From Eledone cirrhosa (Eukaryota), in NCBI GenBank assembly GCA_964016885.1, contig OZ024750.1:27342001-27406000 (forward strand): DNA of 64,000 nucleotides, read 5' to 3'. The notes beneath the pieces are model-generated. The model was not told where the DNA came from. It made no database searches and saw only the letters and a list, made by a program, of their open reading frames with translations. The position numbers were made by a program, and so were the translations under genes. Below are positions 1-64,000 of this stretch, piece after piece (position 1 is the first letter of the stretch; the number at the start of each line of letters is the position of its first letter).

Positions 1-26
1 AATCTTGCTAAACAAATTCAGAAACG

Positions 27-89
<63 letters not shown>

Positions 90-90
<1 letters not shown>

Positions 91-232
91 GTAGGTCTCG
101 GGTTGAGTCGGGGATAACCACAGTAAGTTACTCAATACATGGCAGAGTAAAATATATTTATTGTATAGAAGGAGCTTCTACAGGACTAGAACTGTTTCAT
201 TATTCTAGTCCTGTAGAAGCTCCTTCTATACA

Positions 233-242
<10 letters not shown>
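90..242 (-). mobile_element. Family A fragment with 40-bp fold-back, between (TA)n tracts
   Basis: Inverted arms at 152-191 and 203-242; truncated just past the GAAAC of the hammerhead. Confidence 0.75.
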
Positions 243-290
<48 letters not shown>

Positions 291-295
<5 letters not shown>

Positions 296-720
296 ATATT
301 AATAAATGTGAAACTATATTTATAAAAGTATATTTATTTTATTATATATATTCCAAGGCAAATTATGGTGCGCTTTCATCAGATAATAAACAGATTTGTT
401 TTATAAATAAATATTGACATACCCGGAAAAAAAGACAACCTTAACGGTTGGAGCTTCCTGGATAGTGGAGATAATATTTTATTGAGGGTAATACAAATTT
501 ATGAGTGAGTATGCAAATGAGTGTCCGAAAAGTTGAAAAGATAACGGTTTATTTAAATTAAACTGTTGGAAGAAGATGATATGTAAGGGAGAGAGAATAA
601 AGAAAAGGAAGGAGAAAGAGAGAAGAGGAAAGAAAGAACGATTATACATAGTTATAGTGAAGAAAGTCAGAGTGAATGAAGAAATAAGTTTTAATGGAAA
701 AATATACATAGCGTAAATAT
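291..720 (-). mobile_element. Family B Penelope-like end with degenerate hammerhead
   Basis: Homologous to 58797-59183 and 61770-62155. Minus-strand CTGATGA...GGAA at ~335-397 (GAAA mutated). Right boundary uncertain. Confidence 0.6.
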
Positions 721-1033
721 ATCTAAGTGAAAGAAGAAGTGAAAGAAGAAATAAGATTAACGTGGAATAATATTATTTAGAATGTAGGGTTCATTACGTT
801 GTGATTATAATATTTATAAAGATAGGTTCAAAAATTAGATTAAAATTAAAAATTAAAAATCAAAAATAAAGATTAAAATTTGCCTTAATATTAAAGATTT
901 AATTTAATATTAATATTAACAATTAAAAATTAAAAATTAAAATTTAAAAAGAAGTATTTATATTATATTAAGATGTATTAGTAATAATATATTGGTTTAG
1001 ATGTGTATGTTATGGATTATAAATTATTTAAAT

Positions 1034-1222
1034 GGTGGATTGGCAGTATCGGTAGAGAGTCGGACGCCATTCTTTGCAGCAAAGAGTTACGTCCCTTTAT
1101 GGTCTGAGTTCAAATCCCACCGAGGTTAACTTTGCCTTTCATCCTTACGGGGTCGATAAAATAAAGTACCAGTAATACACTGGGATAATTGCTGGCCTTG
1201 TGCCAAAAGTAGAAACAATTAT
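1034..1222 (+). mobile_element. tRNA-derived SINE (dominant family; Meta/MESC-like central domain, ATT tail)
   Basis: A-box TGGCAGTATCGG, B-box GAGTTCAAATCC, gcctttcatccttacggggtcgataaaat; TSD attataaattatttaaat. Confidence 0.9.
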
Positions 1223-2025
1223 AAATTATTTAAATAAATATATAGTATTTTACATTAGAGAATATGTAGTATAGTTTATTTTATTAAAGTAAGTTTGGCA
1301 AAATTATATTTATTAATAGTTTAAGTCCACTAACTGTTGAGTGGTTGATATCAGTTATAAAAATGTGAGAGAGATAATTTATATATATAAATATGTATAT
1401 ATATAGTTTATATATATAAATATGTATATATATAGTTTATATATATATATATAGATAGTTTATATATATATATATATAAAACATGAGAAGAAAGAAGAAT
1501 ACTGCGTGGTTTGCACATGGGTTACATATGATAAAAATAGTCCTTCGTCAGTGATTTTCAACCATCATTGGTATTTCATCGCATTAAAAATCAGATACCT
1601 CAGGTTGGTGCGAGCAATAACTAGAAAAAGTTATTGGGACCAGAATTCGGGTGAGACGAGGGGGACAAGTAAACAACATAGAAGGATAAAAGCAAACCGA
1701 AGATAGGAAAATAAACAAGCAACATGGTTGTCCGGTCAGCATAAACTGGGTGGATTTCATGAGCGAGAGAGGTACAGACCGTGTTGATGTGTGTGAAATG
1801 TGAGCAAGAAGAGACCCACACAAGCCAAACGGGAGGAAGTGAGAAGGGGAGAAACAGAGAGTGAGTGAGTGGAAGTGTGAGGAAGAGGTCAGTCGAGAGA
1901 AAGTGTAACTGACAGGGGGGGGGGCGAAAGAAGGTGAGAGAAACAGAGAGAGCGGTGAAGCAGTAAGAGAGAAACAGACAAACGCAGCCAAGGTAAATAT
2001 ATATAAAAAACATGAGAAGAAAGAA

Positions 2026-2120
<95 letters not shown>

Positions 2121-2289
2121 GAATAATTGCCTTATGTTGTTTATTACATAACTATATATATATATAGATAAATCTACCAAAATATACGGTAGTGTCCGTA
2201 TGAAGAACTCAATGTAATCCAAATATCATGAAAAGAAAAGATGTATTCAAAAATTGTTTCGATGAAAATCACAGGAAAACAGAGTCAAG

Positions 2290-2516
2290 ATAAATTAATA
2301 AAACAATGAATAAAAACAAAGAAACAGTTCCTTATATTAAAAAATTCATCATTTTACGATCGTTTCTAGGATATATATGTGTGTGTTGGTATGTATATCA
2401 TATAGATCTATGTAAAAAACACACACATATATATCCTAGAAACGATCGTAAAATTATGAATTTTTTAATATAAGGAACTGTTTCTTTGTTTTTATTCATT
2501 GTTGTTATTAATTTAT
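2290..2516. mobile_element. Fold-back (~98-bp arms) carrying the hammerhead 3' half GAAACgatcGTA
   Basis: Arms at ~2290-2387 and ~2418-2515. The same GAAACGATCGTA occurs on the minus strand at ~57520-57535, with CCGAAGA ~100 nt upstream. Confidence 0.55.
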
Positions 2517-2537
2517 ATATATTTATATATATATATA

Positions 2538-2758
2538 AGTTCTTCCGGGTTCAATCGGAGGTAACCACAGTAAGTAAGGTACTCAATACATAGCAGAGTA
2601 TAAAAGTTTTAATGTAGTAGAACTTCTACAGGACTAGAACTGTTTCATTCGTGAGAAATCATCAGGAAACTTTTATACTCTGCTATGTATTGAGTACCTT
2701 ACTTACTGCTTCCTGATGATTTCTCACGAATGAAACAGTTATAGTCCTGTAGAAGCTC

Positions 2759-2763
<5 letters not shown>
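2538..2763. mobile_element. Penelope-like/retrozyme terminal fragment, family A, with double inversion
   Basis: Minus-strand copy (2538-2668, with a second hammerhead core) followed by two plus-strand pieces; (TA)n on both sides. Relatives at 90-242, ~12727-12850, 16521-16612, ~17180-17372, ~39633-39755, ~47885-48037, ~49300-49486 and ~49765-49835. Confidence 0.8.
2708..2756 (+). ncRNA. Type I hammerhead ribozyme (family A)
   Basis: gcttc CTGATGA t-ttc-tcac-gaa-t GAAA cag-ttatagtc-ct GTA gaagc. Stem I gcttc/gaagc; stem III ACAG/CTGT. Confidence 0.85.
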
Positions 2764-2844
<81 letters not shown>

Positions 2845-2890
2845 AATATATATATATATGTAGATATAGATATATACACACACACACATA

Positions 2891-2997
2891 CAGTGGAAGC
2901 TTCTTATTGTGATAACTTTCGGTCGGAAGCATTTAGATAAAAATAAATGGGTGATAATATTAATCAGAATTTTGATAACAATAAAGGGATTCCACTG
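2891..2997. mobile_element. Tc1/mariner-pogo (Tigger-like) MITE
   Basis: TIR cagtggaa...ttccactg, TA on both sides. Confidence 0.7.
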
Positions 2998-3133
2998 TAT
3001 AAGCATGTATGAATAAAATATGTAATTATTCCTTACACAGTACACTAACTAACAACTAAATACTACAATCTTAAACTAACAAAAATGACATCAAAATACA
3101 ATATATTGATGATATACATACATATATACATAT

Positions 3134-3190
<57 letters not shown>

Positions 3191-3228
3191 CACATATATA
3201 TTTATACTTCGTGACTCTCCCAAAGTAT

Positions 3229-3287
<59 letters not shown>

Positions 3288-3291
<4 letters not shown>

Positions 3292-3895
3292 GGAGGTGAG
3301 TTTTATTGTAGTACAATAAAGCAATGCAGATATCGGATAAGAAGCATTCTACAATTTGTAGGACTGGAGTATACATAATATAATATAATATAAGATCAAA
3401 AGATGGTTAAAGGAGTTCCATGTATTTTATTATGCGCATTTCAAAAACAAACATCATCATGCAATAATATTTGTGTTTTCATCAGATAAAACAGAACATG
3501 ATATGAAGGCTAAAAAAAACACTTGTGGATAGTGCAGTTTTAAATCAACATATGAAAAGTGGTTTTAGATTGATGTGTGATATTGGGAAAAATATTTTAT
3601 TTAGAGAGGGGGGTTGGAAAGGATGAAAAAGGGGAGGAGATGAGAGGGAGAGATGGGTGATAGAGAGAAAGAGATAGTTTTTATAACTGTGAGGAGATAT
3701 ATTGTTTTACATAGAGAGGTTGAAAACCGTTGGAAGATAATGTATAAATTAAAAGAATTGTGTTTTTATTAGCCTTCATATCATGTTCTCCTGTTTTATC
3801 TAATGAAAACACAAATATTATTGCATGATGATGTTTGTTTTTGAAATGCGCATAATAAAATACATGGAACTCCTTTAACCATCTTTTGATCTTAT
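3288..3895. mobile_element. Family C Penelope-like insertion: minus copy plus inverted plus copy between (TA)n tracts
   Basis: Minus-strand hammerhead at 3425-3491 (ttttat CTGATGA..GAAA tgcgc ATA ataaaa). The plus copy at ~3794-3860 has CTAATGA (G5A, inactivating). Confidence 0.8.
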
Positions 3896-3996
3896 ATATA
3901 TATATATATGTAAAAGGTAAACAGAAATAACAACACAATCGGTACAGTATATGGAAGATATATATTAGGTTAACGCTTGATATAGCTGGAAAAGGG

Positions 3997-4029
3997 TCTC
4001 AACGTTTCGGACGCTAGTCTTTCATCAGA
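3997..4029 (-). ncRNA. Minimal Penelope-type hammerhead
   Basis: tctt CTGATGA aagactagcgtcc GAAAC GTT gaga, about 85 nt from a (TA)n junction at 3910. Confidence 0.65.
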
Positions 4030-4459
4030 AGAAAGAATGAGAAATAAAATAGATTGAGGGGACGGGCGGGATGGAATTGGAAAAAATGTCTTTAGATAAA
4101 AAATAATAGGTCCATTCATGTTGACATCTATTGTGTGTGTGTGGTAACATGTAATCCAGTACTACCTGTGCATGATCGGGTCGTCGGTAATTAAACCGGC
4201 AACCCCACTAAGCTAGCTTGGTGAGGGTGATTTTGCCTTCCCCCCCGGGATGAAAAACAAAACCCGTCAAAAGGCGGAGGAACTCAGAAGTCTCAACGGC
4301 CGTCCAATAAGGTGATTTGTTTTGGAGGGGGGGGGGGGGTCCTAGTCTTCATTAAGACATCTCTCAAGGAGAGGGTTACTCTTATATAAAACCCACGACT
4401 TCGTTTGCATCCAATGATGTAGAGCAATTCTACTTTTGGGGTAAATCCATTCGATGTTC

Positions 4460-4645
4460 AGAGAGTGGGAGGGGGAAAGTCATTTAAATCGATGCAGTGC
4501 ATTACTGGTACTTTATTTTATCGACCCCGTAAGGATAAAAGGCAAAGCTAACCTCGGCGGGATTCGAAAGCAGAACGTAAAGGGCCGAAATTCAAGCCAC
4601 AAAGCATGTTGTCGGACGCTCTACCGATTCTGCCAATCCACCATG
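4460..4645 (-). mobile_element. Dominant SINE, diverged copy
   Basis: Reverse complement of the SINE body. Confidence 0.8.
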
Positions 4646-5049
4646 TCGACTTATCATGTTAGGTAGCAGTCGTAAATAAATTTTATATATCGGATTTTAT
4701 ATGAAGCCCTGAAATTTGTAGGAAATTATAAAAGATGTGAGGTGCTGACACAGATTGTTGTTGTTGTTGCTGTTGCTGATGTAGTTGTTGTTAGAGACAT
4801 GAATGAAATGCAATGGCTCCAACATTAAATAAAGAAAAATTTGGTGCTGAAAGAAAGGGTATTGGCAGACTAGGGGTCAACGCTCCCTGACACAGAACCA
4901 AAGTAGTCAACTTAAGTGATCGACTCTATGTCCTGTAACAGAGAAACCTTTGTTGAAAACGCACTCTTGAGACTTAAAGTTCCTTGTTAAAAGTCAGACA
5001 TAGTAAACGAGAAAATAATACTTGTTTGTTCCTAAGTGAATCAAATTCA

Positions 5050-5375
5050 AAATATACTTCTCTATTTATATTCCAAAGTTATTCTATCAAAACTAACTAT
5101 CTTACGAGTGTGGTAAACATTTTTCCTAACTTTCTTTATAGCGATCTTCTCTATATTAATCTTCTCAAAATTTACTTTTCTATTTATATTTCAAAGCTAC
5201 CCTACCAAAATCTAACTATCCTACGAGTGTGGTAAACATTTTTCCTAACTTTCTTTATAGCGATCTTCTCTATATTAATCTTCTCAAAATTTACTTTTCT
5301 ATTTATATTTCAAAGTTACCCTACCAAAATCTAACTATCCTACGAGTCTGGTAAACATTTTTCCTAACTTTCTTG
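5050..5375. repeat. 119-bp tandem repeat, about 2.7 copies
   Basis: tacgagt recurs at 5103, 5222 and 5341. Confidence 0.9.
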
Positions 5376-6899
5376 ATATCCTCTCTGTTAAGAAAGAAGA
5401 TAATTTCAATTTCTTTGAGGTTATTCCAGCCAAGAACAACTGTAAGTACATAATGATCCATCGGATGTTAAGAGTACATTGAAGTTAATTCTGTTGAATA
5501 AATGGATGACCTTTCTTGGGACAAGTTTATTAACACTATTCATTCATCAAAGCTCATTATTCATGGTGACACAATCAGTTGACCATTGTTATCATAGACA
5601 CTATTATTTATTAATGAAGGACATAGTTCATCTAAAGTGTGTTTAGAGGTCTTGTGTATCGGTAGATTCTAGGAAAGTTGTTTATTTATTACAAATTCTT
5701 AATTAAAACTTTAAAAAACTTTCACCACTAAACCAATATCTTTCTATTTTTCAAAATAATGTTCCCAATAATGCCAATTACAGCTTTATTTTATGAAAGA
5801 ATTTCAAAGAAATTTCATTGGAAAAAGTTATCCGAAAACGTTTATAATAATTTGATTAGAACAACTTTTTCAACGATGTTTTGGTTATAGATTCGAAGTC
5901 TCAATATAGATTCAGTTTGAAGTTTCATTTCTTCATATTCTTCGAGTATTTCAATTGTAAACTTGTACCACGATAATATTATTCATTTATCTTATTTACT
6001 ATAGAAATTAAATAGACGTTTTAATAGGCACGCCATACTATACACACCCTACACATACTTTCAGCTGTTTAAAGTTAGAAATTATAACTAAACGTTAGAA
6101 ATGTATATATTTCCTTCTTTAGTAAAGATTTGGTTGCCGTGAAATAGGACACAAAAGAACCATATTTGAATAAATATGCGGGCCGCTTCACCTCCTGATC
6201 CAAACACTTCAGCACCATATTGGAAGTTTACCAAGCGATTACTTTAGCACACATGAAGCCAGATTAACCAATGGACTTGCAGCCCTGGAGTGGAAAGTTC
6301 ATATCAGCCAGCGGTGCATAGTAATTAGTATTAGAGTAACCCGTTCTTACCAAAGCTTCCACATCGAATATTTCAATTTAAAGTTAAAAATTTAAACCCT
6401 GAAATGAAATGAAGTCATTTAGATTTACCTTATGCTCGTAACTTTTCAAGCTAAGAATAAATGACATCGTCATGTAATTTAAGCAAGATTGATATTTTGA
6501 AAGCGATCTCTTAAAATCCACATATACCTGCTTAGAATCGGATAGCACGTATCCGCAGCGATCATTCAGATATCAAAATGTGGATGTGTTGCCACGCTAG
6601 TTTTCCCCTACCTGGACACACCGAGCGGGTTTCGTGATCTTGCGTTTTAACGTACGTACCCCAGCGCCAATGCAGTGCGGTTTTCTTCGAAGACATTTCC
6701 GTGGGCCATTCTCAGCACTAGCAGGTTGAACTATCGATTGGTAACAGAGACAGATATATATTTCTCTTTACTGAGACACAATTTCTTTTGATGACATCTT
6801 TAGTCAATTCCCCCTAAACTTGTCCATTAATCCAGTCCATGAAATCATTCAATGACCCTTAAAAGGATCTCTGAGCTTACTGTAACTGGGTTAACGTTG

Positions 6900-7452
6900 A
6901 TGTGGTTGTTGTAGCTCTTTTTGCTGCTGCTGTAGTTGTTGTTGTTGTAGCTCTTTTTGCTGCTGTCATTGTACGTCCTTATGCTACTGTTATCGTTGTT
7001 GTTGTTGCTGCTGCTGCGACTGCTGCTGTTGTTGTATGCCCATATGAGGTTGTTGTCGTTGTTATTGTTGCTGCTGCGTTTGCTGCGGTCGTTGTATGTC
7101 CATATGTTGCTGTCGTTGTCGTTGTTGTTACTGATGCTGCGACTATTGCTGTCGCTGTATGTCCATACGAAGCTGTTGTTGTTATTGTTGCTGCTGTGGT
7201 TGCTGCTGTTGTTGTATGTCCTTATGCTGCTGTCATTGTTGTTGTTGCTGCTGCGACAGCTATTGTCATTGTATGTCCATACGCTACTGTCGTTGTCGTT
7301 GTTGTTACTGCTGCTGCAAGTGCTGCTGTCGTTGTATATTCTTATGCTGCTATTGTCGTCCTCATTGTTGTTGTTGTTGTTACTGCTGTTGTTGTAACTC
7401 CTTTTACTGCTACTGTTGAAATGATTGCTGCTTCTGCTGCTGTTGTTGCTGG
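6900..7452. repeat. ~60-bp minisatellite built from GTT/GCT triplets
   Basis: Recurrent gtatgtcc(a/t)tatg anchor between triplet runs. Confidence 0.85.
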
Positions 7453-7749
7453 TCTTGGCAGACATTTTAATTGTTCTTGTCAATGTATTTATATATATCT
7501 TTATTGTTTCAATTTTATTTCTAGTTGCCTTTCAAATAATCTATGGAGAAGGCGAAGTAGTTAGTAATTCCACACGTCCTATATAATGGCGTCGCTACTG
7601 GTTTATGTTAATTTTTATTTTTGTATCCCGGAAGTTGGCAGTTTTATGAGTGCCAGCTAAAACCTTCCATTGTAATATAACCACATATTCACGTACGCAT
7701 AGACACACACACACACACATACACACGCATACACGCACTCATATAGACA

Positions 7750-7795
<46 letters not shown>

Positions 7796-8902
7796 CACAC
7801 AAACACACACATATATATATATATATATATACACTCATATATATATATAGAGTGAGAGAGATACTCGTTTATAGACACACATACACACGTTTACAGACAG
7901 AAACATATATAGATACACACACACCGACACAGACACACTGACACACATACACACATATATATATACACACACATACACACACTCACAGAAGCGCGCGCGC
8001 ACACACACACACACACACACGCTGACATATTATATCAGATGGTCTGTGTGATGTCAAATTCTAAATGTAACCTATCTGTTTGGGTCTCCTTAGCACCGGC
8101 TTACATCCTATTGTTGTCATAGTAAAGGGTTAATGACTGTGTTGACATTTCCACGGCCAGATTTCAACTAAGGACTTGCTGAACGCTGCCAATTTCTCTA
8201 TTTCACGTCTGTATTATTGAATATAACTTTAAATGGACGGAGAATTTGGCAACTACTTTGAAGAACAATTTTTTCTTTCGCTAATCTTTTATGGAGCACA
8301 ACTCTGGAATTGTTTTATGATCTTCGTGGGTCATTACGTCTTGTACATCCATATAGACCCAATTCAAGCGGTAAGAAACTCCCAGGAGAGCTGAACAGCA
8401 GAAGGTCTTCAGAGAAGAAGCCCCTCCTCAAGCGAGTTTTTCGACCCTCAAAAGTGGCCTAATCAACAATATTATTATTACTACAATATTATTATTACTA
8501 TATATATATATATATATATAGTAATAATAATAAATTTGAAGACTAAAATCCAAAGAAGGCTCGATAAGGATAAATATATTTCAAATATATAAGAACCCTA
8601 GAGCAAATATTTATTAAAATAACAGATTACAATTTAAGCAAAGAATCGCTGCTTTCACCTTTAACGGGATCTTCTGAAACTATATATATATTGAAGCCGG
8701 GATCAACATTTACAGAACACAGAATTATAAATAACTTGCAAATACACGATGGACAGTGGGCGTAAGGGTAGCAATTGGACAAGTAAAGACTGAGATATAT
8801 ATATAGAGAGAGAGAGAGAAATGTGGAGGGGTCAGTTAAGAAAAGACAAAGAGTGAGTGACAGATAGATGGATGGATAGATAGTGAGAGAGACAGAGAGT
8901 GT

Positions 8903-8981
<79 letters not shown>

Positions 8982-9893
8982 TTGTTTGACCTGTTTAGCT
9001 TGACTTGTTTTTTGGTGGTTAATGCCTTCTTGACCACTTTTCAGTTTGTATGGCGTTTTAACATATTGTTTAGCTCTAATTTTTCTTAACTATTGGAGCG
9101 CTTGCCAGCATTTCTACGATTTTATGTTTCGTTTCGCTTTTTCTACCAGCCGAAATACGATTCTCGCTGAATATATATTTATATTAATCTCCCGAGTCTT
9201 ACAATTAACCTGTTAATAATTCTATTGACAGATTAATTGTATAAGTTTATTTTAAAAACTACCTGGTTGAGTGCTTATTCGATTTGTGCTATCTATGCAA
9301 TTTTTGTATGATATACACATACTGAATTCATTTGCCAAAATCTGGAGAATATTCCCATCGTGACTTACGCATGTGCCTTTACAAGGTTCTGCGTCAATCA
9401 CAAAGTTGGTTAAAGAGCAAAATACCTGTGGATAACGTGATATTCCTTGTTCGATCTTTATGCTGAAAGTTTATAGTTTTAAGCAGACAGTATTATTGAT
9501 TTAGGTGTCATAGAAACCCTGCATTTGGATTTTACCATCAATTCCATTTGGGTCCAGGTCTGTTTATATCATTTATTTTGTTTGACCTGTTTAGCTAGAC
9601 TTGTTTTTTGGCTTAGGTGGTTAATGCCTTCTTGAACACTTTTCAGTTATATATATATAAACAAATGTATAGATTGCAAATATAAATGAAAGAGGAATAG
9701 TATTTAGTATACATTTAGACACATCCCATCTGTATATCTGTGTAGGAGTATGTGATTCTCTAAAGTACAAAAATAAAAACCAGAACTACAAAACTGCAGA
9801 GCAGTAAGACTTTCATTGCAAGAAAAATTGTTTTAAAAATCATTGTCCGAGTTATACACTCACATTCTCACACACAGATAGACACACACAGAG

Positions 9894-9942
<49 letters not shown>

Positions 9943-10922
9943 CACACATAGACACGCACACAGATAGACACACACATATACACACACACAGATACACACA
10001 CACACGCACACACATATATATATATATATACTCTTGAGCTCAATATCGCTCTCTAATGCTAATTTGTTATTGTGCAACTGATATCAAACACCCTATGAGA
10101 TTTTATTCCCACTAAAGTACTTAAGTAGTCTGTGTGGGGGGGGGGGGGGGTGACAGGGAGAGAGTGAGAGACCATACAAGGTAAATATAAGAAATAATAC
10201 CCAAATATGGCAACCCCAAACTGTGTACAGGACCCTCGTTTTCCCAGCGCGCAGTATCGAGAAATTGTTGCCAACTCTACTCCGAAAGCAATTAGTAGGT
10301 TGCTAGTCCAAGGACGAACAAGACAAGAAGTTTCCACTGCTGTAGTTTCAACCACAAACCTATAAGAAAGCCACTGAAACTTGCCATCGATAGGTTGCCA
10401 TCTTCATATTTTCAGGGAACGAAACCTGGTATGTCACCAAAAGCAACTGGTTTGGAATTCCCTTTAGTAAACCCCCATCCCAAGCTTTACTGGTAGGTCA
10501 ACATGATCGAGTACTTATGAAGCTTAATTTGTAATTGTGAGGTCCCAGCTTCGATCTAACAGTATAGTATAGTATCTCTTGTTTTTTACCGTACACATGC
10601 ATGTATGCATGTATCTAAAAATCTAAAGTGTCTTAATCAACAAGGTTTATTTGGCCGGTGCTTATCCCAGTTTCATGGCATGAAGCGACTGAGAGTACAA
10701 GACCCCCCCCCCCCCCCCGGACAAGACGCCAGTCCGTCGCAGGTTTAAACCCCCAGCTATTGCTGGTACTAATTTTCAGCTGAGTTTACTGGAGCAACGT
10801 GAAACGAAATGTTTTGCTCAAGAACACAGCACGCAACCCAGGAATCGAACCCGCGACATTATGACCGTAAGTTCAACTCCATTGCCACCTGGTCACATGT
10901 CTGCACATATGCATACATACAT

Positions 10923-11309
<387 letters not shown>

Positions 11310-11311
<2 letters not shown>

Positions 11312-12470
11312 GTAGGAGGTGAGTTTTATTGTAGCACAATAAAGCAATGCAAATATCGGATAAGTAGCACTCTACAGTTTGTAGGACTGGAATATAAATA
11401 ATATAAGATCAAAAGATGGTTAAAAGCGTTCCAAGTATTTTATTATGCGCATTTCAAAAACAAATATCATCATGGGATGATATCTGCGTTTTCATCAGAT
11501 AAAATAGGGATACATGATATGAAGCTTAGAAAACACTTGTGAATAGTGAAGTTTTAAATCAACATATGAAAAATAATTTAAGATTGATGTATAAGATTGA
11601 CTTTTACATATTACAATACATAAAAACAAACTTAAAAACAAACTTAAACCCTAACTAATTTCTTTTAATATATTATATTATTACCATTAGAAAATATTTC
11701 GTAAACATATATATTTTTTGATGTCAGATATATTCTTCCTTAAACATTATTTTCTTCTTTGCTTTCTGCACTCATTTTTAAACAAACTATTTACGTACAT
11801 ATATTACGCACACATATTACATTACATAAAAACAAACTTAAACACTAACTAATTCCTCTAAATTCATAACTCATTCATTCTTCTACTTCTTTTCATATTA
11901 TATCCTTAATAACATTAATATTTTTATTTTAATAATACATATTAATAATTTCTTTTCCTCGCACATATTATTAAACCCTTCAATATACAAACCTTAATTT
12001 AATATTATTCTTAATCCCTTTTTCTCTTCATGCATAAACCTCATTAACTTTTAATTCAAAATTCTTTTAAATTATCTATTATCTTCCAACGGCTTTTTAA
12101 CTTCTCTCTGTGAGACAATATATTTTTTTCTCAGTTGTAAAGGTTATATCTCTCTCTCTATCACCCATCTCTCCTCCTCTCTCATCCTTCCTTCTTATAC
12201 TCCTCCCCCATCATTCTTTACTCTCATCTCCTCCTCTTCCTTACCTTTTCCACCCCCTCTCTTTTCCCCAATCTCATACATCAATCTTAAATTATTTTTC
12301 ATATGTTGATTTAAATCTTCACTATTCACAAGTGTTTTTTAAGCTTCATATCATGTATCCCTATTTAATCTGATGAAAACGCAGATATCATCCCATGATG
12401 ATATTTGTTTTTGAAATGCGCATAATAAAATATTTGGAACTCTTTTAACCATCTTTTGATCTTATATTAT
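11310..12470. mobile_element. Family C insertion with inversion; hammerheads at 11436-11506 (-) and 12362-12432 (+)
   Basis: Intact cores, long stem II, palindromic stem III ATGCGCAT; flanked by (TA)n. Confidence 0.8.
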
Positions 12471-12471
12471 A

Positions 12472-12652
<181 letters not shown>

Positions 12653-12685
12653 TACATGCATGTGTACAGAAACAGGCGCACACAC

Positions 12686-12727
<42 letters not shown>

Positions 12728-13424
12728 CAGGTATATTCGTGAGGGAGGGTCGAGAGGTGACCACATTTATAAAAGGTACTCAATACGTTGATATAATTAA
12801 GTTATTTTATATACAAATGATTTCTACGTGTAGTAGCGTTATGGAAATATGCAGAGCGGCGAAGAAGGTCAAATGGTGTTATCATTTCACAGGAGTTGGC
12901 GTAGGGGAATGTGGGTTGTGTAGGAGAAACTGCAGGTTTAATAATTACTAATTTTCTTAGTGTGGTCAGAACATGAAGTGTCAAAAAATACGTTCGTTAT
13001 CTTATCAAACTCTTAAGCTGAAATTATTTTATTTGTGGAGAGGGAAAGAACAAAGAAGGAAGTTTACATCGTTGAGCTAGCCTAGGGCGCTAACTATATA
13101 GCAAACGGCTCGGCATCTGTATACATGGAAACATATAACAATCTGATCACTATACACGTATATTTAAATATTTGCTTTAGTTGACATCCATATTTACTGT
13201 TGTTGCTTAGGATCTCAATTTGACTAATTAACTTTCAGGTAGCAATAGCGTTGACAGGTGTCATTACTTGTTGAAAGTCTTGAAACTCAACTTTTTGAGA
13301 AACATTTTGTTTCATATGTCAACGCCTTCAAATATCCTATAATTGGCAGTTTAAAAGCTATCAATGAAATCTGGTTTTATAGATTTTCAAGACATACATT
13401 TAACATACATACATTCATACATAA

Positions 13425-13477
<53 letters not shown>

Positions 13478-13595
13478 CATACATAGATACATACATATAT
13501 ATATACATACACACATAAACATATATAGATACATTCATATATACATACAAATGCTCACGTATGTACTTACATACACATGTATATATATATATATA

Positions 13596-13661
<66 letters not shown>

Positions 13662-13729
13662 GGTCACCCTTCTCTCTAATGTATACATATCTCTCTAATA
13701 TACACATATATACATACACCCACACATAC

Positions 13730-13778
<49 letters not shown>

Positions 13779-13805
13779 CACACACGCACACACACACACA
13801 CACAT

Positions 13806-13850
<45 letters not shown>

Positions 13851-14039
13851 TACTATGAAGGATATGTAGTGTTGAAGTCAAAATATCCTGCTTATTCAAT
13901 CAACGCCATAAGATGAAATTTCCATATAGAAATATAGTTACTTGCTTTTCCAGATTTCCTCATTTTGGAACTGTTAAATTGTGCCTTCACTCCACCATCT
14001 TGGAGAAGTTCAAGAACTCAAAAAAGGTATTTTACGAAT

Positions 14040-15003
14040 ATCTGTAGAGTGCCGAACATGCCTCGCAACATAGAGTTACGTCTCTTTACGTTCTGAGTTC
14101 AAGCCCCATCGAGGTTAGCTTTGCCCTTCATTCTTACAGGGTCGATAAAATAAAGTACCAGTGAAGTACTGAGGTCGATTTAATCAACTTTCCCCTCGCC
14201 TAAACTTTCTGGCCTTGTGTGTATAGTAGAGATTATTATTATACTTATTGAGTCATCAGGAGCCGCTAAACTATGGTACCAGTAAAACACTGGGGTCTAT
14301 ATAATCGACTTTCACCTCCTCTTCAAATTGCTGGCCTTTTTCCTGAATGAGAAACCATTATTATTATTATTGACTCATCAAGGTGGTGGTTTGGCAGTAT
14401 CGGTAGAGTGTCAGACGCCATGCTTCGCAGCATAGAGTCACGGCCCGTTACGGTCTGAGTTCAAATCCCGCCGAGGTTAACTTTGCTTTTCATTCTTACG
14501 GGGTCGATAAAATAAAGCACCAGTAATGCACTGAGGTCGATTTAATCAACTTTCCCCTCGCCTAAACTTTCTGGCCTTGTGTGTGTAGTAGAAATCATTA
14601 CTATTATTATTGAGCCATCAGAAGCCGCTAAACTATAGTACCAGTAAAACTCTGGGGTCGATATAATCCACTTTTACCTCTCCTTCAAATTGCTGGCCTT
14701 TTTCCTGAATCAGAAACCATTATTATTATTATTGACCTATCAGGAGCCGCTAAACTATGGTACCAGTAAAACTCTGGGGTCGATATTATTGACTTTCCCC
14801 TCTTCCCAAAAGTATTGGTCTTGTGCCTATATCAGAAACCATTATGCCATGCTTTCCAGCATAGTTACGTCCCTTTACGATCTGAGTTCAAGTCCCGCCG
14901 AGGTTGACTTTGCCTTTCATCCTTACGGGGTCGATAAAATAAAGTACCAGTAATGCACTGAGTATTTGCTGGCCTTGTGCCTAAAGTAGAAACAATTATT
15001 AAT
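14040..15003 (+). mobile_element. Cluster of three dominant SINE copies plus duplicated 3' fragments
   Basis: Repeated gagttcaa.cccgccgagg...gtcgataaaataaagtaccag at ~14095, ~14457 and ~14884. Confidence 0.85.
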
Positions 15004-15029
15004 TGTTTGTAAAAACTAAGGCTTGTAGT

Positions 15030-16280
15030 ATACGGTGTTATCCATAGGCTGCTCTTATTGTATTAATCGGAACCAATGACTGACATGGTTTAACTCGGGA
15101 TTAAACACCGCAAGGTGTTTGGTTCTCTGTTCGTCTGATTCCATCGTGATAGAAAATAGTGAACCTTGCTACTCTGGTGTTTCATTAGATAAAACACTTT
15201 TTTCCCCCACCTGGGAGTGAAAGGCCCACAGTTGTTATCACACCTTTCTAGGAGAGGGAAACTCTGAAAAATACCTGTGGCTTCGGAAGCATCTGGCGAT
15301 GTTGACCAGTTCCCCTTTTCGGGTAGTGTTTTCGATGCTCAAAGAGTAGGATTGGTCGAGTGCAAGGCCTTTCCCCACTAAAATAATCTTCAAAGCATTG
15401 CTCGTTCAGGATATGTTAGTGGTTTATGTGGCTGGTCGTAGCCTAAAACTGCACCAAACTATAATCTGACAAGCGATCGCAGTACACTTAGCAGAGTTTG
15501 CAGCCATCATGTATGTATGTATAAAAGCTTCACGGCACATGCATTGCTTTATATCTGGAGATCTCTCTGCACTTGTCGTCACATGGTGCCATGGGCCCAG
15601 CACTATGTGTCAATAATTGTCACAAGTGTAGTGTTTGTACCAGAGTTTACAAGTCGCTGGCTGGACTAAAAATTCACACTCGTTCAGCGCATCGGTAGGG
15701 GTTCTCCTACATGTATATAAAGTAGTGGCCGTACTCGAAAACGAGTTGGCAGCCACCATGTATGTATGTATGTATGTATGTATGTATGTATGTATGTATG
15801 TATGTCAGGTCGCTCTTCAGCGCTACTGGTAACATCTAACTCAGTACAACCTGTGCATGATCGGGTCTTCGGCGACTAAACCAGCATCCCCGCCAGGTTT
15901 GCTTGGTGAGGAGGGTGATTTTGGACACCCTGCAGGATAAAAAACAAAGCCCGTCAAAGGGCGGAGGAACTCAGGAGGGTCAATGGCTGTCCATTAAATT
16001 TTTTTTTTATGGAGCGAGAGATTCCTAGTCTTCATCAAGATAACTCTCTAGGGGAAGGTCACTCTGATATAAAACCTGCGACTTCATTTGAATCCAATGA
16101 TGTAGACCAGTTCTACTTTTTAAGTAAATGCATTCGATGTTCAGTGAGAGGGATTGGCCCCGTGCAAAGCATTTCCTCGCTTAAAAAAAGCTTAAGGCAC
16201 AGGCTTTGTTTGATATGTGAGATATCTCATGCTTAAGTATCAAGTGAAGGCATTACTCGAAATCGAGTTGTAGCTCTCAT
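15030..16280 (+). mobile_element. Three tandem family G-related copies
   Basis: Each ends with a gagttggcagccaccat-like terminus followed by (GTAT)n or a TA/TG-rich repeat. Confidence 0.6.
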
Positions 16281-16413
16281 ATATGTATGTATATATAAGT
16301 GTGTGTGTGTCCGTGTCTGCGAGTATTTGTTTATACTATGGATTTCCTATCTGTATGCATTTTCGCTTTTTTGCATATTCTGTGTTAGCAAGCATATATA
16401 TGTAGGTAGATGA

Positions 16414-16494
<81 letters not shown>

Positions 16495-16611
16495 CATATA
16501 TATTAATATACATATATATACGTAGGTCCCGGGTTGAGTCGGGGATAACCACAGTAAGTAAGGTACTCAATGAAACAGTACTAGTCCTGTAGAAGTTCCT
16601 TCTATAAAATA

Positions 16612-16685
<74 letters not shown>

Positions 16686-17374
16686 TATATAAATATATAT
16701 ATATATATATTTATTTATATAATATATATTTATATATATATAATATATATGTGTGGGTGTTTGTGGTGTTTTATGTTAGTCCTAAGCGGCCTTATATTAC
16801 TCGGCATGTTGAATCCTAATAAAATATCTCGGTTAATTTTATGTCTTGTGTAACAAAATATGTTATTCTTAAAGTGGGTTAAATGTTATTCCAAATTATA
16901 CTAATTAAACGTTAATTAAATGATCAAAGTTTTACTTTAAATTAAGTTTCACGCCGTAATTAATGTTTGTTCTAGAACATCGCTTGTATTAGAAGGTTTC
17001 ATCTTCGTTGCCTTCTGATGAGGAGATAAAAACATCTAAAAGCATAAAGATGATCTCTTATTTTCTATATTAAATTTTCCTTAAATAGCCACACACACAC
17101 ATACACACACACACACACACACACATATATATGCATACATGCACAGACACAGACACACAAATGTATGTAGTTATATATAATAGGTACATTCCCGAGGGGG
17201 ATCGGGAGGTGACCACAGTTAATAGATGTACTCAATACGTGGGTTGAGTATAGGCATCTATATTTCATATAGAAATGACTTCTACATGATTAGAACTGTT
17301 TCATTCATAAGAAATCATCATGATTTCATACGAGCGAAACAGTTCTAGTGCTGTTGAGATTACTTTTCTATAAA

Positions 17375-17575
17375 ATAATTGTTTCTACTTTTAGCACAAG
17401 GCCAGCAATTAAGTACCAGTGTATTACTGGTACTTTATTTTATCGACCCCGTAAGGATGAAAGGCAAAGTTAACCTCGGTGGGATTTGAACTCAAATAAT
17501 AAAGAGCCGTAACTCTTTGCTGCAAATGCAAAGCATGGCGTCACACCCTCTGCCGATACTGCTATTCCACCGCCA
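17375..17575 (-). mobile_element. Dominant SINE
   Basis: Full reverse-complement copy; taaaataat on both sides. Confidence 0.85.
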
Positions 17576-17762
17576 CTTCTCTCTAAAATAATGACACACA
17601 CATATATACGCACACATATATACACACACACGCATATATATATATATAGGTTGTAATAAAATGAAAACGAAATTTCATTTCTCACTCTTAGTACGGCACT
17701 TACTTAAATGTAAGTATGTATGTATACGTACATACATATATGTATACAGACGTACAGTAGCA

Positions 17763-17838
<76 letters not shown>

Positions 17839-18003
17839 TACATATATACATACAGGTACACATACATATATGTACGCATCAGTTTAGCGGACGCTTATTA
17901 TAGCGCCCGCTTTGTTCGTTTGTAAACAAACTGAACAGCCTGAATTTATGCCGCACGGTGTTAAGGCAACCATGTCACCCTTTTGTTCAACACTGACACA
18001 GGA

Positions 18004-18046
18004 ACGATGTACTAGTTTCAAGCTTGTTAGCTATCATCAGCACCGT
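18004..18046 (-). ncRNA. Type I hammerhead ribozyme (family R, unit 1)
   Basis: Minus strand reads acggtg CTGATGA t-agct-aaca-agct-t GAAA cta GTA catcgt. 6-bp stem I, palindromic stem III ACTAGT, GUA triplet. Confidence 0.9.
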
Positions 18047-18282
18047 ATACCCATCTGCCAGATAGTTGAACGTTCGAAAGTATATACTTTCCTTGTGAAA
18101 ATTAACGGCTGAGCAGCCTAATTTGCATATCGAGTGAGTTAAATCGGTCAGGCGGACCGAAAACGATGAGTTGTAATAAAATGAAAACGAAATTTCATTT
18201 CTCACTCTTAGTATGGCACTTACATAAATGTAAGTATGTATGTATACGTACATACATATATGTATACAGACGTATAGTAGCA

Positions 18283-18342
<60 letters not shown>

Positions 18343-18497
18343 CATACAGGTACACATACATATATGTACGCATCAGTTTAGCGGACGCTTATTATAGCGC
18401 CCGCTTTGTTCGTTTGTAAACAAACTGAACAGCCTGAATTTATGCCGCACGGTGTTAAGGCAACCATGTCACCCTTTTGTTCAACACTGACACAGGA

Positions 18498-18540
18498 ACG
18501 ATGTACTAGTTTCAAGCTTGTTAGCTATCATCAGTACCGT
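18498..18540 (-). ncRNA. Hammerhead ribozyme (family R, unit 2)
   Basis: As unit 1 but acggta, giving an A-C mismatch at the first pair of stem I. Confidence 0.75.
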
Positions 18541-18791
18541 ATACCCATCTGCCAGATAGTTGAACGTTCGAAAGTATATACTTTCCTTGTGAAAATTAAC
18601 GGCTGAGCAGCCTAATTTGCATATCGAGTGAGTTAAATCGGTCAGGCGGACCGAAAACGATGAGTTGTAATAAAATGAAAACGAAATTTCATTTCTCACT
18701 CTTAGTATGGCACTTACATAAATGTAAGTATGTATGTATACGTACATACATATATGTATACAGACGTATAGTAGCATGCATATTTATATAT

Positions 18792-18874
<83 letters not shown>

Positions 18875-19031
18875 TACATACAGGTACACATACATATATG
18901 TACGCATCAGTTTAGCGGACGCTTATTATAGCGCCCGCTTTGTTCGTTTGTAAACAAACTGAACAGCCTGAATTTATGCCGCACGGTGTTAAGGCAACCA
19001 TGTCACCCTTTTGTTCAACACTGACACAGGA

Positions 19032-19074
19032 ACGATGTACTAGTTTCAAGCTTGTTAGCTATCATCAGTACCGT
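19032..19074 (-). ncRNA. Hammerhead ribozyme (family R, unit 3)
   Basis: Same sequence as unit 2. Confidence 0.75.
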
Positions 19075-19310
19075 ATACCCATCTGCCAGATAGTTGAACG
19101 TTCGAAAGTATATACTTTCCTTGTGAAAATTAACGGCTGAGCAGCCTAATTTGCATATCGAGTGAGTTAAATCGGTCAGGCGGACCGAAAACGATGAGTT
19201 GTAATAAAATGAAAACGAAATTTCATTTCTCACTCTTAGTATGGCACTTACATAAATGTAAGTATGTATGTATACGTACATACATATATGTATACAGACG
19301 TATAGTAGCA

Positions 19311-19386
<76 letters not shown>

Positions 19387-19719
19387 TACATACAGGTACA
19401 CATACATATATGTACGCATCAGTTTAGCGGACGCTTATTATAGCGCCCGCTTTGTTCGTTTGTAAACAAACTGAACAGCCTGAATTTATGCCGCACGGTG
19501 TTAAGGCAACCACGTCACCTGATGCGTACATATATGTGTGTGTACCTGTATGTATATATGTATATAGATATATATATATATATATGCATGCTACTGTACG
19601 TCTGTATACATATATGTATGTACGTATACATACATACTTACATTTAAGTAAACAAACAAACAGCCCGAATTACGCCGTACAGTTTTAGGCAACCACGTCA
19701 CCTTTTTGCTCAACACTGA

Positions 19720-19762
19720 ACGATATACTAGTTTCAAGATTATTAGCTATCGTCAGCATCGT
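19720..19762 (-). ncRNA. Hammerhead ribozyme (family R, diverged unit)
   Basis: acgatg CTGACGA tagctaataatctt GAAA cta GTA tatcgt. Stem I substitutions keep pairing, and the core change is at the free N7 position. Confidence 0.8.
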
Positions 19763-20623
19763 ATACCTTCCTGCCAGATGGTTGAACGTCTGAAAGTATA
19801 TACTTTCCTTATGCATATTAACGTCTGAGCAGCCTAATTTGCATATCTAGTGAGTTCAGTCGGCCGGGCACACCGAAAACGATAAATGGAATAGAATGAA
19901 ACGAAATTTCATTTCTCACTCTTAGTACGGCACTTACTTAAATGTAAGTATGTATGTATACGTACATACATATATGTATACAGACGTACAGTAGTATGTA
20001 TATATATACATACATGCACACTTATATATATGCACTATATATATGTGTTTGTATCTATATTATATCTGTATTTTTAACCGTTGGTCAGTCAATGTTAACA
20101 TTGAGGACCGAATAAATTAAATTAACTGATATAAAAGATACAGAAGCGAAAACCAACCAAACAGTGAGTGTGTTCTGTTATTAATTCTGGCAATATTATT
20201 ACACAAATATGACCCTCCCCATGTATATATACATATATATATATATATGTATATAAATGAGTCTATTTATAGACATCCTAAATATTCAGTACGTAAACGT
20301 GCATATGTACACGAACGACATGTTTATAGCTGTTCTATATACACGTACACAAACAGGTTTGAATAGAATGGAAAATAAAATGTCTTTAAGGAAAAAGAAA
20401 AAAAAAAATATGTATCAATTCCATGCCTGAAAATGATAAAACACGCACGCCTGGCAAGATGTGAATTCTTGACATCAGATATTAGGTTTAATCATAGACT
20501 GAACCTTGGCTACTCGTTCCTTGTGTTATATGTTTAGATCTTGCCATTCTCTCTGTTGATTCCAGTTACAAATCTTATTATAAAGAACGGATAGTAAGTA
20601 ATATTACAGGCGATTATTATTAC

Positions 20624-20995
20624 TTGGCAGTATCGGTAGAGGGTCGGACGCCATGCTTTGACGCATAGAGTTACGGCCCTTGCCATTCTGAGTTCAAATC
20701 CCGCCAAGGTTAACTTTACCTTTCATCCTTACGGAGTCGATCAAATAAAGTACCAGTAATGCACTGGGTTAATTGCTGGCCTTGTGCCAAAAGTAGAAAC
20801 AATTATTACTTGGCAGTATCGGTAGAGGGTCGGACGCCATGCTTTGACGCATAGAGTTACGGCCCTTGCCATTCTGAGTTCAAATCCCGCCAAGGTTAAC
20901 TTTGCCTTTCATCCTTACGGGGTCGATAAAATAAAGTACCAGTAATGTACTGGGGTAATTTCTGGCCTTGTGCCAAAAGTAGAAACAATTATTAC
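20624..20995 (+). mobile_element. Head-to-tail SINE dimer
   Basis: Two near-identical units, with attattactt at all three junctions. Confidence 0.9.
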
Positions 20996-21392
20996 TTTTG
21001 TTTCTGTTGTTTTTTCAACTCCCGTCCAAGACTTAAAAGGCCTGTATTTCATCTCTAGTTTCCCTTAACATTAAGCAGATGGAAGATAAATCTATCAATT
21101 CTGCTTAGAACTCTTGACAATTGCAAGATAAGTATCCACACGAGCAATTGTTTATTTATTGTTACGACTTGAGTTGGGAAGTTTCCCTCCACAAGATTAT
21201 AGTAATATGTTTTTGCAAGTGTAGTATAGTAGTTATACTTCTTGGTTTTATCATTTGGGGGTCTGCTAAAATGTTAGTCGATATGTTAAGCATACGATGT
21301 ACCATAGAAAGGTTTCGAGGATTTAATACTGATTTCTATATTTAGCATAAGGGTAGAGACTTTTGCGACCAAGAACTTTAGATGGATTAATC

Positions 21393-21737
21393 CAGATTTT
21401 CTCAAAGTGAACGGTATCCCCCCCCCCCCTTCCCCCGAGGGCTTTGAGAAGGTCCGGGGGGCGCTGGGGGCTGAGGCGGTAGAGATGATATAATAGTATA
21501 TTAAATATCAAATAATACATGTTATATATAAATATAGTAAAATAAAAAAAATATGTTTATTTATGCATAGTATATATTATATTATTTATTATATATAAAT
21601 TAACGATTTCATTTATTATATATTATGTACAATTTGCGTGTTGGCAGGTCTCCTTGGAAATAGGGTTAAGGGGGGTCTTCTGAGGGTATTACGTGGCCAT
21701 GAGGGGGCAGGTGGCCCAAAAGGTTTGTGAACCTCTA
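21393..21737. mobile_element. hAT (Charlie-like) MITE
   Basis: 8-bp TSD gattaatc at 21385-21392 and 21738-21745; degenerate TIR cagattttctcaaa / tttgtgaacctcta. Confidence 0.7.
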
Positions 21738-22052
21738 GATTAATCGATCCTAGCATATCTGTTAATTATGTTATGAAAACCACAAGGATAAAACATATAT
21801 TAGATATCCTTTATTGTGGTTGTGCTCTCACAGGGGTATCAACTCCAGAGTAAGAAAACTCAACACTTAGCCATGATTAAAAAAAAAAATTAAACTCTAT
21901 TTCGGTATTGAGTACTCATTCCCGCGTCCGTCAATAAATAACACATAGGTATATTTGATATTGTCAAATCTTGAAGTTAGAATGTGTAATAGAACTTAAC
22001 TAAATATCGTAAGACCTTATACCCAGTGATCTACTCCTTGTATTATCTAAAT

Positions 22053-22795
22053 ATAGAGGGTCGGACGCCATGCTTTGCAGCATAGAGTTAAGGCCCTTTA
22101 TGATATGAGTTCAAATCCCGCCAAAGTTAACTTTGCCTTTCATCCTTACAGGGTCGATAAAATAAAGTACCAGTCACGCATTGGGGTCGATTTAATGCAC
22201 TTTCCCCTCCTCCCAAATTGCTGTCCTTGTGCCTATATATGAAACCATTATCTAAATATAGAGGAGTACACAATATTTAGTTGAGTGCTCAACATTTAGT
22301 TATCGTACATCATGTTCAGTCTTTTGGATACTTTAATACTACTTTAATATAAGCACAATGTCAGCAATTATTTGAGGAGAAAGAAAAAGTCAATTATATC
22401 GACAAGTACTTGACTGGTACTAATTGTATCGACTTCAGAAGGATGAATGGCAAAATTGACCGCGGCGGGATTTGACCCCATAATGAAAAATATCAACTAA
22501 ATACTGCAGAGCATTTTGTCCGATCCTCTACCAATTCTGCCAATCCAGCGCCCTACTTAAACTCTTAATATTGGTTTCTGATATAGGTACAAGGCCAACA
22601 ATTTGATGGAAGGGGAATATCGTTTAGGTAAATCGACCCCAGTGCGTTACTGGTACTTTATTTTAGCGATCCCGTAAGGATGAAAAGCAAAGCCAACCTC
22701 GGCGGGATTTGAACTCAGGACGTAAAGGGGCGTAACTCTATGCTGTAAAGCATGATGTCCGACGCTCTACCGGGTCTGCTGTCAATCCACCAACC
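22053..22795. mobile_element. SINE cluster: one 5'-truncated plus copy and two minus copies
   Basis: First copy bounded by TSD attatctaaatatagagg; minus copies at ~22350-22555 and ~22570-22795. Confidence 0.85.
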
Positions 22796-22914
22796 TACTT
22801 GAGACTCTTTAATAAACAACAATATTATGAGAAATACAAAAACTTGCAGTTCATTATACTTACAGCTTGAATCAGAAAGATATTCTATTTCATTATAAAA
22901 TTCAGGTTCATGTT

Positions 22915-23277
22915 TCAGTTTAAACTTCGCCTAAAGCTTAATAGTTTGAAGTTAGGATTAAACTTAGCCTAAAGCTTTATAGTTTAAAGTTAGGATTAAA
23001 CTTAACCTAAAACTTAAATTTAAAGTTAGGATTAAACTTAACCAAAAACTTAAATTTAAAGTTCGGATTAAACTTAACCTAAAACTTAAATTTAAAGATA
23101 GGATTAAACTTCGCCTAAAGCTTTATAGCTTAAAGTTAGGATTAAACTTAGCTAAAAGATTAAGTTTAAAGTTAGGATTAAACTTAGTCTAAAGCTTTGT
23201 AGTTTAAAGTTAGGATTAAACAGCCTAAAGTTTTATAGTTTAAAGTTAGGATTAAACTTAGCTAAAAGCTTAAGTTT
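22915..23277. repeat. 32-38-bp minisatellite ttaaagttaggattaaacttagcctaaag
   Basis: About 10 units, partly self-complementary. Confidence 0.9.
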
Positions 23278-23491
23278 TCTCTTTGATCATCTCTTGATAA
23301 TGGGTTTTTAAATCCGAAAATATCTGAGATAATTAAATTTGCTTAGGTAAAATTCTATCGTCGTCATTCTTTCCTGTATAACTTATATAACCTTGGCACC
23401 TTTACTCTTGTACGCATTGTAGGGCTTTTTCAACTTATTTAAATTTGTATTTCCTGTTCCAACAACGCTTCAAGCAAACTACAACACTCTG

Positions 23492-23557
<66 letters not shown>

Positions 23558-23976
23558 ATGTGTATAAATATATATATCAAATGAAGCAATGGAGTAAAGG
23601 GACTCCCGTTGTTACCTGATAAGCGAAACAATCCTACCATGGACTTTACAGGTGTCATAGTTATTGAGATATACTTTTAAATATATTAATCTGTTTGATT
23701 ATAATGTTTTACTCGTACCTTTCACAGATTATGTCTTTCACTCTGGTGGTAAAATACTCTATAATGAAAAAGCATGTTCTTTTCATGTATTCTCTCATAT
23801 ATATATATATATATATATAAATGAAATAATATATATATATATATATATTTTTTTTTTGTCTTTATATATATTTTTTGTCTTTATTTGTTAATTTTTCATT
23901 CGCACCGTTTCCTTTCCCTATATGTCTCTCCACCACTCCCCTACACACCTTTTGAACTCTGTTCCCACACACTTCT

Positions 23977-24010
23977 CACCTGAAGAAGGGCTTATGCCCG
24001 AAACGTCGCC
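23977..24010 (+). ncRNA. Minimal Penelope-type hammerhead core, stem I damaged
   Basis: CTGAAGA a-gggc-ttat-gccc GAAAC GTC, followed by AATAAA and a TA tract; stem I pairing is lost. Confidence 0.55.
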
Positions 24011-24374
24011 CCCCCCCCCCCCCCCACTCTCCTGAGCGTGAATTTAATAAACATTTATTGTACTGCCTCTCTGTTCTGTCCCTGTTCATATTTTCATTAT
24101 ATATATATATATATTTTATTATATATAGAGTTATAAAATAAAATAGTCTTTTACAATTAATTGTTGCGAAACAAATTTAAAATTTAAAATTTAAATTTGT
24201 CCAGGTATCACGGCTATTGCCAATATAGGTTTGTTTTTATTGATTTATTATTTTAAATCGAGACAGGCAAACCGTATTATTTTAATTAGTATTTTTCAAT
24301 CTAGCTAACTTGGTCATTTGCAATGCAAACACATGTATACTTGTATCAGTGTTTATCCCATTCATATATTCATT

Positions 24375-24431
<57 letters not shown>

Positions 24432-25182
24432 GTCTGTGTTTGAGTTTTCAAATATATTGCGGCAGTGTTTGCGTGTATCTGTAGTATATATATATATATA
24501 TATAAGTATTTCTTATTCCACAATGCTTCAAGCAAACTACAACAGTTTGTTAAGTTTAAAGTTAGGATTGTCATTTTCATCTACGTTCTAACACAATCCT
24601 CTAAATTTAGAAACATTTTATGAAATATGTTTAGTAACTTCGTGATGGTCAACGAAATAATTGTTTCTACTTTTGGCACAAGGTCAGCAATTACTCAGTG
24701 CATTACTGGTACTTTATTTTTTCGACGAAATAATACAAAGTATTCATAAGATAGACTTTTTTTCCTATATTTTATGATATATCGTTTCTTGGTTTTTCTT
24801 TACATTTACAGACCTTAGCATATATACTATAGAGAGATATAATCCCGACCACAGCGCCAAGCGGTTTCCCCTCTCTCCCTATCTATCTCTGAATACGTGA
24901 ATACAGACATATTTAACAGTGGAAAAGCGATATATATACTTTATAAGTAAAATAAAATAAGATCTAATCGATAGTTTCAGGTCAGTGGTTCTTTAAAAGT
25001 ATTGTAAGGGATAGTCTATAACTACATTAATCTGATCAACAAGTAGATATGATTATGCCACAAACATGATTGTTTGCAAACCGTTCGGAAAAACAAGGCA
25101 TGACATTAACGTAGAAACGAACATATGGAAAAAAGATACTCACACACACACACATAGACTCTCAGCCGTCAACCACATAAGG

Positions 25183-25218
<36 letters not shown>

Positions 25219-25240
25219 ATATATATAAATAAATAAATAA

Positions 25241-25349
<109 letters not shown>

Positions 25350-25378
25350 ATATATTATATATATATATACATATATTC

Positions 25379-25455
<77 letters not shown>

Positions 25456-25469
25456 TATACATATATATA

Positions 25470-25516
<47 letters not shown>

Positions 25517-25601
25517 TTTTATATATATATACTCTCAGCCCCCCCCCCCCCCCCAACACATACGGATATATATCTATTCAAATATATATATACATATATT
25601 C

Positions 25602-25708
<107 letters not shown>

Positions 25709-26221
25709 CGCAACAAAAACTACGCAAATAAAACAAAACCATTTCAATTCTCATTTGACACATTCTGGCATAACTAATTCCTTTTACAGCCTTGCAGCTT
25801 AGATTTCCTTTCGATGTATTTTATCTAGGTTGCAAATGGTGACCTAGTTAGACTTCATGGAACTACCAAACGACTCATTTATCTTTTAGTGATAGCTTAG
25901 CCTTCTAAAACCACTTTAAAACATGCACACATGTTCAACATTTCATAGCTATCTGTTGATATCTTTTTATATTTATTTATTAATCATCTGTATATTAATT
26001 AATTATTAAAGACAGCATTATTTAATATGTACGCCACAGAAAATATCGTTATTCTTCAATTCTAGCTCTGTTTCTTGTTTTGTTTTGTTATGTTAACTTT
26101 TATTCAAGCATATCTAAGCCATAGTTTGAAGATCCTATCAACAGCGGGTGTTATTTCGAATCTTAATTATATTTTCTCTTCAATCTTCAATGATAATTTT
26201 CCACATGTTGATATCATAAAC

Positions 26222-27640
26222 ATAATTGTTTCTACTATTGGCACAAGGCCAGAAATTACCCAGTACATTACTGGTACTTTATTTTATCGACCCCGTAAGG
26301 ATGAAAGGCAAAGTTAACCTCGGCGGGATTTGAACTCAGAATGGCAAGGGCCGTAACTCTATGCGTCAAAGCATGGCGTCCGACCCTTTACCGATACTGC
26401 CAATCTACCGCCCTTGATATCATAAACATAATGTTTGTGGATTGGCAGTATCGGTAGTGGGTCAGACACCATGCTTTCCAGCATAGTTACGTCCCTTTAC
26501 GATCTGAGTTCAAATCCCGCCGAGGTTGACTTTGCCTTTCATCCTTACGGGGTCGATAAAATAAAAGTACCAGTAATGCACTGGGTAATTGCTGGCATTG
26601 TGCCTAAAGTAGAAACAGTTATTTTCTGAAACTGAAGGGCGGTGGATTGGCAGTATCGGTAGAGCGTCGGGTGCCATGCTTTGTAAGCATAGAATTACGG
26701 CCCTTGCCATTCTGAGTTCAAATCCCGCCGAGGTTAACTTTACTTTTCATCCTTACGGGGTCGATAAAATAAAGTACCAGTAATACAATTGGGTAATTGC
26801 TGGCCTTGTGCCAAAAGTAGAAACAATTATTTAATATGTACGCCTCAGAAAATATCATTATTCTTCAATTATGTTTCTTGTTTTGTTTTGTTATGTTAAC
26901 TTTTCAAGCATATCTAAGCCATAATTTGAAGATCCTATCAATAGCGGGTGTTATTTCGAATCTTAATTATATTTTCTCTTTAATGATAATTTTCCACATG
27001 TTGATATCATAAACATAATTTTATTATTATTTTCTTAGTTCAAATCCCGCCAAGGTTAACTTTGCCTTTCATCCTTACGGGATCGATAAAATAAAGTACC
27101 AGTAATACACTAGGTGATTGCTGGCCTTGTGCCAAAAGTAGAAACAATTATTATTTTCTGAAACTATTGTGTTTCTGAAACTATTGTGTTTCAAACATAT
27201 AAATGTTTCCGCATAGAAAATCATGAATCATATTTCATCCTTAGGAGGTTGATAAAATAAAATACCAGTAACACACTGGGGTCGATTTAATCGACTTCCC
27301 CTCCCTTCAAAGTGTTGGCCTTGTGCCTAAATCAGGAACCATTATTTTATTGTTTTGGGGGGTGGATTGGCAGTATCGGTAGAGGGTCGGACGCCATTCT
27401 TTGCAGCAAAGAGTTACGTCCCTTTACGATCTGAGTTCAAATCCCGCCGAGGTTAACTTTGCTTTCATCCTTACGGGGTCGATAAAATAAAGTACCAGTA
27501 ATGAACTGGGTAATTGCTGGCCTTGTGCCAAAAGTAGAAACGGTTATGTTATTATTTTATGCAATTGTTATATATAATATAATTGTTTCGGCTTTTGGCA
27601 CAAGGCCAGCAATTACCACAGTGCATTACTGGTACTTTAT
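26222..27640. mobile_element. Dense SINE cluster (seven copies or fragments, both orientations)
   Basis: 26222-26412 (-; TSD ttgatatcataaacataat), 26436-26622, 26637-26830, 27037-27155, 27232-27345, 27358-27545 (+), 27580-27640 (-). Confidence 0.88.
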
Positions 27641-27961
27641 TTTCCATTTCAAACTCTCCTTATTTCCGATTTTACTTTTGGTAAATTCCTTTTTTTCCGT
27701 TTTTACTTTTCATAAATTCTGATTTTTTTTTTAAATTCTATTTTATTGTATTTCCTGGGTAAATTAGAATAAATTGTACTATAAATATTATTAAATCTGG
27801 AACAAATTACCGAATTTTAGGGAAATATTTATCACGAAAATTATTTTAAGGCGGGCCATACAAAGATTGTTTGCAGGCTGCGTGTTTGAGGTCCCTGCTC
27901 AAAATATCTGGCAATTCACCGCCTTTTATATACCTTAAAACATATACCGCTTGACTAATTG

Positions 27962-28017
<56 letters not shown>

Positions 28018-28046
28018 TTCTCTCTCTCTCTCTCTCCCTCTCTCTT

Positions 28047-28077
<31 letters not shown>

Positions 28078-28090
28078 CTCTTTCTTTCTT

Positions 28091-28170
<80 letters not shown>

Positions 28171-29429
28171 CTCTCTTTCTATTTCTCACTTTCTCTCTTT
28201 CTCTCTCTCTATCTCTCTCTTTCTCTCTCCCTCTTTCTCTCTCTTTCTCTCTGTATAATAAAATTACTGACGGTGAATGCTTCAACATACACGCGCACTT
28301 ATACACATTTATACACTAACGCACACACACACGTACACACATACACACATATGAAGGCACACACAAACATACAAAGAAGTAGTCACATATACACTTATGC
28401 ATGCACATGCTCACACATACACGAACATACACATACACACACACAGCCACTCATATACACAAAGAAGGAAGTAATCACATATACAATTGTACATGCACAT
28501 ACAAATGGACACACATACACAAATGCTCACGCACAGACATACACAAACACACAAACAATTATTCACATACAGACGTGCACACACACACACACACACACAT
28601 ACATGCAGAAAAACACAAACATACAAAGAAGTTGTCACATATAAACTTGTGCACGCATACACACACACTCACACACACATACACACGCACTCAAACACAC
28701 ATTCACATACTCACACACAAACTCACACACATTCACACACATCCACACGCACACTCTCTTGCACACATACACACACATTCATACACTCACACATACATGC
28801 AGAAAAACACTAACATACAAAGAAGTAGTCACATATACACATGTGCATGCATACACACTCTCTCTCTCTCTCGCTCTCTCTCTCTCACACACACTCCCTC
28901 ACATACACTCTCTTTACACAGACATATTCACACACACTCTCTTTACACAGACATATTCACACACACACGCGCACACACTCACACACAGTCATACACACAC
29001 ACACACACATATATACACTCTCTCACACACACATGCACATACCTTCAAACATATCTAGTTGATGAGTTTGATCTTCGTGTGATTTAGATAGATAAAAGAA
29101 AATGGCGAATACTTTAGTTACTCCGACAGAAACTGCTTCGTCTTTAGTTTATGTCTCTAGATCTCTAGATTTATTTAATTATTTATTTATTCTACATTCC
29201 GTCTTACACTCGTCTCGCTTTCGAGTATTTTTGAGGGGGTTTTTTTTTTTTTGTTTCAGATAAAAATCTCTCCCTTTGTTGTTCCTTTTTATCTCAAAAG
29301 ATAAAAAGGCGAAGGGATTAACTAAAACATCCTAGGAAATTATCTTTGTATTAAGATCTAACAACACACAGAGAGACAACGAAAATATTGTAGAAAACAC
29401 ATACATGTGAAGAGATATTTGTATATATA

Positions 29430-30300
<871 letters not shown>

Positions 30301-30342
<42 letters not shown>
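30301..30342. repeat. (GATA)n tract at the 3' junction of the Tx1 element
   Basis: About 10 perfect GATA units abut the element end; no poly(A) tail. Confidence 0.95.
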
Positions 30343-30345
30343 TTC

Positions 30346-30351
30346 TTTATT
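30346..30351 (-). promoter_or_regulatory. Polyadenylation signal AATAAA of the Tx1 element
   Basis: tttatt on the plus strand, 3 nt inside the 3' terminus. Confidence 0.65.
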
Positions 30352-30556
30352 TACCATAAAGGCATAAAAAGAAGGGACAAATACAAAGGGGGAGTTTACA
30401 TATAATCGAGTAAAAAGGGTGTAACATGAAAATAATCGAAAATAACCTCAAAAGGGAGGGGACGTGATGGGGGTTGCACACACCCCCGAAAAAGTGTGCA
30501 ATCCTTTGCCCGGGGAGCACATGGAGAAGGTGTTCCCCTCTCCTTTACTTCTTTAC

Positions 30557-33500
30557 CTACAGGATGGTATACAGAGAAGGCCCATTTACACGAGCCATTC
30601 TCGCCACTATCACCCACCTTTCATAAAACTGCCTGTGGCCAAGCACCTCTCTCTCCATTCTTATCCTTCTTCCGAAGTGATATCGGAAGAAGTAGACCAG
30701 ACTATGGCCAGAGAGGAAGTTGCCTGACCTCAGACCTTTCAATCGTGTCCACCAAACAACCTCTTTCAACATGGCTATTACGCACAGAAAAACCGCCTTT
30801 GCTTCCTTTGTGAAGAGGGGAGGCGGTTTGATTGTCATCACGGACTCGGCGGTCAATTTAATCGGCGCCACCCGCGACAGCAGTTGTTCGGCGTAGCCCC
30901 ACAGATCAGCCACGCCCGGACATTGCACCAATGCGTGCGCCACGGTTTCTTCGTGACGCACGCATCTAGGGCAAATCTTTTTTGAGGGATCCCTGCCCGG
31001 GCGCCCGTGTCTGTAGAGCCTCTCTCGAACGGGTAGAGCCCCTCGGTAGCACTGCCAGGCCAGTGACTTCTGGAAGTTGTCCATTGGTCCTGGGCCGAAA
31101 GTCCTACCGAACAGGCTGGCCAGTTCGTCTTCTTCCATGTCCAGCGACTCTCCAAGGGTGTCATCGCCCCTGCTAGCCACCAGCCCTCTATAGAATGATG
31201 AGGTGGATTCTCCACCGATGGCCCGGCCCGCTTGCCAGAGAGCCCTGAGCGCCTGAGCACACTCAGTGTGCCAGTCTCCCAGTTTTCCGGATCTTTGCTT
31301 GACCCAGGACTGTAGCTCGGTGAGTGAGACGAGTCTCGGAAAGGCTCGTTTCACGAACGGAGCCCACACCGGTTGACCAGTGAGGAATACCTGTAGGTGC
31401 CGTAGCCTTAATGCGTGCCTACGCATCATCAACCACGGCATCCCCAGCCCTCCTTTCGAAGGTTGTTGGCAGCAGATGGATCTTCTCACCATAGGAGGAC
31501 GCTTCTTCCAAAGAAATTGGAAGAGCATGCGTTCCATGGTGGTGAGTGTTTCCTTAGGGCAAGGCACGACAGTCAGGCGGTAGTAAGTGACGGACGCTAT
31601 GTAAATGTTCGCCACCTCCGCCCGGCCTTTTAGGGACAGCTTACACTTGGCCCATTTCTGGGTTAGTGCAAACACCTTGTTCGTAACCTCGTTCCAGTTC
31701 TTTTCCACCTGGAGGTCCGGTCCAAACCAGACCCCAAGCAACTTTACCGGGCCCTCCGTCCAGTGTCCGACGACACTGTCAGGAGGCATCGGTTTGCCTC
31801 TCCACGTTCCGAGTTGCAGCCCGATGGATTTTTCCCGGTTCAGTTTCGCTCCTGACAACCTTTCGTACTCCTCCAGTAAGGTACCGATCGCCTCGATCTC
31901 CGAGTCGGTTGATACCATTACTGTTACGTCATCGGCGTAGGCCGACACCGCTTTGCTCAATCCTGGTTCCAGGGGGATACCCTGCAACAACTCCAACTTC
32001 CTCAGTAAAGGCTCGAGAGTCAATACGTACAGAAGGGAGGAGAGAGGGCACCCCTGTCGAATGGATCGTGTGATTTCGAACGGCTTCGAAAGGTAGCCGT
32101 TCACCTTGATCCCAGAACAGATGTGGTTGCTATGTAGGGCAGTGATCCAGCCTCTGAAAACAGGACCGAACCCAGCCGCCGCTAGCACCGCATTCAGGTA
32201 ACCATGGTCGACCCTATCGAAGGCCTTAGACTGATCCAAGTTGATCAGGGCCCCACCGAAGCCGGGTTTGTTGCCAACCCTCTCTATGATGTATCGCATG
32301 AGGTGGAGGTTATCGTGAATGGACCTGGATGGGATAGCACATGTCTGCGCATCTCCCACCAGGCCACCCACGACAAGCGCCAACCTCTTTGCTAACACCT
32401 TGGCCAAAATCTTTAACTCTGTGTTTAGCAGGGTTATGGGCCGAAAATTATTTATACTATCCCCCTTGTTCTCGTCCTTCCTCACCAGCGTGACTACGCC
32501 CTTGGCTACAGAACAAGGAATTCTCCCGTTCTGCTGCCAATTGCAGTAGACCGCTTCGAGGAGTTCGGAGAAGAAGACCGGCATTGCTAAATAAAGTTCG
32601 TAAGGTATACCATCGAGACCTGGAGATTTGCGTCTGCTGCATTGGCTCAGCGCATCTCCGATCTCATCAGCCGAGATTGGTCCCTCGCAGGACTCTGCCT
32701 CTTTGTTCGAGAGACGCGGCAGGCCGTCGAGGTATGGACCGAAATCCACGCCCCGGCCCGGACCCTCGCCTCCCCCGAACAATCGGGCAAAGTGCTTTTG
32801 AAAGGCCTCGCACATCTGCTTAGGCTCCCGGATCACTCGTCCATCTTCGTCTTGCAACGACCGGATGGTGGATCGATTTCCACTTTTAGCTTCTGTCACG
32901 CGGGCCCATCCAACGGCTTTGGCCCCCTCATTACCTAGAGCACGTATTTTACTTCGAATGACGCAGCCTTCATGCTTTGCATCGAAAAACTGGTTCAAGG
33001 CCGTCCTCGATGCCAGCACTCTGGCCACATCTTCGCTCTTGATTGCCTCTTCTAATTTACCTGTTAATTCTTTCTCGTTTCTATTCCTATTGGCAGCTAA
33101 CATCTTGCTATAACTTATTGATTCTGTTCTAATCTCTCTTTTGAGAGATGCCCACCATCGGTTGTTGACGATTGCACCCGTCAACCTCTCCTTAACTAAT
33201 CTGCTAATCCGGTTTCTGTAAGTCTCTTTTGCCGGTAAAGACAAATTAAGTTTCCAGTAACCGGGACCCTGTCTATGTGTTTTCTCGAGATTGACCACGC
33301 AGGTCACTAATTTGTGATCCGTGTAGCCAACCGTGCGCATTTCTGGACAGCTTAATATGTCCCTATCCTTACTTCTAACTAAGAATCTATCTAAGTACGA
33401 TCTAGATTGACCACTGTGGTTTCTCCAAGTCCAGGTAGGCACAGTTGGAAAATCTAGTCGATATCTATCGACCAAGTTAAAACGGTCGAGTAACCCCTTG

Positions 33501-33994
33501 AGGCTGTTACACCCCCCTCTATTAGGACATGCTCCTGCATAGTCCCAACGTGCATCTAGGATGTCATTCCAATCCCCCGCTAGAAGCAGGGAACGCGACG
33601 TTCCCAGAAAAGTCTCCAAACGCTGGAAGAAGTCGGGCCGTTCAGCTCCGAAAGGGGAGTAGACGGCGACCAGTCTCAAGGCCGCACTTTCACTACTGCC
33701 AACGTCTAGCACCAACAAACGACCCTCCGGGTCCGAGTGCACAACCTGTACGGCAAGACCCAGGTGTTTTTGCAGCAGCACGACAACCCCACCCCCACCT
33801 CCAGGTTGACAGAGAGATGCATGCACCTCAAAGTCATCGAAGGTGGGGGCCAGCTGCCGCATGACGCTGATTCGAGTCTCACAGATAACCATTACATTTA
33901 TACTACATGACCTGAGGTCATTTAGAAGCTTTGCTTGCTTCCAAGTTGAGCCCAGGCCACGTGCATTCAAACATCCTACTCTTAACACATCCAT
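30557..33994 (-). CDS. ORF2: AP-like endonuclease + reverse transcriptase + C-terminal Cys/His motif, 1145 aa
   Basis: APE motifs LNARGL, ICETR, LAGDWN, SYLDRF, TDHK; Tx1/L1 linker GPGYWKLN; RT motifs KSPGLDG, RPITLLN, LDQSKAFDRV, IRQGCPLS, AYADDV; GGLG motif; CPRC..ETVAHALVQC. Confidence 0.97.
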   Translation of the reverse strand: MDVLRVGCLNARGLGSTWKQAKLLNDLRSCSINVMVICETRISVMRQLAPTFDDFEVHASLCQPGGGGGVVVLLQKHLGLAVQVVHSDPEGRLLVLDVGSSESAALRLVAVYSPFGAERPDFFQRLETFLGTSRSLLLAGDWNDILDARWDYAGACPNRGGCNSLKGLLDRFNLVDRYRLDFPTVPTWTWRNHSGQSRSYLDRFLVRSKDRDILSCPEMRTVGYTDHKLVTCVVNLEKTHRQGPGYWKLNLSLPAKETYRNRISRLVKERLTGAIVNNRWWASLKREIRTESISYSKMLAANRNRNEKELTGKLEEAIKSEDVARVLASRTALNQFFDAKHEGCVIRSKIRALGNEGAKAVGWARVTEAKSGNRSTIRSLQDEDGRVIREPKQMCEAFQKHFARLFGGGEGPGRGVDFGPYLDGLPRLSNKEAESCEGPISADEIGDALSQCSRRKSPGLDGIPYELYLAMPVFFSELLEAVYCNWQQNGRIPCSVAKGVVTLVRKDENKGDSINNFRPITLLNTELKILAKVLAKRLALVVGGLVGDAQTCAIPSRSIHDNLHLMRYIIERVGNKPGFGGALINLDQSKAFDRVDHGYLNAVLAAAGFGPVFRGWITALHSNHICSGIKVNGYLSKPFEITRSIRQGCPLSSLLYVLTLEPLLRKLELLQGIPLEPGLSKAVSAYADDVTVMVSTDSEIEAIGTLLEEYERLSGAKLNREKSIGLQLGTWRGKPMPPDSVVGHWTEGPVKLLGVWFGPDLQVEKNWNEVTNKVFALTQKWAKCKLSLKGRAEVANIYIASVTYYRLTVVPCPKETLTTMERMLFQFLWKKRPPMVRRSICCQQPSKGGLGMPWLMMRRHALRLRHLQVFLTGQPVWAPFVKRAFPRLVSLTELQSWVKQRSGKLGDWHTECAQALRALWQAGRAIGGESTSSFYRGLVASRGDDTLGESLDMEEDELASLFGRTFGPGPMDNFQKSLAWQCYRGALPVRERLYRHGRPGRDPSKKICPRCVRHEETVAHALVQCPGVADLWGYAEQLLSRVAPIKLTAESVMTIKPPPLFTKEAKAVFLCVIAMLKEVVWWTRLKGLRSGNFLSGHSLVYFFRYHFGRRIRMEREVLGHRQFYERWVIVARMARVNGPSLYTIL

Positions 33995-34027
33995 GTGGGC
34001 GGCAGAGCCAAAGGAGAGTGTAGAGAC

Positions 34028-35908
34028 CTACCTTTCCGCTTCCCGGGGTTCGGGTTGCACGACTTCCATGGGGTCGGGGGTGTTGGGTGAAGGGGTGTCT
34101 TGTGGTGGTGTGGGGTCGTCGGTGTGTGGTGGGGTTGGGGTGTTTGGAGTTGTGTTGGGGAGGGGAAGGGGAGGGGGAAAGCTTTTTAGTAGGACGCGGT
34201 TTATGGGTTTGACAGAGGGTGGTCCTACGTCCTCCTTAAAATCCTTTTTTAGTTTTTGGTAGAGGTTCATTGGGATTTTTATTAGTTTTAAATGTGGGTG
34301 GTTTTCTGATGAAACAAAGTTTACACCTTCGGTTTGTACCGAAGGATTATTGTATATGAGTTCATTTAATTTATTATTGTTTCTGTTGATGTAAGTATAG
34401 TGTAATGTCTTTTTTTCCGATGGTGTGAGTGTTTCGAAGAGGGGAGGGGCAGGTTTGGTTTTGTTTGTTGCTGGAGGGGTGTTTTCTGTTTTGTTAGATT
34501 GTGTTGCGATTTGGGTGGGGGTTGTTTGTCCTTGTGTGTTTTGCACATGTTTTCTTTTTTTCCTTTTAATCTGTCTGAAGGACTCCGTTTCTTCCTCCGA
34601 ATTCGTTGGGTTATCTTCAGTGTTGGAGGGAAGAGGTATGTTTGCTGGTAATGTTTCCGTGTTGGTTTTCTTTGTGGGGGAGATGGATGTCACTATGTTA
34701 GACTGTGTTGTGTGTTGTGTCTGCGGTGGTTGTGTTGTTTTATTGAGTGAGAGGTTGGGTGGGCCTGTATTTTGTTTTGGGGTAATGTGTTGTGACTGTT
34801 TGTGTTGTGGTGGTGTTGTGGTGTTACTGAGGGACGGGTTGGGTGGGACTGAGTTTTGTTGTTTGTTTATCTGTTGTGGTGGTGGTGGTGGAGCTGGTGT
34901 TGGTAGCAGGGTTTTCTTTTTGTTGAGTTGGGGACAAGCGGCCTTCAGGTGCCCTCTGCCTGCACAGATATGGCAGGACGGCCTTCTCCCCTCCACGCTA
35001 ATGTTTATATACCCGTGGTCCTCTAATAGGATTCTGTCGGGTATTTGGGCGATGCGTTCAGGCTTCATTTGTACTACCAGCTCTATACCTGTTCCACTGA
35101 ACGCATTGCCTGTGGTTTTCCCAATGGAAATCACGTTGTCATTCACTGGATCGATGAAGCCAGCTATGAGCCAGCAGTAGTCCACATCTGGCATCATTGC
35201 ATCCAGCCATATGCGTTGAGTTTTTTTCCCCATATAAGATGGATAAAAGGTGAAATTTTTCGAACGAATCGGTGACAAAGCACATTTTTTTGCCGCCGAT
35301 TCGTTCTTCATGATAATTGCTAGGCTTCCATACAGTCTGTCTTTTCTTATGAAAGTTGTTTCATTCAGTACTTCTGCGAGTACTGTTTTGATATCTGCTT
35401 GAGAAGGCTGTTCAGGTTTTTTTGTACTGTTGTTGATGGTCCGAAACTTGACCGTTCGGCTTTCAATGTCTTTCGTGAATTCTTGAGGCATTTTTACCAA
35501 TAAAATACCATTCTCACCTTCACTTATGTATTGTTTTGCGTCCGTGATCCTTCGTACCACATCTGAAATGTTTTCCGCTATATAAGTCAAAGATTTCTTT
35601 GTTTTCTGTGCAAAAGAAATCTTGTCGTCTGCTTTGTTTTCTGATATTATGTTATTTTCAACTGTTATTTTTTTGTTTGTTGTGTCTTTGTTTGTGTTAT
35701 TAGTATTGTCATGCAATTTTTCAAATTTTTTTTTTTCGTTGTTTTCGTCATTTAATTTTTTTTCCTCCGCAGATTCGTCCGTTTTTATTTTCATTTTTCC
35801 TTCCTTCTCTATGACGTTAGTTGGGAAGGAAGGGAGGACTAAAGCGTGCGAGCTTACAACTCTTACCGCTGTCCCCCCACCACTATTTTCGTTCGCTGCG
35901 TTTAACAT
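34028..35908 (-). CDS. ORF1: gag-like nucleic-acid-binding protein with CCHC zinc knuckle, 626 aa
   Basis: CHICAGRGHLKAAC fits CX2CX4HX4C, followed by a Pro/Gln/Thr-rich region. Lies directly upstream of ORF2 on the same strand. Confidence 0.9.
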   Translation of the reverse strand: MLNAANENSGGGTAVRVVSSHALVLPSFPTNVIEKEGKMKIKTDESAEEKKLNDENNEKKKFEKLHDNTNNTNKDTTNKKITVENNIISENKADDKISFAQKTKKSLTYIAENISDVVRRITDAKQYISEGENGILLVKMPQEFTKDIESRTVKFRTINNSTKKPEQPSQADIKTVLAEVLNETTFIRKDRLYGSLAIIMKNESAAKKCALSPIRSKNFTFYPSYMGKKTQRIWLDAMMPDVDYCWLIAGFIDPVNDNVISIGKTTGNAFSGTGIELVVQMKPERIAQIPDRILLEDHGYINISVEGRRPSCHICAGRGHLKAACPQLNKKKTLLPTPAPPPPPQQINKQQNSVPPNPSLSNTTTPPQHKQSQHITPKQNTGPPNLSLNKTTQPPQTQHTTQSNIVTSISPTKKTNTETLPANIPLPSNTEDNPTNSEEETESFRQIKRKKRKHVQNTQGQTTPTQIATQSNKTENTPPATNKTKPAPPLFETLTPSEKKTLHYTYINRNNNKLNELIYNNPSVQTEGVNFVSSENHPHLKLIKIPMNLYQKLKKDFKEDVGPPSVKPINRVLLKSFPPPLPLPNTTPNTPTPPHTDDPTPPQDTPSPNTPDPMEVVQPEPREAER

Positions 35909-36132
35909 TTCTGTTAGACGATTGAAATTTTTTACACAAAATTTTTTAAAACAGGTTTTTCACCTCTAGGAGGGGTAAAGATGAGCTGACCCACCGCCTG
36001 ACAGTTCAGACGGAGGGTCAAGCTACACAATTGTATCAAAATTAAGTTTGAACTCACAAAATTTCCTCAATAAATTTGAACAAAACTTCTGTGCGAAGTG
36101 AATGACATCCACACTGTAGAACAGACGACAGC

Positions 36133-36137
36133 TAGAT

Positions 36138-36188
<51 letters not shown>
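36133..36188. repeat. (GATA)n tract at the 5' junction of the Tx1 element
   Basis: tagattagatagatag... about 13 units, same orientation as the left tract. Confidence 0.95.
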
Positions 36189-36406
36189 CCGCATACACAC
36201 ATAAATACATACATACACACAGTCAGACATAATTGTATGGAGACAGAGAAAGAGAAAAGAGAGGAGATTGACGGTCACTAAGATTAGTCGAAGTGAAATC
36301 AAAAGCAGAAAAGGACTGAAGAAAATAAAAAATAAATTACTCAGTGGAGTGATGATAACATTCTAACTGTAAACTAATAGTCCAGAATATTCGTAGCAGT
36401 TGTTAG

Positions 36407-36445
<39 letters not shown>

Positions 36446-36448
36446 TAT

Positions 36449-37075
36449 ACTAGCCGAATTACCCGCGCGTTGCGGCGTTTCACACATTTCTTTTGTAAGA
36501 AAATGATGATTGATTTTAAATCAGTGATATAATTTATGAAGAAAAACTCTGCATTTCAATATTACTCAGTGTAAAATATAATGCATGAGAAATTTAGAAA
36601 GCATTATTTTTTGAGTTCAAACCCCGCCGAGGTCAACTTTGCCTTTCATCCTTACGGGGTCGATAAAATAAAGTACCAGTAATGTACTGAGTAATTTGCT
36701 GGCCTTGTGCCAAAAGTAGAAACAATTATTTTTTTGTATTATATCAAATCAAAATTACATCATTAAATCTTATTCTTATTTTGTTTCTTGTAAATAATTT
36801 TTTTCAAAATATCAATTCAAAACTTGATCATTTCATTTTTGTGTAAAGCATTATTTTCAAATTAGAAATTCAAAGTTCCAATTCTCAAGTTATGGGCTTC
36901 CAAAATGTTCACTATAGAGGGTTTAAACCCCATTAGGGTGTCTTAATATTATTGAAGTTTACTGAAATTTTGTGAATAGGCATCATATCTTATCATTTGC
37001 CTATGGCTGAAATTTCATATAAATCAGAGGGAAACATTTTCAGCAGGGGTTATATCTATTTATACATAGTATATA
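36449..37075 (+). mobile_element. Possible non-autonomous Helitron-like element
   Basis: Start actagccgaattacccgcgcgttgcggcg resembles Lep1/HINE-type 5' ends; 3' end uncertain. Confidence 0.35.
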
Positions 37076-37081
37076 TTATAT

Positions 37082-37770
37082 TTGGCAGTATCGGTAGAGT
37101 GTCGGACGCCATGCTTTGTAAGCATAGAATTACGGCCCTTGCCATTCTGAGTTCAAATCCCGCCGAGGTTAACTTTGCCTTTCATCCTTACGGGGTCGAT
37201 AAAATAAAGTACCAGTAATACACTGGGAAAATTGCTGGCCTTGTGCCAAAAGTAGAAACAATTATTACTATATATAACAATTACATAAAACAATAAAATC
37301 ATTGTTTCTACTTTTGGCACAAGGCCAGCAATTAACCAGTGTATTACTGGTACTTTATTTTATCGACCCCGTAAGGATGAAAGGCAAAGTTAACCTCAGC
37401 GAGATTTGAACTCGGAAATGGCAAGGGCCGTAACTCAATGCGTCAAAGCATGGCGTCCGACCCTCTACCGATACTGCCAAACAATAAAATAATTGTTTCT
37501 ACTTTAGGCACAAGGCCAGCAATTACCCAGTGCATTACTGGTACTTTATTTTATCGACCCCGTAAGGATGAAAGGCAAAGTCAACCTCGGCGGGATTTGA
37601 ACTCAGATCGTAAAGGGACATAACTATGCTGGAAAGCATGGCGTCCGACCCTCTACCGATACTGCCAATCCAATCAATAAAATAATGATTCCTCTGAAGG
37701 GAGGGGAAGTCGATTAAATCGACCATAGTGTGTTACTGGTGCTTTATTTTATTGATCCCATAAGGATGAA
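37082..37770. mobile_element. SINE cluster (one plus copy, two minus copies, one fragment)
   Basis: 37082-37265 (+), 37297-37480 (-), 37487-37672 (-). Other dispersed copies at 36612-36732, 39338-39545, 40008-40192, 50418-50570, 53660-53810 and 59910-60110. Confidence 0.85.
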
Positions 37771-39543
37771 ATATGATTCATGATTTTCTATGCGGAAACA
37801 TTTGTTTGAAACAAAATATAAATAGTTTCACAAAATAATAATTAATATTATGTTTATGAGTGCCTTTGTTTTTACGCCAATTCTATCATGATTGCGCGGG
37901 CTGGAAGAAGCCGGTGCTTTTCCCAGTTCTTTTAAGCATTAAGGGAGTGAGTGTACAAGTCTGCCACAGGGGTAAACCCCAGCTGGTACTGGTATGAATT
38001 TTCAACTGAGTGAACTGGAACAACAAGAAATAAATAACGTGCTCCAAGACCCAATGTACCCAAATGTCTGGGAATCAATACTATGACTATGATTATAATG
38101 TAGGTTTACAACGTGATATAGTGGGAGGCTATCGAATCACCTCGGTTTCACAATATTTGAGGATACGTTTTTGTTAAGCTAGGCGTAAACAAAATACCTT
38201 TTATTTTAGCAGTTATAAGCTGACAAAAACAACGTGAAGGACTTGTAGGAAATACTCTATCACCAATTCTGTCTGGTTTATTTTATGAGATTTAATTTTT
38301 ATTTTATAGATAAGAGATTTTAAGAAATTTGAAGTTCATATCTTTTGTAAAAGTATTGATATAATCCCAGTAAAATGCAAAAAATCAGGGAAAGGAAGTT
38401 ACCTCAACAGGCGTCCGTCTTAAAGTAATTTCAACAGGTGCCCTTAAGTAACTTCAACAGTTGCCCTAAAGTAACTTTAACAGGCGCTCTAACTTTGTAA
38501 AAATAAAGTAACTTAAACAACTGAATTTACAACATTCCGTTGCCGGAGAAAAAATAAATTCGGGAATGATTGAAAGTATATAAAGGAGATACAAGATCAC
38601 ATGTAATCATGATAATGTCGATAATTGGCATAGATATTCTAAACTATGAAAATTCAAAGAGACTTTTTTTTTCTTTAATATTATCAAAGAATTCAAATGG
38701 TAAATTGAGTAGAGATTTACGATTGACAGAATTACCTATACTTAAATAAATATAAAATATAGAATAAAAAGTTTGTTTCAGAACTGCGTAGACAATAAAT
38801 ATCAACCAATTAAATGCAATTTTAATGGTGCAATACGAGCCCCTCGACATTTTTACTTTCTTTGGTTGGAGTTAGCAAACGGTTCTAGTGTGACCTTTAG
38901 ATTCGAATTTCTCGAAACCCCTTTTTTTTATATTTCCCTCGCTCTGTGGTTACAACTAACGACAGCAGAGTGACAAGTAAAAACGAGTTGACAATATCTT
39001 TTAACAAATATAGTCTGGGGTAAATCACAAAATGCCTGTCGTGATAAAAGGTTGCTGTTGCTATAGTGACCTTCAAGCGTGAGTATAAAAATAAAAAATA
39101 AAAAATATATAGCAAAAATTAAAAATAAAATTTAGTCAAATTTCTCAAGTTCGTTTTTTTTTCTGTTTCCCGCCAGAGTGATATATATCAAACACTACGG
39201 AGCTATTATTAAGCAATTTAATATATTATTACAAGATATTTGATTATTATTCTGTTCGCGTGTTTATGAAAAAAACGCCCTTAAGAAAAAGGTAAGTTGC
39301 TGGTAGACCACTCACTGGTTGTAGATATTTCATATATATTGTTTCTACTTTAGGCACAAGGCTAGAAATTTTGAGAGGCGAGGGAAGTCGCTTAAATAGA
39401 CCCCTGTGCATTGCTGGTACTTTATTTTATCGACACAGTAAGGATGAAAGGCAAAGCTAACCTCAGCGGAATTTGAAGGCAGAACGTAACGTGATGCAAC
39501 TATATGCTGCAAAGCATGATTTCTGATGCTCTACCGATTTCTG

Positions 39544-39633
<90 letters not shown>

Positions 39634-40591
39634 GCTTTCCAGATGATTTCCTTCGAATGAAACAATTCTAGTCTTGTAGAAGTCATTTCTATTTTAAATC
39701 TTGTATATACGCTACTATGTATTGAGTACCTTACTTATTGCGGTTATCTCACAGTAAGTATATATACATATACACTATACGACAGACATAGAGAAGAGAT
39801 GAATATCATATATCTCCAATCTCTATTCAAGTACACTCTTCAGAATATTCGCTATTTCTACTATAAACCACTTAATTTTAATATTTTCATATAGTTTTGT
39901 ATTCCATACATTCAATTCCATCATTGTGTGTTTACATGTTTTGCAACCTGATCTACCAGAGACTGGTTTATTTCAACGGACGTCTCATATTAGTAACATT
40001 TTATGTTAAATAATTGTTTCTACTTTTGGCACAAGGCCAGCAATTATCCCAGTGCATTACTGGTACTTTATCTTATCGACCCCGTAAGGATGAAAGGCAA
40101 AGTTAACCTTGGTGGGATTTGAACTCAGACCATAAAGGGGCATAACTCTGTGCTGCAAAGCATGGCGTCCGACCTTCTACCGATACTGCCAAATAGTGAC
40201 GACAAAGGCAAAGTAAGTATGCCTGAGCTGGACAGTGGAGTCAGTTCCTGTTGGCCTACAAAATGGCTCAAATAGTTTGTGTTTACCAACTCCGCTGGCT
40301 ATTGGTGCCGAGGGTCGGTATGCCTGAGCTGGACAGTGTGGTGGGCTCATGTTAGCCTACAAAATGGCGCAAATAGGTTGTGTTTAGCATCCCTGCCGGC
40401 CAAATTCCCTCCCATGCCTCCCTGTCGCGACACTTGCTCCATCTAATTGGGTTGGGTGTGAAAACGAGAGCTGGGCGTTACAACCGATGCAATGCTTAGA
40501 TTGCATCTACTTGTGGATGGGCATTGCTTTTGAAACCAACTGCCCTAAGAAGCACCACTGAAATGAACTTACACCGTGAATTCCTTGGATA

Positions 40592-41260
40592 GAGCCGACT
40601 CAACTCAGCCCAGGTGAACTTCGCCACAAGTACAAGAAAAGTAAATAAGTTAAGGAGGATTCAAGAAATTAAGTAGAAATCTTCGATGGAGCCGGCTCAA
40701 CCCAGCCCAGGTGAACTTCGCCACAAGTACAAGAAAAGTAAATAAGTTAAGGAGGATTCAATAAATTAAGTAGAAATCTTCGATGGAGCCGGCTCAACCC
40801 AGCCCAGGTGAACTTCGCCACAAGTACAAGAAAAGTAAATAAGTTAAGGAGCATTCAAGAAATTAAGTAGAAATCTTCGATGGAGCCGGCTCAACCCAGC
40901 CCAGGTGAACTACGCCACAAGTACAAGAAAAGTAAATAAGTTAAGGAGGATTCAAGAAATTAAGTAGAAATCTTCGATGGAGCCGGCTCAACCCAGCCCA
41001 GGTGAACTTCGCCACAAGTACAAGAAAAGTAAATAAGTTAAGGAGGATTCAAGAAATTAAGTAGAAATCTTCGATGGAGCCGGCTCAACCCAGCCCAGGT
41101 GAACTTCGCCACAAGTACAAGAAAAGTAAATAAGTTAAGGAGGATTCAAGAAATTAAGTAGAAATCTTCGATGGAGCCGGCTCAACCCAGCCCAGGTGAA
41201 CTTCGCCACAAGTACAAGAAAAGTAAATAAGTTAAGGAGGATTCAAGAAATTAAGTCGAA
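40592..41260. repeat. 97-bp tandem repeat, 7 near-identical copies
   Basis: gagcc at 40592, 40689, 40786, 40883, 40980, 41077 and 41174. Confidence 0.95.
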
Positions 41261-41444
41261 ATACATATTTAGCTGACAGAAGAATTTTATTAAATGGTAA
41301 ATTAGTCTTTTATTATTTTATTTCTAATTAGTTATTATGTTCAAAAGAGAAGGAACATTGTATTAATTCCGTCTTCATCAGCTGGCTGTCATCACCATTG
41401 TTCTAGAGTGGCTTTCAATGAGAGACACATACATCATACATACA

Positions 41445-41527
<83 letters not shown>

Positions 41528-41559
41528 TTATTAAATAACTATATGTATTACTATTAAAT

Positions 41560-41679
<120 letters not shown>

Positions 41680-41682
41680 ATG

Positions 41683-41741
<59 letters not shown>

Positions 41742-41748
41742 ATGTATG

Positions 41749-41796
<48 letters not shown>

Positions 41797-41916
41797 GATA
41801 GACATAGAATATTCGAAAATATTCTGTATGTTTATAATAAACATTTTGAAGACCTAATCGCTATAGAATAGAATACGTCACGTATTACAATTAGATTCTC
41901 GATAAAAGCAAGGGAA

Positions 41917-41959
41917 GTAACCTACGCGTTTCATTCTTATTAGAAATCTTCAGGATTAC
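41917..41959 (-). ncRNA. Type I hammerhead ribozyme (family F, inverted unit)
   Basis: Exact reverse complement of the unit 1 ribozyme. Confidence 0.88.
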
Positions 41960-42249
41960 ATATCCAGTGCTTTTATCGAGAATGACACAGCTAGAGACTT
42001 ATAGAATACTTAGCTGTGTACAGGAACTGGTTTGAAAGAGCGGTTGCCAGTCCGGCAGAAATTAGAAATTGGATTAAATGCTCTGAAATAGCGATGTCTA
42101 TCTTCACATATATATCGCTATTTCAGAGCATTTAATCCAATTTCTAATTTCTGCCGGACCGGCAACCGCTCTTTCAAACCAGTTCCTGTACACAGCTAAG
42201 TATTCTATAAGTCTCTAGCTGTGTCATTCTCGATAAAAGCACTGGATAT

Positions 42250-42292
42250 GTAATCCTGAAGATTTCTAATAAGAATGAAACGCGTAGGTTAC
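42250..42292 (+). ncRNA. Type I hammerhead ribozyme (family F, unit 1)
   Basis: gtaatc CTGAAGA t-ttct-aata-agaa-t GAAA cgc GTA ggttac. Stem I gtaatc/ggttac is extended by attctcgataaaagca/tgcttttatcgagaat; palindromic stem III ACGCGT; predicted cut after 42286. Confidence 0.9.
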
Positions 42293-42559
42293 TTCCCTTG
42301 CTTTTATCGAGAATCTAATTGTAATACGTGACGTATTCTATTCTATAGCGATTAGGTCTTCAAAATGTTTATTATAAACATACAGAATATTTTCGAATAT
42401 TCTATGTCTATCTTCACATATATATCGCTATTTCAGAGCATTTAATCCAATTTTTAATTTCTGCCGGACCGGCAACCGCTCTTTCAAACCAGTTCCTGTA
42501 CACAGCTAAGTATTCTATAAGTCTCTAGCTGTGTCATTCTCGATAAAAGCACTGGATAT

Positions 42560-42602
42560 GTAATCCTGAAGATTTCTAATAAGAATGAAACGCGTAGGTT
42601 AC
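42560..42602 (+). ncRNA. Type I hammerhead ribozyme (family F, unit 2)
   Basis: Identical to unit 1; predicted cut after 42596, 310 nt downstream of the first cut. Confidence 0.9.
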
Positions 42603-42869
42603 TTCCCTTGCTTTTATCGAGAATCTAATTGTAATACGTGACGTATTCTATTCTATAGCGATTAGGTCTTCAAAATGTTTATTATAAACATACAGAATAT
42701 TTTCGAATATTCTATGTCTATCTTCACATATATATCGCTATTTCAGAGCATTTAATCCAATTTCTAATTTCTGCCGGACCGGCAACCGCTCTTTCAAACC
42801 AGTTCCTGTACACAGCTAAGTATTCTATAAGTCTCTAGCTGTGTCATTCTCGATAAAAGCACTGGATAT

Positions 42870-42912
42870 GTAATCCTGAAGATTTCTAATAAGAATGAAA
42901 CGCGTGGGTTAC
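42870..42912 (+). ncRNA. Hammerhead (family F, unit 3) with GUG cleavage triplet, predicted inactive
   Basis: cgcgtgggtt replaces cgcgtaggtt (A>G at 42906), which violates the NUH rule. Confidence 0.8.
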
Positions 42913-43730
42913 TTCCCTTGCTTTTATCGAGAATCTAATTGTAATACGTGACGTATTCTATTCTATAGCGATTAGGTCTTCAAAATGTTTATTATAAACA
43001 TACAGAATATTTTCGAATATTCTATGTCTATCTTCACATATATATCGCTATTTCAGAGCATTTAATCCAATATATATATATATATATATACATGCATATA
43101 TATGCATGCATACATACACACATGCATATATACATGCATATATATATATATATATATACATACATGCATACATACATATATATATACATGCGTACATACA
43201 TACAGACTATTGTTTAATAACTATAACGTAATATATAGACATATGTCTATACATAATTACATTTATGCATATAGAAATACATACTTTATACATACTGATG
43301 TTTAATATCTGTAACGTAATATTTATACACAAAAATTTAGACATATATACTTACACATTGTTGTTTAATACCACTAACGTAATATATACACACGATGGCT
43401 GCAAACTCTGTTAAAAGGATTGCAATCGCTTGTCAGATTACAGCGTGTTGTGCACTTATAGGCTACCACCAGCCACACACGCCTGTAACATATCCTCAAC
43501 AAGCAATGCCAGTGCCTTGAAGGATTTTTAACTGGGGAAAGGCTTTTCACTCGACCAATCCCACTCTTTGAGGATCGAAATCACTGCTCGCAAAGCAGAA
43601 CTGGTCAACATCATCGGATGCTCTGAAGCCGTAGGTTTTTTTTTCCAGAGTTTACCCTCTCCTTGAAAGGTGTCGGGACAACAACTGGGGGCCTTTCACT
43701 CCCAGATGCCCCCCCCCCAAAAAAAAACAC

Positions 43731-43858
<128 letters not shown>

Positions 43859-44299
43859 ATCACCAAGGAATGATCGCATCTATGTAAAAGGAACAATAAA
43901 GTAACAGTTGATTAAATTTATGGACGCCATTGTCGCTACTGGATAGTTTGAAGTTTGTAGTTTGAAGTTATAAATCCGCTGACCATCCGGGCGTTAGCTG
44001 TCCCACGTCTGCTACACGACACTTCAATAAATAAGACGATATAATAACAAACTTTCCAGTTGTTGTCTTCCTGTTTCTTCTACAACAACTACAACGGTAC
44101 GCGATGGGGCCCACCTACAGCCCCGGCGGACAGAATGGAAAAGGCGTTTCCCCGGATGGCGGCAAGGGAGACGCCCTGGGAAAGCCACCCACTCCAACTC
44201 GCGGGGCTCACATCTGCGGCTGGCACAGCTCAGCGCCTATGGTGGTGAGTTAATTCATTGATGGCATCGCAATGTAGGAAGAATGATACTGGTTATACA

Positions 44300-45588
44300 C
44301 ATTTAGAGAGAGAGAGGTGGGGGGACATACTTTGATACACACACATATATATATATATACAGAGAGAGAGAGAGGGGGGGGACATACTTTGACACACACA
44401 CATATATATATATATACAGAGAGAGAGAGAGGGGGGGGACATACTTTGACACACACACATATATATATATATACAGAGAGAGAGAGAGGGGGGACATACT
44501 TTGACACATATATATATATATATATACAGAGAGAGAGAGAGAGGGGGGGACATACTTTGACACATATATATATATATATATATATACAGAGAGAGAGAGA
44601 GGGGGGGACATACTTTGACACACATATATATATATATATATACAGAGAGAGAGGGGGGGACATACTTTGACACATATATATATATATATATATACAGAGA
44701 GAGAGAGAGGGGGGGGACATACTTTGACACACACACATATATATATATATACAGAGAGAGGGGGGGACATACTTTGACACATATATATATATATATATAG
44801 AGAGAGAGAGGGGGGGGGACATACTTTGACACATATATATATATATACAGAGAGAGAGAGAGGGTGGGACATACTTTGACACATATATATATATATATAT
44901 ATACAGAGAGAGAGAGAGGGGGGGACATACTTTGACACATATATATATATATATATATACAGAGAGAGAGAGAGGGGGGGACATACTTTGACACATATAT
45001 ATATATATATATATACAGAGAGAGAGAGAGGGGGGACATACTTTGACACATATATATATATATACAGAGAGAGAGGGGGGGACATACTTTGACACATATA
45101 TATATATATATATATACAGAGAGAGAGAGAGGGGGGGACATACTTTGACACATATATATATATATATATATACAGAGAGAGAGAGAGGGGGGGACATACT
45201 TTGACACATATATATATATATATATATACAGAGAGAGAGGGGGGGGACATACTTTGACACATATATATATATATATATACAGAGAGAGAGAGAGAGGGGG
45301 GGACATACTTTGACACACATATATATATATATACAGAGAGAGAGAGAGGGGGGGACATACTTTGACACATATATATATATATATATATATACAGAGAGAG
45401 AGAGGGGGGGGGGGACATACTTTGTCACATATATATATATATATATACAGAGAGAGAGAGAGCGGGGGACATACTTTGACACATATATATATATATATAC
45501 AGAGAGAGAGGGGGGGGACATACTTTGACACATATATATATATATATACAGAGAGAGAGAGAGGGGAGGGGGGGCATACTTTGACACA

Positions 45589-45620
<32 letters not shown>

Positions 45621-45663
45621 CATATACAGAGAGAGAGAGAGAGAGAGAGGGCGACATACATTG

Positions 45664-45700
<37 letters not shown>

Positions 45701-45733
45701 CATATACAGAGAGAGAGAGGGGGGACATACATT

Positions 45734-45808
<75 letters not shown>

Positions 45809-45823
45809 GGGGGACAGACATTG

Positions 45824-45854
<31 letters not shown>

Positions 45855-45860
45855 CATATA
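44300..45860. repeat. ~55-60-bp higher-order minisatellite gacatactttgacac-(AT)n-ac-(AG)n-(G)n
   Basis: More than 20 units with fixed anchors and variable internal microsatellites. Confidence 0.95.
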
Positions 45861-45874
45861 CAGAGAGAAAGAGA

Positions 45875-45944
<70 letters not shown>

Positions 45945-46189
45945 TACACTGACACATACATACACACATATATACAGAGAAAGAGAGAGAAAGAGAATAT
46001 GCACATACACACAGACAGATAATATATATATACACACAAAAAGACATATATACACACAGGCACACATGTTCACATACAGGCAAAGGCACACTCACACACA
46101 CACACACACATACACAAACACACACAAGCACATACATACGCACAGAAGCTTAATACACTGGTTTCTATATGCACATGTATGTTTGTTTA

Positions 46190-47065
46190 TACACGCACAC
46201 ACACATACATATATACGTAAATACGGACACACGCATACACACATACATATATACGTAAATATGGATATACTCACACACACATACATATATACGTAAATAC
46301 GGACACACGCATACACACATACGTATATACGTAAATACGGACACACTCACACACACATACATATATACGTAAATATGGATATACACACACACATACATAT
46401 ATACGTAAATACGGACACACGCATACACACATACATATATACGTAAATACGGACACACGCATACACACATACATATATACGTAAATACGGTCACACGCAT
46501 ACACACATACATATATACGTAAATACGGACACACGCATACACACATACATATATACGTAAATACGGACACACGCATACACACATACATATATATGTAAAT
46601 ACGGACACACGCATACACACATACATATATACGTAAATACGGACACACGCATACACACATACATATATACGTAAATATGGATATACTCACACACACATAC
46701 ATATATACGTAAATACGGAAACACGCATACACACATACATATATACGTAAATATGGATATACTCACACATACATATATATGTAAATATGGACACACGCAT
46801 ACACACATACATATATACGTAAATACGGACACACTCACACACACATACATATATACGTAAATACGGACACACTCACACATACATACATATATATGTAAAT
46901 GCGGACACACTCATACACACATACATATATATGTAAATATGGACTCACACACACATACATATGTAAATACAAACACACTCATACACACATACATATATAT
47001 ATAAATACGGACACACACACACACACACACATACATATATATAAATACAGACACACTCATATACA
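46190..47065. repeat. ~38-40-bp minisatellite cacacgcatacacacatacatatatacgtaaatacgga
   Basis: About 20 units. Confidence 0.93.
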
Positions 47066-47613
47066 CAGACACGTGTACCTATGTACAATAAAAATATCGA
47101 GATGCAGGAAAGATAATTAAAATCCAACGTCTGTTAACACAAGAGGGACAATTACTTCATAAAATATATTATTACTATTGAAAGTTTAAGTTTCTAATGT
47201 CTCGTTTATATTTACAATATCTAGTTGAATGTCTAACATTAAGAGTGACAAGTGGCTCTCTAAGATATACTAATGAACCATTCTAAAATTATGTAGTGTC
47301 CTTGAGGAAAAATATGTAAAGTTTTTTCAGAAAATACAAATTAGAAATGGCTGCGATGCATTTTTTCTCAAGGTTTTTATTTTATATGAAATCGTGTGTT
47401 GAAACAGTTCTTGTTATACACAAAGTATTGTCTTGAAATTCGAGTTGAAACATAAGTGTATTAGAATTTATACAATAATGAGAAACTCAGCGCAAAGAAA
47501 ACTACCAAAACAATAAAATGTCGTCAATGATGATTTTGGGTAAAAATCTTACCTCGAAGGACAGGAATAAGCGGCTAGAAGTGTGTTGGTCCAGAGAAAT
47601 TGTAGAGAGGAGC

Positions 47614-47665
<52 letters not shown>

Positions 47666-48033
47666 ATAATGGAAATGTACGAGACAAAAAACACTCAACA
47701 TCATATTGCGTCATCAGCCCTTGTACCGGCATGCAGTTTCGCGTAAAGAGAGTCATGTTGTCCTAATATTGCCAAAAATCGTAAAACACTGCCAGTTTGG
47801 TTTGGTTTTTGTTTCAGTATGTTTTTATAATTTTATAATTTTATAATTTAGCTGGCAATCACTCAATCAATCATTGTTTATCAATGACATCATCAGAGAT
47901 TTCCTGATAATTTCTTTTGAATGAAACAGTTCTAGTCCTGTAGAAGCCATTTCTTTATTAAACATGATGTTTATACTCTGCTAATGTATTGAGTACCTTA
48001 TTTACTGTGGTTACGCCCGATTGAACTCAGGAC

Positions 48034-48136
<103 letters not shown>

Positions 48137-49099
48137 GTCTGCTGCTCTACTAGTGTTTTATCCCGCACATTCAAATGTTTTATCAAAGAAGAAAGTTTGA
48201 AAAGGATGAGGATAAATTCGTCGTCTGCTGTTAGAAAGAATAAGAATTCCTTTCTAGTTGATTGCCAGCTAATGAGAAAATTATGCTTTACTCAACCGAA
48301 GGTCGTCTGACAATTGTAAATGTAGCGTATGATTTCGTTGATGACATGTCTGTCTATGAAAAACAATCCAACCGTAACATCGTTATTACTAGATGATCAC
48401 AGGGTAAGATATTACAAAGAATTTAAATTAATGAAGGTAATGCGTTTGATTGCTTCCTTTTCTTCTGTTCAATTGTATTTTAGCTTGTCCTGACTGACTT
48501 TATTAAGCAGACTATTATTATATATATTATTTGTTGGTTTTCTTGTTTTATATATTGTGAATATTGTAAAAATAAGAATATATAGAAATGAGGCGCAACG
48601 TCACAGATGTTTGGAAACAAAAGACCCCAGTCTATTATATTGAATACAACTTAACTTATTTTATGAATTTCGGAACTATGAGAGTCGAACACGGTGAGAT
48701 TCTAGGGAGATATAATCAACTACTGCAAGGCATTTTCCCGATAATACCGTGATAACTATTTTTTAAATGTCCCAGTTCAAATAGCTGCAAACGGTTCATT
48801 GTTGTAAGCGACATTAATCTAGAGTAGATGCATACTGAACAGTGGCATGGAGCAGAACAGTTCATTGTTGTAAGCGACATTAGACTAGAGTAGATAAATA
48901 CTGAACAATGGCATAGAGCAGAGAGGCGCAATGTCACAGATGTTTGGATACAAAATAACAAATAGTCTAATATATTGACTAGAACTTTTTTTTATGAATC
49001 TTGGAACCACGAGAGTTGAATATGGGGAGATTCATAGGGAGACATAATACACTACCACAAGGCATTTCCCTGATACTACCGTAACAGCTAGTTTTTAAA

Positions 49100-49153
49100 T
49101 GTTGTGTTACTCTGGAGTTTCATCTGTGCTCTTACAGGATCATCAGACAAAAC
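49100..49153 (-). ncRNA. Type I hammerhead ribozyme (family I)
   Basis: gttttgt CTGATGA tc-ctgt-aagagc-acag-at GAAA ctc-ca-ga GTA acacaac. An inverted 3' piece follows to ~49280; degenerate relatives at ~21780-21945 and ~59430-59600. Confidence 0.75.
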
Positions 49154-49894
49154 ATGATAATACTGTGAGTGTGCAGATGAAACTCCAGATTAACAAGGCT
49201 CACTCTTTAGCCATAATCAAATGAATATTTAAACTCTGCTTTGGTATTGGGTACTTTTTCTCACGTCTGTCAATAATACACGGAGACACACACACATATA
49301 TATAGTTTAATATAGAAATGGCTTCTACAGGACTAGAACTGTTTCATTCAAAAGAAATTTCCTATTCAATGAAACAGTTCTAGAATTGTAGAAGCCATTT
49401 CTATATTGAACTTGATATTTACACTCTACAAATGATTTGAGTATTTTACTAACAGTCATTACCCCCAATTGAACCTGGGAATTTGTATATATATATAAAT
49501 ATAACTACTCTTCGTTTTCTCGTTATATTTCCTACTTCACTGGACAGTTTTTTTAGTTAAGTATATTTACTTTCTTCTAGTGTCCTCTTACTACACCTCT
49601 CCTTTATACTTCTTTATCATAATATCGTCTCCTTTCTCTTCTCAAGTAGTCAACCCAGTGATTCACTTCAACTCACTTTCCGCTCGATTATCCTTCTATG
49701 AAAACACAATAAAAATACGTTTAGTTAAATGATATCATATATATATATGCCCATATATATATCCATAGTGAAATCGTGGGTAACCACACTTAAAAAGGTA
49801 CTCAATACATTAGTAGAGTGTCGGGATTTTACATATCTCTACACCCACCCTACATCTCTCCATGCGTTGAGTACTCCCATGATTAGTTGTTTCC

Positions 49895-49943
<49 letters not shown>

Positions 49944-50050
49944 ATATATATATATATATATGTTATATAATGTGTGTGTGCGAGTGAGACAAACTTATTT
50001 TAGTCTGTTTGACTTATACTTCCCTAAATACAGTTTTTTGGCTTACACAT

Positions 50051-50089
<39 letters not shown>

Positions 50090-50811
50090 CCAATATACTA
50101 TTCATTGTCAGTTACAATTCTATTTACACATTTATAATCACACACACTCACTAAGGCACATTCCTACTCATACTTACTTACATTTACTCACCTTCCACTA
50201 ATCATGATTACCAAATCATGTCACGAAATACATATGCAGTTGAAACACATCTGGTACTGACTAGTTTATATTAAAATCAAAGTAAGACTTTACAATAACT
50301 ATCTCTTAAATGATTAGCATTTATAACGTTTAACCCAGTTTGCAGCACTCTATTGAACCAGTTAACTCTGGTACAATGACATTGAGAGAGATAGCAATCA
50401 TTAGTTTCTTTCTAAAGGCAGAGAGTTGGCAGAGTCATTACAACGTTAGATAGAAAGTTTTGCGGTACTCGTTGCGACTCCCTGCTCTCTGTGTTCAAAT
50501 CCAATTGAAGTCAAATTTCCCTTTCATCCATTCGAGGTCGATAAAAAATATACCAATTAAATACTGGGGTCAGTTCTTCTTCTATATTTCTTTCTCCCTC
50601 TCTATCCGTTCATTAAGAGGTTTTGTGTAACCCGACACTTTGTTATGATCATCATAACACATGGCTGTTTTTACAGCTATTTCTGTGTTTGAGATTCCTA
50701 CAGTTTTACGAAATATTTACACACTCGGCACTCTAAATCATTTCATATCATGAAATATATATATATATATCCACGTGCTGTTGAAATGTCGGGTAAATAT
50801 TATATTCTATA

Positions 50812-50998
50812 GTGGTGGATTGGTAGTATCGGTAGAGGGTCGGACGCCATGCTTTCCAGCATAGTTACGTCCCTTTACGATCTGAGTTCAAATCCCGCCG
50901 AGGTTGACTTTGCCTTTCATCCTTACGGGGTCGATAAAATAAAGTACCATTAAGGCACTGGGTAATTGCTGGCCTTGTGCCTAAAGTAGAAACAATTA
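50812..50998 (+). mobile_element. Dominant SINE, full length
   Basis: TSD attatattctatag. Confidence 0.9.
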
Positions 50999-51181
50999 TA
51001 TTCTATAGCGGTTTGCCGCGAAGACGCCGCTGTCGTGTACTTATTTACTGTTTCTTCATAGGTGCCTTTTAATCTTAAAGCCTGGTCTAATTGATTTTTT
51101 GTGTGGTTAATTATGCTAATTGGGAGAAGAAATGATGTATATATATTATCAAATAATGCTCTGGACACGCTTTACTTTATA

Positions 51182-51231
<50 letters not shown>

Positions 51232-51368
51232 TCACGTTGCTCCTTCTACCTGGAGTTGCGACCGATAGATAGTACTAGCAACTGGAAAGACCGATGGAAA
51301 CTTTGTTTCCTCGATCCGATTTGACGAAAGTCGATCGATTTAAAAATATATATATATATATATATATA

Positions 51369-51667
51369 TGTAGGAGGTGAGTTTTATTGTAGTACAATAA
51401 AGCAATGCAGATATCGGATAAGAAGCACTCTACAGTTTGTAGGACTGGAGTATGCATAATATAAGATCAAAAGATGGTTAAAGGAGTTCCATATATTTTA
51501 TTATGCGCATTTCAAAAACAAACATCATCATGCAATAATATTTGTGTTTTCATCAGATAAAACAGGATAACATGATATGAAGGCTAAAAACCACTTGTGG
51601 ATAGTGCAGTTTTAAATCAACATATAATAATAAAATATATGGAACTCCTTTAACCATCTTTTGATCT

Positions 51668-51672
<5 letters not shown>
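51369..51672 (-). mobile_element. Family C insertion; hammerhead at 51496-51562
   Basis: Near-identical to the 3288 copy, with a short inverted tail piece and (TA)n flanks. Confidence 0.8.
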
Positions 51673-51716
<44 letters not shown>

Positions 51717-51718
<2 letters not shown>

Positions 51719-51937
51719 AGTGGTTAAACAACAGATAGTTCACCATAGCGTGAATAATTGTTTCATCTTAGCGGATCCTCAACTCGAAATGGACCACTAG
51801 GGTGAAAGAATTGGACCCGCTAAGGTGAAACAATTGTTCTCGGTATGGTGGACTAACTGTTGTGTAACCACTTCTACCTAACTCGTCCCATGGACTGAGT
51901 GCTCTATCACTACGGATATTACCTTCCAGTGTTCTAC

Positions 51938-51941
<4 letters not shown>
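51717..51941 (+). mobile_element. Fold-back element in (TA)n carrying the hammerhead 3' half GAAACaattGTT
   Basis: Imperfect ~60-bp inverted arms at 51718-51778 and 51812-51873; palindromic ACAATTGT. Confidence 0.5.
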
Positions 51942-51988
<47 letters not shown>

Positions 51989-52446
51989 TAAAAGGAAAAG
52001 AAAATGCTGACAAATTGTTCCCAGTGAAAAATAGTTTAATTAGGAATAAGTATAAATTAGTAATAAGTATCGGTTAGAATTCAGTTTTAGTTTTAAGTTT
52101 TTACCGGTTGCGCATTTCTAATGCTTTTCAAAAATAATTTTGAGATAGAGCGCACGTTATGTTGTTTGCTCTAATCTGATCAGTTTTGGAAATTTTTCCT
52201 CTTTTATGTGAAAAAAGTGGCTCCAGAGGTATTAAGATTTGGTTGGTTGTTGAATGTCACGTGAATGAGTACTATAAACTCGCGCCAATTCGTGTTGTAA
52301 AAATTATTGTAGTCAAAACAATTTTGATTGGTCGGTAGAGATCACGTGAATGTTAAAAATTGATTTTTCGCCAAATGTAGGTTTGTCGAAGAGTGTCCTT
52401 TTTCGCCTGATTGAGAAGTCACTGAAAAATAAGTCTTTTAAGACAA

Positions 52447-52492
<46 letters not shown>

Positions 52493-52907
52493 TAAAGAGG
52501 TTCATTGTTGTGATAATGGTCAGTAGGGATGTGTGTGTGAATTGCAGTCATGTTGAAAGGTCAACAGTTCAGGTGTCTATTGAGACAAATATGTGTGCGT
52601 GTGTGTGTGTGTGTGTAGCAGAGTGGTTCGTGGTAGAGGGAATAAATTCGGTCAGTAGGAATGTGTGTGTACGTGTGTAGGGGATATTTTAACATGTTGA
52701 AAGATATTTTTCAGCGCTTGTCTTATACGGAGAAGTGTGTGTGTGTGTATGTGTGTGTATGTATGTATGTGTGTATGTGTGTGTGTATGTGTGTGTGTGG
52801 ATGGACCAGTATTTTTGTGATAAAAATGGTGTACATTATTCGATATTTTCAGTAAATTTGCAAAAACGATTTATCACAACTCGTGTGTTACACCTCTATT
52901 TTTTTAA

Positions 52908-52944
<37 letters not shown>

Positions 52945-53189
52945 ATAATAGGGTTATAGTATCGTAAGAGAGTATAGAAAGGTGCCAAAAGTAGATGCGT
53001 AGTGTGCTTAATACTTGGGTTATCAGGGTTAAATATTAGAGAAAGTTAATATTTAGTGTAAGGATTAAGCAGAGCTGGAATAAGAAAAGGAATGAGTGAA
53101 TGAAAGAGTTACAAGATATGTTTTAACGGCTTGTATCTCTTTCATTCACTCATTATTTTGCTTATGTACGTACGTGTATATATATATTA

Positions 53190-53538
53190 TCTGAGAAACT
53201 CACTCAGATGCAGGATGGGTGCTACACGACAATACTGAGGATGGTTCTGAACATTAGTCATTATACACTGAGGATGAAGAACTCAGAGCTGTATGGGAGC
53301 CGCCTAAAAGTGAGCTCGAAAGCTGGACATGTTCACCGATATTCATTCAGGGTTGACACTGCACTTAGTACTCCTTTGGGAGCCCCTACACGGACACACT
53401 AGAAGAGGGAGACCGATTGACATATGTTGATGCCCTAAGTACAGACACAGGTCTCCTGAAGACGCAGAACATGGCGGCGATAATGAAGGACAGAGACAGC
53501 TGGAGAGAACTCGTCCATGGATCTCGGGAATTTTACCC

Positions 53539-53542
<4 letters not shown>
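53190..53542 (+). pseudogene. Degenerate 3' end of an RTE-type LINE ORF
   Basis: Frameshifted peptides DGCYTTILRMVLNIS..KNSELYG, AGH, TYVDAL..DTGL..MKDRDSWR resemble RTE C-termini; ends in (TA)n. Confidence 0.7.
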
Positions 53543-53597
<55 letters not shown>

Positions 53598-54992
53598 CCA
53601 CGAGATTCGGTAACCTATAGAATCAATAATTAAATTCTATTTCCGTAACATTATTTTGGGCTTGACAAAGAGTTATGACCCTTTACGCTCTGAGTTAACA
53701 TGCCGCCGAGGTTAGCTTTGCCTTTCATCCTTACGGGGTCGATAAAATAAAGCACCAGTAATGCACTGGGATAATTGCTGGTCTTATGCCAAAAGTAGAA
53801 ACAATTATTTTATTAAAAATGCAGTCATGGCAACACAAAAGAAAGAAACTCTCAAACAAATAAAGGAATATCCAATAATGTGAAATAAAGACAAACTCAA
53901 GAAGCAACAACAGTGACAGATTTTATTTACAACTTTCTATATCATACAGTACATATTTATGAACAAATTAGTTGGGTTAAAAAGATTGATCGGTCGTAGC
54001 TAGAAATGGTGTTGAACTCAATTTAACCAAACTTCTTTGTGTAGGGCCTTTCTTTCTTGTTAAATATCAAATAATGTTTCATGAAGTTTATCACAGCAGC
54101 AGCCTTTGTAATTCTAATAGATTTAACTTTCAAAATATATCTGAAAACGAATTTAAACCAAAGCCTTTTGTTTTTATATGTAACATGATGTATATATTGA
54201 GGACTAACGACTTTGAACTTTTGCTATCAATCAGAAATAACAATTCACGATGCATATATATGCACACATGTTATTAGATGGTTGTTGGCCACCCCCTGAG
54301 TTCATTCGACCTTTCACTGGTTTTGTTTTTGATCCTACAGGGTATTCAAAACCCAGCCAGCTCACTAAACCAAGCTATAAAACCGGTAAACTTACTAAGC
54401 CTGGTTTATCGAACACATGCTTTGATTTTCTAAAACTATCTTTAAATCACCAACAATCAATCCAGTTTATTCTGTCCTTTTTGTAATAATTTTATATAAG
54501 AACCTTTGTTATGCTATGTTCCAGTTTAATAATAAGTTATATATAGATCCCTCCCAATTCTTGATCTTCTTCGCTCATTTATTCCTGAGATGGTCGTGGG
54601 GCAAGAGTCCTTAAACACTCCTTCCAACGGGTCCTGTTACATCTAGAGTCCAGAAATAGTCGTCGAAACGGCTTGAGATCTGCCGTCGGGGTTAAACATT
54701 TTCCTATATATATATATATATATACATAAATATGAGACAACCCCCCCCCCCATTTAAATTTTACTTTTCAAAAGCATAAGAACTGTGAAACCGGTAAAGG
54801 AAATAAATAAATATTCTTAGAAAGACTACAGTTGCATTTTCGATTTCTTTTCCTTATATCGACAGTCAATCGACTTTCGTCAAATCGGTCTTTCCAATTG
54901 CTAATACTATCTATCGGTCTCAACTCCAGGGAGAAGGAGCAACGTGAAATAAAGTGTCTTGCTCAAGGACATAACGCATATATATATATATG

Positions 54993-55055
<63 letters not shown>

Positions 55056-55088
55056 TATATATATATATATACATTATATATATATATA

Positions 55089-55698
55089 TGGTGGCTGCCA
55101 ACTCGTTTTCGAGTACGGCCACTACTTAATATGTAGGAGAACCCCTACCGATGCGCTGAACGAGTGTGAATTTTTAGTCCAGCCAGCGACTTGAAAACTC
55201 TGGTAGGTACAAACGCTACACTTGTGACAATTATTGACACATAGTGCTGGGCCCATGGTACCATGTGACGACAAGTGCAGAGAGATCTCCAGATATAAAG
55301 CAATGCCTGTGCCGTGAAGCTTCTATAGTGAGCAAAGGCACTGCACAAAGCCAGTCCCACTCTCTTAACCAAGATGATATTTACCAAAAAGAAGAACAAG
55401 TCAACATCATTGGATACCATCAGGGTTGCAGGTGTTATATCAGAGTTTTCCTTCTCCTAGAATTCTGCCTTGACAAAGGCTAAGGGGTTATCTCTCCCGG
55501 TGATTTTGGATGGCCATTGACTCTTAAGAGCTCCTTTGCCCTTTGACAGGTTTTGTTTTTAGTCCTGCAGGATGTCCAAAGTCACCCTCCTCACCAAGAA
55601 ACCTTGGTGGGGTTGCCAGTTTAGTCGCCAACGACTCGACCATGAGACAGGTTGTACTGGGATACATGTTACCAGTAGCACCAACTGGTGACCTGACA
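55089..55698 (-). mobile_element. ~600-bp non-autonomous element with RTE-like 5' region (family G)
   Basis: Homologous to 15524-15760 (3' half), 15805-16280, 4140-4465 and, more distantly, 15030-15510 and 43392-43700. Motif ctagga(g)aaggaaaactctga resembles RTE 5' regions; 3' ends run into (TA)/(TATG) repeats. Confidence 0.6.
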
Positions 55699-55782
55699 TA
55701 TATATATATACATATATATATATACACGCATGCATGTATTCATACACATATATTATATATATATAGGGACCAGGCGATGCGT

Positions 55783-55911
<129 letters not shown>

Positions 55912-56109
55912 GTGTCCTCTTTATTTACGTGTCCCAACGACTTTTTTTAGCCGTTGCTCGCACCAACCGGAGGTATATGTCTTTAAAGCGATGAAATACC
56001 AATGATGGTTGGAAGATCACTGATGAAGGACTAACTTTATTCATATATATATATATATATATATATACGTATATGCATGCATATATATATGTATATATAT
56101 ACGTATATG

Positions 56110-56202
<93 letters not shown>

Positions 56203-56218
56203 GTATATATATATATTC

Positions 56219-56274
<56 letters not shown>

Positions 56275-56853
56275 GTATATGTATGTCTATATGTATGAAA
56301 ATGAATATATTTCTCTTTATGTCACCTTATACGCCAGGCATTTCACTTAATAATATATAAAACACATGATTTATGCCCTACAAACAAGTCCATGTATGTA
56401 TAAGCAATTGTATTGGATGAATGTAAACGTTACCCTATCAATCCCTAAATCTGCTGTTCTCGTTCTTCTTAAGCATTTCAACAATCATACGATTTTTATA
56501 TTAGTTCTCAGCCAATGTATTCCTTCCCCTCGCGTTTATTTTTTGTTTATCTTTAACATTTTATCAGTAACTTTCATCAGCAATAACCTTGACCAAATCC
56601 TTCAACAACACTTATGATAACCTTGTACAGATGTACAATAGTAAAAATGTTAATGTACGATGACATTTTTGATCTTAAAGTAAATGTCAGCCAGCTAAGT
56701 AAGATCTTCAGGGAAATTTACGATATTAATTGAAAAAAAAAAAATACAACTTAATACCTATTTTCTGATGAAATATTGTGTTATTAGAGAGAGAGAGAGG
56801 AGGGGGGGAGAAAGATAGTGAGAGATGGAGTTAGAACAGTGAGAGAGAGGTAG

Positions 56854-56911
<58 letters not shown>

Positions 56912-57048
56912 GTATGTATATATATGTATGTATGTATATATATATATGTATGTATGTATATATAGATATATATGTATGTATATATATATATATATATGTG
57001 TATGTATATATATATGTATATATGTATATATATATATGTATGTGTATA

Positions 57049-57086
<38 letters not shown>

Positions 57087-57102
57087 TATGTATATATATG
57101 TA

Positions 57103-57133
<31 letters not shown>

Positions 57134-57170
57134 GTATATATATATATACATATGTATATATATGTATATA

Positions 57171-57203
<33 letters not shown>

Positions 57204-57292
57204 GTATATATTTATACATATATATATGTACATATATATATATATATTTATATATATATATACACACACACACATATATATATATATGTATG

Positions 57293-57368
<76 letters not shown>

Positions 57369-57742
57369 TAAGTCCATAAGAATCATTAGATAAGATATAT
57401 ATATATACAGTATTTCTTCTCCCAATCACAATGATATATATATATATATATATATATATAAGATATTAGTTTAACAATGATAATAATAACGAAGTCAACT
57501 TATTTTACATATTCATATTTACGATCGTTTCGGAGGGTTGATCATATTGATATATTCACTTATCTATAGCAGTTAGAGAACTGTATACTATCAGACATAA
57601 TATATAGGTTCGTTCATACCGTCTTCTTCGGAAACACATATGTATATATAATTACAAATGGGAAAAGCAAACAAGATAAAAAGTTACCTAATGCTAATGC
57701 ACTTCGAAGTCCCGACTGTAATCTCGGTGTGTAAGAAGCAGC

Positions 57743-57793
<51 letters not shown>

Positions 57794-58354
57794 ACAGAGA
57801 GAGAGAGAGAGAGAGAGAGTATTCCTAAGGTCGTTGACCTTATTGTTAGTGGCAGTTAAAACAATTCTAGAAAAAGCTGGTAACTTTTGGAAAGTTTAAA
57901 TGTTTTATCAAAGATCGTCTTAGTATTTCGGTAACTGTTAGAATTTGGAAGCTTGAAATGTTACATAAGGAGTGTACAATATGTTATATACTGCGATGAA
58001 TGACTTAAATTTGTTTTGATGGGAAATAATCAACGATTGTTTACGGATTTCTTTCAATTCTGAAGAGATTTGAAAGATCAAATAATCAAGGCACACACGC
58101 ACTTAAGACAAAGACAGATGTTATTTTGAAGTGAAGATTCTGTACATTTAACTATTATGACTTTTGAAAATAAAACTGTTTATTTTCAGAAAAGATTTAA
58201 ACGCTTTACAAATCTCAATATTAAACTGAACACACAGTTGTTTTCAGAATTGAATTTTATCCACCTAGTAAAGAATCATTAAAAACATGCACACACAGAA
58301 ACGCATACACAAACACACATACATATATATGTATTTACATAGATATACGTGTAT

Positions 58355-58690
58355 GTGCAAGGCTTAGTGGTTAGAACATTGGGCTTGCAATCGAAAGGTT
58401 GTGCGTTCGATTCTCGGACCGGGTGATGCGTTGTGTCCTTGAGCAAGACACTTTCTTTCATGTTGCTCCAGTTTTACTTAGCTGTAGAAATTAGTTGCAA
58501 CGTAACTCGTGCCAAGCTGTATCGGCCATAGCCTTTCCCTTGGACATCATCGGTGGCGTGGAGAAGGGGAAACTGGTATGTATGGGCGACTGCTGGTCTT
58601 CCTCAAACAAACCTTTTCCAGGTTTGTGCCTCGGATGGAAACTTTCTAGGTGCAAATCACATGTTCATTTGTGACCGAAGGGGGTCATCG
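58355..58690 (+). mobile_element. tRNA-derived CORE-like SINE
   Basis: A-box ggcttagtggtt, B-box gttcgattc, CORE-like gtgtccttgagcaagacactt. Relatives at ~10650-10900 (-), ~37900-38090 (-), 51228-51340 and 54850-54977. Confidence 0.75.
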
Positions 58691-58796
58691 ATATATATAT
58701 ATATATATATATGCAAAAGTTTTATTTAAAATTGTTGGGTTACAACAAGTAAATATTTTATAACTGATATAAAGCACTCGACAAGTTTTGGAGTAG

Positions 58797-59177
58797 ATAT
58801 ACGATATTAAACAAATGGAAACTATATTTATAAAATCATATTTATTTCATTATACATATTTCGGGGATACCATATTAAAAATATGGCATGCCTTCTTCAG
58901 ATAAAATACAATATATAAACAGTTTTATAAATAATTTTGACGTACCATAAATATTGAGCAACCGTTATGTAGGAAGCCGGTTTTGGTAGTCTACCAAAAC
59001 CGGCTTCCTACATAACGGTTGCTCAATATTTATGGTACGTCAAAATTATTTATAAAACTGTTTATATATTGTATTTTATCTGAAGAAGGCATGCCATATT
59101 TTTAATATGGTATCCCCGAAATATGTATAATGAAATAAATATGGTTTTATAAATATAGTTTCCATTTGTTTAATATC

Positions 59178-59183
<6 letters not shown>
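58797..59183. mobile_element. Near-perfect 387-bp palindrome of two family B elements, one hammerhead per arm
   Basis: 193-bp arms around a single T at 58990, one mismatch seen. Plus-strand ribozyme at 59072-59137: tattttat CTGAAGA..GAAA tatgt ATA atgaaata. Confidence 0.85.
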
Positions 59184-59223
<40 letters not shown>

Positions 59224-59361
59224 AAAAAGAGATGAAATCGAAAATGCAACTGGAGTCTTATTTTTTTTTTAAATATATATATTTATTTGGTTCCTTTACC
59301 GGTTTCGCAGTTCTTCTGCTTTTCAAAAGTAGAGTTAAGATGGAGGGTCTGTGGTTTTTCT

Positions 59362-59430
<69 letters not shown>

Positions 59431-59723
59431 ATTATTGACAGGTATGAGAATTAGTTCTCAATACGGAAGGAGAGTCTAAATATTCATTTAATAAGGTTCA
59501 GTTTTGAGTCTTGTTACTCAAGAGTTTTACTTGCGCCCTCACAGGATCATAAAGCAAAACTAAAAGTTCCCAATAGCGCAGTGAGTGGGTGTGAGAGTGT
59601 GAGGGAGGGAGTAAGTGTTGGTGAGAGTTGAAGGTAGAGAAAGAGTTTGAGTGAGGGAGTGAGGAGGTGAGTGTGAGGGAGAGAGTGTGCGTGTGAGAGA
59701 GTAAAAGTCTTTGTACTTCACTA

Positions 59724-59772
59724 CTTACCGTTTTGTCTTTTTTCTATTTTCTTCCTTTTCTTCCAGGTGAGT
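59724..59772 (+). promoter_or_regulatory. Candidate recursive splice site (3'SS abutting 5'SS)
   Basis: cttac branch-like motif, ~34-nt pyrimidine tract, then CAG|GTGAGT at 59766/59767. Confidence 0.35.
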
Positions 59773-60241
59773 CTTGATTGACATGTTATACCTGAACCTA
59801 TTTCTACGGCCATTATTATATAAGTTGTCAACTTCTGTGAAAGTTTTCTTTTCAGGTGTTTCTAAATGTTTGTAGAAATCAAATGTTTCATATTGATATT
59901 TTTAAATTTAGCCACAAGGCCAGCAATATAGGTGAGGGAGGAAAATCGATTAAATCGACTCAAATAATGGATTGATACTTTATTTTCTTTACCCTGGGGG
60001 GATATAAATCAAATTCGACCTCAACAGGATTTGAACTCAGAATGTAATTAGTCATAACAAAATGCCACAAAATGTTTTCTCCGACGCCCTAACGACCCTG
60101 CCAATCGATCTTCCCTGTATGACGTATCAATAATTGGAAATACTTGTATTTCTACCTTATTTTGATTTAATCGCGGTTTACCGCTCCAGACCCTAAACTG
60201 AACGAGGTACAAAAGAAACATCACTGTAATAAATCTAATTA

Positions 60242-60410
60242 CCATATTTCCCGGCGGGGAAGACGCTACTTTTTTCCTAAAATACGTCTAAAAAATCTAC
60301 CATGCGTCCTGGAGGCCGAAGGTTATTAATTATTTTTTTTACATATTTTTGGTTGTCAAAATTAGGGTGCATCCTCGAGGACGAAGCGTCTTCGGCGCCG
60401 GGAAATACGG
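60242..60410. mobile_element. Tc2/pogo-like MITE
   Basis: TIR cc(a/g)tatttcccggcg..gaagacgc / gcgtcttc..cgccgggaaatacgg; TA TSD. Confidence 0.8.
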
Positions 60411-60529
60411 TATTTATAATCCCTAGAAGAAACTCATCGTTATTAATAGGATATGAATTAAAAAACTCCACCAGACAAGAAGACAGCCGACAACCCTACC
60501 TCATGTATAAAATCTCCACAGGACAAAAC

Positions 60530-60765
60530 TCTTAACAGATGAAATCCTCCAGACTTATTAGGACAAAATACTAACCTTATCAGAAAAAAGACCCTCAGCC
60601 CTACTGGACAAAACCGTCTGGACCTACTGGACAATTCCCTCACCCCCTACTTGACAAAATCCTCACCCCTGCTGGACGAAACCATCTGCACCTACTGGAC
60701 AAAACCCTCACACCTATTGTAGAAAACCTTAAACCCCTACTGGACAAAACTTCCAGCCCCTGCTA
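60530..60765. repeat. ~21-bp degenerate tandem repeat ccctactggacaaaaccctca
   Basis: Repeated ctactggacaaaa motifs. Confidence 0.75.
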
Positions 60766-61212
60766 ACCCTTACCTATAGTAACTGGGTTGGGAATGTTGG
60801 CTAGACAATTAGATGCTTGAAAACATTTTTTTTTTCTAGCTAAACATCAATTTGTTTAAGCTATTACAGAGAGAATGAAGACCACACAGGGACTGAAAAA
60901 TAAGTTCGATGGGGGTGGGGTTGATGGGTGGGGTGGGGGTTGTTGGCTTCATCCTATTTTATAAGCTATGAGCACATCACTCTTTACATAAAATATAATA
61001 TATTAACGTATAACTTCACTTTGCGGATGTATGTATATATGTATATATGTGGATGTGTTCATATATATATACAGAGACCCACAGAGCCACAAAAAGTTCG
61101 GTAGCCACACACTTAATACATAGATCTTTGATGATTAAATATATTTGTGTGGGTGGTAATGTTGGCTGAGGTGACGTTGGTCTGGTGTATGAAGGAGACA
61201 AGCGGAAGTTCT

Positions 61213-61471
61213 AACATATGTTGATTTAAAACTTCACTATTCACAAGTGTTTTTTAAGCTTCATGTCATGTATCCATATTTTATCTGATGAGAACGCAGA
61301 TATTATCCCATGATGATATTTGTTTTTGAAATGCGCATAATAAAATACTTGGAACTCTTTTAACCATCTTTTGATCTTATATTATTTATACTCCAGTCCT
61401 ACAAACTGTAGAGTGCTACTTATCCGATATTTGCATTGCTTTATTGTGCTACAATAAAACTCACCTTCTAC

Positions 61472-61474
<3 letters not shown>
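61213..61474 (+). mobile_element. Family C copy; hammerhead at 61277-61347
   Basis: tattttat CTGATGA gaacgcagatattat..atgatatttgttttt GAAA tgcgc ATA ataaaata; ends in (TA)n. Confidence 0.8.
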
Positions 61475-61515
<41 letters not shown>

Positions 61516-61709
61516 AGGAAATGTGGTAAGGAACCAGATGGACCATAACGCAACAAAGTACTCAATACTTAGGGTAGTAGAGTGGGTAATAGGAACGAGT
61601 AGGACTCCGACGGCTGAGCTCAAGCCGTTTCGACGGCTAATTCTGGCCTCAGAATTAGCCGTCGATATTTGCATTGCTTTATTGTGCTACAATAAAACGC
61701 ACCTCCTAC

Positions 61710-61770
<61 letters not shown>

Positions 61771-62049
61771 AAAAGGGATATTCAATTTGTTGGTAATTCA
61801 ACAAATATAAATACAAGCTCTTCTTTCTTTTTTTCTTCTTCCTACTTATACATACATATATCCTATTTAAATTCTGCATAGCTTCTAAAAATAACGTTTT
61901 TTCAGCCCTATACCTCAACCTCATTTGCATACTTATCTTAATAATTTGAAATATCTGACTTTTCTTCTCTTTTCCTTCACTATCCAAGAAAAACTTGAAC
62001 CGTTAAGGTATCTTTTCTTGGTTATGTCAATATTAAAAAACAAACTTTG

Positions 62050-62110
62050 TATTTTATCTGATGAGAGCGTACCAAAGTTTTGGTACCCTTGAAATATATG
62101 TAATAGAATA
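62050..62110 (+). ncRNA. Type I hammerhead ribozyme (family B)
   Basis: tattttat CTGATGA gagc-gtacca-aagttt-tggtac-cctt GAAA tatat GTA atagaata. 8-bp stem I; the element ends ~45 nt later in a TA tract. Confidence 0.8.
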
Positions 62111-62164
62111 AATATGGTTTTATAAATATAGTTTCCATTTATTTAATATCATTGTATATATATA

Positions 62165-63128
62165 TAGTAATAATAATAAACTTGAAGACTAAAATCCAGA
62201 GAGGGCTCGATAAGGATAAATATATATCAAATATATAAGAACCGTAGAACAAATATTTATTAAAATAACAGATTAAAGTTTAAGCAAAGAATCGCTGCTT
62301 TCACCCTTAACGGGATCTTCAGAAACTAACAAAGTCAATCTGTGAACGCAGAAATGAATATTTCAAAAAACGTTCCAACCGGAGGAAGACAGGAAGCCGA
62401 TACTTTGGTTCGTGGAAACGTTCCCTCACAAAGAAAGGGATAAAACGAATATAATACGTCATTATTTGGAGCAGAGTTCAAATCCCGCTGAGGTTGACTT
62501 TGCCTTTCATCCTTACGGGGTCGATAAAATAAAGTACCAGTAATGCAATGGGTAATTGCTGGTCTTGTGCCTAAAGTAGAAACAATTATTTGGAGCGGAG
62601 AAAAACAATTACACGCAAAGACAAAACCACGTTTATGGTATAAAAGAAGTCGTAGACTTCTTTTATACCATACACGAAAAGGAGAATCATTCGGTTTCCT
62701 AGTTAGAATTTTAGTCTACGACTTCAGTTATACTATTTACGTGGTTTTGTCTTTGCGTGCAATTGTTCTCTCCGATCCACATATGACGTATTATCTTCGT
62801 TGTTTCCGTTCATTGCCAGAGAACGTCTCTATGAACCACCTAAGAGAACATTAGTCTACGACCTCTTTTATACCATAAACGTGGTTTTGTCTTTGCATGT
62901 AATTGTTTTTCACTGCTCCAAATAATGACGTATTATATTCGTTTTTTCCTGTTCTTTGCCAGAGAACGTTTCCACGAACCAAAGTATCGTCTTCCTGTCT
63001 TCCTCCGGTTGCAACGTTTTTTTAAATATTCACTTCTGCGTTCACAGATTGACTTTGTTAGTTTCAGAAGATCCCGTTAAGGGTGAAAGCAGCGATTCCT
63101 TGCTTAAACTTTAATCTGTTACTAATAA

Positions 63129-63130
<2 letters not shown>
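62165..63130. mobile_element. Family E fold-back element with hammerhead at 62277-62327 (-), interrupted by a SINE
   Basis: Inverted arms at ~62266-62660 and ~62853-63121. agttt CTGAAGA t-ccc-gttaa-ggg-t GAAA gca..tgc TT aaact (CUU triplet). The right arm and a homolog at 8520-8680 have CAGAAGA. Confidence 0.7.
62475..62590 (+). mobile_element. 5'-truncated dominant SINE nested in the family E element
   Basis: TSD attatttggagc(a/g)ga; absent from the other arm of the fold-back. Confidence 0.85.
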
Positions 63131-63198
<68 letters not shown>

Positions 63199-64000
63199 GA
63201 AACGTTGGAAAACAGGATGTTGTCAGCCAGCTAAAGGATTCTTCTTTCAGTTTTTATTAGGCTTGGCACTGTATCACTTTTTAAAATGTCATTTTGTTAT
63301 TTCCTGAAGTTTAAGAGGCGAACATATGTCAACATTGAATAGATAATGTGTTAAATATAATCCACTAAACACTGTGTTTTCTATATAGTCTACGGATTGC
63401 CGAGGCATAACTTTTGCTCTGGATTACGTTTTGTTCCAGGTGATCTATCATTGGATTAACTACAATACATCCTTTCGCCTATCCACAGAAGTAAAGGGAT
63501 ATGGAAATCAGAAAAAATAAGTATGCGTCTTATGACTTTACAATCTACATTAGGTTACATATATATATATATACTTCGTTAATTTTTTTATTTCAATTTT
63601 AATCTTGAAACCCCATTGTCATAACTGTTTAATCTTACCAAGTAGTACTGATATCATTTGATTAAATAGACGTGTAAAACTGAAATACAACTCTGTCGCG
63701 CTTGAAAAATTAATACTTTAAGTGGAGACTCACTTTGAAACATATACAATAACTACATACTCTTCTTTAGAAGCAGAAATTGTATTTTTGCTTCATCATT
63801 GACAACAATACTGGATGATGCTACACAAGTAGGTCTGGAAAAGCAAGCTATAAAAATACATTGTTTTCACTTCTCTTGACTCCAGCGTTCTGTATAAGGA
63901 AATCACGTGCACAAGACCATATGCATAGCTGTCGTTTTTCACCACATTCATATATATATATATATATATGTATGTATGTCTAAACTGAGAGACACACATA

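Follow-up and report, generated by a model that had tools for sequence, protein, structure and literature searches.

A young family of 310-bp hammerhead repeats whose insertion ends in (TA)n microsatellites point to Penelope-like mobilisation

The window analysed here is a stretch of 64,000 nucleotides (G000:C10:27342001-27406000) of a genome of 2.996 Gb in 1796 contigs. It contains a tandem array with a period of 310 bp and 99% matches, in which 3.15 units (3.2 copies in the repeat scan) stand head to head with an inverted copy of 303 bp, i.e., 0.98 unit, between (TA)n-type tracts on the left and right. The three tandem units differ from one another solely at 42454 and 42906. The unit is 34% GC and its longest internal open reading frame is at most 39 aa. 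Nine frames of at least 30 aa overlap the region; seven lie mostly within the TA tracts and the other two are of 38-39 aa. The first-pass annotation, which had described three tandem and one inverted non-coding unit inside (TA)n, is thus borne out in its layout. The open-reading-frame scan found no RT/GIY-YIG frame in the array region, and the array is therefore not in itself an autonomous Penelope-like element. Positions within the unit are given below as phases, phase 1 being the first base after the GUA triplet (42287 in the window). The features of the locus are as follows.

41448..41792, no strand: left (TA)n-type microsatellite, the presumed target site
41793..42095, reverse strand: inverted arm, 0.98 unit; its 3' end is the 'short' fixed end, 130 nt past the cut site, running into (TA)n
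41917..41959, reverse strand: hammerhead of the inverted arm, GUA, with position 17 at 41923
42094..42095, no strand: head-to-head junction of the arms, with a 2-base overlap
42094..43071, forward strand: tandem arm, 3.15 units; its 3' end is the 'long' fixed end, 165 nt past the cut site, running into (TA)n
42226..42314, forward strand: hammerhead 1 together with the 16-bp helix (42226-42241 / 42299-42314) that extends its stem I
42250..42292, forward strand: hammerhead 1, with a 6-bp stem I, core at 42256, stem III ACGCGU and a predicted cut after 42286 (GUA)
42287..42596, forward strand: predicted 310-nt monomer between two GUA sites, 34% GC, circular fold z -5.7
42560..42602, forward strand: hammerhead 2, with a predicted cut after 42596 (GUA)
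42870..42912, forward strand: hammerhead 3, with a GUG cut triplet (G at 42906), likely impaired
42966..43024, forward strand: two hairpins directly upstream of the short end, a candidate signal for the helper protein
43037..43071, forward strand: 35-bp 'tail' separating the two fixed ends, terminal on the tandem arm only
43072..43204, no strand: right (TA)n-type microsatellite, the presumed target site

Each unit includes one type I hammerhead, with CUGAAGA cores at 42256, 42566 and 42876 on the forward strand and at 41953 on the reverse strand. The motif consists of stem I (GUAAUC/GGUUAC), the core, GAAA and stem III (ACGCGU), followed by position 17. Stem II has a U.U mismatch at the base and, above it, four pairs. 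This mismatch was missing from the first-pass description, which did identify the palindromic stem III and the stem I extension, a 16-bp helix without mismatch. A GUA triplet had been ascribed to every unit; that is the case in three of the four hammerheads, in which position 17 is A (42286, 42596 and 41923), and in the third tandem copy the triplet is GUG. With G17, minimal hammerheads are strongly impaired, though tertiary-stabilised ones retain activity (PMC3884650); hammerhead 3 is therefore likely impaired. The predicted cuts after 42286 and 42596 are spaced to free exactly 310 nt, as had been proposed. Transcription within the tandem arm would permit both cuts and yield one such monomer. 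If transcripts instead entered the array from the left flank, the inverted arm would base-pair with a tandem unit along about 300 bp, and this could block cutting.

The 89-nt region comprising hammerhead 1 and its extension folds with a z-score of -8.3, and none of 200 shuffles was equally good. To call the hammerhead foldable was nevertheless an overstatement. In a fold model that treats the monomer without tertiary contacts or dimers, and within that limit, CCU and AGG pair with each other across the core in the minimum-energy fold (-33.4 kcal/mol, against -19.6 kcal/mol for the hammerhead fold), so that the core is buried, and the two inner pairs of stem I have a pairing probability of 0.05-0.06. 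The stem III palindromes of two hammerheads are predicted to form a 6-bp duplex (-7.5 kcal/mol), and a dimer route through stem III has been described for animal hammerheads (PMC4209133). As a circle, the 310-nt monomer is predicted to be highly self-paired (-70.7 kcal/mol; z of -5.7 against 100 shuffles). The search with hammerhead models that the first-pass annotation had suggested gave no Rfam match at gathering score in the window; the best signal, and the only one, was Hammerhead_HH9 at 17.1 bits (E 0.59), the cut-off being 52 bits. Because this score is below the cut-off, the hammerhead call stands on core motifs and covariation and not on Rfam.

Several other elements lie in the window. 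A second hammerhead repeat family occupies 17650-20031 on the reverse strand. Its units, each about 500 bp long, contain a (TA)n tract; its cores, at 18040, 18534, 19068 and 19756, have a U.U at the base of stem II, a palindromic stem III (ACUAGU) and GUA. A short head-to-head pair of hammerhead-like cores, (TA)n-ended, is found at 2665 (reverse strand) and 2713 (forward strand), and its family also flanks other loci, e.g., L193. A 97-bp tandem repeat (seven copies, 98% matches, 40584-41262) adjoins the left TA tract. Finally, a LINE-like element at 30560-35959 on the reverse strand has two long frames, namely one of 643 aa without a Pfam match and one of 1156 aa with endonuclease, RT and zinc-binding matches.

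A genome-wide count gave 943 exact copies of the 43-nt hammerhead and 110 of the junction between the long end of the tandem arm and (TA)n; the reversed-pattern controls each gave 0. A one-unit query returned 236 matches in 39 scored candidates of 398. We mapped 118 loci, in a first set of the 38 best full-unit matches and a second set that includes 73 loci chosen solely by their long-end junction. The second set was used for the counts of ends and variants because the first is biased against shared variants (0 of 36 fixed). L181-L182, which are duplicates, were excluded from both sets, and L156-L158, duplicates of one insertion, were dropped from the substitution and variant counts. The two sets have 134 substitutions in 57,939 bases and 145 in 50,516, i.e., 0.23-0.29% per base, and the family is therefore young. 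Its insertions with base-exact ends, at least 110 in number, are dispersed over many chromosomes. Thus the young, dispersed family with retrozyme layout (non-coding tandem units, each with one type I hammerhead) that the first-pass annotation had proposed is upheld, and the single-locus tandem duplication that it had named as a refutation is not what the genome contains.

One satellite-like array (L318-L328) extends from G000:C14:25199427 to beyond 25300000. It holds at least 228 units, rearranged and with higher-order repeats, and position 17 is A in every one of its 228 stem III motifs. This array accounts for the strand excess among the 943 hammerheads, and demonstrates that some arrays expand at the DNA level. 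We considered it as the master donor of the family and rejected it: its marker is present in 82 array units, versus only 2 of 366 units at 108 dispersed loci.

In the 412-433 units that cover the core, C3, A6, A9, A13, A14, A15.1 and U16.1 are invariant; the remaining core positions vary at one to four loci, and N7 varies in 47 units. Because the family is so young, this invariance is weak evidence by itself. For the wider lineage the counts refer to copies, not independent events, and derive from a search pattern that fixed part of the core; on this basis, 325 of 418 motifs have C3/G8, 80 have U3/A8 and 13 have neither. The U3-A8 pair is an established covariation of the hammerhead core (PMC4209133). 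Across the lineage, substitutions in stems I and II are paired, and stem II takes the forms UUCU/AGAA, GCAU/AUGC, GCUU/AAGC or GUAC/GUAC. Stem III is ACGCGU (318 copies), ACAAGGCCUUGU (51), ACAAGUCUUGU (9), ACAGAGCUCUGU (5) or ACAGAGAUCUGU (5), all five self-complementary. Sister family B, of 319 bp and with 2064 first-look candidates, is identical to the 310-bp unit in 216 of 326 columns. It has the same two-ended layout, and retains the hairpin pair of 42966..43024 with altered sequence. Because sister families swap C3-G8 for U3-A8 while stem III stays self-complementary, we conclude from this sequence comparison that catalysis has likely been selected in the lineage. A close genomic subfamily, along with contigs from four runs, differs from the window at N7, in loop 2 and at stem positions where pairing is preserved; of the seven differences listed, six fall in the hammerhead and none at the invariant core. 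Since this close subfamily lacks the AGG behind the predicted misfold, the folding model suggests that the window subfamily may be the weaker cutter. Natural variants in the genome include the type at G000:C9:25.46 Mb, with stem I GUAGUC/GAUUAC.

Among the 73 loci selected on the long end, 58 are two-armed, with an inverted, 5'-truncated copy head to head beside tandem copies, and in 57 of these 58 the partner arm ends at the short end. The 38 best-match loci include 27 that are two-armed, 23 of them with both ends. The short and long ends lie about 130 and 165 nt after the cut site, i.e., with an offset of 35 nt, and neither coincides with the cut site itself. The short end is mostly at phase 130, but a TA run in the unit lets it be read up to phase 139. 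Nearly every end is followed by (TA)n, namely 100 of 101 at the long position and 87 of 91 at the short one, or 187 of 192 in total, some of the loci having been selected on that junction. The 5' ends are spread all round the unit, and among 115 arms they do not pile up at the cut site; a cluster 11-14 nt after it (9 ends versus 1.6 expected) was chosen post hoc and, in an 11-nt scan, was equalled in 21 of 150 simulations. At the arm junctions, 35 of 58 loci have an overlap, mostly of 1-5 bases. Copying of one arm from the other by fold-back was rejected, because the longer arm can be of either kind (the long-end arm in 30 of 57 loci) and because the arms of L044 and L151 are not mirror images.

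Penelope-like elements are described as carrying a truncated copy in inverse orientation, a tail of 30-40 bp on one side and a bias towards (TA)n (PMC8557442). The Penelope protein of the anole cuts both strands of the DNA and extends each of them, and in vitro it starts at two internal RNA sites that bound the tail; hammerhead cleavage is unnecessary to it in vitro, where it uses mainly unprocessed RNA (PMC11167929). The 35 bases from phase 130 to 165 match this tail, and the two arms match the extension of both strands. Mobilisation by Penelope-like machinery, which the first-pass annotation had put forward, is therefore supported by better evidence than it had then, namely the two fixed 3' ends, which it had overlooked together with the significance of the inverted copy.

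A few insertions are of mixed composition. At L031:4400-5150 an arm of the window type is joined straight to arms of sister family B within one insertion. At L052, L060, L061, L137 and L142, single arms stand head to head with other TA-ending elements, some of which have hammerhead-like cores or Penelope-like frames; these could be two-template events or target deletions. They were not used for naming the helper, because L142 has two long ends.

The arms also carry information on the template. The cut site is crossed by 68 of 115 arms, 34 arms are longer than one unit, and only one of the 115 starts at phase 1. The usual template was therefore not a cut linear monomer; because arms cross the cut site freely, it was either a circle or an uncut multimer. 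At L125, a change found at no other of the 118 loci is present in four of four units, in both arms. At L184, three changes private among the 118 loci are in seven of seven units of both arms, a single private change is in four of four units at L113, and L187 has one change in 18 of 18. These all-unit variants favour a monomer circle at some loci. At L151, by comparison, three private changes are in one unit per arm and absent from the neighbouring units, and L185, L044 and L067 likewise have variants common to both arms in some units only, which rules out a single monomer circle at these loci. Variants recur every 2-5 units at L047, L052 and L115. Such mixed patterns favour multimers, or later expansion as DNA, at other loci. 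In the less biased set, the 27 multi-unit loci comprise six with an all-unit variant, four with a partial one and 17 with neither. No excess of changes, i.e., no scar, was found at the would-be ligation junction.

Axolotl retrozyme RNA occurs as monomers, circles, dimers and trimers (PMC7229834), and by analogy the best reading is that a mixture of circles and uncut multimers would have served as template. Rolling-circle reverse transcription, from which the tandem copies had been supposed to arise, may have acted at loci of the L125 and L184 type but would not be the sole source, since some loci need mixed multimers or DNA expansion. Three runs whose kind is unrecorded, from three other organisms, contain a single 340-nt contig that joins the end of the unit to its start; because tandem DNA and a circle would both yield such a contig, it is not counted as evidence of RNA. 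Among six runs listed, no RNA run carrying the repeat was named, which speaks neither for nor against expression. A skip from the cut site to phase 46 was seen at L047:6958-7065 and in one low-depth contig of run X1.

Penelope machinery is likely present in the genome, in which young Penelope-like families have open frames of at least 770 aa. A 1238-aa frame at G000:C3:287.23 Mb is one candidate. We sampled three young protein families with long open frames, which, partly by their motifs, we take to be Penelope-like. One of them has a GIY-YIG match at the Pfam cut-off. Its frames are of 1167-1261 codons, upstream sequence being part of some, and the Atlas clusters closest to it contain RT, HTH_animal and GIY-YIG families. 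This family has two ends of its own in (TA)n, with 12 short and 12 long cases among 34, and a tail of about 60 nt, as against 35 in the 310-bp repeat; it is the sole family with measured ends. The unit and the three tested families have no sequence in common beyond neighbouring insertions. A search for a shared 3' end, by two exclusion patterns and the three protein families, did not find one, and among the loci read the exclusion patterns returned only further non-coding relatives (5 of 10; at least 30 of 85). The three protein families number 20,906-75,771 first-look candidates, and the genome holds further families. A cluster of tandem copies of about 3 kb of a Penelope-like family, with open frames of 778 codons, was seen at G000:C4:204.13-204.57 Mb.

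The family joins the known animal retrozymes; what is new is an unusually clear, base-exact Penelope footprint. Metazoan non-LTR retrozymes have units of 220-245 nt in coral, 350-390 nt in mussel and 330 and 350 nt in axolotl, and as described by Cervera and de la Pena (2020, PMC7229834) they are alike in that a non-coding tandem unit of 150-450 bp, with GC below 50%, carries a single type I hammerhead, and in their dispersed arrays and strongly self-paired monomer. The full hammerhead core and stems occur in consecutive copies 1 and 2, as non-LTR retrozymes require. A stem III of one pair and a palindromic tetraloop resembles HHR_Amex1, and the U.U at the base of helix II resembles HHR_Amex2 (PMC7229834). 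By sequence the family thus has the unit layout, hammerheads, dispersal and self-paired monomer of non-LTR retrozymes, its self-cleavage, circular RNA and rolling-circle copying being predicted only. It also has the inverted truncated copy, paired fixed ends and (TA)n targets of a non-autonomous Penelope-like element, but a 3' end in common with a parent did not turn up among the three families compared. The 310-bp family differs from those retrozymes in its GUA triplet; (TA)n targeting, head-to-head arms and two fixed ends are not described for them in the main-text parts of that paper considered here. Plant LTR retrozymes, with a type III hammerhead in two LTRs, are unlike the present units in their topology, which here is type I in head-to-tail units.

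Endonuclease-bearing Penelope-like elements, in the account of Craig et al. (2021, PMC8557442), likewise have the inverted truncated copy, partial tandems, 30-40-bp tail and AT-rich or (TA)n targets, and in anole PAc (Frangieh et al. 2024, PMC11167929) the hammerhead is likewise upstream of the internal start sites. These elements are about 3 kb or more, however, whereas the 310-bp unit is without an RT/endonuclease frame (PMC8557442, PMC11167929). In a preprint that samples 31 vertebrates, three insects and one coral, Li, Clavereau and Pollet (2026, bioRxiv 10.64898/2026.07.22.740005) regard animal retrozymes as non-autonomous Penelope-like sequences, and report that one of nine frog retrozyme dimers was cleaved in vitro. 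Class and proposed helper are the same as here. The link to the helper differs: in the preprint it is co-occurrence and likeness to pseudo-LTRs, and in the 310-bp family it is the insertion footprint, with no parent pseudo-LTR found.

The explanation that we judge most probable is that the array is an insertion of a young non-coding hammerhead repeat, likely copied from RNA by the Penelope-like RT/endonuclease of another element, with hammerheads predicted to cut as dimers and a 310-nt circle likely as the template for some insertions. Tandem copies would first be transcribed. Neighbouring hammerheads would then pair through their self-complementary stem III and cut slowly, so that the RNA would be partly monomer circles and partly multimeric, as covariation and the axolotl data suggest. 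The helper protein would cut both (TA)n strands and prime at 130 and 165 nt past the cut site, one site per DNA end; here the ends are observed, and the chemistry is modelled on the anole protein in vitro. Each copy extends across the cut site for a variable length, as is observed, and the template would be continuous there. The two truncated copies, observed joined head to head and mostly with an overlap of a few bases, would complete the insertion. Some arrays would later expand as DNA, such as the satellite of at least 228 units, an observed array whose timing is presumed. Against this explanation stand the predicted monomer misfold, the analogy with an anole protein that is independent of hammerhead cleavage and uses mainly unprocessed RNA (PMC11167929), the analogy with frog dimers, of which one in nine was cleaved (bioRxiv 10.64898/2026.07.22.740005), and the comparison in which the unit has no sequence in common with the three Penelope-like families tested, the one with measured ends having a tail of about 60 nt. 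The partly shared variants at L151, L185, L044 and L067, the small number of multi-unit loci with an all-unit variant (six of 27) and the ligation junction, with no excess of changes, also weigh against it.

In a less probable account, Penelope-type mobilisation proceeded from uncut linear multimers only. Circles would then be absent or by-products, the window subfamily may cut poorly, and tandems would stem from tandem sources and later expansion as DNA, of the kind seen at C14:25.20-25.30 Mb. The preference of the anole protein for unprocessed RNA in vitro (PMC11167929), the predicted misfold of the window subfamily core and the mixed variant patterns common to both arms at L151 and L185 all favour it. 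It must contend, however, with the private all-unit changes at L125 and L184, which need repeated copying of one unit at some step, or alternatively fast conversion between inverted arms in a family only 0.3% diverged; with a C14 array that, from its marker, was not the main donor; and with a core that has covaried through the lineage.

It is improbable that the unit is the terminal repeat (pseudo-LTR) of a yet-unfound autonomous Penelope-like element, with the arrays as derivatives lacking its frame. The end anatomy is as described for autonomous elements (PMC8557442), and frog retrozymes match pseudo-LTRs in the preprint account (bioRxiv 10.64898/2026.07.22.740005). Nonetheless, at 118 loci no arm runs into a reading frame of the same direction (by open-reading-frame scan at 37 loci and the window, and by segment maps and single-arm neighbours at the rest), the exclusion patterns gave only the non-coding relatives noted above, and the units are directly contiguous at 310 bp. 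A further account would be a tandem duplication confined to the locus, or an ordinary satellite, with a fortuitous hammerhead-like motif and no RNA step. The Rfam score far under threshold and the satellite-like C14 array might speak for it, but it is refuted by the dispersal and fixed ends of the insertions, and faces their variable 5' truncation and the covariation of the core besides.

The explanation that we prefer, with Penelope-like copying and circles at some loci, bears on how animal retrozymes move. The case for their mobiliser has been built on co-occurrence and likeness in sequence (bioRxiv 10.64898/2026.07.22.740005), and the circle as their template is put forward as a hypothesis (PMC7229834). 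Here, a family is young enough to retain base-exact ends that match the behaviour of a Penelope protein in vitro. We suggest, tentatively and with somewhat less than even confidence, that these insertions are the genomic record of a ribozyme-made circular RNA that was reverse-transcribed repeatedly round by a Penelope protein that used two fixed internal sites to prime at either end of a single cut microsatellite. A literature search by title and abstract opening, across openly accessible articles, listed no cephalopod retrozyme; if our reading is true and the host is a cephalopod, this would be the first retrozyme family that we could trace for that group. A mobile repeat would, moreover, have seeded a satellite of at least 100 kb. 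With two start sites on the RNA named and natural ribozyme variants at hand, the choice between circle and multimer is directly testable. If true, this reading would answer the question of what mobilises animal retrozymes, with 310 nt as a minimal substrate and the conserved hairpin pair and tail as the signal for the protein.
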